Shown here: one piece after another, positions 1 to 58,795 of the stretch | Layout of the letters: the number at the start of each line of letters is the position of its first letter | Position numbering within the stretch: position 1 is the stretch's first letter | NCBI GenBank assembly: GCA_041662645.1 | Contig: JBAZSA010000001.1 | Span: 1 to 58,795, forward strand | Origin: Desulfurivibrionaceae bacterium | Lineage (GTDB): Bacteria; Desulfobacterota; Desulfobulbia; Desulfobulbales; Desulfurivibrionaceae | Reading direction: 5' to 3' | Length of the DNA: 58,795 nucleotides | Notes under the pieces: generated by a model | The model's database searches: none | What the model saw: the letters and a program-made list of their open reading frames with translations, nothing else | What the model was told of the DNA's origin: nothing | Program-made: the position numbers and the translations under genes

Positions 1-402
1 GTCACCTACATTGATAATGCCGTGGATGCTTTTGTCCTGGCGGCGAGAAACCTGCATGGCACGGCCTCGGGGGCAGGGAAACCCTATTTTATCTCCCAGG
101 GCGAGCCGGTCAATCTCTGGAACTGGCTCAACAAGTTTTTCAGGCGGCTTGATATCCCCATTGTCGAGGAAAGCGTCCCTTTTCAAAAGGCGTACCTGAT
201 GGGGATGCTCATGGAAAAGGCTTTTCCTCTCGCGAGGATCAAGCGGGAGCCCTGCATGACCCGGTTTCTTGCCGTGCAACTGGCAAAATCCCATTGGTTC
301 TCCATCGAGAACGCCAACCGGGATCTTGGCTATTTTCCCAAGGTCTCGACGGCTGAGGGGATCAACGCCATCCTGCAATGGGTGAGCAAGAACGCGCTGT
401 AG
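1..402 (+). CDS. 3' part of NAD-dependent epimerase/3-beta-hydroxysteroid dehydrogenase family protein (OleD-like); 5' end outside the window
   Basis: Frame is open from base 1 (VTYIDNAVDAFVLAA...GKPYFISQGEP...HWFSIENANRDLGYFP), typical of the C-terminus of extended SDR/3-beta-HSD proteins. Confidence 0.75.
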   Translation, partial: VTYIDNAVDAFVLAARNLHGTASGAGKPYFISQGEPVNLWNWLNKFFRRLDIPIVEESVPFQKAYLMGMLMEKAFPLARIKREPCMTRFLAVQLAKSHWFSIENANRDLGYFPKVSTAEGINAILQWVSKNAL

Positions 403-549
403 AAGTTTGCTTATTTTTCTTTGGAAAACCATTTTCCCTGCATCTTGATTCCTTTTTTAACCGCATGTGGCTGCATGGGGTTCCCCCAATCACGGCAATA
501 TCCGGCAGCTTGTGCCCTGTTCCGCAGTGCTAATGCTTTGTGTCACGCA

Positions 550-1872
550 TCATTCTCTTTGTTTGGCAACGGTTCGTTGCTCGGCGCGCAACGCGGTCTG
601 TCTACCGCGGACTGCCTGCACGTTTGCGAGCAGGATCAGGCCGAGAACGAAGTAGCTGCCTGTGAGCAGCAGGGCGCGCCGATGGTCGCCCCCGGTCAGC
701 CAGGTGATGACCCCGTAGGTGAGCGGTCCGGCGATGGCGGAGAGTTTCACCGCCAGGCCCCAGAACCCGTAGAACTCAGCAAGGCGGGAGGGCGGAGTCA
801 GCACCCCCACAAAGGCGCGTCCGGCGGACTGCGAGGCGCCCAGGCATATGCCGGCGAGATTCGCCGCAGCCCAGAATAGCGTCGGATTGCGGGCTGCCCA
901 GGCCAGCAGGATGGCCATGATCCACCCCGTCAGGGTCAGCGCGATGGCCGGGACATGGCCTATGCGGTCCTCCAGATGGCCGAACAGGAAGGCGCCGAGG
1001 GCAGCGGTGATATTGACCACCAGCACCAGCAGCAGAATCCGCTGCGTGGTGAAGTGCATCGCCTCTACGGCATAGATGGCGGTAAGGGCGATTACCGCCT
1101 GAATCCCGGCTTGGTAAAATAGACTACACAGCAGGAAGCGGCGTAGGTCGGCGAATTGCCGCAATCGGCGCCAGATGTGCCATGCCTCCATCCACGTATC
1201 TCGGAGCTGGATGTCTTGCCCGGCGCGCGGCACGGCGCGCTCGCGCAAGAGCAGGAAGGTCGGCAGGCTGGCCAGGGCAAACATCCCGGCGGTGATCAGC
1301 ATGGTTACCGGCACGAATTGATCCTGGGTCTGGCCTTGCGCCTCGGCCCACATGACATAAAGCAGGCACAACCCAAGGGTGGCCAAGCCGCCGAGGTATC
1401 CGAGGCTCCACCCCCAGCCGGAGACCCTGCCCAAGGCGCGGGTGCGAGCGATTTCCGGCAGAAACGCCGCGATCAGGTTCTCGCCGCTGCCGAAAAAGAA
1501 GTTGGATGCGATCACGCATCCGATGGCAAACCACAGGGTTTCCGGCTGGGCAAAATAGAGCAGCGCGGTGAACAGCACGCAGCCTGCGGTGGTGATTGCC
1601 AGCAGCCGCTTTTTTGCCGCGTGGCGGTCGGCCCAGGCGCCGAGCAGGGGAGCGCTCGCCACGATCAGCGCGTGGGACACGGACAGGGCGGCGGTCCAGA
1701 CGAGGGTAGCCCAAGGAGCATCGCCCGCAACCACCGTTACGAAATAGGCATTGAACAACGCGGTGACGACCACCGTGGTGTAGCCGGAATTGGCGAAATC
1801 GTACATCGCCCAGGCCCAGAGCTCATTTGGTTTGACATCGGAACGCAGTATTGCCCTGAGATGGAGTGACAT
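550..1872 (-). CDS. MFS transporter (UMF1/ATG22-like)
   Basis: 440 aa, about 12 hydrophobic helices, N-terminal WAMYDFANS motif. Confidence 0.85.
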   Translation of the reverse strand: MSLHLRAILRSDVKPNELWAWAMYDFANSGYTTVVVTALFNAYFVTVVAGDAPWATLVWTAALSVSHALIVASAPLLGAWADRHAAKKRLLAITTAGCVLFTALLYFAQPETLWFAIGCVIASNFFFGSGENLIAAFLPEIARTRALGRVSGWGWSLGYLGGLATLGLCLLYVMWAEAQGQTQDQFVPVTMLITAGMFALASLPTFLLLRERAVPRAGQDIQLRDTWMEAWHIWRRLRQFADLRRFLLCSLFYQAGIQAVIALTAIYAVEAMHFTTQRILLLVLVVNITAALGAFLFGHLEDRIGHVPAIALTLTGWIMAILLAWAARNPTLFWAAANLAGICLGASQSAGRAFVGVLTPPSRLAEFYGFWGLAVKLSAIAGPLTYGVITWLTGGDHRRALLLTGSYFVLGLILLANVQAVRGRQTALRAEQRTVAKQRE

Positions 1873-1887
1873 TATGTGCGCCTCAAT

Positions 1888-2673
1888 TCAGAGGATCCGG
1901 CGTCGTTTCAAGTGCCGCACCACCCAATATGCACTCAGTGCGGCAAGGAGGTGTTTTACCGTGTGTCCGCTGACCACATCGGTCAGCACGGCAATCCGGT
2001 GATCGGTGAAATCGCAGAACAAAGCCAGCAGGTAGAGACCGATGACCGTCAGGATATCCCGGTCGCCGCTGTAGCGCGGCGGATAAAACCGGAGCAGCAG
2101 CGGGGTCAGCAGCATCGGCAAGAGCTGAATCAGGCCATAGGCGCGCAGGTCGCCTTGTCCATGCGTTTCGCTCCAGCCCCAGTAGGCGACACTGCCCAGC
2201 CCGGCCGCGAGCAACAGCGGCAGTAGGCGCAAGCCGGTACCGAGGCCGATGCGTTCGCAGAGGATCGCAGCGAACCAGGACATGAGCGCCAGGGTAATCG
2301 CGGCCCGATCCCACACCAGCCGAGGGTTGTCCGGGGCAAGATGATAATATGCCGAGCCGAGGCCGGTGAGGATGACCGCGAAAAAGAACAATGCGTAAGG
2401 CAGCGCCTCGCGCTGCTCCCGAAAGGCTTGGCGTCTCGCCCCGCTGAGTAAAAAATGCAGACCGGCCAATCCTGCCAGGATAATGAGGGCATTGGAACCG
2501 GTGTTGAGACAATTGGGTATGCCGAGGCAGGCACCTTGGTCGGCAAAATTATGGTATTGCACTGGCTGCGGGATGCGCGGCAGCATCCATGCCAGAATGG
2601 CCAGCGTTGCCATGAGCAGCCAGAGGCCGAATGCCCTGGCGTGTGGCCTCTGGTATCTTGATCCGTTCATCAC
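1888..2673 (-). CDS. Alkaline phytoceramidase-like (CREST superfamily) membrane protein
   Basis: Multi-TM; motifs YHNFAD, SN, GSAYYH, WDR and SGHTVKH (SxxxH and HxxxH metal ligands). Confidence 0.75.
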   Translation of the reverse strand: MMNGSRYQRPHARAFGLWLLMATLAILAWMLPRIPQPVQYHNFADQGACLGIPNCLNTGSNALIILAGLAGLHFLLSGARRQAFREQREALPYALFFFAVILTGLGSAYYHLAPDNPRLVWDRAAITLALMSWFAAILCERIGLGTGLRLLPLLLAAGLGSVAYWGWSETHGQGDLRAYGLIQLLPMLLTPLLLRFYPPRYSGDRDILTVIGLYLLALFCDFTDHRIAVLTDVVSGHTVKHLLAALSAYWVVRHLKRRRIL

Positions 2674-3089
2674 GCCACATGCGCCTCTTTTAGTTTCCGG
2701 CCCAGAATCTTGTCAATGGGGTGATTTGTGAAAGGTTCCCCGGAATTTCATCTGCTTCGGAATCTTTTGCGCGGTGGTAAAGACTGGATGTGCGTGGAAC
2801 TGTTCGCAACTCTGCACGCGTATGTTCCCGCGCCGGGTGAGGATGCAGGGAAGAAGGAAATCGTTTTTTCAGTTGGGAATGAAAAGTCGGGGAAAATCCG
2901 GATCGTCCCCAACCTCTTGCCTTTTTTTATCGTGAGCTGGTGATCCCTGTCAAGCACATAACCGGCAGAAGTTCCGTCAGTTTTGCAGGGACGAGCGGAA
3001 ATTTTCCGGTTCCGGTCCGGGGAAAATGTCTCTTCCGGTTTGTTTCACGATCTATTCCGGAATAATTCTTGAAATCGTCAAAAAATATC

Positions 3090-3138
3090 TTGCAGAGAAT
3101 ATCTATTTTTCATAATGTGACCGCCTGGTCATATTATG
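3090..3138 (+). promoter_or_regulatory. Putative sigma70 promoter with overlapping inverted-repeat operator upstream of tetR-mqn operon
   Basis: TTGCAG (3090-3095)-17 nt-TAATGT (3113-3118); inverted repeat CATAATGTGACC-gcct-GGTCATATTATG (3111-3138, 11/12 match) covers the -10 box and the ATG. Confidence 0.6.
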
Positions 3139-3807
3139 GATACCCAACTTGCGCAGCCCAAACAGACCTTCGTGAACCTGCCGCCTGAAAAGCGCGAAAA
3201 CATCGTGCGTGCGGCGGTTGCCGAGTTTGCCGCCCAAGGGTATCAGCGGGCAAGCCTCAATAATATCGTCAAGCAGCTGGGGATATCCAAGGGCTCGCTC
3301 TACCAGTATTTCGACAATAAGGAAGCCCTGTTCCTGCATGTGTTTGATCACTTTACCGAGCAGGTGAAGCGGTATGTCAAGGCCTCGGTCACGGGCAATG
3401 GCCGGGATGATTTTTTTACCGTGGCCAGGCAGGTTTTGCTCGCCGGCATAGCCTTTATCGACAGCCACCCGGAATATTTTCAGGTGTATCTCAAGGTGCT
3501 GTTCGAACGGGATGTGCCCCGCCGGGAGGAACTGGTGGCCAGGGTCCGCCTTTTTTCCCTGGAATATTTCGGGCCGCTGGCTGACCAGGCCATGGACCAG
3601 GGGGTGTTGCGCAGCGATATCCCTCCGCACAAGGTGGTTTTTATCCTGGATGCGATGCTGGATCGCTTCCTGCAAGGATATGCCCAGCCGTATCTCGACG
3701 GCGGGTTGGCGCTGGCCGGGATGTCCACCGATCGGCTGCATGATGAAATTGACAGTATGGTTGCGGTGCTGCGCACCGGGTTGCAACCGTCAGGAATTGG
3801 AGAATAA
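3136..3807 (+). CDS. TetR/AcrR family transcriptional regulator
   Basis: N-terminal HTH: EFAAQGYQRASLNNIVKQLGISKGSLYQYFDNKEAL. Confidence 0.92.
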   Translation: MDTQLAQPKQTFVNLPPEKRENIVRAAVAEFAAQGYQRASLNNIVKQLGISKGSLYQYFDNKEALFLHVFDHFTEQVKRYVKASVTGNGRDDFFTVARQVLLAGIAFIDSHPEYFQVYLKVLFERDVPRREELVARVRLFSLEYFGPLADQAMDQGVLRSDIPPHKVVFILDAMLDRFLQGYAQPYLDGGLALAGMSTDRLHDEIDSMVAVLRTGLQPSGIGE

Positions 3808-3810
3808 GTA

Positions 3811-4905
3811 ATGGAACAGATGGTGGTTGCCGCAGGGCTTGGGGATATTCTGGAGAAGGTCAGGGCGGGCGAGCGGCTCAGCTCCGAGGATGGGGTGCGG
3901 TTGTACAAAACCAATGATATCCTGGCGGTGGGCTATCTGGCCAACTTGGTGCGGGAACGGCTCAACGGCGATCGCGCCTATTTCATCTACAACCAGCACG
4001 TCAATTACTCGAATATCTGCACCAATCTCTGTAAGTTCTGCGCCTTTGGCAAGGACAAGGAATCGCCCCAGGCCTATGAGATGACTGTGGAGCAGGTCAA
4101 GGCCAAGGTTCGGGAGCGGCTGGCCGAGCCCATCACCGAGGTGCATGTGGTGGGCGGCATTCACCCGGATCTGCCGTACCAGTATTATCTGGACATGCTG
4201 CGCGGCATCAAGGAGGTGCGGCCCGAAATCCACATCCAGGCCTTTACCTGCGTGGAGATCGCCCACCTGGCGACCCTGGCTGGAAAATCCGTGACCGAGA
4301 CCCTCAAGGAACTGGTTGCTGCCGGGCTTGGCTCGATTCCGGGCGGCGGGGCCGAGGTGTTCAGCCCCCGGATCAGGCAGCGCACCTGCGAGAAGAAGCT
4401 TTCCGGCGAGGGGTGGCTCGAGGTTGCCAAGTCGGCGCACCGGATCGGCTTAAAAAGCAACGCCACCATGCTCTACGGCCACATCGAAACCATGGAGGAG
4501 CGGGTCGAACATCTTGCCGCCCTCCGCGCGGCCCAGGATGAAACCGGCGGCTTTCTCACCTTTATCCCCCTGGCCTTCCACCCGAAGAACACCGAAATGC
4601 ACGAACTGGCCAAGACCAGCGGGATCGACGATCTCAAGAACATCGCGGTGGCCCGTTGTTTTCTCGACAACTTTCCGCACATCAAGGCCTACTGGGTGAT
4701 GATCGGTCCCAAGCTGGCCCAGATCGCCCTCTCCTTCGGCGCGGACGATGTGGACGGCACGGTCAAGGAGGAGCTGATCACCCACATGGCCGGCGGTGAG
4801 GCGGGCGGGGCCATGGCCGACACCGAGCTGATCCGGCTGATCCGGGATGCCGGACGGCAACCGGTGGAACGGGACACCTTGTACAACGTTATAAAAGAGT
4901 ATTAA
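3811..4905 (+). CDS. mqnE: Aminofutalosine synthase (radical SAM, CofH/MqnE family)
   Basis: CTNLCKFC radical-SAM motif, PGGGAE, HIKAYW; in an operon with mqnC and mqnA. Confidence 0.88.
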   Translation: MEQMVVAAGLGDILEKVRAGERLSSEDGVRLYKTNDILAVGYLANLVRERLNGDRAYFIYNQHVNYSNICTNLCKFCAFGKDKESPQAYEMTVEQVKAKVRERLAEPITEVHVVGGIHPDLPYQYYLDMLRGIKEVRPEIHIQAFTCVEIAHLATLAGKSVTETLKELVAAGLGSIPGGGAEVFSPRIRQRTCEKKLSGEGWLEVAKSAHRIGLKSNATMLYGHIETMEERVEHLAALRAAQDETGGFLTFIPLAFHPKNTEMHELAKTSGIDDLKNIAVARCFLDNFPHIKAYWVMIGPKLAQIALSFGADDVDGTVKEELITHMAGGEAGGAMADTELIRLIRDAGRQPVERDTLYNVIKEY

Positions 4906-4910
4906 TAGCC

Positions 4911-5966
4911 ATGGATATCAATCGGATTACGGAAAAGTCCCTGGCCGGCGAGCGGATTACGGCGGACGAGGGGTTGGCCCTTTTGGAACACGGTGACCTC
5001 TACCAGTTGGGCTTCCTGGCCAACGCCATCCGCAGGCAAAAACACCCGGAGCCCATGGTCACCTATGTGGTCGACCGCAACATCAACTACACCGACATCT
5101 GCATCTCCGCCTGCAAGTTCTGCGCGTTTTTCAAAGCGCCGGAAGACCCGGCCGGATCGGTGCTCTCCTTTGATGAGCTTGGCGAAAAAATATTGGAAAC
5201 CAAGGCGCTGGGCGGCACCCAAATTTTGCTTCAGGGCGGGCTCCACCCGGACAAGCCCCTGGAGTTTTATGAGGAGATGCTCCGCTTCATCAAGGGGCAC
5301 GGCATCCATATCCACGGGTTTTCCCCGCCGGAGGTCTGCCATTTCGCCACCCTGTCCTCCCTGCCGGTGCGGGAGGTTCTGATCCGGTTGCAGCAGGCCG
5401 GCCTTGATTCCATTCCCGGCGGCGGGGCGGAGATCCTCTGCGACCGGGTGCGGCAGGAAACCGCGCCGCGCAAATGCTCCACCGATGCCTGGCTCGGGGT
5501 TATGGAAGAGGCGCACCACCTGGGGATGCGCACCACCGCGACCATGATGTTCGGGCATCTGGAAACCCTGGCCGAACGGGTTGAACATCTTTCGCGGGTA
5601 CGCGACCTGCAGGACAAAACCGGCGGCTTCACCGCTTTTATCCCCTGGCCCTTTCAGCCCGACAACACGGCGCTTTCCCATCTCCCCAAAACCACGGCGT
5701 TTCAGTATTTGAAGATGCTGGCGCTGTCGCGGATCTTTCTCGATAATATCGACAACATCCAGGCCTCCTGGGTGACCCAGGGGCCCAAGATCGCCCAGCT
5801 TTCCCTCTTTTTCGGGGCCAATGATTTCGGCAGCACCATGATTGAGGAGAACGTGGTGGCTGCGGCAGGGGTGGGGTTCCGCCTCTCCGAGCAGGAGATT
5901 CGCACTTTGGTGGAAGGCGCCGGTTGTGTGCCCAGGCAGCGCAGAATGGATTACTCCTTGGTGTAG
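4911..5966 (+). CDS. mqnC: Cyclic dehypoxanthinyl futalosine synthase
   Basis: DRNINYT, CISACKFC, NIQASWVTQG, GSTMIEENVV motifs. Confidence 0.92.
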   Translation: MDINRITEKSLAGERITADEGLALLEHGDLYQLGFLANAIRRQKHPEPMVTYVVDRNINYTDICISACKFCAFFKAPEDPAGSVLSFDELGEKILETKALGGTQILLQGGLHPDKPLEFYEEMLRFIKGHGIHIHGFSPPEVCHFATLSSLPVREVLIRLQQAGLDSIPGGGAEILCDRVRQETAPRKCSTDAWLGVMEEAHHLGMRTTATMMFGHLETLAERVEHLSRVRDLQDKTGGFTAFIPWPFQPDNTALSHLPKTTAFQYLKMLALSRIFLDNIDNIQASWVTQGPKIAQLSLFFGANDFGSTMIEENVVAAAGVGFRLSEQEIRTLVEGAGCVPRQRRMDYSLV

Positions 5967-5967
5967 A

Positions 5968-7176
5968 ATGCAGGAATACCCACGATATCTCTACCGGGCG
6001 CCCTTTGTTGTCACGGGCAATGGCCCGGTCATCGCCGACGGCGCGGTGCTCACCGAAGACGGGCTGGTTGCGGCGGTGGGGACGTATGCTGAGCTGAAGG
6101 ATGTTGACGCGCAGCTGGAAGAGTATGACAGCCACGTCATCACCCCTCCCCTGGTGAATTGCCACGCCCATCTCGAACTCTCTCACCTGGCGGCGTTGAA
6201 TGGGGATTCCCCGAAGCCCGGCGACATGACCGGCTGGATTAGAAAGCTGCTCGCCGCCCGGGCTGCCCATGATGATGTGGCGGCACAGAATGACGCCTCG
6301 CTCATGGCCTTGGCGCGGTTATACGCCGGAGGCTGCCGTGTCGTGACCGATATTGGCAACCGTGTGGAAAGCGGTTTGATTGGCAGCGGCTTCAAGACCG
6401 AGGTGCTCTTTTTTCTTGAGTTGCTCGGGCTGTGCGGCCCCTCCGAGGCGTCGGCCCTGGCGGCCTTGGCCGGGATCGAAGCCGCTGTCCGCTGTACACC
6501 CCATGCCCCATATTCGAGCGGGCCAACACTGATTCAGGCCTTAAAAGAGAGGGCGCGGGCTGGCAACACTCTCTTTCCCCTGCATGTGGCGGAATCAACC
6601 CAGGAGATTGAATTTTTGCGCACCGGCAGCGGCCCGTTTGCTGACTTTCTCGCGGAGCGCGGGGTTGAGGTTGCGGCCTTCTCTCCGCCCGGCATGGGTC
6701 CGGTTCGTTATCTGGATTCCTTGGGGGTGCTGGATGCGCGGACCCTCTGTGTCCATGGGGTGCATGTCGAGGATGAAGAGATTGCCCTCCTGGCTGCCCG
6801 TGGGGCTGCGGTGTGCTTATGTCCCGGCAGCAACCGGTTCATGGGGGTGGGCGTGGCTCCGGTGCACAAGATGCTCGCCCAGGGGATTTCCCTGGTTCTG
6901 GGCACGGACAGCCTGGCCAGCAATCCCCATCTGAGCCTCTGGCAGGAGATGCGGGTGTTGCGGGAAGACCATCCCGGCCTCCCGCCCGAGGCGGTCTTTG
7001 CCATGGCCTCGGTCAATGGCGCGCGTCTTCTCGGGATCAAGGGCAGGCTCGGCGTTGTTGCCCCCGGGGTGTCCTCCGCGCTGCTTGCGGTGCGCTGTCC
7101 GGCGAAGAACGAGGCCGAGGCCCTTGACTATCTCACCTCGGCAGGCAGGGATATCAGCCTGGAGTGGCTTGAATAG
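5968..7176 (+). CDS. Amidohydrolase, probable aminodeoxyfutalosine deaminase
   Basis: NCHAHLEL, HAPYS, LHVAES, CVHG, LGTDS metal-binding motifs; ATG 1 nt after the mqnC stop; substrate inferred from context. Confidence 0.75.
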   Translation: MQEYPRYLYRAPFVVTGNGPVIADGAVLTEDGLVAAVGTYAELKDVDAQLEEYDSHVITPPLVNCHAHLELSHLAALNGDSPKPGDMTGWIRKLLAARAAHDDVAAQNDASLMALARLYAGGCRVVTDIGNRVESGLIGSGFKTEVLFFLELLGLCGPSEASALAALAGIEAAVRCTPHAPYSSGPTLIQALKERARAGNTLFPLHVAESTQEIEFLRTGSGPFADFLAERGVEVAAFSPPGMGPVRYLDSLGVLDARTLCVHGVHVEDEEIALLAARGAAVCLCPGSNRFMGVGVAPVHKMLAQGISLVLGTDSLASNPHLSLWQEMRVLREDHPGLPPEAVFAMASVNGARLLGIKGRLGVVAPGVSSALLAVRCPAKNEAEALDYLTSAGRDISLEWLE

Positions 7177-7177
7177 G

Positions 7178-8017
7178 ATGACGGAAATCACGGCCAGAAT
7201 CGGGATGGTGAATTACATCAACACCGCGCCCCTGTACGAGGTGTGGCGCCAGAGCGTGCAGCGTCCCGGCTGGCAGGTTACCGAGGCGCCGCCTTCGGTG
7301 CTCAACCGCATGCTCCATGCAAACGAGCTTGATCTCGGGTTTGTTTCCTCGCATGAATATGCCCTGCATCCCGAGGAGTACCGGATATTAAGCGATCTCT
7401 CCATTTCGGCCACCGGGCCGGTGGGCAGTGTTTTTCTTTTTTCGGAGGTTCCCGTTGCCCAGCTTGGGGAAAGGCTCGTTCTGCTCAGTCCCCAGTCCCA
7501 GACCTCGGTGAGCCTGGTAAGGATCATCCTGGAGGAGTTTTACCGGGTAACCCCTCGATACCGTGTTGGTCTGGTTGGGGAGATCGAGGCGCTGGAGCGT
7601 CCCGCCGCGGTGCTGGCCATAGGCGACGAGGCCTTGCGCCTGGCCGGGGAAGGCAGGTATCCCTTTCAACTGGATCTCGGGGAGGAATGGCAGGCGCGAA
7701 CCGGTCTGCCATTCGTTTTCGCGGTTTGGGCCGTGCGGGAGGATTTTTGCCGGACAGCGCCGGACACCGTTCTGGCCATCCATCAGGAACTGCGCCGATG
7801 CCTGCGCGAGGGGAAAGAGCGGTTGCGGGAGATCAGCGCCGCAGTGGCCGGGCGGGTTTCCATGGACGAGGAGTCGTGTTACAGGTATCTCCAGGGCATT
7901 GAATATGATCTGGGCAATGAAAAGCAGGAGGCGTTGAGGCGATTTTTCGGGTATCTTATCTCGCGTGGCGAGGTGCCCGCCACGGCGCTTCCCCTCAAGG
8001 TCTGCGGAACACACTAA
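7178..8017 (+). CDS. mqnA: Chorismate dehydratase (MqnA/MqnD family)
   Basis: RIGMVNYINTAP, SQTSV, LAIGDEAL, DLGEEW..TGLPFVFAVW. Confidence 0.88.
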   Translation: MTEITARIGMVNYINTAPLYEVWRQSVQRPGWQVTEAPPSVLNRMLHANELDLGFVSSHEYALHPEEYRILSDLSISATGPVGSVFLFSEVPVAQLGERLVLLSPQSQTSVSLVRIILEEFYRVTPRYRVGLVGEIEALERPAAVLAIGDEALRLAGEGRYPFQLDLGEEWQARTGLPFVFAVWAVREDFCRTAPDTVLAIHQELRRCLREGKERLREISAAVAGRVSMDEESCYRYLQGIEYDLGNEKQEALRRFFGYLISRGEVPATALPLKVCGTH

Positions 8018-8021
8018 ATAT

Positions 8022-8729
8022 ATGAAGAATCCAGACGAAAAGAAAAAATTTGTTCAGCAAAAGTTCTCCTCGATCAGCGGGAAATACGACTTTCTCAATT
8101 CGGTGCTGAGCTTCCAGATCGACCGCTATTGGCGCTGGGTCACTACCCGGGAGTTGAAGGAGTTCCCCAAGGGCGTGGTGCTTGACCTCTGCGCCGGAAC
8201 CCTGCCCCTCTCCCTGGAGTTGACCAGGCAGGCGAAACAACGCCGGGTGCTGGCCGTGGATTTTTGTGAAGACATGTTGCGGGCCGGGATGCTCCATCTT
8301 CCAGCCGATGACCGGAAAGACCGGATCGGCCCGGTGTGCGGCGACGGGGAGCAGATTCCCGTGAAAACCTCCACGGTCTGGGGAGTCACCGTGGCCTTCG
8401 GGGTCAGGAATCTGGCGAGAACCCAGCAGGGTTTGAACGAGATGCACCGGGTGCTCAAGCCCGGCGGCAAGCTGTTGATCCTCGAATTTTCCAGGCCGCA
8501 AAACCCGGTGGTCAAGCCGATCTATAATTTTTATCTCAACCGGGTGTTGCCGAAGATCGCCGGGCTTGTTTCCGGGGATACCGAGGCCTATGAGTATCTG
8601 GCCAGCTCCATCGCCGAATTCTATGCGCCGGAAGAAGTGCTGGGCATGATGCAGCAGGCCGGATTTGCCAAAACCTACCATCGGCCGCTGACCTTCGGGG
8701 TGGTGACGGTCTATGTGGGGGTAAAATGA
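8022..8729 (+). CDS. menG: Demethylmenaquinone methyltransferase (UbiE/MenG)
   Basis: YDFLNSVLS, VLDLCAGT, AFGVRN, RVLKPGG, LEFS, AYEYL. Confidence 0.88.
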   Translation: MKNPDEKKKFVQQKFSSISGKYDFLNSVLSFQIDRYWRWVTTRELKEFPKGVVLDLCAGTLPLSLELTRQAKQRRVLAVDFCEDMLRAGMLHLPADDRKDRIGPVCGDGEQIPVKTSTVWGVTVAFGVRNLARTQQGLNEMHRVLKPGGKLLILEFSRPQNPVVKPIYNFYLNRVLPKIAGLVSGDTEAYEYLASSIAEFYAPEEVLGMMQQAGFAKTYHRPLTFGVVTVYVGVK

Positions 8730-9304
8730 AGAAAATTGTCCTGGCCATAACCGGGGCCACCGGGGCGGTGTATGCCCTGGAGTTTCTCAAGATCTGCCAG
8801 GGCCTTGAAGTTGAGGTGCATGGCCTTCTCTCCGAGGCAGGAGAACAGGTGCTGGGGTTGGAGCTTGGGATGTCCCGGGCGGATCTCAACCCCTATGTGG
8901 CCAAATGGCATGATGTGCACGATTTTGCCGCGCCCATGTCCAGCGGCTCCAGCGATTTTTCCGGCATGGCGGTTCTGCCCTGCACCATGGGAAGCCTAGC
9001 CGCCATTGCCAACGGTATCTGCGGCAACCTGATCCACCGGGCCGCGGATGTCATGCTCAAGGAACGGCGCCCCCTGGTGCTGGCGGTGCGGGAAACCCCG
9101 CTGAACAAAACCCACCTCACCAATATGTTGAAGGCGCACGAGGCTGGAGCCATCATCTGCCCGCCCATGCCTGCTCTGTATCACCGGCCGCAAAGCATCG
9201 AAGAGATGGCCCGGCAGTATGCGGGCCGGGTGGCGGGATTGCTCGGCATCGAGGTTGCGGATCTGCCCAGATGGCAGGGGCTTGCCGCAGAGGAAGAGGG
9301 ATGA
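8726..9304 (+). CDS. ubiX: Flavin prenyltransferase
   Basis: ITGATG, SSGS, PCTMGSL, LKERRPLVLAVRETP; ATGA overlap with menG. Confidence 0.92.
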   Translation: MKKIVLAITGATGAVYALEFLKICQGLEVEVHGLLSEAGEQVLGLELGMSRADLNPYVAKWHDVHDFAAPMSSGSSDFSGMAVLPCTMGSLAAIANGICGNLIHRAADVMLKERRPLVLAVRETPLNKTHLTNMLKAHEAGAIICPPMPALYHRPQSIEEMARQYAGRVAGLLGIEVADLPRWQGLAAEEEG

Positions 9305-9344
9305 ACACGGTGTGCAATCGGCTTGTTGCCGGAAAGGGAAACCG

Positions 9345-10196
9345 ATGTTGCAAAAGGTGAAAACCCTGCTTGAGATGATCAAGTTCGGGCACACCATTTT
9401 TGCCCTGCCCTTTGCCTTGATCGGGGCTTTCCTGGCAAAACGGGGGGTTCCCGAGGCAGCCACCTTCGGCTGGATCATCCTGGCCATGGTTGGCGCCCGG
9501 ACTGCGGCCATGGGCTTCAACCGCATCGCCGACCGGAAATTTGACGCGGCCAATCCTCGCACTGCGGACCGGGCTATCCCGGCTGGCGCGGTGCGGCTGG
9601 CGGAGGCCTGGTCCATGGTTTTCCTCTTCACCATGTTGTACTTTTTCGCCTGTTATCAGCTCAACCCGCTCACCCTGAAGTTGTCTCCCTTCGCGCTCGG
9701 GCTCACCTTTCTCTACTCCCTGACCAAGCGTTTTACCTGGCTTTGCCATGTGGTGCTCGGTATTGCCCTGGCTTTTTCTCCCTTGGGCGGCTGGGTCGCA
9801 GTCAAAGGGAACCTTTTTGACTTCCCCGTTGTCCTTTCACTGGGGGTACTTTTTTGGGTGGCAGGGTTTGATACGGTATACGCCTGTCTTGATGCTGATT
9901 TTGACAGGCAGGCAGGGCTCTTTTCCCTGCCTTCGCGGTTCGGCCGGGAAAAAGCTTTCAAACTAGCGGTTTTTTTTCATGCTCTGGCCTTTCTTTTGTT
10001 TATTCTCACGGGTATAGTGTCAGGATTGAGTTTTTATTATTACCTGGGAATTGCTCTCACGGCCGGGGCTCTTTTTTATCAGCATATCGCCGTTAACCCC
10101 AAGGATCTGTCCCGGATTCAGCTTTCATTTTTTACAATGAACGGACTTATCAGTCTTACCTTGTTTGTGGCAACCTGGCTTTCGTTGGTCGTTTGA
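9345..10196 (+). CDS. ubiA: UbiA-family polyprenyltransferase (MqnP type)
   Basis: IKFGHTIFALPFA, NRIADRKFDAANPRTADR, GFDTVYACLDADFD aspartate-rich motifs; multi-TM. Confidence 0.85.
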   Translation: MLQKVKTLLEMIKFGHTIFALPFALIGAFLAKRGVPEAATFGWIILAMVGARTAAMGFNRIADRKFDAANPRTADRAIPAGAVRLAEAWSMVFLFTMLYFFACYQLNPLTLKLSPFALGLTFLYSLTKRFTWLCHVVLGIALAFSPLGGWVAVKGNLFDFPVVLSLGVLFWVAGFDTVYACLDADFDRQAGLFSLPSRFGREKAFKLAVFFHALAFLLFILTGIVSGLSFYYYLGIALTAGALFYQHIAVNPKDLSRIQLSFFTMNGLISLTLFVATWLSLVV

Positions 10197-10227
10197 CCGG
10201 AAAAATCTCATAATCAAAGGAACTGTC

Positions 10228-11229
10228 ATGCAATTTAAAAAATTTCATAAAGCCGTTCTTGTTTCGTTCGCCCTTGGGGCCACCGTTTTTTTGGCAACCA
10301 GCGCATGGTCCAAGCCGGTAAAAAAGGCTGAAGAGGTCGCTGCCATTGTCAATGGCGAGCCCATTGTTACCGCCGCTGTGCAGGGAGAGATAAAGGGAAT
10401 TCTCGGCCGTCTTCAGGAACAGGGCCGCAAGCCCAGCGAAGCCGAGATGGCATCGCTCCGCGAATCCGTTCTCGACAAGATGATCAAGCTCGAACTGTTG
10501 AGCCAGGAGAGCAAGAAAGCCGGGCTCGCTGTCAATGCTGCGGATATTGACAATGAGCTGAAGGGATATAAAAAGGGTTTTGCCGACGACAAGGCCTTTG
10601 CCAAGGCCCTTGGCGAGGCAGGCATCACCGAGGCTGAGTTGCGCAAGCAGATTGGTAAAAATCTGGCGATCCAGAAATTCATCGACACCAAGTTCAAGGG
10701 CAAGGTCCAGGTAACCGAGCAGGAGGCCAAGGATTTCTATAACAAAAATCAGGACAAGTTCAAACAGCCTGAAATGGTGCATGCCCGCCATATCCTGGTT
10801 ACGGCAAAAGAAACAGAGCTCAAGGCGGATAAGGATCGCAAGCGCGCAAAACTTGTTCAGATCAAAAAACAGTTGAAGGATGGCGGTAATTTTGCCGATT
10901 TGGCCAAGCAGTTCTCAGATTGTCCAAGCAAGGCGCGGGGCGGGGATCTGGGCTTTTTCCCCAGAGGCCAGATGGTGAAGCCTTTTGACCAGGCGGTTTT
11001 CAAAATGATGCCCGGTGATGTCAGCGACATCGTGGAAACGGAATTCGGCTATCACTTGATCAAGCTGGAAGAGAAGAAGCCGGCCAAGACGGTGACCTTT
11101 GATGAGGCAAAAGCCAAGATTACCGCCTATCTCACCCAGGAAAAAGTCACTGCCAATATCGAGGCATTTCTTGCCGAGGCCCAAAAAAAGGCTACCATCA
11201 AGATTTTGAGCCCCCAGGCAAAAAAATAG
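10228..11229 (+). CDS. Periplasmic parvulin-type peptidyl-prolyl isomerase (SurA/PrsA-like)
   Basis: Signal peptide, SurA-like N-domain, HARHIL..FADLAKQFSDCPS..GGDLG..FGYHLI. Confidence 0.9.
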   Translation: MQFKKFHKAVLVSFALGATVFLATSAWSKPVKKAEEVAAIVNGEPIVTAAVQGEIKGILGRLQEQGRKPSEAEMASLRESVLDKMIKLELLSQESKKAGLAVNAADIDNELKGYKKGFADDKAFAKALGEAGITEAELRKQIGKNLAIQKFIDTKFKGKVQVTEQEAKDFYNKNQDKFKQPEMVHARHILVTAKETELKADKDRKRAKLVQIKKQLKDGGNFADLAKQFSDCPSKARGGDLGFFPRGQMVKPFDQAVFKMMPGDVSDIVETEFGYHLIKLEEKKPAKTVTFDEAKAKITAYLTQEKVTANIEAFLAEAQKKATIKILSPQAKK

Positions 11230-11255
11230 ATCCCCACGGAATTTCAGTGGATTTG

Positions 11256-11290
11256 GGCCATGGCTTATAGCAGCCATGGCCTTTTTTTGT
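11256..11290 (+). terminator. Rho-independent terminator
   Basis: GGCCATGGCT-tatagc-AGCCATGGCC followed by T7. Confidence 0.8.
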
Positions 11291-11369
11291 TTTGTTAAGG
11301 AGAAGGGCTAAGAAGCGTTTTGTTGGCGCTGATGCGCCCAGGCCCGCGCTGACCGGTTCTCAGAGCAGC

Positions 11370-13634
11370 CTAGCAGAATGAGGGGTCGCTGCAGTAGAGC
11401 TGGCGGAACTTTTCCATTTCCCGCCGGACTTCCGGGGCAAGATCAAGGTCATAGCGGGCGACATATTCCGCCGCCATGCGGTGGGTGTTGAATATGGGGC
11501 AGTTGAGGGTGAGGTTGGCAATGCATTTGTCGATATACTGCTCGTGCAAGGCTGGATCGTAAAACAACCGCAGCATTTCCGGGAAAACAGCATAGAACGA
11601 GGCCGAGTCTTCGTTGTAGAGAAGGGATGATGGCTGCTCGCTGAAATGTTCCGGGGAGACTGACTCTTCATAGCCGAATTTCCAGCCCGTTTGGCCATTG
11701 TGATACCCCTCAACCCACCAGCCGTCCATGATGCTGACATTGGGCACGCCGTTCATGGCGGCTTTCATCCCGCTGGTGCCGCTGGCTTCCAGGGGGCGCT
11801 TGGGGCTGTTTAGCCAGGCGTGCGAACCGGAAACCATCATCTTGGCCAAGTGCATGTCGTAGCCCGGAATGAAGATCAACTTGGCCAGTCCATTACTTTT
11901 CAGGTACAGCTCTTCCTGGACAGCCAATACACTTTTGATCAAATCCTTGCCCGGTTCATCCGAGGGATGGGCCTTGCCCGCGTAGATGAAATTCACTGGC
12001 CAGTTGTTTTCCGTAATCATTGCCGCCAACCGGTCCAGATCTTCAAAGATCAGATCCGCCCGTTTGTAGGTGGAAAAGCGGCGGGCAAAACCCAAGGTGA
12101 AGGTCGTGTGCTCAAGGGTCGCCTCTTTTTCGCTGCGATAGGAAAGATAGTTGGGCGGATCAATCCAGGTCGCAAGGCGCTGGTTGCGATGGGTGATGAG
12201 CATCCGGTTGATATAATTGATCAGGACCTTTGTGTCTGTGCGCCAGGCTTGCTCAAAATAGGTGCGGAATTTGGTGTTTTGGTGCAGGGACCCAGCCCCG
12301 GCAAAAACGCTGGGATCTCTCCGCCAGTTGTGCAATTCTGGAAAAGTATCGTACAGTTCCGCCTTGGCATCGCTTGTCCAGGTAAGATGGTGCACCCCAT
12401 TGGTGATGGCCGTGATTTTATCCGCATACTGCGGGAACTGTTTTTGGGTTACCTCTTTGTGAAGGCGGCTCACGCTGTTGGTGGTCCGGTTGAGCTTCAT
12501 GGCCATGGCCGTGAAATTGTAAACGGAGTGGTCATGTTCTTCCAGGGCCAGGAGATTCAGGATGCGCTTGCAGAACGGGTTTATCAACTCTTCATAGACG
12601 GAGATGTGGAAGCGGTCATGTCCTGCCTTGACCGGGGTATGGATGGTGAAGACAAGGCGCTTGGCAACTTCCGTGGCAGCGGTGAGGATATCGTGGTCGG
12701 TGGTCTTTTTTTCGTACTGGGAGCCGTATTTTTTCTCAAGGAACCGGGTGATCAGGGAGAGGACAACGCCCACCCCGTGTTGTTCGTTCAAATGGATGGT
12801 GCGGGAGGTGATGCCCAAGGCTTCCATGACCGGGATAACACCGGCGCCCAGCAGCCGGCGTTGGGTTGCTTTCACCTTTTCGGAGCTGCTGTCGTAAAGA
12901 TGTTGCGCGGCATCCTGAATCCAGGCGGGGGATTGCGGAGTCTGGTAATCAAGAAGAATTTCCGGCACAAAGGAGTCGAGCCCTTCGTTTATCTCCATTT
13001 TGAGCCACAATCTGGCGTGGGCCACGGATTGTATCCCTTGGAGATTATAAAAAGGAACTTTGATGGTAAGAGGTTTCGTTGGTGATTCCGGATCGTGCAA
13101 CTGATACAGCCCGGGTGTATTTTCCGGATCCCATTGCGAAGCCCAGGCTACCTGTCCAATTTTTGAGTCGACCATCTGGGAAAAATATCCCTTCCGGTAC
13201 AGCAGGGATATTCCGAGCACCGGGATTTTGCAGTCCGAGAAACTTTTCAGGGTATCTCCGGCAAGGATGCCGAGGCCGCCGCTGTAGTTGGGGATTTTGA
13301 CCGGACCGTGCAAGAACAGCTGCAGGAAGCGATTGATAGTCTCATCCGGATGTTCCGTTATTTCAAGCCGCTGGAGCTTGTTTCGCACCGGATGAAAGAC
13401 ATCCAGGTCCGCCCCAATTTCCATGGAGATGTAGGTGACGGATTCGCCGGTCGGGTCTGTGAGTGCCTGCCATACCGAATCGAGAACTTTTTGGGAGACG
13501 CCGAAAAAAGTACCGAATTTGTTGGTGGCGAGCATGTCCTGGATATTATGATTGTCCTCTGGCAATGCCTGGGATTCGAGGGGCTTTATTTTTTTAGAAC
13601 CGGTTTTGCTATGGGGCATAGGGGGAGATTTCAT
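11370..13634 (-). CDS. glgP: Alpha-glucan (glycogen) phosphorylase
   Basis: YSGGLGILAGD, HLNE, FARRFSTYKRA, AGKAHP, EASGTSGMKAAMNG (PLP-binding Lys). Confidence 0.93.
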   Translation of the reverse strand: MKSPPMPHSKTGSKKIKPLESQALPEDNHNIQDMLATNKFGTFFGVSQKVLDSVWQALTDPTGESVTYISMEIGADLDVFHPVRNKLQRLEITEHPDETINRFLQLFLHGPVKIPNYSGGLGILAGDTLKSFSDCKIPVLGISLLYRKGYFSQMVDSKIGQVAWASQWDPENTPGLYQLHDPESPTKPLTIKVPFYNLQGIQSVAHARLWLKMEINEGLDSFVPEILLDYQTPQSPAWIQDAAQHLYDSSSEKVKATQRRLLGAGVIPVMEALGITSRTIHLNEQHGVGVVLSLITRFLEKKYGSQYEKKTTDHDILTAATEVAKRLVFTIHTPVKAGHDRFHISVYEELINPFCKRILNLLALEEHDHSVYNFTAMAMKLNRTTNSVSRLHKEVTQKQFPQYADKITAITNGVHHLTWTSDAKAELYDTFPELHNWRRDPSVFAGAGSLHQNTKFRTYFEQAWRTDTKVLINYINRMLITHRNQRLATWIDPPNYLSYRSEKEATLEHTTFTLGFARRFSTYKRADLIFEDLDRLAAMITENNWPVNFIYAGKAHPSDEPGKDLIKSVLAVQEELYLKSNGLAKLIFIPGYDMHLAKMMVSGSHAWLNSPKRPLEASGTSGMKAAMNGVPNVSIMDGWWVEGYHNGQTGWKFGYEESVSPEHFSEQPSSLLYNEDSASFYAVFPEMLRLFYDPALHEQYIDKCIANLTLNCPIFNTHRMAAEYVARYDLDLAPEVRREMEKFRQLYCSDPSFC

Positions 13635-13996
13635 TGATCAGCAGGGGCTCGCGGGAATATAAAAGCCGGGATTTTGTTGCCTGGGATGCACAGAAAAACC
13701 AAAAAATAAACGATTAATCCGTGTTGTTTCACAGATTAATAAAATATCATGTGTTCTCCCTGTCCTGCAAGTTAATTATGCAGGCAGGCCCGAAGGCCAG
13801 CTAATGTTTGTTTTAAAAACTAGTTTTTTCAGTAGGTTGTAGCGCTTCGTAATGTGATGCAATATATGAAAAAACACATTGAAATTTCATAAAGAGTTCT
13901 GTATCATCGTTATGATAATTTTATTATACTTAATTGTATAAGGGGTTGTTTTTATATAAAAATCTGTCATAAGATGCATTAGGAGGAAGGAGAGAA

Positions 13997-14533
13997 ATGA
14001 AAAAAGGAATTCTGCAGTATCTGGCAATGGCGTGTGTTGTTGTTTCCCTTTCCCTTTTGGCTGGCGGTTGCGCCAAGCAAAAGGTGCAGAGCGATAAGGA
14101 CATGGCTGGCGGATCGGCTCCCGCCTTGGGCCAAGAAGAGTCTCTTGCTTCAAAGTGGGTTGGCGGCGACAGTGGCGCTGTTTTGGAAGGACGGACCACC
14201 GCCCCGATGCTGCCCATTTACTTTGATTTTGACAAATCCGACATCCGTGCGGACCAGAAGGATCGTATCAAGAAAAATGGCGAACTCCTGATCGGTTCCG
14301 CTCAGGCCCGTGTCCGGGTTGAAGGCAATACCGATGAGCGTGGCACCAACGAGTACAACATGGCTCTTGGTGAGAGACGTGCCGTGACCGCCGTGAAGTA
14401 TCTTGTAAACATGGGCGTTGCGGAAGGCCGGATTGACACCCTCAGCTTTGGCGAGGAGAAGCCCCTCAACCTCGGCCATGATGAAATGGCTTGGTCGCAG
14501 AATCGTCGCGATGACTTTGTTATTGTCAAGTAA
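13997..14533 (+). CDS. pal: Peptidoglycan-associated lipoprotein (OmpA-like)
   Basis: Lipobox LAGGC; IYFDFD, EGNTDERGTNEYNMALGERRA, NRR; AGGAG RBS. Confidence 0.9.
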   Translation: MKKGILQYLAMACVVVSLSLLAGGCAKQKVQSDKDMAGGSAPALGQEESLASKWVGGDSGAVLEGRTTAPMLPIYFDFDKSDIRADQKDRIKKNGELLIGSAQARVRVEGNTDERGTNEYNMALGERRAVTAVKYLVNMGVAEGRIDTLSFGEEKPLNLGHDEMAWSQNRRDDFVIVK

Positions 14534-14565
14534 GCTGCTTCTTTATTAAGAAGATTGTTGTACCT

Positions 14566-14604
14566 GAGATGGGAGCATGCTTGTGTTCCCATCTCTTTTT
14601 TTTT
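14566..14604 (+). terminator. Rho-independent terminator after pal
   Basis: GAGATGGGAGCA...TGTTCCCATCTC followed by T9. Confidence 0.8.
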
Positions 14605-14672
14605 CTTTGTGGTGCTGCAGGTTATGGCGCGATACCTGAAAAAAAATTGCCGATAACGAACCGGAGACATGT

Positions 14673-15227
14673 ATGAAGATGAAATTCCTTGGGGGGCTGT
14701 TGTGTGTGTGTGTGGTGTTGTGCGTCTCTTCGGTGTTTGCCCTTGCGGCCCCGGAACGAGGGAAGATCGCCACGATCAGCATCCAGAAAATTCTTGGCGG
14801 TTCCAAAGCTGCGCTGGATGCTCAAAAAATTCTGCAAGCGGAAGTTGACAAGTTTCAGGCAAGGTTCAAGGCGGATGAAGATGCCCTGACTGCTATGAAA
14901 AATGATATTGAAAAGAAGGGTTCTGCCTGGAGTGATGAGGTTCGCACGGAAAAAGAACGTGAATACCAGAAGAGGCTGCGCGACTATGGTATGAAAACCG
15001 AGGATGCGAAACTTGAGATGCAGAAGCTTGAGAAGAAACACATGGAGCCGATCCTGAAGCAGCTGCATGATATTATCGCTGAGGTCGGCAAGAAAAATGG
15101 CTATGCTTTGATTCTCGAGAACACCATGAAAGGACTGCGCAACCGCACGGGGTTGCTCTATGCTGATGATACTCTTGATATCAGCGATCAGGTTCAGAAG
15201 GAGCTTGATGCCCGCCTGAAAAAATAA
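14673..15227 (+). CDS. skp: OmpH/Skp periplasmic chaperone
   Basis: Signal peptide, KIATISIQKIL, long coiled coil, GYALIL..DISDQV. Confidence 0.85.
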   Translation: MKMKFLGGLLCVCVVLCVSSVFALAAPERGKIATISIQKILGGSKAALDAQKILQAEVDKFQARFKADEDALTAMKNDIEKKGSAWSDEVRTEKEREYQKRLRDYGMKTEDAKLEMQKLEKKHMEPILKQLHDIIAEVGKKNGYALILENTMKGLRNRTGLLYADDTLDISDQVQKELDARLKK

Positions 15228-15250
15228 TTTTGCGCTTAAAGTTGTTAATC

Positions 15251-15290
15251 AAAAGAGGCGTTGCGGTGATTCTACTGCAACGCCTCTTTT
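15251..15290. terminator. Bidirectional-type terminator hairpin after skp
   Basis: AAAAGAGGCGTTGCGGT...ACTGCAACGCCTCTTTT. Confidence 0.75.
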
Positions 15291-15448
15291 GGTTGGGATT
15301 CTGTCCTCGGTACAAAAATATCAATCCATCTATCCTGGATGCGACAGAGGGAACTGATTTTAAAGAAATAGCCATACCGGTCAACATGCGGCGGCCCCAA
15401 AAAAATCAAAGATCAAGGCAAGCCGGAAAGGAATGGAAATTATTTCTA

Positions 15449-15474
15449 TATATACAGATTGATTTCTGTATATA
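15449..15474. promoter_or_regulatory. Perfect 10-bp inverted repeat, candidate transcription factor site
   Basis: TATATACAGA-ttgatt-TCTGTATATA overlapping TATAAT (15471-15476). Confidence 0.4.
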
Positions 15475-15652
15475 ATTTTCATGCGGCGATGCGTCACACA
15501 CATCGTTTGTTTTTTTGCGTCAAAAGAAACAGGGGCAAATGGCCCCTGTGGGAAAATTATTGAACTGCGGAAAATCTGAAAGGGAACAAGAAAAAACGCT
15601 GGCTGAGTCCGTCGTTTTTTATACGGAGATCAATCTTTCCAAGGAGTAAGTT

Positions 15653-16408
15653 ATGGCGAGAAATATAATTATCTTGGACAGCTCAGCCAGCATGCGGCGC
15701 ATAATTCGGACCATGATTCAGGCCACGGTAAATGATGCGGTTGTCTCCGAAGCTCAGGATGCCGAAGAGGCGCGGGGCCTCATCGAAGATGCCCATTACC
15801 ATCTGGTAATCTTTTCAAGGGAGTCTTCCGGGAAAAAATGGCTTGAATTCGCCCGGAAACGACTTGCCCTGCCAGAGGCGCAAAGAACAAATTTTGTTCT
15901 TTTCACCTCAATGAGGAAACAAGATTATATTGAAGAGATAAGGCGCTATGGCATCGAGGAATATTTCACTATCCCCTGCGCCCCAAATGTTCTCGGGGAA
16001 CTTATTACCAGGCTATGCACCCCATTTTCCATGCGTAAAGCCAGGCGTTACAGTGTTCCTGACGCCATTGCCAGTCTGGAGCAAGGGGGCAACAGTTTTC
16101 CTGCTGAAATTGTTAATTTCAGCGAGGGGGGGCTGCTGTGCGAGCTTGACGCGTCTTCGCAGTTCAATTGGTGTATGCCGGCAATGATCGGCCTGGAGCT
16201 CAACCTTGAAGATGCAACGCTGAAAGTTGCGGGGTTATATTCCGTGGTCAGGCGTCTCATGGTGGTTGAATCGAATACGGATTACTCGCCCAGACGTATC
16301 CGCTTGGCCTGCAGGTTTATCAATGTTCCGGAGGAAAGCAAGAAGCAATTACTGCAGGTTTTCGAGGTGATTGAAAAACAGGAAGGGTTGCTCGGAAACG
16401 AAGATTAA
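15653..16408 (+). CDS. Atypical receiver domain fused to PilZ domain
   Basis: REC-like N-terminus (IIILDSSASMRRII); PilZ motifs RKARR and NFSEGG; AAGGAG RBS. Confidence 0.75.
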   Translation: MARNIIILDSSASMRRIIRTMIQATVNDAVVSEAQDAEEARGLIEDAHYHLVIFSRESSGKKWLEFARKRLALPEAQRTNFVLFTSMRKQDYIEEIRRYGIEEYFTIPCAPNVLGELITRLCTPFSMRKARRYSVPDAIASLEQGGNSFPAEIVNFSEGGLLCELDASSQFNWCMPAMIGLELNLEDATLKVAGLYSVVRRLMVVESNTDYSPRRIRLACRFINVPEESKKQLLQVFEVIEKQEGLLGNED

Positions 16409-16475
16409 AAACCGTTGTAAATAGATCACCCTGTCATTTTCACCCTTCGGTGACGAGATAGTTGTGTCACGACAT

Positions 16476-18368
16476 TTAGCGCTGCTTCCCGCACAGGGCA
16501 AGGGCCTCGACGATGATCGCCGGTCCATCGATATTTCCCTTATGGCGAAGCTGGGCCTGGGTACCGTGTTCCATGAATTTGTCCGGCAACCCCAGCACTT
16601 TTGTCTGAATGGACCAAAGGTTCTTTTGGGCAAAAAGTTCCAAAATGGCGCTGCCAAAGCCGCCCTTTTTCACGTTGTCCTCAATGGTTATCACCTTGCC
16701 GGTTTGGCTGGCCCACTTGCAGATCAACGCATCGTCCAGGGGCCGGACAAAGCGCGGGTTGATCACCGCCGCCTCAATCCCGAGTTTTTCCAGACCCGTT
16801 GCCGCCTCCAGCGCGGCAGCAACCCTGTTGCCGATGGGAAGCAGCAGGATGTCCTTTCCTTCCCTTAGAAGCTCGCCTGTTCCCAAGGGGAACCGTTGCA
16901 GCACCTCGTCCAGGGCGACGCCTTCGCCGTTGCCGCGCGGATAGCGGACTGCCGCGGGGCCGGGGTGCAGAATGGCCGTGTGGAGCATGTGTCGCAGCTC
17001 ATTTTCATCCTTGGGGGCCATGATCACCAGATTGGGGATGAAGCGCAGGAAGGAAAGGTCGAACACCCCGTGGTGGGTGGGGCCATCGTCGCCGACCAGG
17101 CCGCCCCGGTCAATGGCCAGGGTGACGGGCAGGTTGGGCAGGCAGACATCGTGGATAATCTGATCAAGCGCCCGCTGAAAAAAGGTGGAGTAGATTGCCA
17201 CCACCGGCAGTAATCCTTCCGTGGCCATACCTGCCGCATAGGTGACGGCATGCTGTTCCGCGATGCCCACATCAAAAAAACGTTCTGGAAAGCGCTGGGA
17301 AAAATCGTTTAAGCCGGTGCCAACGGGCATGGCGGCAGTGATGGCGACAACCCGGGGATCCTTTTCCGCGATTTGCACCAGGGTTTCGCCAAAGATCTTG
17401 GTGTAGCTGGGCGGGGCCGGAGGGGAGGGGACGGGCAGGCCGGTTTCGATGCAAAATGGGCCGACCCCGTGAAAATCGCCCGGGTTCTTTTCCGCTGGCT
17501 CGTAACCCTTGCCCTTGGTGGTCAGGACATGGATGAGCGTGGGGCCGGTGCTGAAATCGCGGACATTGCGCAGGGCCTCAATGAGGTTTTCCAGCTTATG
17601 GCCCGGCAGGGGGCCGATGTACTCGAACTTGAGGGCCTCGAAGAGCATGCCGGGGGTAAAGAAGCCCTTGAGGCTCTCCTCGCTTTTCTTGAGCACCGAG
17701 AGGATGTTCTCCCCCACGTTGGAGAAGGATTTGAGGAAATGTTCCATCTCCTTCTTGACCCGCACCGCTGTCTTGCTGGTCAGTTTTCTGCTTAAAAAAC
17801 TGGAAAGCGCTCCCACATTGGGGGAGATGGACATCTCGTTGTCATTGAGAATGACGATGAGATCCTTGTGGAGATGCCCGGCTTGATTGAGGGCCTCGAA
17901 GGCCATGCCGCCGGTCATGGAGCCGTCTCCGATTACGGCGATGCTCTTGTGGCGGTCGCCTTTAAGATCCTTGGCCGTGGCAATGCCCAGGCTGGCCGAG
18001 ATCGAGGTGCTGCTGTGGCCGGTATCAAAGGAGTCAAAGGGGCTTTCCGCCCTTTTGGGAAAGCCGCTGATCCCCTGGTACTGGCGCAGGGTGTGGAACC
18101 GATCCCTGCGGCCGGTGATCAGCTTGTGGGTGTAGGCCTGATGGCCCACATCCCAGACCACTTTGTCTTCCGGGGTATCGAAAACATAATGGATGGCCAG
18201 GGTGAGCTCGACCACACCCAGGCAGGGGGCCAAGTGTCCGCCGGTCTGGGAAACGGTCTGGATGATCGTCTCTCTGATCTCCGCAGCCAGCGTCTCGAGT
18301 TGTTCTACCGAGAGCTTTTTAAGGTCGGTGGGGGAATTGATGGTGTCCAGCAAGGGGGTATGGCTCAT
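16476..18368 (-). CDS. dxs: 1-deoxy-D-xylulose-5-phosphate synthase
   Basis: [50 protein letters not shown]. Confidence 0.97.
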
Positions 18369-18410
18369 TGTGGCCTTTTTTCCTCCGGGAGTGCCCTGGC
18401 GGGTGTCCGG

Positions 18411-19301
18411 TTAGTTGTTTCGTTCGTATATATACCGGGCAATGGCGCGGAGCGGCTCGGCTTTGGCGTCAAAAATTTCCAGGGCGGTCACGGCCTCATC
18501 AACAGCATCCTTGGCCATGACCTTTGTTTTGGCAACGCCGAAAAAGGCGGGGTAGGTTGCCTTGTTCCGCTGGGCGTCGGCTCCGGCGGTCTTGCCGAGA
18601 TCCGCCGTGGTTCCTTCAACATCCAGCAGGTCGTCGACTATCTGAAAGGCAAGGCCGATCCGCGCGCCGTATCGGCTTAAGGCGGCGAATTGTTGTTCGT
18701 CACCCTTGCCGAAGATGGCCCCGGCCTGCACCGAGGCGGTAATAAGGGCGCCGGTTTTGTAGCCATGGATGAGCCGCAGATGCTCAAAGTCGATTGCCTG
18801 GCCCTCTGCGGCAAGGTCCAGGGATTGGCCCCCAACCATACCCACGGGCCCGATGGCCTTGGCGATGATGTTGATCATCCTGAGCTGTGATTCCGGGGAG
18901 GTTCCCTGGAGGGCATCGGGATGGCTCATCAGTTCAAAGGCGAAGCTGAGCAGCCCGTCCCCGGCCAGGATGGCTTCCGCTTCGCCGAACACCACATGGC
19001 AGGTCGGTTTGCCGCGCCGGAGGTCATCGTCGTCCATGGCAGGCAGATCGTCATGGATCAGGGAATAGGTGTGGATGCATTCCAGGGCGCAGGCCACGGG
19101 CAACAGAGGGGTGGTGGCGGCGTGCAGGGCCTCTGCCGCGGCCAGGGCCAGGATGGGACGGATTCTCTTGCCCCCGGCGAACAGGCTGTAGCGCATGGCC
19201 TTGATATGGTTGGCCAACGGTCCCTCTTCCGGCAGCATATAGCGCGCCAAGGCCTGTTCGACAACCGCGCATTGTTGCGTCAGATATTTTTTAACGTCCA
19301 T
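18411..19301 (-). CDS. ispA: Farnesyl diphosphate synthase
   Basis: GGKRIRP, SLIHDDLPAMDDDDLRRGKPT, FQIVDDLLD. Confidence 0.93.
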   Translation of the reverse strand: MDVKKYLTQQCAVVEQALARYMLPEEGPLANHIKAMRYSLFAGGKRIRPILALAAAEALHAATTPLLPVACALECIHTYSLIHDDLPAMDDDDLRRGKPTCHVVFGEAEAILAGDGLLSFAFELMSHPDALQGTSPESQLRMINIIAKAIGPVGMVGGQSLDLAAEGQAIDFEHLRLIHGYKTGALITASVQAGAIFGKGDEQQFAALSRYGARIGLAFQIVDDLLDVEGTTADLGKTAGADAQRNKATYPAFFGVAKTKVMAKDAVDEAVTALEIFDAKAEPLRAIARYIYERNN

Positions 19302-19339
19302 GACTGGGAAATTTCCGTGGGTTGCAAGCGAGACACGTG

Positions 19340-19588
19340 CTAGGCGTCGTCTTCATCGGGAGTTGTGCCGGAAGTGTCAAAGGGAACGCTGATGAGTCTG
19401 CCGTCTTTTTTTAACAGAAGATCGACTTTCTGCTGCGCTTCTTCCAGCTTGTGGTTGCACAGCTCTGCCAGTTTGATCCCCTCGTCGAATTTTTTCAGGG
19501 ATTTTTCCAGGCTCAGGTCGCCGTTTTCCAGTTCCCGGGTGATCTGTTCCAGCGATTCCAGGGCTTCTTCAAAAGATTTTTTGGACAT
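19340..19588 (-). CDS. xseB: Exodeoxyribonuclease VII small subunit
   Basis: [33 protein letters not shown]; GGAGG RBS; conserved xseB-ispA-dxs order. Confidence 0.93.
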
Positions 19589-19777
19589 GATCCCTCCCGA
19601 GGTTTCTTGTAAAAGAAAATTCCTCGTCTGACGGCAACTATGAATGTAATCTTCTAAAATAAATGAAGTTGCGGTTCTGGGCAATGTCTTTCCAAAAAAA
19701 CATGAGTATGGTAGGTTGGCTGGGCATCGTATGCTCATGTCCGGCCGGTATAAAACGCTTTTTTGAAGAAAAACTCC

Positions 19778-20692
19778 ATGCCATATTCCTTGCAGGATCT
19801 GCTCCCTCAATTCAGCCGCTGGCTTTCCGTGGAAAAGGGGTATTCCCTCAAAACCGTTGAGAGCTATGGGCGTGATCTTGCCGAATTTGCATCGTTTATC
19901 GGCTCTGCTCAGGATGTGCGCCGGATCGAGCCCCGTGCCGTCCGCTCCTATGTCTATGCCCTAAACGGTAAAAACAAGGGCACTTCCGTGGCCAGGAAGC
20001 TTTCGGCGCTGCGCACCTTTTTCCGCCATCTCCTCCGCGAGAAGATTATCACCCATGACCCTGTCGCGCCCATTGCCACGCCGAAAATGGAAAAACACAT
20101 GCCTGTTTTTCTCACGGTGGACGAGGTTTTTACCCTGCTGGAGATGCCGGATACCCAAGATGCCTTTGCCTTCCGGGACCGGGCGATTCTTGAGATCCTC
20201 TATTCCACCGGGCTGCGGGTTGCCGAACTTGCGGCCCTTGATCTGGAGCGCCTTGACGCGGAAGAGGGGATGCTTAGAGTTACCGGCAAGGGCAACCGGG
20301 AACGGTTGGTGCCGGTGGGCACTCCCGCCTTGGAAGCACTGAGCCGATATCTGCCCCAGCGGACCCTGCTGATCCGCGAACGGATCGGCCGCGGGGATGC
20401 GCCGGAAAACAAGGCGGTTTTTTTGAACCACCGGGGGCTGCGGCTCACCACCCGCAGCATCGAACGGCTGGTGAAATTCTATGCCCTGCGGGCCGGGATC
20501 GCCGCCCGGGTAACGCCCCATGCCCTGCGCCATTCCTTTGCCACCCATCTTCTGGAGATGGGGGCGGACCTGCGCACGGTGCAGGAATTGCTGGGGCATG
20601 TCAGTCTGTCAACCACCCAGCGGTACACCCATCTGAACATGGATCACCTGAACGAGGTGTATGACCGGGCCCACCCCAAGGCGCGAATGTGA
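19778..20692 (+). CDS. xerC: Tyrosine recombinase XerC
   Basis: [39 protein letters not shown]; upstream of hslVU. Confidence 0.88.
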
Positions 20693-20827
20693 GGAACGGT
20701 CCAGCACCACCACATCTGCTTCGCCGCTACGCTGCTGTCATCGGCCTGCTCATGTGCAATAGCACACTTCGCAGGCCTCTTCCGCGCATCTGTGGCAGCA
20801 GCGAAGCGGCGCTGCTGAACCGTTTCT
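20693..20827. repeat. Long nested palindromic intergenic element (REP/MITE-like or structured RNA)
   Basis: Nested pairs GAACGG/CCGTTT, CAGC/GCTG, CGCCGCT/AGCGGCG, CGCTGCTG/CAGCAGCG, GGCCTGC/GCAGGCC, GTGC/GCAC. Confidence 0.6.
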
Positions 20828-20887
20828 GCTACAGGCGGAATGTTACAAGGAAGGCATCAACAATATCTCCATCAGGAGGAGCAAATT

Positions 20888-21427
20888 GTGAAAATCAGAT
20901 CGACCACAATCATTGCCGTCCGGCACAGGGGTGAAGTGGCCCTGGCCGGGGACGGCCAGGTATCGCTGGGCAATACCATCATGAAGCATGAGGCGCGCAA
21001 GGTTCGCCGTCTCTATGAAGGCAAGGTCATCACCGGCTTTGCCGGGGCCACGGCCGATGCCTTTACCCTGTTCGACCGGCTGGAGCAGAAGCTTGAGCAG
21101 TACAACGGCAACCTGATGCGGGCTGCGGTGGAACTGGCCAAGGATTGGCGCACCGACAAGATGCTCCGCAAGCTTGAGGCCTTCCTGGTGGCGGTGGACA
21201 AGCACCATTCCCTGCTCCTCTCCGGCACCGGCGATGTGATCGAGCCGGACGACGGCATCCTGGCCATCGGCTCTGGCGGGCCATACGCCCAGGCCGCGGC
21301 CAAGGCCCTGGTGGCGAACAGCGAGCTTTCCGCCGAGGAGATCTGTAGGGAGGCGATGCGGATCGCCGCCTCCATCTGCGTTTTTACCAACGACCGTATT
21401 GTTGTGGAAAAGATGGCTGCCGAATAA
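20888..21427 (+). CDS. hslV: ATP-dependent protease subunit HslV
   Basis: GTG start after AGGAGG; catalytic [17 protein letters not shown]. Confidence 0.96.
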
Positions 21428-21445
21428 ATAAAGGAAGATTTCGAG

Positions 21446-22837
21446 ATGGAACCCATGAACACCCTGACCCCCAGACAAACCGTGGCCGAACTGGACCGCT
21501 ACATCATCGGCCAGGACGCGGCCAAGAAATCCGTGGCCATTGCCCTGCGCAACCGCTGGCGGCGCCAGCAGGTGCCTCTGCCCCTGCGCGAGGAGATTGC
21601 GCCCAAGAATATCATCATGATCGGTCCCACCGGGGTCGGCAAAACCGAGATCGCCCGGCGCCTTGCCAGTCTGGCCCAGTCTCCCTTCCTCAAGGTCGAG
21701 GCCTCCAAGTTCACTGAGGTGGGCTATGTGGGGAGGGATGTGGAATCCATGATCCGCGATCTGCTCGATCTGGCCATCAACATGGTGCGCGAGGAAGCGC
21801 GGGAGCAGGTGACGCAGAAGGCGGCGGAGCAGGCGCAAGAGCGGATGCTCGACCTGCTGGTGCCGCCGCGTCCGGCTCCCTTGGGCCAGGTCACGCCCAT
21901 GGCCGAGAGAACAGGCGATGGCGGGAGACCAGGGGAACCGGTTGATTCCACCAGGGAAAAATTCCGGCAGATGCTCAAGGACGGCAAGCTTGACGAACGG
22001 CAGGTGGAGATGGAGATCGACCAGGCGCAAGCAATGCCCATGATCGAGATCCTCTCCCACGGTGGCAGCGGCCTGGATGACATGGAATCCGGGCTCAAGG
22101 ATGTGTTCGGCAAGATGTTCCCCAAGAAAACGCAGCGTCAGCAGATGGTGGTGAAAGACGCCATGGAGGTGCTCAAGAAACGCGAGGCCGAAAGGCTGAT
22201 CGACATGGCGAGCGTCACCCGGCTGGCCATCCAGCGCACCGAGCAGTCCGGGATCATCTTTCTCGATGAGATCGACAAGATCGCCTCGCGGCAGGGTGGC
22301 GGAGGTCATGGCCCCGAGGTCTCCCGTGAGGGCGTGCAGCGCGACCTGCTGCCCATTGTCGAAGGCTCCACCGTGACCACCAAGCACGGCATGGTCAAAA
22401 CCGATCATATCCTCTTTATCGCCAGCGGCGCCTTCCATCTCTGCAAGCCCTCGGATCTGGTGCCGGAGTTGCAGGGGCGCTTCCCCATCCGGGTTGAACT
22501 CAATGCCCTGGGGGAGGAGGAATTTTACCGGATCCTCACCGAACCGCAGAATGCCCTGATCAAACAGTACATCGCCCTCATGGCCACCGAAGGGATCGAT
22601 CTGGAGTTTGCCGAGGACGCCATCCGGGGTATGGCCAGAATCGCCGCCACGGTGAACCGGAAAACCGAGAATATCGGGGCCCGACGGCTGCACACCATTA
22701 TGGAGCGGTTGCTGGAGGAACTCTCCTTTGACGCCACCGACCGAGAGGAAAAGAAGTTTCTCGTTACAGCCGAGTATGTGAAAACACAGCTGCAGGATAT
22801 CTCCGAAGACGAGGATCTGAGCAGGTTTATTTTATAG
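21446..22837 (+). CDS. hslU: ATP-dependent protease ATPase HslU
   Basis: [36 protein letters not shown]-terminus; start may be 21455. Confidence 0.96.
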
Positions 22838-22883
22838 CCATAAGCTGACAGCGTATGGCTTACCGCTTTGAGAGGGGACCAAA

Positions 22884-23402
22884 ATGATTGAACGCGATTT
22901 GAAATACTGCCCCAAGTGCCGGGACGAGTACCGGGCGGAGGCGGAAACCTGCGCGGCCTGCGCCATTGCCCTTGTCTGGGGGGCGGAGCTGGTTGTCATG
23001 GAAAACAATAATGGCGCTTCCCGGCGGACCCGGAAAGGACCCTTGACCCCGGATGACCAGCTGGTCGTTGTTTTTCAGGGTGCGCTTGGGGATCTCAAGC
23101 ACCTCAAGGATCTGCTGGAGGCGGACCGGATCGGCGCCATGATCAGCAAGGAGGGCGGGGGGTGCGCCAGTGGTGGTTGCGCGCCCAAGTTTGAACTTCA
23201 GGTCCGGCAGGAAGAGGTGCGGGATGCCTTGGAGGTGCTTGCCGAAGAGCATCGGCGGGCAACGGCCCTGGCCGAACACGACGCCACCCATGCCGGAGCG
23301 GTTTTCAACCCCGAGGCCGGGGAGGCGGTCTGCCCGGCCTGCGGCTTCGCCTTCGCCACCACCACCACGACCTGCCCGGACTGCGGGTTGTGTTTCGGGT
23401 GA
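22884..23402 (+). CDS. Zinc-ribbon-flanked DUF2007-like protein
   Basis: CPKC..CAAC at N-terminus, CPAC..CPDC at C-terminus, central DUF2007-like segment (LKDLLEADRI..LQVRQEE). Confidence 0.65.
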   Translation: MIERDLKYCPKCRDEYRAEAETCAACAIALVWGAELVVMENNNGASRRTRKGPLTPDDQLVVVFQGALGDLKHLKDLLEADRIGAMISKEGGGCASGGCAPKFELQVRQEEVRDALEVLAEEHRRATALAEHDATHAGAVFNPEAGEAVCPACGFAFATTTTTCPDCGLCFG

Positions 23403-23426
23403 AGAAGTTTATTGCGCCAGATTTTT

Positions 23427-24116
23427 TCAGCCCTTGCCCTTGTGCCCGGAAAAGACAGCGAAACGGTGGTGTTGGTACCAGCAGTGCACCGAACTGAAAC
23501 CTGCCTGTTGCAACCACTCCAACTGGGAGCTTAGAGGGGCCATTTTGTCCGCCTTCATCCGTTCCAGGGCCGCATTGAGGTCGGTCTCCGAGACCCCGAG
23601 ATCCCGTGTCTGCCGGAGCCAGGTTTCGTGGTACACCTGTTCGATGTCCGGCGTTGGTCCGAGGATTTGATCGGCGTTGATAAATCTGCCGCCATCGGGC
23701 AAGGCCTTGTAGATGTTCTTGAACAGCTTGATCTTGTCTGCATCCGAGAGATGATGGATGGACAGGGCCGAGATCACCACCTCGAATTGTCCTTCAATAC
23801 GGTCGGCGTAATCCCCAGCGATAAATTCCAGACGCTCCTCCATCCCGGCAAACCGTTCCCTGGCCTTGCCCAGCATCTCCGGGGAGATGTCCACCAGGGT
23901 GATCTTGGCCTTGGCAAACTTTCTGGCGACAAGGAACGAGAGCATTCCCGTGCCCGCGCCCAGGTCCAAGACCCGGAAGGTGGCCTGGGGCTGGTGCGGG
24001 ATCAGCGCCAGCGCCGTGGTGTAAAAATCATCGAAGCAGGGGATAAGTTGTCGGCGGGCGCGGTCGTAGGTCTGCGCTCCCTCGTCGAAAGCGGTTTTGA
24101 CCGCAGCCATGCTCAT
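23427..24116 (-). CDS. Class I SAM-dependent methyltransferase
   Basis: VLDLGAGTG, VDIS, SALSIHH, GGRFINAD. Confidence 0.88.
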   Translation of the reverse strand: MSMAAVKTAFDEGAQTYDRARRQLIPCFDDFYTTALALIPHQPQATFRVLDLGAGTGMLSFLVARKFAKAKITLVDISPEMLGKARERFAGMEERLEFIAGDYADRIEGQFEVVISALSIHHLSDADKIKLFKNIYKALPDGGRFINADQILGPTPDIEQVYHETWLRQTRDLGVSETDLNAALERMKADKMAPLSSQLEWLQQAGFSSVHCWYQHHRFAVFSGHKGKG

Positions 24117-24877
24117 TGTTGCGCCTGGCCGAGGACACTGTTGATGAGTTGCCCTGCCGCCTCTTCCACCTCCCCCAGCGCCCCGGTAATCGCCAACCCT
24201 GCCCGTTCGGTTTTCCGGATCGCGGCTGAGTCGGGGAAGCAGGCCAGGGGCGGTTCGCCGAGGGCCTCGGCCAGAAAGGCCCGGTCATCGTCATCTGCCA
24301 CCAGATTGCCCACAAAGGAGATGCGGGGGATGCCGGATTCCTCGGCGAGTTTCTTGATTTTGAGTGCGGTGCGCACCCCGGATTTTGAAGGAATCACCAC
24401 GATCAGCAGGTGATCCACCCCGGCGATGGTGCCGCGGCCCAGGTGTTCCACCCCGGCCTCCATGTCGAGCAGCACCACCTGGCTTGGGGCAAGCAGCAGC
24501 TTGGTGAGCATCCGTTTGAGTACGTTGCTTTCCGGGCAGGCGCAGCCTCCCTTGGCGGTCTGGATGGCGCCCAGGACCATGAGTTTGATCCCGTCCTTTT
24601 CCACGATGAAGCGGGCCAGCAGGTCGTCCACCTGGGGGTTGATGTTGTAGAAGGGCGAGCCGTCCACCTTGCCGGAGCGCTCGACCAGCAGATCCTTCAT
24701 CTCGGCGATGGGGGTGATCTTTTCGTCCTCGGCCAGGCCTAGGCTCTGGGCCATGTGCGGGCTGGGGTCCGCGTCGATGACCAGCACCTCTTTGCCCTGC
24801 TTCTGGAGATATTTGGCCAGCATGGCCATGATCGTGGTTTTGCCCACGCCGCCCTTGCCGCTGATTGCAATCTTCAT
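24113..24877 (-). CDS. cooC: CooC/AcsF-family nickel-insertion ATPase
   Basis: KIAISGKGGVGKTT, IDADP, GCACP metal motif, DMEAGVEHLGRG. Confidence 0.85.
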   Translation of the reverse strand: MKIAISGKGGVGKTTIMAMLAKYLQKQGKEVLVIDADPSPHMAQSLGLAEDEKITPIAEMKDLLVERSGKVDGSPFYNINPQVDDLLARFIVEKDGIKLMVLGAIQTAKGGCACPESNVLKRMLTKLLLAPSQVVLLDMEAGVEHLGRGTIAGVDHLLIVVIPSKSGVRTALKIKKLAEESGIPRISFVGNLVADDDDRAFLAEALGEPPLACFPDSAAIRKTERAGLAITGALGEVEEAAGQLINSVLGQAQQ

Positions 24878-25024
24878 CCCGGAATCCTTTCTCTTTTAAA
24901 TCATGTTACGCGTCTGTCGCCTTTTTGATGCACGAAGGCTCCAGGTTCGATTATATTCCATTGACTCTCAGGGCTAAGCCGTCGTTGCAAACTAACTTGA
25001 ACAATTATGATCCCGCGAACGGCA

Positions 25025-25080
25025 TAAGGAGCCGTAAGGGATTAGCCAGAATGTACAGGTTGTTTTGCAACGGCTCCTAA
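25025..25080. mobile_element. Possible minimal MITE/IS relic
   Basis: Terminal inverted repeats GGAGCCGT (25028-25035) and ACGGCTCC (25070-25077) flanked by TAA on both sides. Confidence 0.35.
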
Positions 25081-25152
25081 ACTAATCAGCCGTGGGCAAA
25101 GTGCAAAGAAAAAAATACCGGTCATTCCTCCATCCTCTGAAACGGGAGCACC

Positions 25153-26319
25153 ATGGTTACCCTTGGAATTGAGCATCTTGTAGCGTCCCCACCCGCGTAT
25201 CTTGCCGGCAAACGGCTGGCCCTGCTCTGCAATCAGGCTTCCACCGGCCGAGACCTGCGCCACAGCCGGGATCTGATCATGGCGGCCTTTCCGGGTCAGC
25301 TCACCTGCCTGTTCACCCCCCAGCACGGGTTTTTCGCGGAAAAGCAGGACAATATGATCGAGTCGGACCATATGACCGATCCGGTCAGCGGCTTGCCGGT
25401 GTTCAGCCTTTACGGCGAGGTGCGTCGTCCCACCGCGGCCATGTACGAGCATTTTGACGTGCTGCTTGTTGATATCGTCGATGTGGGCACCAGGGTGTAC
25501 ACCTTTCTCTACACCCTGGCCTACTGCATGGAGGAGGCGGCCCGCCATGGCAAGAAGGTGGTGGTGCTGGACCGGCCCAACCCCGTGGGCGGGGAGGCGG
25601 TCGAGGGCAATCTGTTGCAGGATGATTGCCGCTCCTTTGTCGGGCTGTACCCGCTGCCCATGCGCCATGGTCTCACCTTTGGCGAGCTGGCCCGGTTGCT
25701 CAACGTTGAGTACGGCATTGGCGCGGATCTTGAAGTGGTTACCATGCCGGGCTGGCAGCGGCGGATGCTCTTTGCCGACACCAAGCTGCCCTGGGTCTTC
25801 CCCTCGCCCAATATGCCGAATCCTACCACAGCCCTGGTCTATCCGGGCCAGGTGATCTTTGAAGGCACCAATATCTCCGAAGGCAGGGGAACCTCCTTGC
25901 CCTTTGAGCTGTTCGGCGCTCCGTTTCTCGACTGGCACACGGTTCTTGACAGCATCCAGGTGCTCCTGCCGGGTTGTTTTCTGCGCCCCCTGGCCTTTGA
26001 GCCCACGGCCAACAAATGGGCCGGCCAGCCTTGCAAGGGGTTTCAGCTCCATGTTGCCAATCCGACCGAATTTCTGCCCTATCGCACCTCCCTGGCCCTG
26101 TTGCAGGCCTTTATGCGCTGCTATCCGGAACAGTTTGCCCTCAAGGCTCCGCCTTACGAGTACGAATTCGAGCGGACCCCCCTTGACCTGATCCTGGGCG
26201 ACAGTAATCTCAGGCATCAACTGGCCGCAGGGGAGGACATCCTTGAGCTTGAGGAGGCCTGGCAACCGGGGATTGACGGTTTCCGCGAGAGCCGGGAAAA
26301 ATATTTCCTCTACCGATAG
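25153..26319 (+). CDS. namZ: Exo-beta-N-acetylmuramidase NamZ/YbbC (DUF1343) family
   Basis: FTPQHG, DVGTRVYT, VLDRPNP, RHGLTFGE, PSPNMP, SEGRGT. Confidence 0.82.
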   Translation: MVTLGIEHLVASPPAYLAGKRLALLCNQASTGRDLRHSRDLIMAAFPGQLTCLFTPQHGFFAEKQDNMIESDHMTDPVSGLPVFSLYGEVRRPTAAMYEHFDVLLVDIVDVGTRVYTFLYTLAYCMEEAARHGKKVVVLDRPNPVGGEAVEGNLLQDDCRSFVGLYPLPMRHGLTFGELARLLNVEYGIGADLEVVTMPGWQRRMLFADTKLPWVFPSPNMPNPTTALVYPGQVIFEGTNISEGRGTSLPFELFGAPFLDWHTVLDSIQVLLPGCFLRPLAFEPTANKWAGQPCKGFQLHVANPTEFLPYRTSLALLQAFMRCYPEQFALKAPPYEYEFERTPLDLILGDSNLRHQLAAGEDILELEEAWQPGIDGFRESREKYFLYR

Positions 26320-26340
26320 GGATCGCTTCCAGCACGCCAT

Positions 26341-27069
26341 ATGACCTCCGTGGATGTTCGGGATACCAGCCAATTCATCGCCAAGCTCTCCCCGTATTTT
26401 GTGGAGACCCCGGCGGAGTGCCCCTACGGCCTTGACCGTATTGCCGTCTACCATCAAGCGGGTTTCAGTTTCCTGCCCCCGGTCATCCTGGATGAGTTTC
26501 TTGCCGCCGGATACCGGCGCAACGGCAACATTATCTATGCCATGCGCTGTCCGGACTGTACGGCCTGCGTGCCCATCCGGCTTGAAACGGAAACCTTTCG
26601 TCCCTCCCGCAACATGCGCCGTGTCCGGCAGCGGAACCACGATCTGGATATTGAGGTGGGGCCGCTTGAGGTAACCCCGGAGAAGCTGCATCTGCTGGAT
26701 CGTTTTTTAAACAGCCGTTATCCCGGCCGGGCCAGCACGGCCCTGGATTATTACAGCGGTTTTTTTGTCAACTCCCTGGCCTCGAGCATGGAGATTTCCT
26801 TCCGCCTGTCCGGGCAGTTGATGGGGGTGTCCATTGTCGATCTGGCGGAACGCAGCCTGAGCGCGGTGTATTTCTATTTTGACCCCGCCTTTGAAAAACG
26901 AAGCCTGGGAACCTTCAATATCCTCTATCTGGCCGAGCTTGCCAGGCGAGAGCACTGTGACTATCTTTATCTTGGTTACTGGATAGAGCCGGTTGCTGCC
27001 ATGGCCTACAAGTCTCGATTCCGGCCCCATTCGCTGCTGATCAATGGAGAATGGGTGCAGGTTGATTGA
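26341..27069 (+). CDS. bpt: ATE1-like aminoacyl-tRNA-protein transferase (Bpt type)
   Basis: CPY, GYRRNG..CPDCTAC..R, SAVYFYFDP..SLG, YLYLGYW..MAYK. Confidence 0.8.
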   Translation: MTSVDVRDTSQFIAKLSPYFVETPAECPYGLDRIAVYHQAGFSFLPPVILDEFLAAGYRRNGNIIYAMRCPDCTACVPIRLETETFRPSRNMRRVRQRNHDLDIEVGPLEVTPEKLHLLDRFLNSRYPGRASTALDYYSGFFVNSLASSMEISFRLSGQLMGVSIVDLAERSLSAVYFYFDPAFEKRSLGTFNILYLAELARREHCDYLYLGYWIEPVAAMAYKSRFRPHSLLINGEWVQVD

Positions 27070-27084
27070 TGCACAAAGGAGCAG

Positions 27085-27855
27085 ATGATAATGTTTGGTT
27101 TTTTCCGGCCGGTAAAAAACAAGGATAGCAAGGGCGTTGCCTTGGCAGGACTCGATCCCCAAACCCAGCACCAGCAGGAGCGGGAACAGTTTCAGGAGGT
27201 GTTGCAATCCTTTAATGCCTCCCGCATTGAAGAGCGGCTCAAGGTGCTGGACATCTTTCTCTCCGTGGAAGAGCATTTGACCCTGACCGGGTTGGAGGGG
27301 ATCATCAGGGGGAAAAGGCCGGAACTCCTGGACCGGGAGTTTCTCAAGGAAACCATGGAGATGTTCTGCCAGTTCGGTTTTGCCCAAAAACAGCTGTTTG
27401 AAACCCAGGAGGTGGTCTACGAACACCACCACCTCGGCATGCACCACGACCATTTTATCTGCACCCGCTGCGGCAAGATTCAGGAGTTTGCCAACAGCGA
27501 CCTGGAAAGGCTCCAGCACGAAATCGCCCACCAGTTCCAGTTCCACCCGCTCCAGCATAAGATGGAGATCTACGGGCTCTGCGCCTCCTGCATGGCGCAG
27601 CGGGAACCGGCCCTCTCCCTGCAGTATGCCGCCAATGGAGAACGGGTGCGCATCGTCACGATTCTGGGCGGCCGGGAGGTGCAGTCCAGGCTTGGTGATA
27701 TGGGTCTTGCGGTGGGGGCATGCCTGGAGATTATCAGCAATCATTCCTCCGGCCCCCTTATCGTGGCAAGCAAGGGGACGCGGTTGGCCATCAATGCCGG
27801 GCTGGCCAAAAAGGTCATGGTGGCGCATGCCTGCCGGCATGCCGATGAGCCGTAA
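27085..27855 (+). CDS. Fur-family regulator fused to C-terminal FeoA domain
   Basis: HHDHFICTRCGKIQEF, YGLCASC; FeoA part RLGDMGL..G..LAINAGLAKKVMV. Confidence 0.85.
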   Translation: MIMFGFFRPVKNKDSKGVALAGLDPQTQHQQEREQFQEVLQSFNASRIEERLKVLDIFLSVEEHLTLTGLEGIIRGKRPELLDREFLKETMEMFCQFGFAQKQLFETQEVVYEHHHLGMHHDHFICTRCGKIQEFANSDLERLQHEIAHQFQFHPLQHKMEIYGLCASCMAQREPALSLQYAANGERVRIVTILGGREVQSRLGDMGLAVGACLEIISNHSSGPLIVASKGTRLAINAGLAKKVMVAHACRHADEP

Positions 27856-27880
27856 GGATTCATACCCCCCTCTACGTACG

Positions 27881-27914
27881 CCCCCTTGACATCCCTCTGA
27901 AGCTGTCCCATACT
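27881..27914 (+). promoter_or_regulatory. Promoter of the zinc-finger/hsp20/lon unit
   Basis: TTGACA (27886-27891)-17 nt-CATACT (27909-27914); context CCCTTGAC...CCCATACT also resembles RpoH promoters. Confidence 0.6.
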
Positions 27915-27989
27915 TTTTCTATACGCAACGAAGAATCATCGGCCGGTGAATCTGGCCGGGTTGTCTCCAATTTCAAAACGGGGAGGGGC

Positions 27990-28178
27990 ATGATGAACAG
28001 TACGGAGAAAAAGGTGTGTCCCGAGTGCAACGGCGAAAAAACGATCCAGGGAACCTGCGAATGCAACAGTGAGTGGCGCGGGTCCAAGGTTGGCGATGAA
28101 TGGGATGATTGCCAGTGCGTGCCGCAGGTGACATGCCCCGTGTGCAAGGGGACCGGGTTTGTCGAAAATCCCTCGTAA
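27990..28178 (+). CDS. Small Cys-rich zinc-finger-like protein
   Basis: 62 aa, 8 Cys (CxxC, CxC, CxC, CxxCxGxG), GGGAGG RBS. Confidence 0.75.
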   Translation: MMNSTEKKVCPECNGEKTIQGTCECNSEWRGSKVGDEWDDCQCVPQVTCPVCKGTGFVENPS

Positions 28179-28222
28179 ACGAGGCGTTCCGCGAAGTATT
28201 GGCGGATAAGGGAATAAAAATC

Positions 28223-28645
28223 ATGGATCATTCCAGAAAGAAACACCCGCCTGATCGAGTGCCCAAGGGACTGCCACGGAGCATGATGCTGCGAGGCGTG
28301 GGCTCCATGTTTCACGCCGGCAACTGGTTTCCTGCCGCGGATATGTATGAGACCGCATCGGCCATCGTCGTTTGCATTGATATCTCCGGAATGGAAGCTG
28401 ATACCCTTGCGGTGATGGTCGAGGAGTCGCGGGTCACTGTCTCCGGAAGGCGGGGGTACGAGCCGCAGGATATGGTGTCGCGCATCCACCAGTTGGAGAT
28501 CGAATGCGGTTTTTTCGAGCGCTCCATCCCCTTGCCGAAAGCCGTGGATGTTGCCAAGGCGGTCTCGGAAAGCAAAAACGGTTTTTTGCGGATTACTCTG
28601 CCGCTGCGGCGCAATACGGGAAAGATCAAGATTTCTGTTGGCTGA
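28223..28645 (+). CDS. Hsp20/alpha-crystallin small heat shock protein
   Basis: PAADMYET, DISG, VSGRR, GFFERSIPLP, NGFLRITLP. Confidence 0.88.
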   Translation: MDHSRKKHPPDRVPKGLPRSMMLRGVGSMFHAGNWFPAADMYETASAIVVCIDISGMEADTLAVMVEESRVTVSGRRGYEPQDMVSRIHQLEIECGFFERSIPLPKAVDVAKAVSESKNGFLRITLPLRRNTGKIKISVG

Positions 28646-28702
28646 GGCGGGCACTTACAGATCTTCCTTCACCTGAACAAACAACGATGCAGGCTGAAAA
28701 TT

Positions 28703-31096
28703 ATGGGCGAAGACGACAGGCAAAAAGAAACGGAAGTTTCACAGAACAAGGCTGAACATCACGGCAATCCCAGCGACTTGCCAGTGCCGGAGATTCTGCC
28801 CGTGCTCCCGTTGCACGGCTTTGTCTTTTTTCCGGGCATGGGTTTTCCCATGAACATCCTGCATCCGGCCTCCCAGAAGCTCATAGACGAGGCGACTCTC
28901 AAAGACCGGCTGGTGGCCATTGTCAGCCACAGGGAGCCTGCCGAGGAAAAACAGGAGCGGGTTGAGCCCCAGCATCTGTACCGGATAGGGGTGCTGGGCT
29001 ACATCCACAAGCTGGTCAAGGTCAGGGAGGGCGGCGGGTATCAGGTTCTGATCAGCGCCATCAAAAAACTGGAGCTGGTCGAGTTTGTTCAGGAAGAACC
29101 GTATTTGATGGCAAAGGTTGCCGTTATCCCCATGGAGATGGAAAAGGACAAAGAGGCCGAGGCGTTGGCGCTCAACCTTCGGACCCAGTTTAAAAAGCTG
29201 GCCGAATTGGTCTCGCTTCCGGTTGAACTCGTCACCACCATCGAATCCCTGACCGATCCTTTTTATATCTCCTATCTGGTGATTTCCCAGCTCAACCTCA
29301 CGCCAGCCGAGGAACAGGAAATTCTTGAGATCCAGCCGGGCAAGGCCCTGATGCACCGGACCGCCCGCGAACTCAACAAACGCCTTGAAACGGCGGAGAT
29401 GAGCCAGGATATCCAGAAAAGCATCAAGGAGGACACGGATCAGAAACAAAAGGAATTCTTTCTGCGCCAGCAGCTCAAGGCCATCCGTAAGGAGCTTGGC
29501 GAGGAAGAGGAAAATCTCGACCTCAAGGAGCTGCGGGAAAAATTTGCCAAGACCGAGCTGCCCCCGGAGGCCAAGAAGACAGCGGAAAAGGAGCTCGACC
29601 GGCTGGCCCGCATCTCGCCCTCCTCTCCGGAATACACGGTTTCCCGGACCTATCTCGACTGGCTTCTTGACCTGCCCTGGCTGACATCCACCCATGATTC
29701 CCTGGATATCGTCAAGGCGCAACAGGTCATGGACGAAGACCATTACGGCCTGGCGGAGATCAAGAAACGGATCATCGAATTCTTGGCGGTGCGCAAGCTC
29801 AAGCAAGACATGCACGGGCCGATTCTCTGTTTTGTCGGCCCTCCAGGGGTGGGCAAAACCTCGCTCGGCCAATCCATCGCCCGGTCCATGGGGCGCAAAT
29901 TCATCCGCTTTTCCCTGGGCGGGGTACGGGACGAGGCCGAGATCCGCGGGCACCGGCGCACCTACATCGGCGCTTTGCCCGGCCGCATCATCCAAAGCCT
30001 CCGCAAGGCCGGAGCCAACAACCCGCTTTTCATGCTGGATGAGATCGACAAGCTGGGCATGGATTTCCGGGGCGACCCCTCTTCGGCTCTACTGGAGGTT
30101 TTGGACCCTGAGCAGAATTACAGCTTTACCGACCATTACCTGGAGATTCCCTTTGATCTTTCCAAGGTGATGTTCATCACCACGGCCAACCTGCTTGACA
30201 ATATTCCCGGCCCGTTGCGCGACCGGATGGAGGTTATCGAGCTGTCCGGCTACACCGAGGATGAAAAGCTCAACATCGCCAAGCGCCACCTCCTGCCCAA
30301 GCAACTGGAGGCCCATGCCATCAGCGGGGACGACCTCAAGATCGATGATCAGGCAATCCGGATGGTGATCCGCTCGCACACCCGGGAGGCTGGGGTCAGA
30401 AATCTGGAACGGAAACTGGCCGCGATCTGCCGGGGGGTGGCCAAGGAGATTGTCACCGGTAAGACCGGCACGACCAAGATCGATGCGGCCAATCTTGCCA
30501 CCTATCTCGGCCCCATCCAGTTCTTCCCGGAAACCAAGGCTCGTACCTGGGGGCCTGGCCTTGCCACGGGCCTGGCCTGGACCCCGGTGGGCGGCGAGCT
30601 GCTGTTCATCGAGGCGGCCAAGATGAAGGGCAAGGGCGGTTTGACCATGACCGGCAAGCTGGGCGACGTGATGAAGGAATCAGCCACTGCCGCCCTGACT
30701 TACATACGGTCTAATGCCAAGGAGCTGGGGGTTGATGAAGGGATTTTTGCCAAGATCGACCTGCACATTCATGTGCCCGAGGGCGCCATCCCCAAGGACG
30801 GGCCTTCAGCCGGGGTGGCCATGGTCACCGCCCTGACCTCGTTGCTCACCGGGCGAACGGTGAGCAAGGACATGGCCATGACCGGCGAGATCACCCTGCG
30901 CGGCGACGTGTTGCCGGTGGGCGGGATCAAGGAAAAGGTCTTGGCTGCGGTGCGGGCCGGGATCAAGGAGATTGTTTTGCCTGCGCTTAATGAGAAGGAT
31001 GTGGTGGAAATTCCGGATAACGTGAAAGAGGGTATCCGCTTTCATCTGGTCCAGGATATCAAGGAGGCGCTTGGGCTTTTGCTGGCCAAAGAGTGA
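28703..31096 (+). CDS. lon: ATP-dependent protease Lon
   Basis: LON N-domain, [23 protein letters not shown] (catalytic Ser), GGIKEK (catalytic Lys). Confidence 0.97.
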
Positions 31097-31110
31097 TTGG
31101 TCAGGCTTGT

Positions 31111-32013
31111 TCAGCCGCAGACCTGTTGATCTGGAGCTTTTCCCAAGCTCGAACCCGGCAGAACAATCCGAACCTTTTCCACCAGATGATCCGGGAAATA
31201 GCTTTCTTTAGCCTTGCGCAGACCGGGAATCCCCAGGTCCTGCTCCCGGTTGACATAGGTGAATTCAGAAAGGTTCTCTCTGGTAAACCACTGGTTGATC
31301 AGTTGGCCCAAGCCATGGAACTGGGGCATGGCTTTTTCGAAATGCCATACTGCTGTTGAGGGGTTGAGCCTTTCGCCTACGGCAAAGGCCTCGATGGTCC
31401 CATCAATCCGGATGGCGCCCCCGGTTAGGGGGAATTCCCGGTAGTTCCGCAACGTTTCCACTATTGCCCGATATTCCCCGCACAACCCAGGTTCGGTCTT
31501 GCAATCCCGGGCAGCGCACCAGCGGTCCTGCATGGCTAGGCATTCGGGAACTGTTTCCGGGGTAATCATTTCGTACTGGCAATCGTATGCAGCCAAGCAC
31601 TGGTTGATGTGATTTCTCTTTTTGGTGAAATGCCTCCCTGCCAGGGTGGCAAGATCTTCCCTGCGGTAGACATAATCGGCATTGTCTCGATCCTCGACAA
31701 TCGTGGCCCCGTCCAGAAGAAACTCCGGAATCTTATCCTTGGGGAAGCGATCCGCTCCCGCGATCCGGCTGGTGTATTCAGTGAAAACCTCGGGCAGGGA
31801 TACCGGACCCACCGGATTTCCCAGGATGGCCAGCCCCGTTTTTGTTTCGGTAAAAAAAAGCAGTGATTCCCTGAACTCGTCGATCCAGATCGGCCGGGTG
31901 TGCCGCCAGGCAAAGAGATTGGTGAAGGTCAGCTCCGAAACCTCAGGGGGGAATCGCCTGAGGTATTCCGTAACAAACTGATTGTCATCAAGGGTGAGCG
32001 GGCGCAGGGTCAT
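31111..32013 (-). CDS. DUF2156 / lysyl-PG-synthase C-terminal-like soluble protein
   Basis: SELTFTNLFAW, DYVY..LATLAG..KKRNHIN, HFEKA, NREQDLGIPGLRKAKESY. Confidence 0.82.
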   Translation of the reverse strand: MTLRPLTLDDNQFVTEYLRRFPPEVSELTFTNLFAWRHTRPIWIDEFRESLLFFTETKTGLAILGNPVGPVSLPEVFTEYTSRIAGADRFPKDKIPEFLLDGATIVEDRDNADYVYRREDLATLAGRHFTKKRNHINQCLAAYDCQYEMITPETVPECLAMQDRWCAARDCKTEPGLCGEYRAIVETLRNYREFPLTGGAIRIDGTIEAFAVGERLNPSTAVWHFEKAMPQFHGLGQLINQWFTRENLSEFTYVNREQDLGIPGLRKAKESYFPDHLVEKVRIVLPGSSLGKAPDQQVCG

Positions 32014-32157
32014 GGGGTTCCTGTGAATGTGTGGGGTTGATTTAGTATAAAGGCGAGGCGGGATTCCTGCAATTGATTCCATTGCCAAGGGTGTGTTGCT
32101 TTTCTTGCAAATACGGAGAAAGCCGTATAGATTGTGCCTCTTGTAAAAAGATAAAAA

Positions 32158-32264
32158 TGCCCTTCGACAGGCTCAGGGCGAACGGTAGTTATCTTGAAAT
32201 CATTATAGTTTCTTCCGTTCATGCTGAGCCCTTCGACGTTGCTCAGGAGAGCCTTGTCGAAGCA
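32158..32264. repeat. REP-like inverted repeat pair with nested third copy
   Basis: CCCTTCGACAGGCTCAGGGCGAACGG (32160-32185) and inverted CCGTTCATGCTGAGC...CTTGTCGAAGCA interrupted by CCTTCGACGTTGCTCAGG. Confidence 0.75.
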
Positions 32265-32285
32265 CCATAGAAGAAAGGTGAACAG

Positions 32286-33134
32286 ATGGAAGTAGTGCTT
32301 GCCAAGAACGCAGGCTTTTGCATGGGGGTGCGGAGGGCGGTTGATACCACCCTTGGCATGGTCCAGAAGGGCGAAACAACCATTGCCACCTTTGGCCCGC
32401 TGATCCACAACCCGCAGGTTCTGAAGCTTCTTGAGGAGCAGGGGGTGCGGATTCTCACCGAGATTCCGGCCCAGGCAACCGGGTCCATTATCATCCGGGC
32501 CCACGGCATCCCCCCTGAAGAGAAAAAGAAGCTTGAAGCCACCGGCGCCAGGGTGGAGGATGCCACCTGCCCCCGGGTTCTCAAGGTTCAGGCCATCATT
32601 GCCCGATACAAAAAAGAGGGCTTTGCCACGGTGATCATCGGCGACCGCGACCACGCCGAGGTGGAAGGGCTCATGGGCTATGCCGGCGATACCGGGCAGG
32701 TGGTGAACAGTGAGGCGGATGTCGCGGCCCTGCAACTTGACGGGCCGTATATCATCGTCAGTCAGACCACCCAGGATGAGCATCTTTTTGAAAGTCTCAA
32801 GGATGCGATTCTGCAAAAATATCCCAGGGGCGAGGTGTTCAACACCATCTGTGATTCCACCCATAAGCGGCAGGAGGAGGTCCGCCAGCTCTGCCATGAG
32901 GTTGAGGCGTTGGTGGTGGTGGGTGGGAAGACCAGCGCCAATACCAAACGGCTGGGGGAGATTGCCGAAAGCCTGGGCTGCCCGGTGTTCATGGTGGAGT
33001 CGGAAGCGGATCTCGATCCCCAGGCATTGGCGCGCTATGGCCGAGTAGGGGTAACAGCCGGGGCCTCCACCCCGAACTGGGTGATCAGCCGGATTGTGGA
33101 AGTGTTGGAGAATATAACGGCGAATACGCCTTGA
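32286..33134 (+). CDS. ispH: 4-hydroxy-3-methylbut-2-enyl diphosphate reductase
   Basis: AGFCMGVRRA, IHN, RAHG, DATCP, HAEV, NTICDST, SAN, TAGASTP. Confidence 0.96.
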   Translation: MEVVLAKNAGFCMGVRRAVDTTLGMVQKGETTIATFGPLIHNPQVLKLLEEQGVRILTEIPAQATGSIIIRAHGIPPEEKKKLEATGARVEDATCPRVLKVQAIIARYKKEGFATVIIGDRDHAEVEGLMGYAGDTGQVVNSEADVAALQLDGPYIIVSQTTQDEHLFESLKDAILQKYPRGEVFNTICDSTHKRQEEVRQLCHEVEALVVVGGKTSANTKRLGEIAESLGCPVFMVESEADLDPQALARYGRVGVTAGASTPNWVISRIVEVLENITANTP

Positions 33135-33146
33135 GAGGGATCAAGA

Positions 33147-34193
33147 ATGTTGAGTTGGTTTAAGAAAAAACTTGGCGGCGCGCAGGTATTGCCGCCGGAG
33201 CAGGGCGCGGGAGCAGAGGGTGCCACCCCAGCCGCGGAAGCCGCGGGGCAACAGGAGAATGGGGCCAGCTTTTTCCTGCGGCTCAAGGATGGGTTGTCCC
33301 GCACGCGGAAAACCTTTGTCCGCCAGATCGATGCGCTGTTTCTTGGCAAGAAGAAGATCGACGCCGAGCTGCTCGATGATCTGGAAGAGATTCTGATCAT
33401 GGCGGATATCGGCGCGGCCACAACCCAGGAGCTGCTTGATAAAACCAGGGAGCAGGTGCGGCGAAACGAATTGGCGGATGGACAGGCTCTCAAGAAAGCA
33501 CTGAAAGAGATGATCCTCGGCTATCTGCTCAATGCGGACCGGCCTGCGGATCTTGCCCTGCCTGCACAAGGCCCCTTTGTCGTCATGGTGCTGGGGGTCA
33601 ACGGAGTGGGTAAGACCACCACCATCGGCAAGCTGGCCCATAAGTTCACCCAGGCAGGGCAGAAGGTGCTGCTGGTGGCTGCCGACACTTTCCGGGCCGC
33701 AGCCAGCGAACAACTGCAGATTTGGGGCAAGCGGGTCGGGGTGGAGGTTGTGGCCCAGCAGGCCGGGGCAGATCCATCCTCCGTGGTGTACGATGCTCTG
33801 GAGTATGCCAAGCCGCGCAATTTTGACGTGGTGCTGGTGGATACGGCGGGGAGGTTGCACACCAAGGTCAATCTCATGGAAGAGCTGAAAAAGATCAAGC
33901 GGGTCATGGATAAAAAGATTCCCGGCGCGCCCCATGAGATTTTGCTGGTGCTCGACGCCACCACCGGCCAGAACGCTATTTCCCAGGCCCGCCTCTTTAA
34001 CGAGGCCGTGGATGTCACCGGCCTGGCTCTGACCAAGCTTGACGGCACAGCCAAGGGCGGCATTGTCATCAACATCTGCCACGAGTTCAACATCCCCATC
34101 CGTTTCATCGGCATCGGGGAGCAGATGGAGGACCTGCGGGATTTCGAGCCGAACGAGTTTGTCGAGGCTCTGTTTGCCGAGGGTGAGGCGTAA
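33147..34193 (+). CDS. ftsY: SRP receptor FtsY
   Basis: [35 protein letters not shown]. Confidence 0.97.
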
Positions 34194-34198
34194 AGGAC

Positions 34199-35035
34199 AT
34201 GATCGTGTATCGTCGGCATAACCCGCCGGGCTGTGGCGGGTTTTTACTGGTTGTGGCTCTGATCCTGTTCGCCATGGGCGGCGCTCCTCTCATCCTCGAT
34301 GTGCTGGGGTTTCTCTTTTTTGCCGGGGTCTTTTTGGTCCTCATGGTCTTTGTCGGGATATGGGGGTTTTCCCAATATATCCGGCGGATGGCCAGCCGCT
34401 ATGAGCGATCCCAGACGGAAAGCCACAACCAGTTTGTCTTTCTGCTGATCAACATCCTGATCCGGATTGCCCAGGCGGACGGTGTAGTGACCAAGGGTGA
34501 GCTTGGCCCCATCGAGAATTTCTTCCGTACCCATCTCCGCTACAACCAGAGCCAGATGTACTGGGTGCGCGATCTGATCCAGGATGCCCTTGCCTCCCAG
34601 GCATCCCTCGAAGCCATGCTGACCGAGTTCAAGGCCAATTTCGCGTACGAACCCCGGCTGATCCTGGTGGAACTCATCTATCAGGTGCTGTACACCAATG
34701 ATCAGGTCTCCGCCCAGGAACTGGCCATGGTGCAGACCATCGCCGATTTTCTCGAGATTTCCGTCTATGACCATCATGCCATCCGGAGCAAATACGCCGG
34801 TGGCAGCCGTGGCCGGGCCTTTCCTGGCCAGGGCAGAAGCGAGGCCCAATACTACGAAATTCTCGGGTTGACGCCGGGAGCGTCCCCAGAGGAGATCAAA
34901 AGCGCCTACCGGAAACTGAGCATGCAGTATCACCCGGACAAGGTGGCGCATCTGGGCGAGGAGTTCCGGCGGGTGGCCGAGGAGAAGATGAAAGAGCTGA
35001 ATGAGGCGTATCAGCACTTAAAGAAAACAGCTTGA
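34199..35035 (+). CDS. djlA: DjlA-like co-chaperone (TM + TerB + J domain)
   Basis: N-terminal TM helices, AQADGVV TerB-like segment, C-terminal J domain with HPD. Confidence 0.75.
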
Positions 35036-35041
35036 GCAGGC

Positions 35042-36124
35042 ATGAACATCCTTGTTCTTGAGCCCTATTACGGTGGATCGCACAAGGCGTTTCTTGCCGG
35101 GCTGATCCGCCATCTTCCCTGTTCCTTTGACCTGTTGCCCCTGCCTGCCCACAGCTGGAAATGGCGGATGCGCCTTGCGGCCCCGCATTTCGCCGGGGTT
35201 CTCGCCACTGATCCCAGCTATGCGGGCAAGACCTATGACCGGATACTCTGTTCCTCCCTGGTGGATGTCGCCGCCCTGCGCGGCCTGTTGCCGTCACACC
35301 TGCGCAACATTCCGCTCCTGACCTATTTTCACGAAAATCAGTTCGCCTACCCGGTGCAGGTGCCGGATGCGCGTGATGTGCACTTCTGCCTGACCAATCT
35401 CACCACGGCCTTGGCCTCGGACAGGCTTGCCTTCAATTCCCAATATAACCTGGATTCTTTTTTGGCCGGCTGCAAGGAGCTTTTGGCAAAGATGCCTGAC
35501 ATGGCCTTGGCTGGCTATGAAGAAGCGATCCGCGCCAAGGCGACGATTCTTCATCCAGGCCTCGATTTCAGCGAAATTGATTCGTGCTCGGAGGAGAGGC
35601 AAACGGGCAGGCCGCCGGTTCTGGTCTGGAATCACCGCTGGGAGCACGACAAGAACCCGGAACTGTTTTTCAGCACACTGTACGGGCTGGCGGAGCAGCG
35701 GGTTCCCTTTGGCCTTATCGTGCTGGGTGAGTCCTTTAAGAGTCAGCCACCGGTTTTTACCCAGGCAAGGGAGAAACTTGCCCGGCATATTGTCCATTTC
35801 GGCTATGCGGAAGACCGGCAGGAGTATTGCAGATTGCTCTGTCAGGGGGATGTGGTCGTGTCCACGGCCAACCACGAGTTTTACGGCATTGCAGTTTTGG
35901 AGGCGGTGCGCGCAGGCTGCCGGCCTCTGGTGCCGGACCGCCTGTCATACCCGGAGCTTTTTATCCCAGCCTTTCGTTATGGGGGTGGAGACTTTGCCGG
36001 AAAGCTGCTGGCGGCCATGGAGGTTGGAAGGCTTACGAGGCAAGAAGCGCACTCCTTTACCAGCCGGTTTTCCTGGCCAGAGCTGACCGGCAGCTACACG
36101 CAATGGTTTGAAGCGCAGGGATAA
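35042..36124 (+). CDS. DUF3524 GT-B glycosyltransferase (GTDC1-like)
   Basis: EPYYGGSH, WKWRMR, YFHENQ, WNHRWEHDK, HEFYGIAVLEA. Confidence 0.82.
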   Translation: MNILVLEPYYGGSHKAFLAGLIRHLPCSFDLLPLPAHSWKWRMRLAAPHFAGVLATDPSYAGKTYDRILCSSLVDVAALRGLLPSHLRNIPLLTYFHENQFAYPVQVPDARDVHFCLTNLTTALASDRLAFNSQYNLDSFLAGCKELLAKMPDMALAGYEEAIRAKATILHPGLDFSEIDSCSEERQTGRPPVLVWNHRWEHDKNPELFFSTLYGLAEQRVPFGLIVLGESFKSQPPVFTQAREKLARHIVHFGYAEDRQEYCRLLCQGDVVVSTANHEFYGIAVLEAVRAGCRPLVPDRLSYPELFIPAFRYGGGDFAGKLLAAMEVGRLTRQEAHSFTSRFSWPELTGSYTQWFEAQG

Positions 36125-36140
36125 CCAGGGAAAGGGCGGA

Positions 36141-36335
36141 TCAGCAGGGGGCGGATTCGCTAAAGTTTTTCGTCAGGAACTCACATTCAGCCGGGGAAAG
36201 ATCAAAGCGAATCTCCGCTTCCCGGATCACCGTATCCCGTTTTTTCTGGGGATTATTGAGCAGCTCTTCGCTCATCCAGCACAGAGCCTTTTTCACCTTG
36301 TCGCTGCCGGTTGGCAGCCTGCTGTCATCGCCCAT
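36141..36335 (-). CDS. Small hypothetical protein
   Basis: 64 aa helical ORF with GGAG RBS directly downstream of glgB (KKALCWMSE...RFDLSPAECEFL). Confidence 0.65.
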   Translation of the reverse strand: MGDDSRLPTGSDKVKKALCWMSEELLNNPQKKRDTVIREAEIRFDLSPAECEFLTKNFSESAPC

Positions 36336-36347
36336 CTGTTTTCTCCC

Positions 36348-38543
36348 CTACACCGGTTTAACCATGATGCCGCCAAGGGGCGGAACCGAGACCATGATAT
36401 GGAACGGGGCCTCGCCGAAGGGCTCGGCAATGGCCTGCTTGCGGTCCGGATTGTATACGTTGCTGCCGCCGAACTCTGCGGTATCCGTGGAGAGAATCTC
36501 CTGATACCAGCCAGCCGCAGGCACCCCGAGTTTATAGTCGTGCAGCACCTGGGGGGTGAAGTTGAGCAGGCAGACCACATGGTCTTTCGGATCTTTGCCT
36601 TGGCGGCAGAAGGCGATGATGCTGTTGTCCACATCCTTGAAATCCATCCACCTGAAGCCGTCAAAGGAAAAATCGATCTCCCAGAGAGGCCGGGTCTCTT
36701 TGTAGACCGCGTTCAACTGCTGGACGAATTTTTGCAGCTGCTGGTGCATGGTGTTTTGTTCGGTAAGGTGCCAGTCCAGGCTCACCTTGCAGTACCATTC
36801 GGAGATCTGGCCGAATTCCGCCCCCATGAACAGCAGCTTCTTGCCCGGATGGGTCCAGAGGAAGAAGAAGAGCAACCGCAGGTTGGCGAATTTCTGCCAC
36901 ATGTCACCGGGCATCTTGAAGAGCAGGGAGCGCTTGCCGTGCACCACCTCGTCGTGGGACATGGGCAGGATGAAGTTTTCGGTGAAGGCGTAGAGCAGGG
37001 AAAAGGTCAGCGCGTTGTGATGGTATTTGCGAAAGATGGGCTCCTTGCTGAAATAGCCCAGGATATCGTTCATCCAGCCCATGTTCCACTTGTAGCCAAA
37101 GCCCAGACCGCCCCAATCCAGGGGCTTTGATACCCCGAAGAAGCTGGTTGACTCCTCGGCGATCATCAGGGCATCGGGATAGCGGCCGTAGATGATGGCG
37201 TTCATGTGTTTGATGAACTCGATGGCGTCGATATTTTCCTTGCCGCCGTAGATGTTGGGCACCCATTCCCCTTCCTGGCGGGCATAGTCCAGGTAGAGCA
37301 TTGAGGCCACCGCATCGACCCGCAACCCGTCGATGTGGAACTTGTCCATCCAGAAGAGGGCGTTGGCGATGAGGAAGTTCTGTACCTCCTTGCGGCCGTA
37401 ATTGAAGATCAGGGTGCCCCACTCGGGATGCGCGCCCTGCCTCGGGTCGTCATGCTCGTAGAGGGCGGTGCCGTCGAAACGGCTTAAGGCATGGCCGTCG
37501 GAGGGGAAATGCGACGGCACCCAGTCGAGGATCACGCCGATCCCGTTTTGATGGCACTGGTCCACGAAGTACATGAAATCCTGGGGCGTGCCGTGGCGGC
37601 TGGTCACGGCAAAATAGCCGGTGACCTGATAGCCCCAGGATTCATCCAGGGGATGCTCCATGATGGGCATCAGCTCGATGTGGGTGAAGCCCATCTCCTT
37701 GACGTAGGGGATCAGGGCGCCAGCCAGTTCCTGGTAGGAGAGCAGCCGCGAGGGATCGGCTGGATCGCGTCGCCAGGAGCCCAGGTGCACCTCGTAGGTG
37801 GACATGGGTTGCTCATAGCTTCTGCGGCTTTTCCGCTCATTTAGCCAGGCCGCGTCATTCCAGGCATAGCCGTCAAGCCCCCAGACAATCGAGGCGGTTT
37901 TGGGCCGGATCTCCGAGAAAAACTGGAAGGGATCGGCCTTTTCCAGCAGCGCGTCGGTTTGGGTCTTGATCTCGAATTTGTACGGTTCGCCCTGGCCGAT
38001 ATCCGGGATAAACAGCTCCCAAACGCCGGATTGGCCTAAAACCCGCATCTGATGGACCCTGCCGTCCCAGTAATTGAAGTTGCCCAGGATGCTGACCCTC
38101 TTGGCGCTTGGTGCCCAGACGCGGAAGATTGTGCCGCTGACGCCCTCGATCGTTACGAGATGCGCGCCAAGGGTGTTGTAAATTTCGTAGTTGGTGCCGT
38201 TGTTGAAGAGATAACGGTCATATTCGGACATCTGGGGGAGAATCCGGTACGGGTCCTTGAATACATGGTGGTTGTCATCGTAATAGACCGCTTCAAATTC
38301 ATAGGGGAAAGGCTCGCGGCAATTGGTGATGACAATCTCGAAAAAGCCTTCCGGCCTTGTCTTGTACATCTCCTTTCTCTCCCCGTTGGCCAGCAGCCAG
38401 CAGGCGGTTGCGTTGGGCTGAAAGGTTCTGATGACCGAGGATGCGGCGTCTTGGTCCAGGAGGTGGAAACCCAGGACCTGAAAGGGGTCATAGTGTTCGG
38501 AGGCAATAATCCGGTTGATGCCGGAATTTATATCAGAGGTCAT
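36348..38543 (-). CDS. glgB: 1,4-alpha-glucan branching enzyme
   Basis: VWAP, YEVHLGSW, SWGYQ, DWVPSHF, DGLRVDAVASMLY, IAEES, SHDEVVHGK. Confidence 0.97.
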   Translation of the reverse strand: MTSDINSGINRIIASEHYDPFQVLGFHLLDQDAASSVIRTFQPNATACWLLANGERKEMYKTRPEGFFEIVITNCREPFPYEFEAVYYDDNHHVFKDPYRILPQMSEYDRYLFNNGTNYEIYNTLGAHLVTIEGVSGTIFRVWAPSAKRVSILGNFNYWDGRVHQMRVLGQSGVWELFIPDIGQGEPYKFEIKTQTDALLEKADPFQFFSEIRPKTASIVWGLDGYAWNDAAWLNERKSRRSYEQPMSTYEVHLGSWRRDPADPSRLLSYQELAGALIPYVKEMGFTHIELMPIMEHPLDESWGYQVTGYFAVTSRHGTPQDFMYFVDQCHQNGIGVILDWVPSHFPSDGHALSRFDGTALYEHDDPRQGAHPEWGTLIFNYGRKEVQNFLIANALFWMDKFHIDGLRVDAVASMLYLDYARQEGEWVPNIYGGKENIDAIEFIKHMNAIIYGRYPDALMIAEESTSFFGVSKPLDWGGLGFGYKWNMGWMNDILGYFSKEPIFRKYHHNALTFSLLYAFTENFILPMSHDEVVHGKRSLLFKMPGDMWQKFANLRLLFFFLWTHPGKKLLFMGAEFGQISEWYCKVSLDWHLTEQNTMHQQLQKFVQQLNAVYKETRPLWEIDFSFDGFRWMDFKDVDNSIIAFCRQGKDPKDHVVCLLNFTPQVLHDYKLGVPAAGWYQEILSTDTAEFGGSNVYNPDRKQAIAEPFGEAPFHIMVSVPPLGGIMVKPV

Positions 38544-38784
38544 ATGCGTGGTTTCTGTCTGAAATGGGTTGTTGGGATCTTTGCATGTTGCGGCAAGAGT
38601 GGATAAAGAATTCTAGCACGGATCAGAGAGGAAACTCCAATTCTTTTCCGGAACGGGGGTAAATTTGTTGGATGTGCAGGATTTCTTGACTGACAGGATG
38701 GACAAATGCTAAGTTGCAGGCGGATTTGAACCGGCCGCCAATGGCGGTCAATGATGCGAACACGAACTTGAGCATTCTTCCCAG

Positions 38785-39339
38785 ATGATCGAAACCCTGC
38801 AAGGCTATTTCCTCATTGCCACTCCCCAGATGCCAGACCCCCGTTTTGCCGGGAAGGTTGTCTATCTCTGCGCCCACAATGACGAAGGGGCCATGGGGCT
38901 GGTGGTGAACGAGCCCATTGCCGATATCAGTCTGGCGGATGTTTTTAAAAGCGCCGATATCCCCTTGCCGTCTGGGCTGTTGCCCACGGTGTATATGGGT
39001 GGGCCGGTGGAGGTGGCAAATGCGTTTTTTTTGTACAGCTCCGAGTACAGGGCTCCGCATTTTCTTGAGGTGAGCAAAACCGTCCATCTGACCAGCGACC
39101 CGCAGTTGCTCTATGATCTCGCCTCGGGCCAGGGCCCGCGGAATCTGCTGGTGGCGCTTGGATATTCCGGTTGGGGTCCGGGACAGCTGGAGGCGGAACT
39201 CACCGTGGACGGCTGGCTTACCCTGCCCGCGGATGACGACATCATCTTTCATACGCCGGACAAATTGCGATGGCAGAAAGCGGCCCAGCGTCACGGTATT
39301 GATATCGCACTGTTCGGGGATGTGGTTGGCACGGCCTGA
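38785..39339 (+). CDS. YqgE/AlgH family protein
   Basis: LIATPQMPDPRF, GAMGLVVN, GGPV, GYSGWGPGQLEAE. Confidence 0.92.
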   Translation: MIETLQGYFLIATPQMPDPRFAGKVVYLCAHNDEGAMGLVVNEPIADISLADVFKSADIPLPSGLLPTVYMGGPVEVANAFFLYSSEYRAPHFLEVSKTVHLTSDPQLLYDLASGQGPRNLLVALGYSGWGPGQLEAELTVDGWLTLPADDDIIFHTPDKLRWQKAAQRHGIDIALFGDVVGTA

Positions 39340-39376
39340 GTGGCCGGGACTTGGCACAAGGATTACTGAAAAGACA

Positions 39377-40255
39377 ATGACGCACATCTCACAATTTTTA
39401 GGAGAAGAGGCTGATCTTGGCCCGGAAAAACGCATCGCCATCCTCTCGGCGCCGCTGGCCTCCTCGGTGAGCTGGCTGGGGGGCACGGAGCTTGGGCCGC
39501 AGGCGATCATCGATGCCTCTCCGGCCTTGGAGGTCTTTGACGACGAACTCCTGGCCGAGACCGTGCTGCTCGGCATTGCCACCAGGCCGGTGCCGGATTA
39601 CACGGGTCTTGCCGCAGCTGCGGCCTGCAAGCAGATTCAGGACGGTGTGGCCGCCGAGCTGGCAGAAGGGATGTTTCCGGTGCTGCTTGGCGGCGAGCAC
39701 ACCGTGACCGTGCCTGCGGTCAGGGCCTGCTTGGCGCAATACCCGGATCTGCATGTGGTGCAGATCGACGCCCACCTTGACCTGCGCGACCAGTATGAAG
39801 GCAACCCCGACAGCCATGCCTGCGTGATGCGGCGGCTCGCGGACTTGGGGGTCCCTTTCACCCAGGTCGGCATCCGTTCGTTTTCCAAGGAGGAATACGA
39901 ACTCGTCCAGGCCAGGGGCTGGCGCCCATTCTTCATGTCCCGTATCCATGCCGAACCGGATTGGATCGAGCAGGTCTGCGGTGGGATCAAGGGGCCGGTC
40001 TATTTTACCTGCGACGTGGACGGCCTGGACCCAGCGATCATGCCTGCCACCGGCACCCCGGAACCGGACGGCCTTACCTGGCGGGAAACCATTGGCCTGT
40101 TGCGGGCGCTTGCCAGCAGCCATCGCATCGTGGGCATGGATTTTGTCGAGTTTTCTCCGCGTCCCGGCGCGGAACATGCGGCCTTTACCGTGGCCAAGCT
40201 GATCTACCGGACCCTGGGGTATATTTTTCAGAGAAATACTGGCGCAAGGAAGTGA
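39377..40255 (+). CDS. speB: Agmatinase (ureohydrolase)
   Basis: LGGEH, DAHLD, SHA, DVDGLDP..PATGTPEP. Confidence 0.85.
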   Translation: MTHISQFLGEEADLGPEKRIAILSAPLASSVSWLGGTELGPQAIIDASPALEVFDDELLAETVLLGIATRPVPDYTGLAAAAACKQIQDGVAAELAEGMFPVLLGGEHTVTVPAVRACLAQYPDLHVVQIDAHLDLRDQYEGNPDSHACVMRRLADLGVPFTQVGIRSFSKEEYELVQARGWRPFFMSRIHAEPDWIEQVCGGIKGPVYFTCDVDGLDPAIMPATGTPEPDGLTWRETIGLLRALASSHRIVGMDFVEFSPRPGAEHAAFTVAKLIYRTLGYIFQRNTGARK

Positions 40256-40260
40256 TAAAA

Positions 40261-40680
40261 ATGAACGATATGTACGATGATATTTATAATGAGCAGCGAA
40301 TCTTTGACTGCCGGCAATGCGGCCATTGCTGCCATGGCGAAACCACGGTTTCCTTGACCCCTGACGACCTTGCGCGTCTGGTCGCATTTCTCCATATGCC
40401 GGTTGAGCAGGTTAAGGAACGGTATCTGCGAATCACCGGCAATGTGGTGCAGATGAAGACCGTGGACGGCCACTGTATCTTTTTTAACGAAGGCTGTACG
40501 GTGCATCCCGGCAAGCCGTGGCGTTGCACGCAATGGCCCCTGCACCCGAGCATCCTTGAAGATCAGGCCAATTTCGAGGCGATCAGGCAGTCCTGCCCCG
40601 GCATTAAGGGGGAGATGGGCTACGAGGAATTCAGGGCCAGGCTTGCGGCGATCCTTGCCCGGAAGCAGGCAGGGCGGTGA
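40261..40680 (+). CDS. YkgJ-family cysteine cluster protein
   Basis: CRQCGHCC...CIF...CTVH..KP..C..WP...CPG. Confidence 0.85.
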   Translation: MNDMYDDIYNEQRIFDCRQCGHCCHGETTVSLTPDDLARLVAFLHMPVEQVKERYLRITGNVVQMKTVDGHCIFFNEGCTVHPGKPWRCTQWPLHPSILEDQANFEAIRQSCPGIKGEMGYEEFRARLAAILARKQAGR

Positions 40681-41156
40681 AAATCATCCTCCCGCTTTTG
40701 GGTAAAACCAAGGAGCAGTACCTTGGCGCCGGAATCGATGATTTTGCCGTCCGGCTCAGGCGTTTTGTGCAGCTTGACCTGCCGGTGTTGAAGGAAAAAA
40801 AGAACGCGGCCAAGGAAGATACGGCGCGGCAGCAAAACGAGGAAGGGCAGATACTGCTTGGCAGTGTGTCGCAATCAGGCGGGGCAGCCAAGGTGGTCGC
40901 CCTGGCTCCGGCAGGCCAGCAGCTCAGCTCGGAAGAGCTGGCTGATTTGCTTTGCCGCTGGGAGGATCAAGGGGTGCGGGAGGTTGCCTTTTTGATCGGC
41001 GGCCCCACCGGCCTTGCCCCGGAGCTCATCCACAAGGCGGATTATGTGTTGTCGCTCTCGCGGATGACCTTTACCCACGAGATGGCCCGCTTGCTGGTGC
41101 TTGAGCAGCTGTACCGGGCTTTTTCCATCAAGGCCGGAACCGGGTATCATAAGTAA
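40677..41156 (+). CDS. rlmH: 23S rRNA pseudouridine-1915 methyltransferase
   Basis: SSEELA, FLIGGPTG, SLSRMTFTHEMARL..EQLYRA..YHK. Confidence 0.93.
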   Translation: MKIILPLLGKTKEQYLGAGIDDFAVRLRRFVQLDLPVLKEKKNAAKEDTARQQNEEGQILLGSVSQSGGAAKVVALAPAGQQLSSEELADLLCRWEDQGVREVAFLIGGPTGLAPELIHKADYVLSLSRMTFTHEMARLLVLEQLYRAFSIKAGTGYHK

Positions 41157-41175
41157 AGCAACAATCCCGGCCAGG

Positions 41176-41397
41176 TCAAACGGATTCCACGGAACGCACC
41201 TCCGGAACCTCGCCTTTCAAGAATTTTTCAATCCCGTTTTTAAGCGTATTCCTGGACATGGGGCATTCCTTGCAGGCGCCGGTCAGCTGGACCGTGACCA
41301 CCCCGTCCTTGCTCACATCAACCAGGGTCACATCGCCTCCGTCTGCCTGCAGCGTGGGGCGAATCTTTGCCAGAGCCGCCAGAATCCTGTCTCGCAT
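41176..41397 (-). CDS. NifU C-terminal/Nfu-type Fe-S scaffold
   Basis: IRPTLQADGGDV..LTGACKECPMS. Confidence 0.9.
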   Translation of the reverse strand: MRDRILAALAKIRPTLQADGGDVTLVDVSKDGVVTVQLTGACKECPMSRNTLKNGIEKFLKGEVPEVRSVESV

Positions 41398-41581
41398 TGT
41401 TATTCCTTAAGTGTGGTGTCAGGGTAAAAACGTACAACAATCTAACACAGCTCTGTCCTGCCGACAACGGTCAATCGGCAGCGAAACAACTATCCGGTTG
41501 CCGATTACCCGTTGCCGGATTATGATAGCTCTCCCGTTTTGTTCATGGCGAACAGGGGGGTTATCCCAACAAGGAGTCATA

Positions 41582-41965
41582 ATGAAAAAGGTCCATAAGG
41601 ATATTCAGGATGCGTCAAGTTTGGAGCTGGCTCGTTTTGCAGCCCTGGCAGCCCTGGATAAAAAAGCGGAGGACCTGGTCGTTCTTGATGTGCGGGGCCT
41701 GTCTTCCTTTACCGATTTTTTCGTCATCATGAGCGGGCGTTCCACCAGGCATGTGCAGGGGTTGGCGCAAGCGGTGGATGCGGCCCTGCGTCATAAAAAC
41801 GTCAAGGAAGGCAACACCGAGGGCCTTACTGAGGGGCATTGGGTTCTGCTTGATTATAATGATGTGGTCGTGCATATCTTTTATAGTGAAGACCGCAACT
41901 TCTACGACATTGAAGGGTTGTGGCACGACGCCCCCAGGGTGGAGATAGCCCCGGCAGCTGCCTGA
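41582..41965 (+). CDS. rsfS: Ribosome silencing factor
   Basis: DKKAEDLVVLD, WVLLDYNDVVVHIF, FYDIEGLW; AAGGAG RBS. Confidence 0.93.
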   Translation: MKKVHKDIQDASSLELARFAALAALDKKAEDLVVLDVRGLSSFTDFFVIMSGRSTRHVQGLAQAVDAALRHKNVKEGNTEGLTEGHWVLLDYNDVVVHIFYSEDRNFYDIEGLWHDAPRVEIAPAAA

Positions 41966-41991
41966 ACACGCACTACGGCCCAGGAGAAACA

Positions 41992-43554
41992 ATGAAGAAG
42001 ATCACGCCGGTATTGCTGGCCATTCTCGATGGTTGGGGGGTTGGGGAGCCGTGGGAGGGCAACGCCATCCATCTGGCCAAAATGCCCAACATGGACCGCT
42101 GGCAGGCCAGCCAGCCCGCCACGACCCTGGTTGCCCACAACGGCGCGGTGGGGCTGCCGGAAGGGCAGATGGGCAATTCCGAGGTGGGGCATCTCAACAT
42201 CGGCGCCGGCCGCATTGTCTACCAGGACTTTACCCGGATCAACCGGGATATCGAAACCGGGAATTTCTTTAAAAATGAGCCGCTGGCCAAGGTTTTCAGC
42301 CGTGCCGCCGAGCAGGGCACAGCGGTGCATCTGCTCGGGCTTGTTTCCGACGGCGGGGTGCACAGCCATATCCGCCATCTTGTCGCCCTGCTGGAAATGG
42401 CCAAGAAAATCGGGCATGCCAAGGTGTATGTCCACGCCTTCATGGATGGCCGCGACACCCCGCCCCAGAGCGGGGCAGGGTACATGGCCGAGCTTACCGG
42501 GGCTATATCGCGGATCGGCGTGGGCCGGGTCGCCTCGGTCAGCGGCCGCTATTACGCCATGGACCGCGACAACCGCTGGGATCGGGTTTCCCTGGCCTGG
42601 CAGGCCATGGTGGATGGCCAAGGCCAGCACACGGCCACGGACGCTGGCGAGGCCGTGACCGCAGCGTATGGGCGCGGCGAAACCGATGAGTTCATCAAGC
42701 CCACGGTTATCATGCATAATGGCCAGCAGGTGAGCACCATCAACGATGGGGATTCGGTCATCTTCTTCAATTTCCGGGCCGACCGGGCCAGGCAGATGAC
42801 CCATGCCTTTATCGACCAAGGATTTGCCGGGTTTCCGGTGCAGCGCCGTCCCCGTTTGGCCGAGTATCTCACCTTCACGGTGTATGAGAAGGATTTTGAT
42901 CTTCCCGTGGCCTTTCCGCCGGTCGCCCTCACCCATATCCTGGGAGAAGAGGTGAGCGGCCAGGGCTTAAGGCAGCTCCGCATCGCCGAGACGGAAAAAT
43001 ACGCCCATGTCACCTATTTTTTCAATGGCGGCCGCGAAGCTCCGTATCCTCTGGAAGACAGGGCCTTGCTCCCATCCCCCCGCGAGGTGGCTACTTACGA
43101 TCTTAAGCCCGAGATGAGCGCGGAGGCGGTGACCGGGGAGTTGCTGCGGAGGCTTGACGGCAACCCCTACAGTCTGGTGGTGCTCAACTTTGCCAACTGC
43201 GACATGGTGGGACATACCGGGATCATGGCCGCGGCCATTACCGCAGTGGAGACCGTGGACAGGTGTATCGGCCGGGTGGCGGAGCGTTTCACGGCACTTG
43301 GCGGGGTGGTGCTTGTCACCGCGGACCACGGCAATGCCGAGGTCATGATCAATAAAAAAACCGGCGGCCCGGTGACATCGCATTCCACCAACCCGGTGCC
43401 CTTGGTCATGCTCGGCGCCCAGCCGGGTCTTGGCCTTAAGGATGGCGGCACCCTGACCAACATCGCTCCCACCATCCTCGACCTGATGGGGCTGCCCATC
43501 CCGGCAGAGATGGAAAGCACCAGCCTGCTTGTACAGAACAAAGCTGTAAGCTGA
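41992..43554 (+). CDS. gpmI: Cofactor-independent phosphoglycerate mutase
   Basis: ILDGWG, GNSEVGH, DGRD, GRYYAMDRD, AETEKYAHVT, DMVGH, TADHGN. Confidence 0.97.
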   Translation: MKKITPVLLAILDGWGVGEPWEGNAIHLAKMPNMDRWQASQPATTLVAHNGAVGLPEGQMGNSEVGHLNIGAGRIVYQDFTRINRDIETGNFFKNEPLAKVFSRAAEQGTAVHLLGLVSDGGVHSHIRHLVALLEMAKKIGHAKVYVHAFMDGRDTPPQSGAGYMAELTGAISRIGVGRVASVSGRYYAMDRDNRWDRVSLAWQAMVDGQGQHTATDAGEAVTAAYGRGETDEFIKPTVIMHNGQQVSTINDGDSVIFFNFRADRARQMTHAFIDQGFAGFPVQRRPRLAEYLTFTVYEKDFDLPVAFPPVALTHILGEEVSGQGLRQLRIAETEKYAHVTYFFNGGREAPYPLEDRALLPSPREVATYDLKPEMSAEAVTGELLRRLDGNPYSLVVLNFANCDMVGHTGIMAAAITAVETVDRCIGRVAERFTALGGVVLVTADHGNAEVMINKKTGGPVTSHSTNPVPLVMLGAQPGLGLKDGGTLTNIAPTILDLMGLPIPAEMESTSLLVQNKAVS

Positions 43555-43569
43555 GAGCTGACAGCTGAT
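43542..43569 (+). repeat. Heptamer tandem repeat (AGCTGNN)x4
   Basis: AGCTGTA AGCTGAG AGCTGAC AGCTGAT spanning the gpmI stop. Confidence 0.7.
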
Positions 43570-43588
43570 AACCAAAAGGTAATCTGCA

Positions 43589-44980
43589 ATGCAATACATC
43601 AGTACTCGGGGCGGCATCGCCCCCGTATCCTTCAAGCAGGCCGTGATGATGGGCCTTGCCACCGATGGCGGTCTGCTGCTGCCCACCTCGATTCCCGAGA
43701 TTTCCGATGAAACCCTGGCCCAGTGGCGGCAGATGAGCTATCCGGAGCTGGCAACAGCCGTGCTTGGCCTTTTCATCGATGATATTCCGGCCGACGACCT
43801 GCGCGACCTCGTGGCACGATCGTACCAAACCTTCAACCACCCGGAGATTGCCCCGCTGGTCAAGCAGGGCGACTGCTACATCCTGGAGCTGTTCTACGGG
43901 CCGACCCTGGCCTTCAAGGACGTGGCCCTGCAATTTTTGGGCAATGTCTTTGAATATCTGCTCAAGGAATCCGGCGGCAAGATGAACATCCTCGGCGCCA
44001 CCTCCGGCGATACCGGGAGCGCCGCGATCTACGGGGTGCGCGGTAAGGAGCGGATCAACATCTTCATTCTCCACCCCCACAAGCGGGTCAGCCCCATTCA
44101 GGAATTGCAGATGACCACGGTCACCGACGCCAACGTCTTCAATCTGGCGGTGCGCGGCACCTTTGACGACGGGCAGGCAATAGTCAAGACCATCTTCAAC
44201 GATCTGGAGTTCAAGGAAAAGCACCAGCTGGGCGCGGTCAATTCCATCAACTGGGCCCGGATTGTCGCCCAGGTTGTCTACTACATCTATGCCGCGCTCA
44301 AGATTACCGCAAGCGAAGGAGTTCCTAAGGTCGATTTCTCGGTGCCCACCGGCAATTTCGGCGATATCTTCGCAGGCTTTGTGGCCCGCCGCATGCTGCC
44401 CAATCAGATCCGCAACCTGATTTTGGCCACCAACGAGAACAACCTGCTGACCCGTTTTATCTTAAACGGCGATTATTCCCTGGGCGCGGTGGCGCAAACC
44501 TCAAGCCCCTCCATGGATATCCAGGTGGCCAGCAATTTCGAGCGGTATCTCTACTACTTAAACGGCGAGGATGCCGGCCGGACCTGCCAGGACATGGACC
44601 GTTTCGCAGCCAGCGGCAGCCTCCAGTTCGATGAGCTTGCCCAGGAGCGGGTGCGGGCGGATTTTGCCTCGCGCAGCGTCAACGAAGAGGAAACCATTGC
44701 CACCATCCGTGACTTTTACCAGCAGCATGGCTATGTGCTCGACCCGCATACCGCGGTGGGGGTCAAGGCCGGCCTGGCAGGCCGGGAACCGGGGGTGCCG
44801 ATGATCTGCCTGGCCACTGCCCATCCGGCCAAGTTCGGCGCGGCTGTTGAGCGCGCCATCGGCCATGAGCCGGAGTTGCCGGCAAGCCTTGCCGCGCTGG
44901 CTGGCAAGGAAACCCGCTGCGAGGTGATGGCAGCTGAGGTCGCGGCGGTGCAGGCGTTTGTCGAGCAGCACGCCCTGTAG
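43589..44980 (+). CDS. thrC: Threonine synthase
   Basis: YISTRG, GPTLAFKD (PLP Lys), ATSGDTGSA, NSINWAR, VPTGNFG, TAHPAKF. Confidence 0.95.
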   Translation: MQYISTRGGIAPVSFKQAVMMGLATDGGLLLPTSIPEISDETLAQWRQMSYPELATAVLGLFIDDIPADDLRDLVARSYQTFNHPEIAPLVKQGDCYILELFYGPTLAFKDVALQFLGNVFEYLLKESGGKMNILGATSGDTGSAAIYGVRGKERINIFILHPHKRVSPIQELQMTTVTDANVFNLAVRGTFDDGQAIVKTIFNDLEFKEKHQLGAVNSINWARIVAQVVYYIYAALKITASEGVPKVDFSVPTGNFGDIFAGFVARRMLPNQIRNLILATNENNLLTRFILNGDYSLGAVAQTSSPSMDIQVASNFERYLYYLNGEDAGRTCQDMDRFAASGSLQFDELAQERVRADFASRSVNEEETIATIRDFYQQHGYVLDPHTAVGVKAGLAGREPGVPMICLATAHPAKFGAAVERAIGHEPELPASLAALAGKETRCEVMAAEVAAVQAFVEQHAL

Positions 44981-45059
44981 TTTTTCTGAGAAAGTGATTT
45001 TTTTAGTTTAGCATTAGGAACAGTGTTGTTTCTCTGTTGCGACATTACGTGTCGATGGA

Positions 45060-46178
45060 GTGGTCGTTGAAAGCAAGGCAGCGGAAAGTCCGCTGAACGA
45101 GGCCTCCGTGAATCGAACAGAACTCCTGCAATTTTTAGACAAGATAGATCTGTTTCACTTCTTTTCCAGCGAAGAGCTTACTGCCTTTTTGGAAAAAGCT
45201 GTGGAAGTGCAAGCAGCCAAGGGGGTTGTCCTTTTTCACGAAGGCGACTCCGGCCAGGAGATGTATATTGTAGTGCGGGGAATGATCAAGATCTTTCGCG
45301 GCAACCGGGTGATTGATATCGTCAAGTCCGGTGACTATTTCGGCGAAATGGCCATCATCGAGAACCAGCCCCGGTCCGCCAGCGTAGCAGCCTTGGAAGA
45401 TTCTCTTCTTCTTCAGGTTCCCCTAGCCGTTTTTCATGAGTATTTTTCTCGCCAGCCCAAATCGCTGGTCGCCATGATGCGCACTCTGAGCCAGCGGATC
45501 CGGCGCGATCTTGCAATTCTCGGACACGAGTATGAGCAAATCAATATCATGGTCCATGATATGAAAAATTTGCTCACCCCCTTTCACCTGCTGGAGATTA
45601 TGGAGCGAACCGTTCCAGGGCTTGCCGGGAACAGATATCTTGCCTGCATGGTCAAGGCCCGGGTGGATCTCCTCGTCCTCATGGAAAATGCCCTGGCTCA
45701 GGCCCGGCGACATCATGTCGAAACTCCGATCCATGTCGCATCCCTGGACCAGTTGATCGTTGATTTGCAAGAATCGGCTTGGATGATCCATCCGGAGATC
45801 GGCGGTCGTGATATTCGGGTAGAGGTGACTGGCAGTCTGCCGGAATTCCCCTTCTCTTCGCTCGGCCTCTGCCGGGTGCTTTCAAACCTGGTGCTCAATG
45901 CCGCCCAGGCCAGTGAAGCAGGAGGGCGCATCAACATTGCTCTTTCCCGCGAGGGAGAGGAGGCGGTGGTCAAGATCATTGATCATGGTCACGGCATTCC
46001 CAAGGAGGTGCTGGACAAAATTTTCCAGCCCCATTTTACCACCAAGGCCGATGGCAACGGGATCGGACTTATCTCCTGCAAGCAGATCATCGAAGAGACC
46101 CATCGCGGCAGTCTCACCTTTGAGTCCACGCCCGGTCAGGGCGCCACCTTCACCATCCGCCTTCCATTCTCCATTTGA
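45060..46178 (+). CDS. Soluble histidine kinase with N-terminal cyclic-nucleotide-binding domain
   Basis: FGEMAI..PRSAS; H-box HDMKN; NLVLNA, DHGHGI, FTTK, GNGIGL; start uncertain. Confidence 0.85.
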   Translation: MVVESKAAESPLNEASVNRTELLQFLDKIDLFHFFSSEELTAFLEKAVEVQAAKGVVLFHEGDSGQEMYIVVRGMIKIFRGNRVIDIVKSGDYFGEMAIIENQPRSASVAALEDSLLLQVPLAVFHEYFSRQPKSLVAMMRTLSQRIRRDLAILGHEYEQINIMVHDMKNLLTPFHLLEIMERTVPGLAGNRYLACMVKARVDLLVLMENALAQARRHHVETPIHVASLDQLIVDLQESAWMIHPEIGGRDIRVEVTGSLPEFPFSSLGLCRVLSNLVLNAAQASEAGGRINIALSREGEEAVVKIIDHGHGIPKEVLDKIFQPHFTTKADGNGIGLISCKQIIEETHRGSLTFESTPGQGATFTIRLPFSI

Positions 46179-46286
46179 ATCGGGTAAACAATTGCATTCA
46201 AGAGTTGTTGGCCGGGGTGCATACCTCCGCCAACCTCTTGTTTGTGCCGGTATTTTGTTGCCTCATAAATCAATCAGCAAGGGCGG

Positions 46287-47117
46287 ATGGCGATGGAAAG
46301 TTTCAAGCAACGGGTCGATGAGGCGGTCAGGTTTTTGCGGGATCGCATGCTGGAGGTCCCGGAGATTGTTCTGGTGCTGGGCACCGGCCTCAGCGGCCTG
46401 GGAGAACGGATTGACTCGCCGGTTATCCTGCCCTATGCGGAAATTCCAAATTTTCCCAAGGCAACCGTGGCCAGCCATGCCGGAAATCTTATCTTCGGCA
46501 GGCTCTGCGGCAAGCCGGTGGCTGTGTTGCAGGGCAGGTTCCATTATTACGAGGGGTATTCGGCCCGCGAGCTGACCATGCCGATCCGGGTCCTTTCCCT
46601 GATCGGCGCGAAAACCCTTATCGTTTCCAATTCGGCAGGAGGCCTCAACCCGGCTTTTGCACCCGGCACCTTGATGGTGGTGCGCGACCATCTGAACCTC
46701 ATCCCGGACAATCCCCTGCGCGGACCCAATGTGGATGCTTGGGGACCACGTTTCCCCGACCTTTCCGCTCCCTATGACCGGCGGTTAATCGACACGGCCC
46801 TGGCCTGCGCGGCCAAGGAGCAGATCGACCGGGTCACCACCGGCGTCTATGTGGCCATCCCCGGGCCCAGCCTGGAAACCCCGGCGGAAACCCGCTATCT
46901 CAGGCAATGCGGCGCCGATGGTGTGGGCATGTCCACCGTGCCCGAGGTGATCGTCGCCATCCATGCCGGGATGCGGGTCTTGGGGCTATCGGTGGTGGCA
47001 AATGTCAACGATCCGGATAATCTCAAGCCCATCCTTCTGGAAGAGATTATTGAAGAAACCAGAAGGGCAGAAGACCGGTTGTCGCGGCTGCTTCTCGCGA
47101 TTTTGCCCGAGATTTAG
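46287..47117 (+). CDS. punA: Purine nucleoside phosphorylase (trimeric type)
   Basis: LGTGL, HAG, QGRFHYYEG, GPSLETPAE, GMSTVPE. Confidence 0.9.
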   Translation: MAMESFKQRVDEAVRFLRDRMLEVPEIVLVLGTGLSGLGERIDSPVILPYAEIPNFPKATVASHAGNLIFGRLCGKPVAVLQGRFHYYEGYSARELTMPIRVLSLIGAKTLIVSNSAGGLNPAFAPGTLMVVRDHLNLIPDNPLRGPNVDAWGPRFPDLSAPYDRRLIDTALACAAKEQIDRVTTGVYVAIPGPSLETPAETRYLRQCGADGVGMSTVPEVIVAIHAGMRVLGLSVVANVNDPDNLKPILLEEIIEETRRAEDRLSRLLLAILPEI

Positions 47118-47140
47118 GGAAACGTCCAGGAGGATAGACC

Positions 47141-47195
47141 GAAGGTTGAAGGTTTTTTTTGCTATATTTCAGCCTTCAGCCTTCAACCTTCAACC
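47141..47195. repeat. Inverted heptamer tandem repeats
   Basis: (GAAGGTT)x2 ... (TTCAGCC)x2 (TTCAACC)x2. Confidence 0.7.
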
Positions 47196-47233
47196 TAGAT
47201 AGCCAGGTAGTTACGAGATATAAAAGGAAAGCC

Positions 47234-48565
47234 ATGAACACCAAACCAACTCTGCTGGTCTGCGGTCAGATTCTGACCCTGGACTCAAACAACACCGTGT
47301 TCGAAGACGGCGGTGTGGCCATTGCCGGAGATACCATTGTCGAGGTGGGGGAACGGACGGCTTTGTGCAGCAAGTACCCAGGGGTGGAGCAGCTTGCCCA
47401 GCCCCACGGCCTGGTTATGCCCGGCCTGGTCAACAGCCATACCCATGCGGCCATGGCCTGTTTCCGGGGGCTGGCCGATGACCTGCCCCTGATGACCTGG
47501 CTCACTGAGTACATCTTTCCGGTGGAGGGGAACCTCAACCCCGAGATGGTCTATCAGTCCTCCCTGCTCTCCATGGCCGAGATGATCAAGTCCGGCACCA
47601 CCAGCTTCTGCGACATGTATCTCTTTGCCAAGGAGGTGGCCCGCGCCACGGCGGATTCCGGGATGCGCGGCTGGCTGGGCGAGGTGCTGTACGATTTTCC
47701 CTCGCCCAACTACGGCGAGCCCGAAAACGGCATCGCCTATCTGGAAGAGCTGATGGGTGAGTACCGCAATCATCCGCTCATCTCCATCACCGTTGATCCG
47801 CATGCCGTGTACACCTGCTCCCCGGATCTGCTCAAACGCCTCAAGGGTGTGGCGGAAAAGCACGGGGGAGCCTATGTGATCCACCTCTCCGAATCCAGGG
47901 ACGAGGTGGAGGGGTGCCGGGCCAAATACGGGCACACACCGGTCATGCATCTTGACTCCTTGGGAATCCTCGATGGTCAGGTGGTGGCGGACCATTGCGT
48001 GGTGTTGACCGAGCCGGAGATCAACCTTCTCGCCGAGCGGGGCGTCAAGGTGGCCCATTGCCCGGAAAGCAATATGAAGCTTGCCTCGGGTGTGGCCCCG
48101 GTGGTGGAGCTGCTGGCGGCCGGGGTCACGGTGGGGTTGGGCACCGACGGCGCGGCCAGCAACAACGATGTGGACATGTTCGGCGAGATGGACACTGCCG
48201 CCAAGCTGCACAAGGTGCATCGGCTCGACCCCACGGTGATGAGCGCCGAGACTACCCTGCGCATGGCCACCTTGGGCGGCGCCAAGCTGCTGGGGGCGGA
48301 AAGCCAGATCGGCAGCCTGGAACCGGGGAAAAAGGGCGATCTCATTGTGCTGGATATGAACAAGCCGCATCTGACCCCGATGTACAACATCCCCTCACAT
48401 CTGGTTTACGCGGCGACAGGAAGTGATGTGGTGCATTCGGTGATCAACGGCCGGGTGGTGATGCGGGACAGACGGCTGCTCACCATGGACGAGGATGCGG
48501 TGCTGGACAGGCTACGCGAGATCGGTGCGCGGATCGCCGGGATGGTCAGGCCGGAGCGGCGATGA
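47234..48565 (+). CDS. mtaD: MTA/SAH (5'-deoxyadenosine) deaminase family amidohydrolase
   Basis: HTHAAM..RGLADD, PHAVYT, HLSE, HCPESNMKLASG, GTDGAASNN; next to PNP. Confidence 0.8.
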   Translation: MNTKPTLLVCGQILTLDSNNTVFEDGGVAIAGDTIVEVGERTALCSKYPGVEQLAQPHGLVMPGLVNSHTHAAMACFRGLADDLPLMTWLTEYIFPVEGNLNPEMVYQSSLLSMAEMIKSGTTSFCDMYLFAKEVARATADSGMRGWLGEVLYDFPSPNYGEPENGIAYLEELMGEYRNHPLISITVDPHAVYTCSPDLLKRLKGVAEKHGGAYVIHLSESRDEVEGCRAKYGHTPVMHLDSLGILDGQVVADHCVVLTEPEINLLAERGVKVAHCPESNMKLASGVAPVVELLAAGVTVGLGTDGAASNNDVDMFGEMDTAAKLHKVHRLDPTVMSAETTLRMATLGGAKLLGAESQIGSLEPGKKGDLIVLDMNKPHLTPMYNIPSHLVYAATGSDVVHSVINGRVVMRDRRLLTMDEDAVLDRLREIGARIAGMVRPERR

Positions 48566-48706
48566 ACCGTTTCCGGGAAAATGGAGAAAGGGAGCGGGAG
48601 AAGTCCCTTGGTGCGGCATGTCGAGTTGTCTGTCTACGACGATGACGACCCGGGTGAGTTGTATGGCGAAGGGTATTCCTTTTCAGGAAATACCCTTCGC
48701 CGCGTT

Positions 48707-49024
48707 TTAAAACGTTTTCAGGATATACTCGGCGATCGCCTTGGCGTCACTGTCAGGCAGGATGTTGGCATCGAACTTCGACATGGCCGGCCCAGGATTG
48801 CGCATCTTGCCGATGATCGCCTCCACGGTGTTGACCTTATTGGCCTCCCGAGTTGCCTTGTGCAGAGATTTTTGAGGGTTGATGATGTTGCCGCCGTTTG
48901 CATGGCAGGCACTGCAACGTTGCTTAAAGAGCTCTTCCCCGTTGGCCGCCTGTGCGGTATTCGCCGTTGGTATCCACAGGCAAGCGGCTGACAGGGCAAG
49001 TGCAAGGGTAACAACTTTCTTCAT
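48707..49024 (-). CDS. Periplasmic monoheme cytochrome c (c6/c553-like)
   Basis: Signal peptide, CSACHANGGN, distal GPAM. Confidence 0.88.
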   Translation of the reverse strand: MKKVVTLALALSAACLWIPTANTAQAANGEELFKQRCSACHANGGNIINPQKSLHKATREANKVNTVEAIIGKMRNPGPAMSKFDANILPDSDAKAIAEYILKTF

Positions 49025-49050
49025 GTTCAGAAGCCTCATCTGTTAAAGGT

Positions 49051-49395
49051 TTATTTCTCGCCGGTCCCGTATTGTGCGGCAAGATAGCTGCTGATGGTCT
49101 TGGCGTCTTCTTCGTTGATCGGCGCGCCAAACACCTTGATCATCTTATGGACTTCGTTATCCCAAGTTTTCGCCGATAGGCGGGGCTGCATGGGAATGTA
49201 GTCGGGGCTGTGGCAGATGGCACAGAAGATCATCACCTTGTCTTTGCCTGCTCCCTCTTTCAGTTCGGGCGGAATTGTCGGCAGGGTGATCGAGTGCACA
49301 GACCCCGTTCCCTCGGCCTGCGCCAGCGGGACATGATGCTGAACAAGGAACACGGTCGCCGATATTAGCATGACGAATACGATGATTTTTTTCAT
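49051..49395 (-). CDS. sorB: SorB-like monoheme cytochrome c
   Basis: Signal peptide, CAICHSPDYI..QP..W..EVHKMIKVFGAPI; follows the sorA-like gene. Confidence 0.75.
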   Translation of the reverse strand: MKKIIVFVMLISATVFLVQHHVPLAQAEGTGSVHSITLPTIPPELKEGAGKDKVMIFCAICHSPDYIPMQPRLSAKTWDNEVHKMIKVFGAPINEEDAKTISSYLAAQYGTGEK

Positions 49396-49403
49396 GTTCC
49401 CTC

Positions 49404-50594
49404 CTATCCGACGGTGACGTCGACTTTTTCGATATTATTCCGCATGTAGCCGGCCGGGTTCCACAGACTGTCAAGAGGCTGCGACTCGCCGATGCTGTTG
49501 GTCGCGCGCGCCATCAGGGTATATTTTCCTTTCTGCGAGGGCCTCCAGGGCAGCGACCACAGAACCCAGGAATACTTGCCGAGATCCTTGCCCAATTTGG
49601 CCTCCTTCCAGGTCTTGCCGCCATCCACCGAAACAACGACGTCCTTGATGCCGTAGCCGCCGGAAAAGGCGAGGCCGGATATGGTCACCTCCTTGCCCAT
49701 TGGCAAACGGTTGCCCTGGGAGGGCTCGATGATAAGCGAGCGGGTATCCATCCGGTTGATGGGAACGGTCTTGCCAGGGTTGGTGCCGGGTGGAACGCAG
49801 GCACAGGGATTGGCCGGAATGCGGTAGGCCGGATTCATCCAGAAAGTTTCCAGCGGTTTCGACAGCACGGTCACATCGCTGAGCGCCTTTACCCAGTATG
49901 AGGCATACCAGCCCGGCACCACCAATCGGGCGGGGAAGCCGTTGAGCATGGTCAGCGGCTTGCCGTTCATCTCGTAGGCGATGATGATATCTTCCTCCAG
50001 AGCCTTATCCACTGGCAGCGCCTTGACCAGGTCAGGTACGGTGGGAAGCGGCCCGGAATCAAGGCCATTAAAGGACACCTCCACCGAATCGCCTTTGACT
50101 CCGGCCTTGGCCAGGATGTCCTTCAAGCGGGCGCCGCCCCAGGTGACGTTGCCCATGGCGCCGTTGCCCCACTGCCCGCCGGGAACACGCGGCTCAAAAA
50201 GGCTGCGGCCATTGCCGGCGCATTGGATGACCGCGGTATAGCTAACCTTGGGAAGTCCTTTCAGGTCGTCCATGGAAAGCTCAAACGACCGCTCGGTATT
50301 GCCGCCGACCTTGATCCGCCAGGTCTGCAGATCAACCGAGGTGGGAATGTTGGCGATATGCCAGCGGACAAAGAGCGCTTCGTTGGGCGTGATCAGCTCC
50401 TTGAAAAAATGTTTGGGCGTTTCCAGCTGCGGTGGCCGTGAGGTGAGGAGGATCAAGTCCGTCTTTTCCGGGAAACGAACCAATTTCCCCTCACTGGCAA
50501 AAAGATCGACAGGGATCCCCCCCAAAGCGGTCACCATACCGATGGAACTTGCTGTCTTTAGGAAATCCCGACGTGAAAAAGATCTACTTTTCAT
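49404..50594 (-). CDS. sorA: Tat-exported sulfite oxidase-family molybdoenzyme, SorA-type sulfite dehydrogenase
   Basis: SRRDFLK Tat signal; RPPQLETP, FVRWH, IQCAGN (Mo-ligating Cys), PGWYASYWVK, WNPAGY. Confidence 0.82.
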   Translation of the reverse strand: MKSRSFSRRDFLKTASSIGMVTALGGIPVDLFASEGKLVRFPEKTDLILLTSRPPQLETPKHFFKELITPNEALFVRWHIANIPTSVDLQTWRIKVGGNTERSFELSMDDLKGLPKVSYTAVIQCAGNGRSLFEPRVPGGQWGNGAMGNVTWGGARLKDILAKAGVKGDSVEVSFNGLDSGPLPTVPDLVKALPVDKALEEDIIIAYEMNGKPLTMLNGFPARLVVPGWYASYWVKALSDVTVLSKPLETFWMNPAYRIPANPCACVPPGTNPGKTVPINRMDTRSLIIEPSQGNRLPMGKEVTISGLAFSGGYGIKDVVVSVDGGKTWKEAKLGKDLGKYSWVLWSLPWRPSQKGKYTLMARATNSIGESQPLDSLWNPAGYMRNNIEKVDVTVG

Positions 50595-50925
50595 GGCATG
50601 GCCCCCTCCCAATAGGATTTTTTTGAAAAAGTGTACCGGTTTCAACTCGTTACCGAAATGACGATCCGAAAAGAAAAGAGATGACCTCCTCTCATCGCTG
50701 GGGAAAACATAGGGGATAAATCTTGATGCACGATCTGTGCAATTGAATAATTATACCACGCAGGAAGCTGGCGATTAAAATATTTTATTGCCCCGGCAAC
50801 TCGAAATGCAGAAAGGGGAAATCCATGATACATATGCCAAGGTAGGCGAGAAAAATGGACCACCAACACACCATTTTCTATCAAAATTTTTGAGATACCC
50901 TCCCGGCATGAGCAGGTGAAAGGAA

Positions 50926-51777
50926 ATGAAAAATCACAGATTGGCATTTGTTTTGGTCACCACTGTCGCCATCGCCATTGTCGGCGCCGGCCTGTCCCTC
51001 TTTTTTGGCAGGTTCATCAATCTTGCCGGTATGGGGGGCGAGACAATGCCGATGTCGCTTCCGCCGGCCGCCCAGCAAGAGACGGCAGCGGCAATCACCT
51101 ACGCCCCTCCCTCTCCGCAGGATGCCCCGGCATCCATCAAGGAAGCTGTGCTGCTCGGCGCCAACATCCTCGCGGAAACCGGTAAGTATGCCGCCCCATA
51201 TGTGGGCAACAAGCTTTCTTGCACCAATTGCCACTTCAAGGCAGGCATCACCCAGGGGGGCAAAAACGGCGGTCTGTCCTTGGTCGGGGTGGGAGCTTCC
51301 TATCCCCAATACCGTAAAAGGCAAGACTATGCCGTTGATCTGGTAACCCGGACCAACGACTGCTTCAAAAGAAGCATGAACGGCAAGCCATTGCCTGAAG
51401 AAAGCAAGGAGATGGCCGCCATTGTCACCTACTACCAGTGGATATCAAAGGGATTGCCGGTCTACGCGGAAATACCTTGGTTGGGCCTGCCGCATCTCAA
51501 GAGTCCCCATGCCCCGGACAAGGCCAAGGGCGGGCAGGTTTTTGACGTCCAATGCGGTGTCTGCCACGGGAAGAACGGCGAAGGCACCAACGCCGCTCCT
51601 CCTCTCTGGGGCGATACCTCCTTCAACGACGGGGCAGGCATGCATAAGCCGGCAAACCTTGCCTCCTTTGCCCACCTCAACATGCCGTTGGGCAACCCGG
51701 ATCTTTCCGTTGAGGATGCCCTGGATGTGGCGGAGTATGTTGCCGCCCAGCCGCGACCCCATTTCAGCAATAAGTAA
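50926..51777 (+). CDS. tsdA: Diheme cytochrome c, TsdA family (thiosulfate dehydrogenase/tetrathionate reductase)
   Basis: CTNCH and CGVCH; RTNDCFKRSMNG (active-site Cys), PPLWG..SFNDGAGM, NMP, PRP. Confidence 0.85.
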   Translation: MKNHRLAFVLVTTVAIAIVGAGLSLFFGRFINLAGMGGETMPMSLPPAAQQETAAAITYAPPSPQDAPASIKEAVLLGANILAETGKYAAPYVGNKLSCTNCHFKAGITQGGKNGGLSLVGVGASYPQYRKRQDYAVDLVTRTNDCFKRSMNGKPLPEESKEMAAIVTYYQWISKGLPVYAEIPWLGLPHLKSPHAPDKAKGGQVFDVQCGVCHGKNGEGTNAAPPLWGDTSFNDGAGMHKPANLASFAHLNMPLGNPDLSVEDALDVAEYVAAQPRPHFSNK

Positions 51778-51795
51778 TCGTCAGGAGCGTAGCGC

Positions 51796-53163
51796 ATGGA
51801 GTTCCCAATTTTTCAGGTACCCTATCTGGGTAACGGCATGACCATTGCGCTTGATGCCGTGCTGCATGTCATTATCAGCCACGGTCTGGCCATCGGCGCG
51901 GTTTCCATGGTGGTGGTCAGCGAATATCTCGGACAGCGCCGGGCATCCCATGAATGGGAATGCTTTGCCAAGGATTTTCTCCGGGTTATCGTTTTTTTGA
52001 CCACCAGCGTCGGCGCTATAACCGGAGTCGGCATCTGGCTCATCACCAGCGCTCTGGCGCCGCGCGGGATCGGCTCGCTGCTCCGGGTTTTTTTCTGGCC
52101 CTGGTTTATGGAGTGGGGTGTTTTCACCGCCGAGGTGGTCATCGTCCTTATTTATTACTACACCTGGCAAAGCTGGACCGGGGAGAGGAAAAAACACCAC
52201 CTGCGGCTCGGCCTCGGCTATGTTGCGGCGGCCCTCTGCTCGGCTCTGTTGATCACCGGCATTCTCGGCTTCATGCTCACCCCGGACGGCTGGCCGTGGA
52301 ACAAGAGCCTCTGGTCGGCATTCTTCAATGCCAGCTACTTGCCGCAACTTGTCCTGCGCCTCGGCATCGCCTATTCCCTGGGCACCCTCTTTTCCGTCGG
52401 CTACCTTGTCTTTACCCGCCGGGAAGGTAATTTTCGCAAAGAGGGTCTTGCGGTTTTCGCTAAAATCGCCCTTATCAGCCTAACGGTCACGCTTTTCAGC
52501 GCTGCCTGGTATTTCAAGGCGGTCCCCTCCGCCTTCAAGACCCATTCGCTCTATGCGGTCATGACCTCCCGCTTTTCCCAGCAGCCCGGACTGTTTTGGG
52601 AAATCACCATCGGCGGCGCGGTTTTTCTGCTGCTTTTCTGGCTTGTGGCCCTGCGTAGGTCAGTCATCTCCGTCCGGATCCTTGTGGTGCCGGCGATTGT
52701 TGTCGCCATTCTTTTCGTGGCCCAGTTTGAACGGGTGCGGGAGTTTATCCGCGGCCCGTATCTGATGCCCGGCTATATGTATGCCAACCAGGTTCTGCTT
52801 GCGGAGGCACCTCTTTTTGCCAAGAAAGGTATGCTCCCGAGCTCTTACTGGTATAAGGCCACAGCCAAGCAGGGCGATCCGGTGGGCCAGGGCGCCTATC
52901 TTTTTGCCCAAAACTGTTCCGCCTGCCACACCATCGGCGGGATCAACGATATCGTTGTCCGGGTGCAAGGCAGAACAGCGGACGGCCTCTACGTCATCCT
53001 CGGCCACACCCAGGAAATGGTGCCATTCATGCCCCCTTTTTCAGGCACCAATCAGGAACGGCGGATCATGGCCGATTTTCTCTTTCGCCTCGGAGACGGC
53101 ACGATCAAACTTGGCGCGCCCTCTCGCTTTACCCCGCTCAACGGAGGGTCGGCACATGAATAA
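51796..53163 (+). CDS. Cytochrome bd subunit I (CydA)-like membrane protein with C-terminal cytochrome c domain
   Basis: About 9 TM; HVIISH, EWGVFTAE, GFMLTP, ERVREFIRGPY (EXGRQPW-like); CSACH...MPPF. Confidence 0.75.
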   Translation: MEFPIFQVPYLGNGMTIALDAVLHVIISHGLAIGAVSMVVVSEYLGQRRASHEWECFAKDFLRVIVFLTTSVGAITGVGIWLITSALAPRGIGSLLRVFFWPWFMEWGVFTAEVVIVLIYYYTWQSWTGERKKHHLRLGLGYVAAALCSALLITGILGFMLTPDGWPWNKSLWSAFFNASYLPQLVLRLGIAYSLGTLFSVGYLVFTRREGNFRKEGLAVFAKIALISLTVTLFSAAWYFKAVPSAFKTHSLYAVMTSRFSQQPGLFWEITIGGAVFLLLFWLVALRRSVISVRILVVPAIVVAILFVAQFERVREFIRGPYLMPGYMYANQVLLAEAPLFAKKGMLPSSYWYKATAKQGDPVGQGAYLFAQNCSACHTIGGINDIVVRVQGRTADGLYVILGHTQEMVPFMPPFSGTNQERRIMADFLFRLGDGTIKLGAPSRFTPLNGGSAHE

Positions 53164-54721
53164 CCTCTTTGACCTCCTTCTGCAAAAGCCCATGCCCGAG
53201 CCATGGTTGCAGGGCCTTCTTTTTGTCTCCTTTGCCCTGCACCTGCTCTTTGTCCTGTTCACGCTCGGCACGGCGATCCTTGCTTTTTCCTACCTGTTGA
53301 GCGGCCACTGGGGCGGCAAGCCTCAATCCCTTCGCCTGGCAGGCCGGATTGCCAAAGCCTTCATGGGCCACAAAAGCCTTGCCGTGGTGTTGGGCGTGGC
53401 CCCCTTGCTCCTGATCCAGGTTGCCTTTACCATTCCATTTTTTACCGGGATCAATCTCTTTGCCCCTTACTGGCTTGTCATCATCGCGCTGCTCATCGTC
53501 GCCTTTCTTGCTTTCGATGTGCTGGCCCATCACCTTGACAGCCACCGCCTTATCCCGCTGATCTTGGGAATTACCGGCCTGCTCACCCTGTTGGCGGTCC
53601 CGGGAATCTTCGTTCTGATCCTGACCGCCTCCGAACATCCTGCCCGTTGGATCACCATCATTGAGCAAGGGTACCGCCTGAACGGATTGTTGGCTGTTCA
53701 CTGGTTGTTTAGATATCTGCATGTCCTGGGGGCTGCGGTGGTGTTCGGGGCGGCGTTTCATTATTTTTTCGCCGCTGAGGAGAGGGAGGAGCGAAAATCC
53801 CTGCTGCGTCTTCTCGTCGCTTCCACCTTGCTCCAGATTGTCCTCGGCATCCTGCTCTATGCATCACTGCCGGACAAGCCGGGGATGATTGTCAATCTCG
53901 CCTTCTTTATCGGGGTAGGCGTTGTTGCGCTTTTTCTTTGGTACCTGTTCATCATCGGCAGCAAAGAGGATACGCTCCTTTCATTACAACTTACCGCTCC
54001 CGCGATGATGTGTATCCTGGTCTCGATGTTGCTGGGCCGTCAGCTGATTCAGAACCGGACATATCTGCCCCTCACGGTAGCGCTGCAGGAAAATACCCGG
54101 GCGCACAGCCGGGAAACCGGCGCTTTCACCCAGGAAAGCCTTGCGCGGTATCAGGCAAAGCTCAACGTTGTCTACGACAACGGCGCCACCATCTATGCCC
54201 AGAGCTGCGCCTTCTGTCATGGCGAGCTGGCGGACGGCGCGGGACCAGAGGCGAAAAATATGGCGGTGCGGCCGGAAAACATTGCTGCCGTGCGGACTAC
54301 CGCACCCTATCTCCATAAAATTCTTACCGAGGGGGTTCCCGGCTCGGCCATGCCGTACTTCACCTTCCTGGATCGGAACAAGCTTGATGCCCTGGCCGAA
54401 TATCTCAACGCCAACCACCATCTGATAGAAAAACCAGGGGCTCTTCCGGCTGTCATTTCTGCGGCAACGCTGAAGCAGGCCGAGCAGGTCTATGTGGAAA
54501 CCTGCACCCCGTGTCATGGCAATGACGGCAAGGGCACGGAACAATCCCGTGGCTACCGTCCGCCACCGCCTGATTTTACAGCGTATAGCCTCACACCCCA
54601 ATGGATGTTCGAGGTGATCAGTAACGGCTACAACGGCACCTTAATGCCTGGTTTCGGAAACCTGCCCGAAACGGTCCGGTGGGGGCTGGTAGAAGTCGTC
54701 ACAGCCAAACGTGGTCGGTAA
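53156..54721 (+). CDS. Polytopic membrane protein (CydA'-like) with two C-terminal cytochrome c domains
   Basis: TM histidines (FALHLL, RYLHVL); CAFCH...AMP and CTPCH...LMP; overlaps the upstream gene by 8 nt, GGAGG RBS. Confidence 0.75.
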   Translation: MNNLFDLLLQKPMPEPWLQGLLFVSFALHLLFVLFTLGTAILAFSYLLSGHWGGKPQSLRLAGRIAKAFMGHKSLAVVLGVAPLLLIQVAFTIPFFTGINLFAPYWLVIIALLIVAFLAFDVLAHHLDSHRLIPLILGITGLLTLLAVPGIFVLILTASEHPARWITIIEQGYRLNGLLAVHWLFRYLHVLGAAVVFGAAFHYFFAAEEREERKSLLRLLVASTLLQIVLGILLYASLPDKPGMIVNLAFFIGVGVVALFLWYLFIIGSKEDTLLSLQLTAPAMMCILVSMLLGRQLIQNRTYLPLTVALQENTRAHSRETGAFTQESLARYQAKLNVVYDNGATIYAQSCAFCHGELADGAGPEAKNMAVRPENIAAVRTTAPYLHKILTEGVPGSAMPYFTFLDRNKLDALAEYLNANHHLIEKPGALPAVISAATLKQAEQVYVETCTPCHGNDGKGTEQSRGYRPPPPDFTAYSLTPQWMFEVISNGYNGTLMPGFGNLPETVRWGLVEVVTAKRGR

Positions 54722-54781
54722 ACAGAGAGTGGAAACGAGGTGTGATAACGGCGGGGAAAGGATCATTTTTTCGGGAAATTT

Positions 54782-55639
54782 TCAACGGTTTTTGTTACTG
54801 CGCATCTTGCGGAAATGCTGTAGGCCTGCGGCCGCCAGATAAACAAATCCTGCGATCACGATGATGGCCGGGCCGCTGGGCAGATCGAAGCTGTAGCTGA
54901 TGGCCAGGCCCGAGCCGATAAAGGCGATGCAGAACAGGGTGGCCAGCACCATCATCTGCCAGAGGCCCTTGGCAAGATTGCTCGCCACTGCCGCGGGCAG
55001 GGTCAGCAGGGCAATGACCATCACAATCCCCACCACCCGGACCAGCAGGACCACGGTCAAGGCAGTCAGGCAGAGGAGCAGCAGGTAGTACAGATCCGTG
55101 CGGACCCCGCGCAGCCTGGCATACTCCTCGTCAAAACAGACGGCCAGGAATTTATGGTAAAACAGGGTGGCTATTCCCACCACCAATGCGTCCAGCACCA
55201 GCACCATCCAGAGGTCAAACTCCGAGATCAGCAGGATATTGCCGAACAGGTAGCTCATCGGCTCGACATAGCCCGGGGTTTTGGCGATGAACAGCAAGCC
55301 GACGGCCATCCCGATGGCCCAGAGGGCGCCGATGGCCGTGTCTTCCCGCTGGTTGGCGTGCAGGCTCACCATGCCGATGATGATGGCTGCTAAAAGCGCT
55401 GCAACGATGGCTCCTGACAGGGGCCCGAACCAGGTGATGCCCAACTTGTGCTGGCAGTAAAGCCCCGCCCCGATGCCGCCGAGCACACAATGGGCGATGG
55501 CGCCGGCAATATAGGTGATGCGGCGGGCCACCACATAGGTGCCGATGATGCCGAAGGAGAGGCTGGCCAGGATACCGGCACCGAAGGCATAGCGCAGGAA
55601 GGGAATGGCCGGGTCGGCCAGGGCGTCAAGAAATTCCAT
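54782..55639 (-). CDS. znuB: Zn/Mn ABC transporter permease
   Basis: AIAHCVLGG, YLFGNIL, FDEEYA..G, VGIVMV..LLTLPA, PSGP. Confidence 0.85.
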   Translation of the reverse strand: MEFLDALADPAIPFLRYAFGAGILASLSFGIIGTYVVARRITYIAGAIAHCVLGGIGAGLYCQHKLGITWFGPLSGAIVAALLAAIIIGMVSLHANQREDTAIGALWAIGMAVGLLFIAKTPGYVEPMSYLFGNILLISEFDLWMVLVLDALVVGIATLFYHKFLAVCFDEEYARLRGVRTDLYYLLLLCLTALTVVLLVRVVGIVMVIALLTLPAAVASNLAKGLWQMMVLATLFCIAFIGSGLAISYSFDLPSGPAIIVIAGFVYLAAAGLQHFRKMRSNKNR

Positions 55640-56420
55640 GGTTGCAGTGTCCCTCGGGCGAGCAGCGGTGATCGTGGCGGATCATGCGGATGTCGCCGCC
55701 GTACATGTTGCGGATCAGCTCACCGGTCAGTTCGCTGGTGGGGTGGAGCACGACCTGGCGGTTGACGCAGACGATGCTTTTGAAGAACTTCGAGGCAAAA
55801 CCGACATCGTGGGTGACCAGCATGACGGTGAGGCGTTCGTTGAGCTTGCCGAGCAGCTTGAAGAGCTGCTCTTCCGAGGCGGCGTCGATGTTGGCCGTCG
55901 GCTCGTCAAGGAGAAGCAGTTCGCCTTCCGCGGCCAGCGCCCTGGCAATGAGGACCCGCTGCCTTTGTCCCCCGGAAATCTCTGCAAACAGGCGGCCGGC
56001 CAGATCAGCCAGCCCCATTTCCGCAAGGGCCGCCTGGGCAGCCTCCCGGTCGGCCTTGGCGTAAGCTCCGCAGAAGATCCGGTCCAGCCGGCCCATGAGC
56101 ACGACATCAAGCACCGTCACTGGAAACTGCGGATCGTAGCGTGCATACTGCGGCACATAGCCGATGCGCAACCGGCTTTTCTCCGGCGTTTGCCCCAATA
56201 CTTCGATCTCGCCCCGGTTCGGTTTGAGCAACCCGAGGATGAGCTTGAGCAGGGTAGTCTTGCCGCCGCCGTTTGGCCCCACGATGCAGAGAGAATCACG
56301 GGCCATGATATCCAGGGTGACGTTTTCCAGGATGGGTGCGCCATTGTAAGCGAAATCAAGATCCCGGATGCGGAGGGCTATGTTCTGTTTGCTGGTGGCG
56401 GACATGGGCTGTTCCTTCAC
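55626..56420 (-). CDS. znuC: Zn/Mn ABC transporter ATPase
   Basis: GPNGGGKTT, GYVPQ, ISGGQRQR, LDEPT, THD; His/Cys-rich tail HDHRC..HCNH. Confidence 0.88.
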   Translation of the reverse strand: MKEQPMSATSKQNIALRIRDLDFAYNGAPILENVTLDIMARDSLCIVGPNGGGKTTLLKLILGLLKPNRGEIEVLGQTPEKSRLRIGYVPQYARYDPQFPVTVLDVVLMGRLDRIFCGAYAKADREAAQAALAEMGLADLAGRLFAEISGGQRQRVLIARALAAEGELLLLDEPTANIDAASEEQLFKLLGKLNERLTVMLVTHDVGFASKFFKSIVCVNRQVVLHPTSELTGELIRNMYGGDIRMIRHDHRCSPEGHCNHGIS

Positions 56421-57322
56421 TATTTCAGTGACTGTCCGATGGCTGCGGCGATGGCGGCGAGATTGCGCAGCACCTCCTGGTCCAGTGGATCGATGGGCAC
56501 TACGGTTCCGTTGATGGCCTGGGCCACGGTGGCCCCGCTCTTGCTGTCGAATTGCGGTTGGACAAAGATGGTGCGCACCCGATCCTCCCTGGCTTGGCGG
56601 ATAAGGGCGCTAATCTGTTTCGGCGTAGGGGATTTGCCGCCGATTTCCACCCCTTTCTGTTTCAGGCCGTAGGCTTGGGCAAAATAGCCGAAGGCCGGGT
56701 GAAAAACGTAAAAGGTTTTGCCCCGGTACGGAGCAAGGGTGGTGGTCAACCGTTTGTCCAGTTCGTTGATCTCGCGCTGGAGGGACGCAAGATTTCTGTG
56801 CAGAGCCTCTTTGTGCTCCGGCATGGCGACACTCATGGCCGCCGCCATGTTGTCGGCCATGAGCCGCAGGTTGTCCGTGGCCAGCCAGAGATGGGGGTCT
56901 GCTTCGTTGCCGGAGTGCGCTTCCTTGGCATGTGTTTCGTGGTGGTCTTCCGCAAGGGGTAAACGGACGATACCCCGGGTGGAATCCACGATCCGCAGAT
57001 TGCGATTGTTGGCCGCGACCTTGGCAACCAGTTGTTTTTCAAAGGGGATGTCCACCGTGAAAAACAGACTGGCTCCGGCCAGGGCGGCTGCCTGCCGAGG
57101 GGTTGGTTCAAAGGTGTGCGGATCTTGCCCTTTGCCGACCAGGGTGTGCACCTCTACTGCATCGCCGCCGATTCTTTCGGCAAGATATGCCTGGGGCGGC
57201 ACGGTGACAAAGATCCGTGTCTTCGTCGTTGTTGGCGCGGCGAGGGCGCTGGGTGCCCATCCGGTGATGGCCAGGAAAAGAGCAGCGATTGCAAAGAATC
57301 TGGAAAGGTTCAATGCTGGCAT
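56420..57322 (-). CDS. znuA: Zn ABC transporter substrate-binding protein
   Basis: Signal peptide, DPHTFEP, His-rich loop [25 protein letters not shown]; start may be 57364. Confidence 0.85.
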
Positions 57323-57585
57323 GGATTTTCCGTGATCCCGCAGACGAGATGCACGGCCTTGCACTCATCACATTTTTGCAGGGAATGGGTGTCGAGAAAT
57401 TTTGCCCAGTGGGTGCGCTGTTCCGAGGTCAGAATGCCGGTTCCCTGGCAGAGCGGGCAACCGTTTTCCAGGGCGTTCAAGATGGCGTTTCTGATAAATT
57501 CGGATTTGTTGGGCACCGTATGCAGGGCTTTGGCCAGTGTTTCATCGGCCTTGAAGGTGATGGTTTCCAGTTTTTTATTGCGCAT
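57310..57585 (-). CDS. Ribbon-helix-helix (CopG-like) regulator with Cys/His-rich C-terminal domain
   Basis: ETITFKAD beta ribbon, [10 protein letters not shown] helix; [19 protein letters not shown]; GGAG RBS. Confidence 0.78.
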
Positions 57586-57619
57586 GTTTTTTCTCCGGAT
57601 GCGTAAATGCGAGAGCCTA

Positions 57620-57648
57620 ATCGTAATACAAAGTATTACTTGTGTAAA
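57620..57648 (-). promoter_or_regulatory. Sigma70 promoter with internal palindromic operator
   Basis: Minus strand TTTACA (57648-57643)-17 nt-TACGAT (57625-57620); perfect palindrome GTAATAC-aaa-GTATTAC at 57623-57639. Confidence 0.7.
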
Positions 57649-57807
57649 CGGGAATATCAATACCGCCATCCCTGGTTGGGTGAGGTCTCTGTAATGAAAA
57701 GGGGGGTTGCTTCTTCTTTTTCTTATGGTATACTTAAGCCAATGCTTTTTTTTCTTGTATTGCTTGGCGATCCCACCATAAACGCTGTCTGCTGAAAGGG
57801 GTTTCTC

Positions 57808-58002
57808 ATGTTTGGACTTGGAATGCCGGAACTCATCGTTATTCTGGTGATAATTGTCATTATCTTCGGAGCGGGCAAGCTGCCTGAGATCGGCTCTGGG
57901 ATCGGGCAGGGGATCAAGAATTTTAAAAAAGCCACCCGCGATGCGGAGAAGCAGGAAAAAATCGAGGAAAAAGACAAGGGAGGGGGCTCTGGCCCTGCCT
58001 GA
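57808..58002 (+). CDS. tatA: Twin-arginine translocase TatA/E
   Basis: [32 protein letters not shown]. Confidence 0.93.
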
Positions 58003-58051
58003 TCACGATATTGGTGTTTGCTTGTAACGATTTTACAAAAGGAGAATGACT

Positions 58052-58279
58052 ATGTTTGGCTTGGGTACTCCGGAATTGATTGTTATCTTGGGCATCGCTT
58101 TCCTGGTCTTTGGCGGCAAGAAACTGCCGGAAATCGGCTCTGGCCTCGGTAAGGCTATCTCGTCCTTTAAACAAGGGCTGCGCGAGGCGGAAGAAACCGT
58201 GCCTGGGGTGAAAGAGGTCGCTTCTCTCAAGGAGGAAGTCAGCAAGGTCAAGGAGCTGGCCAACCCATTGGCAAAATAA
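58052..58279 (+). CDS. tatA: Twin-arginine translocase TatA/E (second copy)
   Basis: MFGLGTPELIVIL..FGGKKLPEIG..AISSFK; AAGGAG RBS. Confidence 0.9.
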   Translation: MFGLGTPELIVILGIAFLVFGGKKLPEIGSGLGKAISSFKQGLREAEETVPGVKEVASLKEEVSKVKELANPLAK

Positions 58280-58311
58280 ACAGCGAAAACACGGGCGATT
58301 GTTAAGTGCTC

Positions 58312-58355
58312 AGGGCAGGTGGATACCACGACGGTATCCACCTGCCCTTTTTTTT
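58312..58355 (+). terminator. Rho-independent terminator
   Basis: 16-bp perfect stem AGGGCAGGTGGATACC-acgac-GGTATCCACCTGCCCT followed by a T run. Confidence 0.88.
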
Positions 58356-58477
58356 GTGCGCAATATCCTGCTTGTATTTCTGAGACTTCTAAATATACAA
58401 TGGTGCTTTGTCAGCAGAGATGGCAACTTAAGTTGTAGTGCGTTTTTTGCGTTATATAAAAAAAATCGATGGGGGGC

Positions 58478-58795
58478 ATGACCGTGTTGCATCGCATTTT
58501 TTCGCGCTGGGAGAAAAATCCTGGCTGTCAGCGTTTGGGCTGTGTTTTTCTGTTGGGGTGCGTTTTTTTTGCTGTTTCGGTCACGCCCTCCGGTGCATCG
58601 GGGAATCCCGATCTTGTTAAAACTTTTCAGGGACAAAAAACGGACATCATCAATGGGGTGGCCTGTTCACCCGACGGCAAAAAAATCGCCTCTGCCGGAG
58701 ATGATGGGACTGTCAAGGTTTGGGATTCTAATTCGGGCAAGGTTCTCCTTACCCTGGGCAAGGATTTGCAAGGGGCCGATGCGGTGGCTTTTTCC
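58478..58795 (+). CDS. WD40-repeat protein, 5' part (runs off the window; absent from the supplied ORF track)
   Basis: Manual translation MTVLHRIFSRW...CVFLLGCVFFAVSV...VACSPDGKKIASAGDDGTVKVWDSNSGK...AVAFS. Confidence 0.85.
   Translation, partial: MTVLHRIFSRWEKNPGCQRLGCVFLLGCVFFAVSVTPSGASGNPDLVKTFQGQKTDIINGVACSPDGKKIASAGDDGTVKVWDSNSGKVLLTLGKDLQGADAVAFS

Follow-up and report, generated by a model that had tools for sequence, protein, structure and literature searches.

Thiosulfate dehydrogenase (TsdA) works in both directions (PMC6879331, PMC5146829). The enzymes of A. vinosum and C. jejuni, together with the TsdBA fusion (5lo9), have a diheme fold with a His/Cys catalytic heme and a His/Met second heme. 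In the S4-intermediate pathway, as excerpted, TsdA or TQO is combined with TetH, and TsdA is combined with SoxB in Erythrobacter flavus 21-3; both combinations are known oxidative routes (PMC7608252; PMC10859504, in the parts consulted). Within the bd superfamily, the OR-C1a/OR-C1b pair owes its name to a phylogenomic study of 2021 (Murali, Gennis, Hemp; bioRxiv 10.1101/2021.01.16.426971). In the accessible text of that study, the pair consists of two adjacent eight-helix CydA paralogues with heme c motifs and no quinol site, of which only 'a' has channel glutamates while both have a His19 equivalent, and no link to TsdA is stated. A 2026 preprint, as excerpted, describes a cable-bacterial CydA-cytochrome c fusion and calls its direction (O2 reductase or quinol-to-periplasm conduit) unresolved (bioRxiv 10.64898/2026.01.20.700514).

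Here we describe a trio of genes, all on the plus strand, within a window of 58,795 nucleotides from a Desulfurivibrionaceae bacterium. The trio and its divergent neighbors are laid out as follows:

48707..49039, minus strand: c6-like soluble monoheme cytochrome c gene, accessory
49051..49395, minus strand: accessory sorB-like monoheme cytochrome c gene (NF052246, E 1.7e-24, slightly under cut-off)
49404..50594, minus strand: sorA-like gene for a Tat-exported molybdo sulfite dehydrogenase, divergent from tsdA
50926..51777, plus strand: tsdA, 283 aa, diheme thiosulfate dehydrogenase/tetrathionate reductase homolog with CxxCH at 99 and 210
50944..51018, plus strand: N-terminal hydrophobic helix of TsdA, aa 7-31
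51778..51795: 18-nt intergenic gap between tsdA and the subunit a gene
51796..53163, plus strand: OR-C1a-type subunit a, 455 aa, one CxxCH at 374
53156..54721, plus strand: OR-C1b-type subunit b, 521 aa, ATG at 53156, CxxCH at 351 and 450

The start of the subunit b gene overlaps the end of the subunit a gene by 8 nt. The original prediction, made from the letters alone, had described this layout correctly: a tsdA with its Cys intact, an 18-nt gap, a one-heme-c subunit and an overlapping two-heme-c subunit. It was also right that the locus has no cydB or tsdB, as neither was found in the ORF list or among Pfam domains, and no ORF beside tsdA encodes a soluble or fused diheme TsdB. It had overlooked the divergent sorA-sorB-cytochrome c genes (48707-50594). 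The sorA-like protein matched NF052245 with E 4e-155 and 516 bits, under the 600 cut-off, and is probably an accessory enzyme serving as a second electron donor; the accessory c6-like cytochrome is a possible shuttle.

The host is an anaerobe bearing dsrAB. Its genome has an ordinary cydAB elsewhere (C100), a second OR-C pair of the 8-heme type (C146) and a single TsdA/SoxA-domain match. No heme-copper oxidase was matched in the 77%-complete genome, nor was TetH, and the SoxB family gave a distant match only (24%). Upstream of the trio, an alignment of 9 sequences was conserved only in the ribosome-binding region, and a promoter scan found 4 candidates against 2.4 expected. Two RNA-filed runs, both belonging to a single study, span the region with 90-99% identity. 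We rejected them as expression evidence because intergenic DNA and flanks are also covered, with contigs up to 27 kb, so that the runs look like DNA.

Subunit a is a CydA homolog. Its profile matched G. thermodenitrificans CydA (5doq_A, E 8.5e-19), and its AlphaFold model aligned with a CydA chain over 305 residues (Z 28.0, rmsd 2.9). Pfam did not call CydA on either membrane protein singly, and PF01654 was matched by 6/103 homologs of subunit a. In the model, eight long membrane helices lie between residues 10 and 319, and a C-terminal heme c domain (CxxCH 374, Met412) is present. H24, E106, E113, E316 and R319 were invariant across 103/103 aligned close homologs, and distant relatives retained the O2-site residues in 106-114 of 116 rows. 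The motif around the last two reads E316-x-x-R319-x-P321-Y. The proton-channel glutamates E106 and E113 are separated by 6 intervening residues, with Y120 (102/103) and Y121 (97/103) nearby in sequence. These residues suggest that the O2 site and the proton channel of subunit a are both intact, in support of the second of two options originally proposed, a bd-like O2-reducing site.

Subunit a resembles CydAB (qOR1-3) in fold, heme d/b595 ligands and proton-channel residues. Unlike those quinol oxidases, it lacks the quinol loop motif, the b558 His (Leu187 at that position), the ninth helix and a CydB partner, while the pair has periplasmic heme c domains. The qOR quinol motif, which we take to be QPxKxAxxE and which occurs in the genome's own CydA, was absent from subunit a and from 114/114 of its full-length relatives. 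CydA homology with a His19 equivalent, helices plus heme c, the glutamates and no K252/E257 quinol site place subunit a in the OR-C1a type.

Like Murali 2021, in its accessible text, we infer O2 reduction by OR-C from residues, and the literature searched contained no biochemistry or assay of any OR-C enzyme, OR-C1a/OR-C1b included. Thiosulfate oxidation might thus be coupled at the bd-like site to NO, H2O2 or another oxidant rather than O2, in keeping with mostly anaerobic hosts and with peroxidase fusions of TsdA in the same order. However, the conserved residues are those that the accessible part of Murali 2021 assigns to O2 reduction, and the invariant residues of subunit a include nothing that would point to non-heme iron or copper binding. 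We consider such an acceptor very unlikely.

The AlphaFold model of subunit b matches CydA chain 7ose_A in fold (Z 26.0, rmsd 3.3, 297 aligned), which identifies subunit b as a CydA paralogue itself. The kinship appears visible by fold only: no CydA was among the best 60 of 77 PDB matches by sequence, and comparison with the genome's own CydA gave a probability of 0.4%. The original prediction had not stated this paralogy. Besides 8 helices of the CydA fold, the protein has one long helix and ends in two heme c domains (CxxCH 351/Met399 and 450/Met497). Positive-inside counts were consistent for most loops of subunit a and weak for subunit b. His29, the His19 equivalent, is present in 111/111 aligned sequences, and no Glu of subunit b lies opposite E106/E113 in the a-b profile alignment (probability 89%). 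An adjacent 8-helix CydA paralogue with His19 kept and the channel glutamates missing corresponds to OR-C1b.

These profile and fold matches uphold the CydA homology first proposed for the membrane proteins, and a natural a-b fusion (P0364) argues for the proposed heterodimer. The claim that no such system had been described holds for the trio: literature searches, mostly of abstract openings, turned up no description of TsdA together with OR-C, nor of a peroxidase-TsdA fusion. It does not hold for the membrane pair, which is the described OR-C1a/OR-C1b. Unlike that pair, as far as its accessible description goes, the trio has the gene for a placed before that for b, a subunit b with two hemes c, and a dedicated anchored TsdA. 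The cable-bacterial fusion, likened to the trio by its excerpted description and not by sequence, is likewise a CydA homolog with periplasmic cytochrome c in Desulfobulbales, with no TsdA mentioned in that excerpt. The c-heme arrangement also has a functional analogy in the cbb3 oxidase CcoNOP, where electrons enter at a stalked diheme c and a monoheme c sits by the catalytic subunit, with unrelated catalytic folds. By inference, the diheme domain of subunit b may stand in functionally for TsdB.

The trio's TsdA aligns to A. vinosum TsdA (best match 4wqc, E 6e-42). It has two CxxCH motifs, Cys146 as the catalytic residue and distal ligand of heme 1, and Asn252-Met253 at heme 2 with Met as the ligand. 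Cys146 and Met253 were invariant in 105/105 aligned sequences. Together with the sulfur-enzyme neighbors, these residues point to thiosulfate/tetrathionate interconversion. Unlike A. vinosum and C. jejuni TsdA, the protein has a conserved N-terminal membrane helix, and its locus lacks a TsdB or HiPIP gene. Its gene stands with those of a bd-like pair, whereas the described electron acceptors of TsdB are heme-copper oxidases (PMC9774590, in the part consulted). An Asn precedes the Met ligand as in C. jejuni TsdA, a likeness to a tetrathionate-reducing enzyme that the original prediction had noted. We rejected Asn-Met as a marker of reductive direction: in C. jejuni TsdA, N254G shifts the enzyme to the reductive side, and N254K fails to turn it oxidative (PMC5146829), Asn-Met is also seen in peroxidase-TsdA fusions, and the residue varies (N 31, F 7, Y 3 of 41).

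Conservation of the TsdA helix is position-specific (Gly20 96%, Phe27 91%, Phe30 93%; mean 0.37 in the following linker). Inspected by eye, a similar helix is internal in a cytochrome b-c-TsdA fusion at one locus (L043) and is kept C-terminally in two fusions without a TsdA domain (L013 and L040). The TsdA helix of the trio probably stays uncleaved, as had been suspected, and would serve as a membrane anchor within the complex.

The linkage of tsdA with OR-C1 goes far beyond chance, as the original prediction anticipated: tsdA lies 0-62 nt directly upstream of OR-C1a in 41 of 48 testable loci, and the trio is kept together across several bacterial phyla. Its hosts are mostly anaerobes, judged from record titles, and its genes are usually annotated just 'cytochrome c'. 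In a quick tree of 40/50 loci and 24 of 150 listed representatives (near-duplicates and fragments excluded), the trio's pair formed a separate clade from the 8-heme type (SH-aLRT 100). We also searched in reverse, starting from TsdA, across 201 genomes of the order. Seven of the 20 TsdAs found precede OR-C1a, including all 7/7 of the anchor type, and, among the remaining 13, nine either adjoin a diheme cytochrome c peroxidase domain or are fused with one (E 2e-73 for the peroxidase identity of one fusion). Hence, 16/20 TsdAs accompany a predicted O2 or H2O2 reducer.

Tetrathionate-consuming or sulfur-oxidizing neighbors occur in 18/50 loci, namely TetH in 9/50 (6l8a, E 1e-168), SoxB-like in 11/50 and SorA in 4/50. 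The TetH loci are not independent, since all are from Bacteroidota/Ignavibacteriota and some are nearly identical. TetH and SoxB-like genes adjoining the trio recall the S4-intermediate pathway. Unlike in that pathway, the trio's hosts are largely anaerobic lineages, the proposed sink is bd-like, and the Desulfurivibrionaceae genome itself has no TetH match.

TsdA might instead be merely co-expressed, donating to soluble cytochromes while the OR-C1 pair acts as a general periplasmic cytochrome c oxidase. The soluble c6-like cytochrome encoded nearby fits this, as do the 7/48 loci without upstream tsdA, 4 of which have no recognized donor module. In contrast, the helix is conserved at specific positions and apparently outlasts loss of the catalytic domain, and the pairwise identities of TsdA rise and fall with those of subunit a (Spearman 0.68, 30 loci, kin not independent). 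We regard mere co-expression as highly improbable. Complex prediction (a 1-440, b 278-521, with TsdA 1-281) scored 0.17 against a mark of 0.32, with controls not folded. The three tsdA-less loci L013, L014 and L040 have a cytochrome b-(c)n fusion upstream, accompanied by a Rieske protein in L013 and L040, implying that the OR-C1 pair would be an electron sink fed from outside.

Subunit b also bears on quinone. Its R186-Y-L-H189 corresponds to [KR]xxH, a motif in helix 5 of CydA, and was kept in 37/37 loci examined, and Met291/Arg295 were kept in all 35 loci covering those positions. The b558-like pair His189/Met291 may bind a heme b able to exchange electrons with quinone. A cytoplasm-side bis-His heme (His72/His202), near-invariant among close homologs, was dropped as a required feature because His72 is replaced in 8/37 loci, His202 in 3/37, and both in the C146 paralogue.

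Because subunit b keeps this His/Met pair, a menaquinol:tetrathionate oxidoreductase is still in play, in which its heme b would pass electrons through the c hemes to TsdA for tetrathionate reduction. Menaquinone has a potential of about -74 mV. With the tetrathionate couple at +198 mV (PMC6879331), such flow would be downhill; moreover, TsdA is bidirectional, the host is a dsrAB-bearing anaerobe, and quinol-to-periplasm transfer is proposed for the cable-bacterial homolog in the excerpt of its preprint (bioRxiv 10.64898/2026.01.20.700514). However, the helix 6-7 loop of subunit b has 7 residues and no quinol motif, the O2 site and proton channel of subunit a would be left without a role, TetH and SoxB neighbors would compete for the acceptor, certain loci supply their own cytochrome b quinol module, and Asn-Met does not mark reduction. 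Quinone-linked tetrathionate respiration, the headline of the original prediction, is thereby weakened (qOR motif in 0/114, an apparently intact O2 site, neighbors of the thiosulfate-oxidation type), and we consider it unlikely. A bidirectional hub, oxidizing thiosulfate and perhaps quinol when O2 is present and passing quinol electrons to tetrathionate when it is not, would use both the O2 site in subunit a and the possible low-spin heme b in subunit b, which are conserved. TsdA's two directions suit it, and the preprint excerpt leaves a dual function open for the cable-bacterial homolog. Yet the hub requires a quinone site, no quinol motif was found in a or b, and it seems quite improbable.

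Sequence and fold show what the parts are, which ligand residues they carry and that their linkage is conserved. Our preferred reading, to which we assign a probability of roughly 0.55, is that the trio is a periplasm-facing thiosulfate:O2 oxidoreductase. TsdA would condense two thiosulfate to tetrathionate (+198 mV, PMC6879331), and electrons would pass from its heme 2 to the two c hemes of subunit b, in TsdB's place, to the heme c of subunit a, the b595-like heme (Glu316) and the O2 heme (His24). Protons would come from the cytoplasm via Glu106/Glu113, so that each electron transferred would separate roughly one charge with no quinone involved. Where TetH or SoxB-like enzymes are present, they would clear the tetrathionate; otherwise it would be lost chemically. 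Electrons from sulfite would reach the same O2 sink by way of SorAB and the small cytochrome. Against this reading, subunit b keeps His29, R186/H189 and Met291, which may bind a b558-like heme, and the genome is already equipped with cydAB and another OR-C pair. Furthermore, TsdA joined to a Rieske/cytochrome b unit in L043 implies that flow from quinol to tetrathionate may also be possible.

More tentatively, and with somewhat less than even confidence, anchored TsdA could be an integral subunit of a bd-type O2 reductase fed by cytochrome c, making the trio a membrane-bound, three-subunit, quinone-independent thiosulfate oxidase. This oxidase would have been passed laterally between sulfate reducers, Nitrospirota, Bacteroidota and Chloroflexota. 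Together with the peroxidase-TsdA fusions, it would belong to a wider strategy of anaerobes in which thiosulfate electrons serve periplasmic O2 and H2O2 removal.

For anaerobes, the thiosulfate:O2 oxidoreductase would provide O2 scavenging under sulfidic conditions with some energy gain. The bd oxidases known so far resist sulfide, according to the part of the source consulted (PMC9774590), a property that would suit such habitats. The bd superfamily comprises three families, and the trio, if correctly interpreted, would give one of these, OR-C, its first electron donor. With a clade that brings its own donor enzyme, the role of OR-C can be probed directly by supplying thiosulfate and following O2 with an electrode. 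Should the reading hold, lineages regarded as anaerobes would gain an O2-linked route from thiosulfate to tetrathionate.

The original prediction had called three open reading frames in this region, and all three were recovered in the arrangement below.

Upstream of tsdA, divergent: sorA-, sorB- and c6-like genes, absent from the original prediction
50926-51777: tsdA, followed by an 18-nt gap to subunit a
51796-53163: subunit a, 3' of tsdA
53156-54721: subunit b, overlapping a by 8 nt

In an alignment with A. vinosum TsdA (E 6e-42), the encoded protein shows Cys146 and Asn252-Met253; aligning the query with 104 of 120 listed homologs revealed no variation at Cys146 or Met253. On the complementary strand at 54782-57669, zinc-type ABC transporter genes and a gene for a small Cys-rich ribbon-helix-helix-like protein run toward the trio; they are apparently unrelated to it.

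The CydA-like nature that the original prediction gave to a was confirmed by profile and model, and by its model b is a CydA relative too. The profile built for a from 103 sequences (the query plus 102 listed matches) matched G. thermodenitrificans CydA (E 8.5e-19), and a CydA chain was the best match to the predicted models of both a (pLDDT 80.8; Z 28.0, rmsd 2.9, 305 aligned) and b (pLDDT 90.2; Z 26.0, rmsd 3.3, 297 aligned). His24, Glu106, Glu113, Glu316 and Arg319 of a were kept in 103/103 aligned sequences, and in 106-114 of 116 rows when distant relatives were aligned (114 full-length from 150 listed of 1119 matches). E316-F-I-R-G-P-Y of a corresponds to the ExxRxPW motif in the source genome's own CydA, and its Glu and Arg correspond to E445 and R448 of E. 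coli CydA. His24, Glu106 and Glu113 of a have E. coli CydA equivalents in H19, E99 and E107 (bioRxiv 10.1101/2021.01.16.426971). Judged by these residues, a retains an intact O2 site and proton channel. Leu187 occupies the b558 His position of a, and the quinol motif was found in neither a, b nor any of the 114/114 full-length relatives of a from the 150 listed matches of 1119.

The pair fits the definition of OR-C1a/OR-C1b, whose traits are eight helices, heme c motifs and an absent quinol site (Murali, Gennis and Hemp, bioRxiv 10.1101/2021.01.16.426971). The available text of that preprint proposes cytochrome c as the donor, reports OR-C from Bacteria only and contains no OR-C biochemistry. 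For a cable-bacterial homolog, the available text of another leaves open the choice between O2 reductase and quinol-to-periplasm conduit (bioRxiv 10.64898/2026.01.20.700514).

A scan of GTDB species genomes yielded 50 loci, some of them near-duplicates. The trio is real and conserved: among the 48 loci with upstream sequence, 41 had tsdA 5' of a in the same orientation at a distance of 0-62 nt, so the linkage expected from the original prediction held. Subunit b followed a in 47/50, the remaining three stopping at a contig edge. A natural a-b fusion protein (P0364) supports a heterodimer, and that TsdA, a and b form no stable complex seems remote. By record titles, the loci fell in Thermodesulfobacteriota, Nitrospirota, Bacteroidota, Ignavibacteriota, Chloroflexota and Planctomycetota, plus one Ca. 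Methanoperedens-labelled contig (L020) carrying the trio and a SoxB-like gene; this contig is possibly mis-binned, because it represents 1/49 genomes of that genus.

As a control from the TsdA side, a TsdA profile run on 201 genomes of the order gave 20 matches in 19 genomes. Seven had an anchor helix, and OR-C1a followed in 7/7 (the window counted, and several being loci already surveyed). Eight were fused to a diheme peroxidase domain, one lay beside such a gene, and four had neither OR-C1a nor peroxidase within 1.5 kb; in all, 16/20 have a predicted O2 or H2O2 reducer as fusion partner or neighbour. For one fusion, the matches were cytochrome c551 peroxidase (E 2e-73) and TsdA (E 3e-40). 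The tetraheme fusions (L070-L073, L075, L076, L078, L079, with domain order reversed in L078; further cases at L021:4563-6524, L048:9579-11510 and L049:9618-11528) are candidate thiosulfate:H2O2 oxidoreductases, and our literature search found no description of them.

Could the trio instead be a menaquinol:tetrathionate reductase? His29, Arg186 and His189 of b were kept in 37/37 loci examined, and Met291 and Arg295 in all 35 covering those positions; His72 and His202 were ruled out as required residues, being replaced in 8/37 and 3/37 loci. R186-x-x-H189 is the counterpart of K-x-x-H in CydA helix 5, which makes b a candidate b558-like heme binder, through which a quinone link would still be possible. 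Electron transfer is downhill from menaquinol to tetrathionate, as it is from thiosulfate to O2; a hub running in both directions is quite unlikely. Menaquinol-driven tetrathionate reduction also appears unlikely: some tsdA-less loci bring what looks like a quinol-oxidising module of their own, for which there would be no need if the pair could take electrons from quinol. Specifically, three of seven carried a cytochrome b-multi-c fusion, two of them together with a discernible Rieske gene, and no recognised donor was seen in the other four. The fusions of L013 and L040 have a C-terminal helix resembling the TsdA anchor, and L043 has the same fusion with TsdA still attached. In the Planctomycetota loci (L043:1182-5984, L013:2334-5972, L040:113-3751, L014:1-2462), Rieske and a cytochrome b-(c)n fusion precede OR-C1a/b, an arrangement resembling a bc-oxidase supercomplex; L043 adds a second TsdA copy lacking the heme 2 motif to its fused one, and the L040 fusion is split over two frames.

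The original prediction had likened this Asn to that of Campylobacter TsdA, which reduces tetrathionate, but the direction of TsdA is not set by Asn252. In C. jejuni TsdA, N254G was more reductive and N254K was not turned oxidative (PMC5146829); the position was N in 31, F in 7 and Y in 3 of 41 linked TsdAs, and Asn-Met also occurred in 7 peroxidase fusions. The thiosulfate/tetrathionate couple lies at +198 mV (PMC6879331), so menaquinone would not be readily reduced by thiosulfate.

Genes for TetH, SoxB-like protein or SorA occurred in 18/50 loci. TetH (E 1e-168 to 6l8a) lay downstream in 9/50, all Bacteroidota or Ignavibacteriota; at the position mutated in structure 7cqy (D325N), the surveyed TetH has Asp. 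TetH (PMC10859504) and SoxB (PMC7608252) consume tetrathionate in oxidative routes already described. A SoxB-like gene was present in 11/50 (357 bits, below cut-off) and SorA in 4/50. The TetH proteins (L008:4636-6177 and 8 other loci) are close homologs of the acidophile hydrolase, with the catalytic Asp kept in 7, all where the motif was read; a 460-aa MauG/peroxidase-like protein adjoins TetH at L024:5685-7067 and 4 other loci. SoxB-like genes (L017:8942-10390 and 10 other loci) frequently have DsrE-family (two types) and molybdate/sulfate-type binding proteins as neighbours; in the L017 copy the catalytic domain comes first, and a signal peptide is not evident.

The source genome (2.47 Mb, 77% complete) encodes dsrA above cut-off and cydAB; heme-copper oxidase, diheme peroxidase and TetH gave no match in this 77% complete assembly. 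NapA-, ArrA- and PhsA-like molybdoenzymes matched below their cut-offs. Subunit a is 81-82% identical to loci including Desulfobulbaceae and Desulfocapsa, which makes a host within the Desulfobulbales likely. A second OR-C pair (contig C146:550-4271, L084) has a heme-c-free b and then an 8-heme a, whereas the window pair runs a then b; a quick tree set the two types apart (SH-aLRT 100). The C146 paralogue shares the conserved His29, Arg186, His189, Met291 and Arg295 of b. Some OR-C match occurred in 22/24 other genomes of the genus, a distant match of the C146 kind in most, and the window type (at least 87% identity) in only 4/25, source genome included. Contig C33:7216-8500 (L085) encodes a small Rieske-like protein paired with a cytochrome b, a possible quinol-to-periplasm route.

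Each part of the trio belongs to a named family. The claim that no such system had been described stands for the TsdA and OR-C combination, which our literature search did not find (the supplement of Murali and subscription papers might mention operon context), but not for the membrane pair, already described as OR-C1a/OR-C1b (bioRxiv 10.1101/2021.01.16.426971). We consider it somewhat probable (roughly 0.55) that the trio is a chain from thiosulfate through TsdA and c hemes to O2. Pointing in this direction are the O2 site and proton channel retained by a, the company of O2 or H2O2 reducers kept by most TsdAs of the order, the TetH, SoxB-like and SorA neighbours, and the cytochrome b fusions that replace tsdA in some loci. 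Thiosulfate oxidation with an acceptor other than O2 is very unlikely. From the parts and ligand residues observed, we infer heme content, binding, transfer order and acceptor: electrons would pass from thiosulfate through TsdA to the two c hemes of b, then via the heme c of a and a b595-like heme to the O2 heme, which would draw cytoplasmic protons via Glu106/Glu113 of a.
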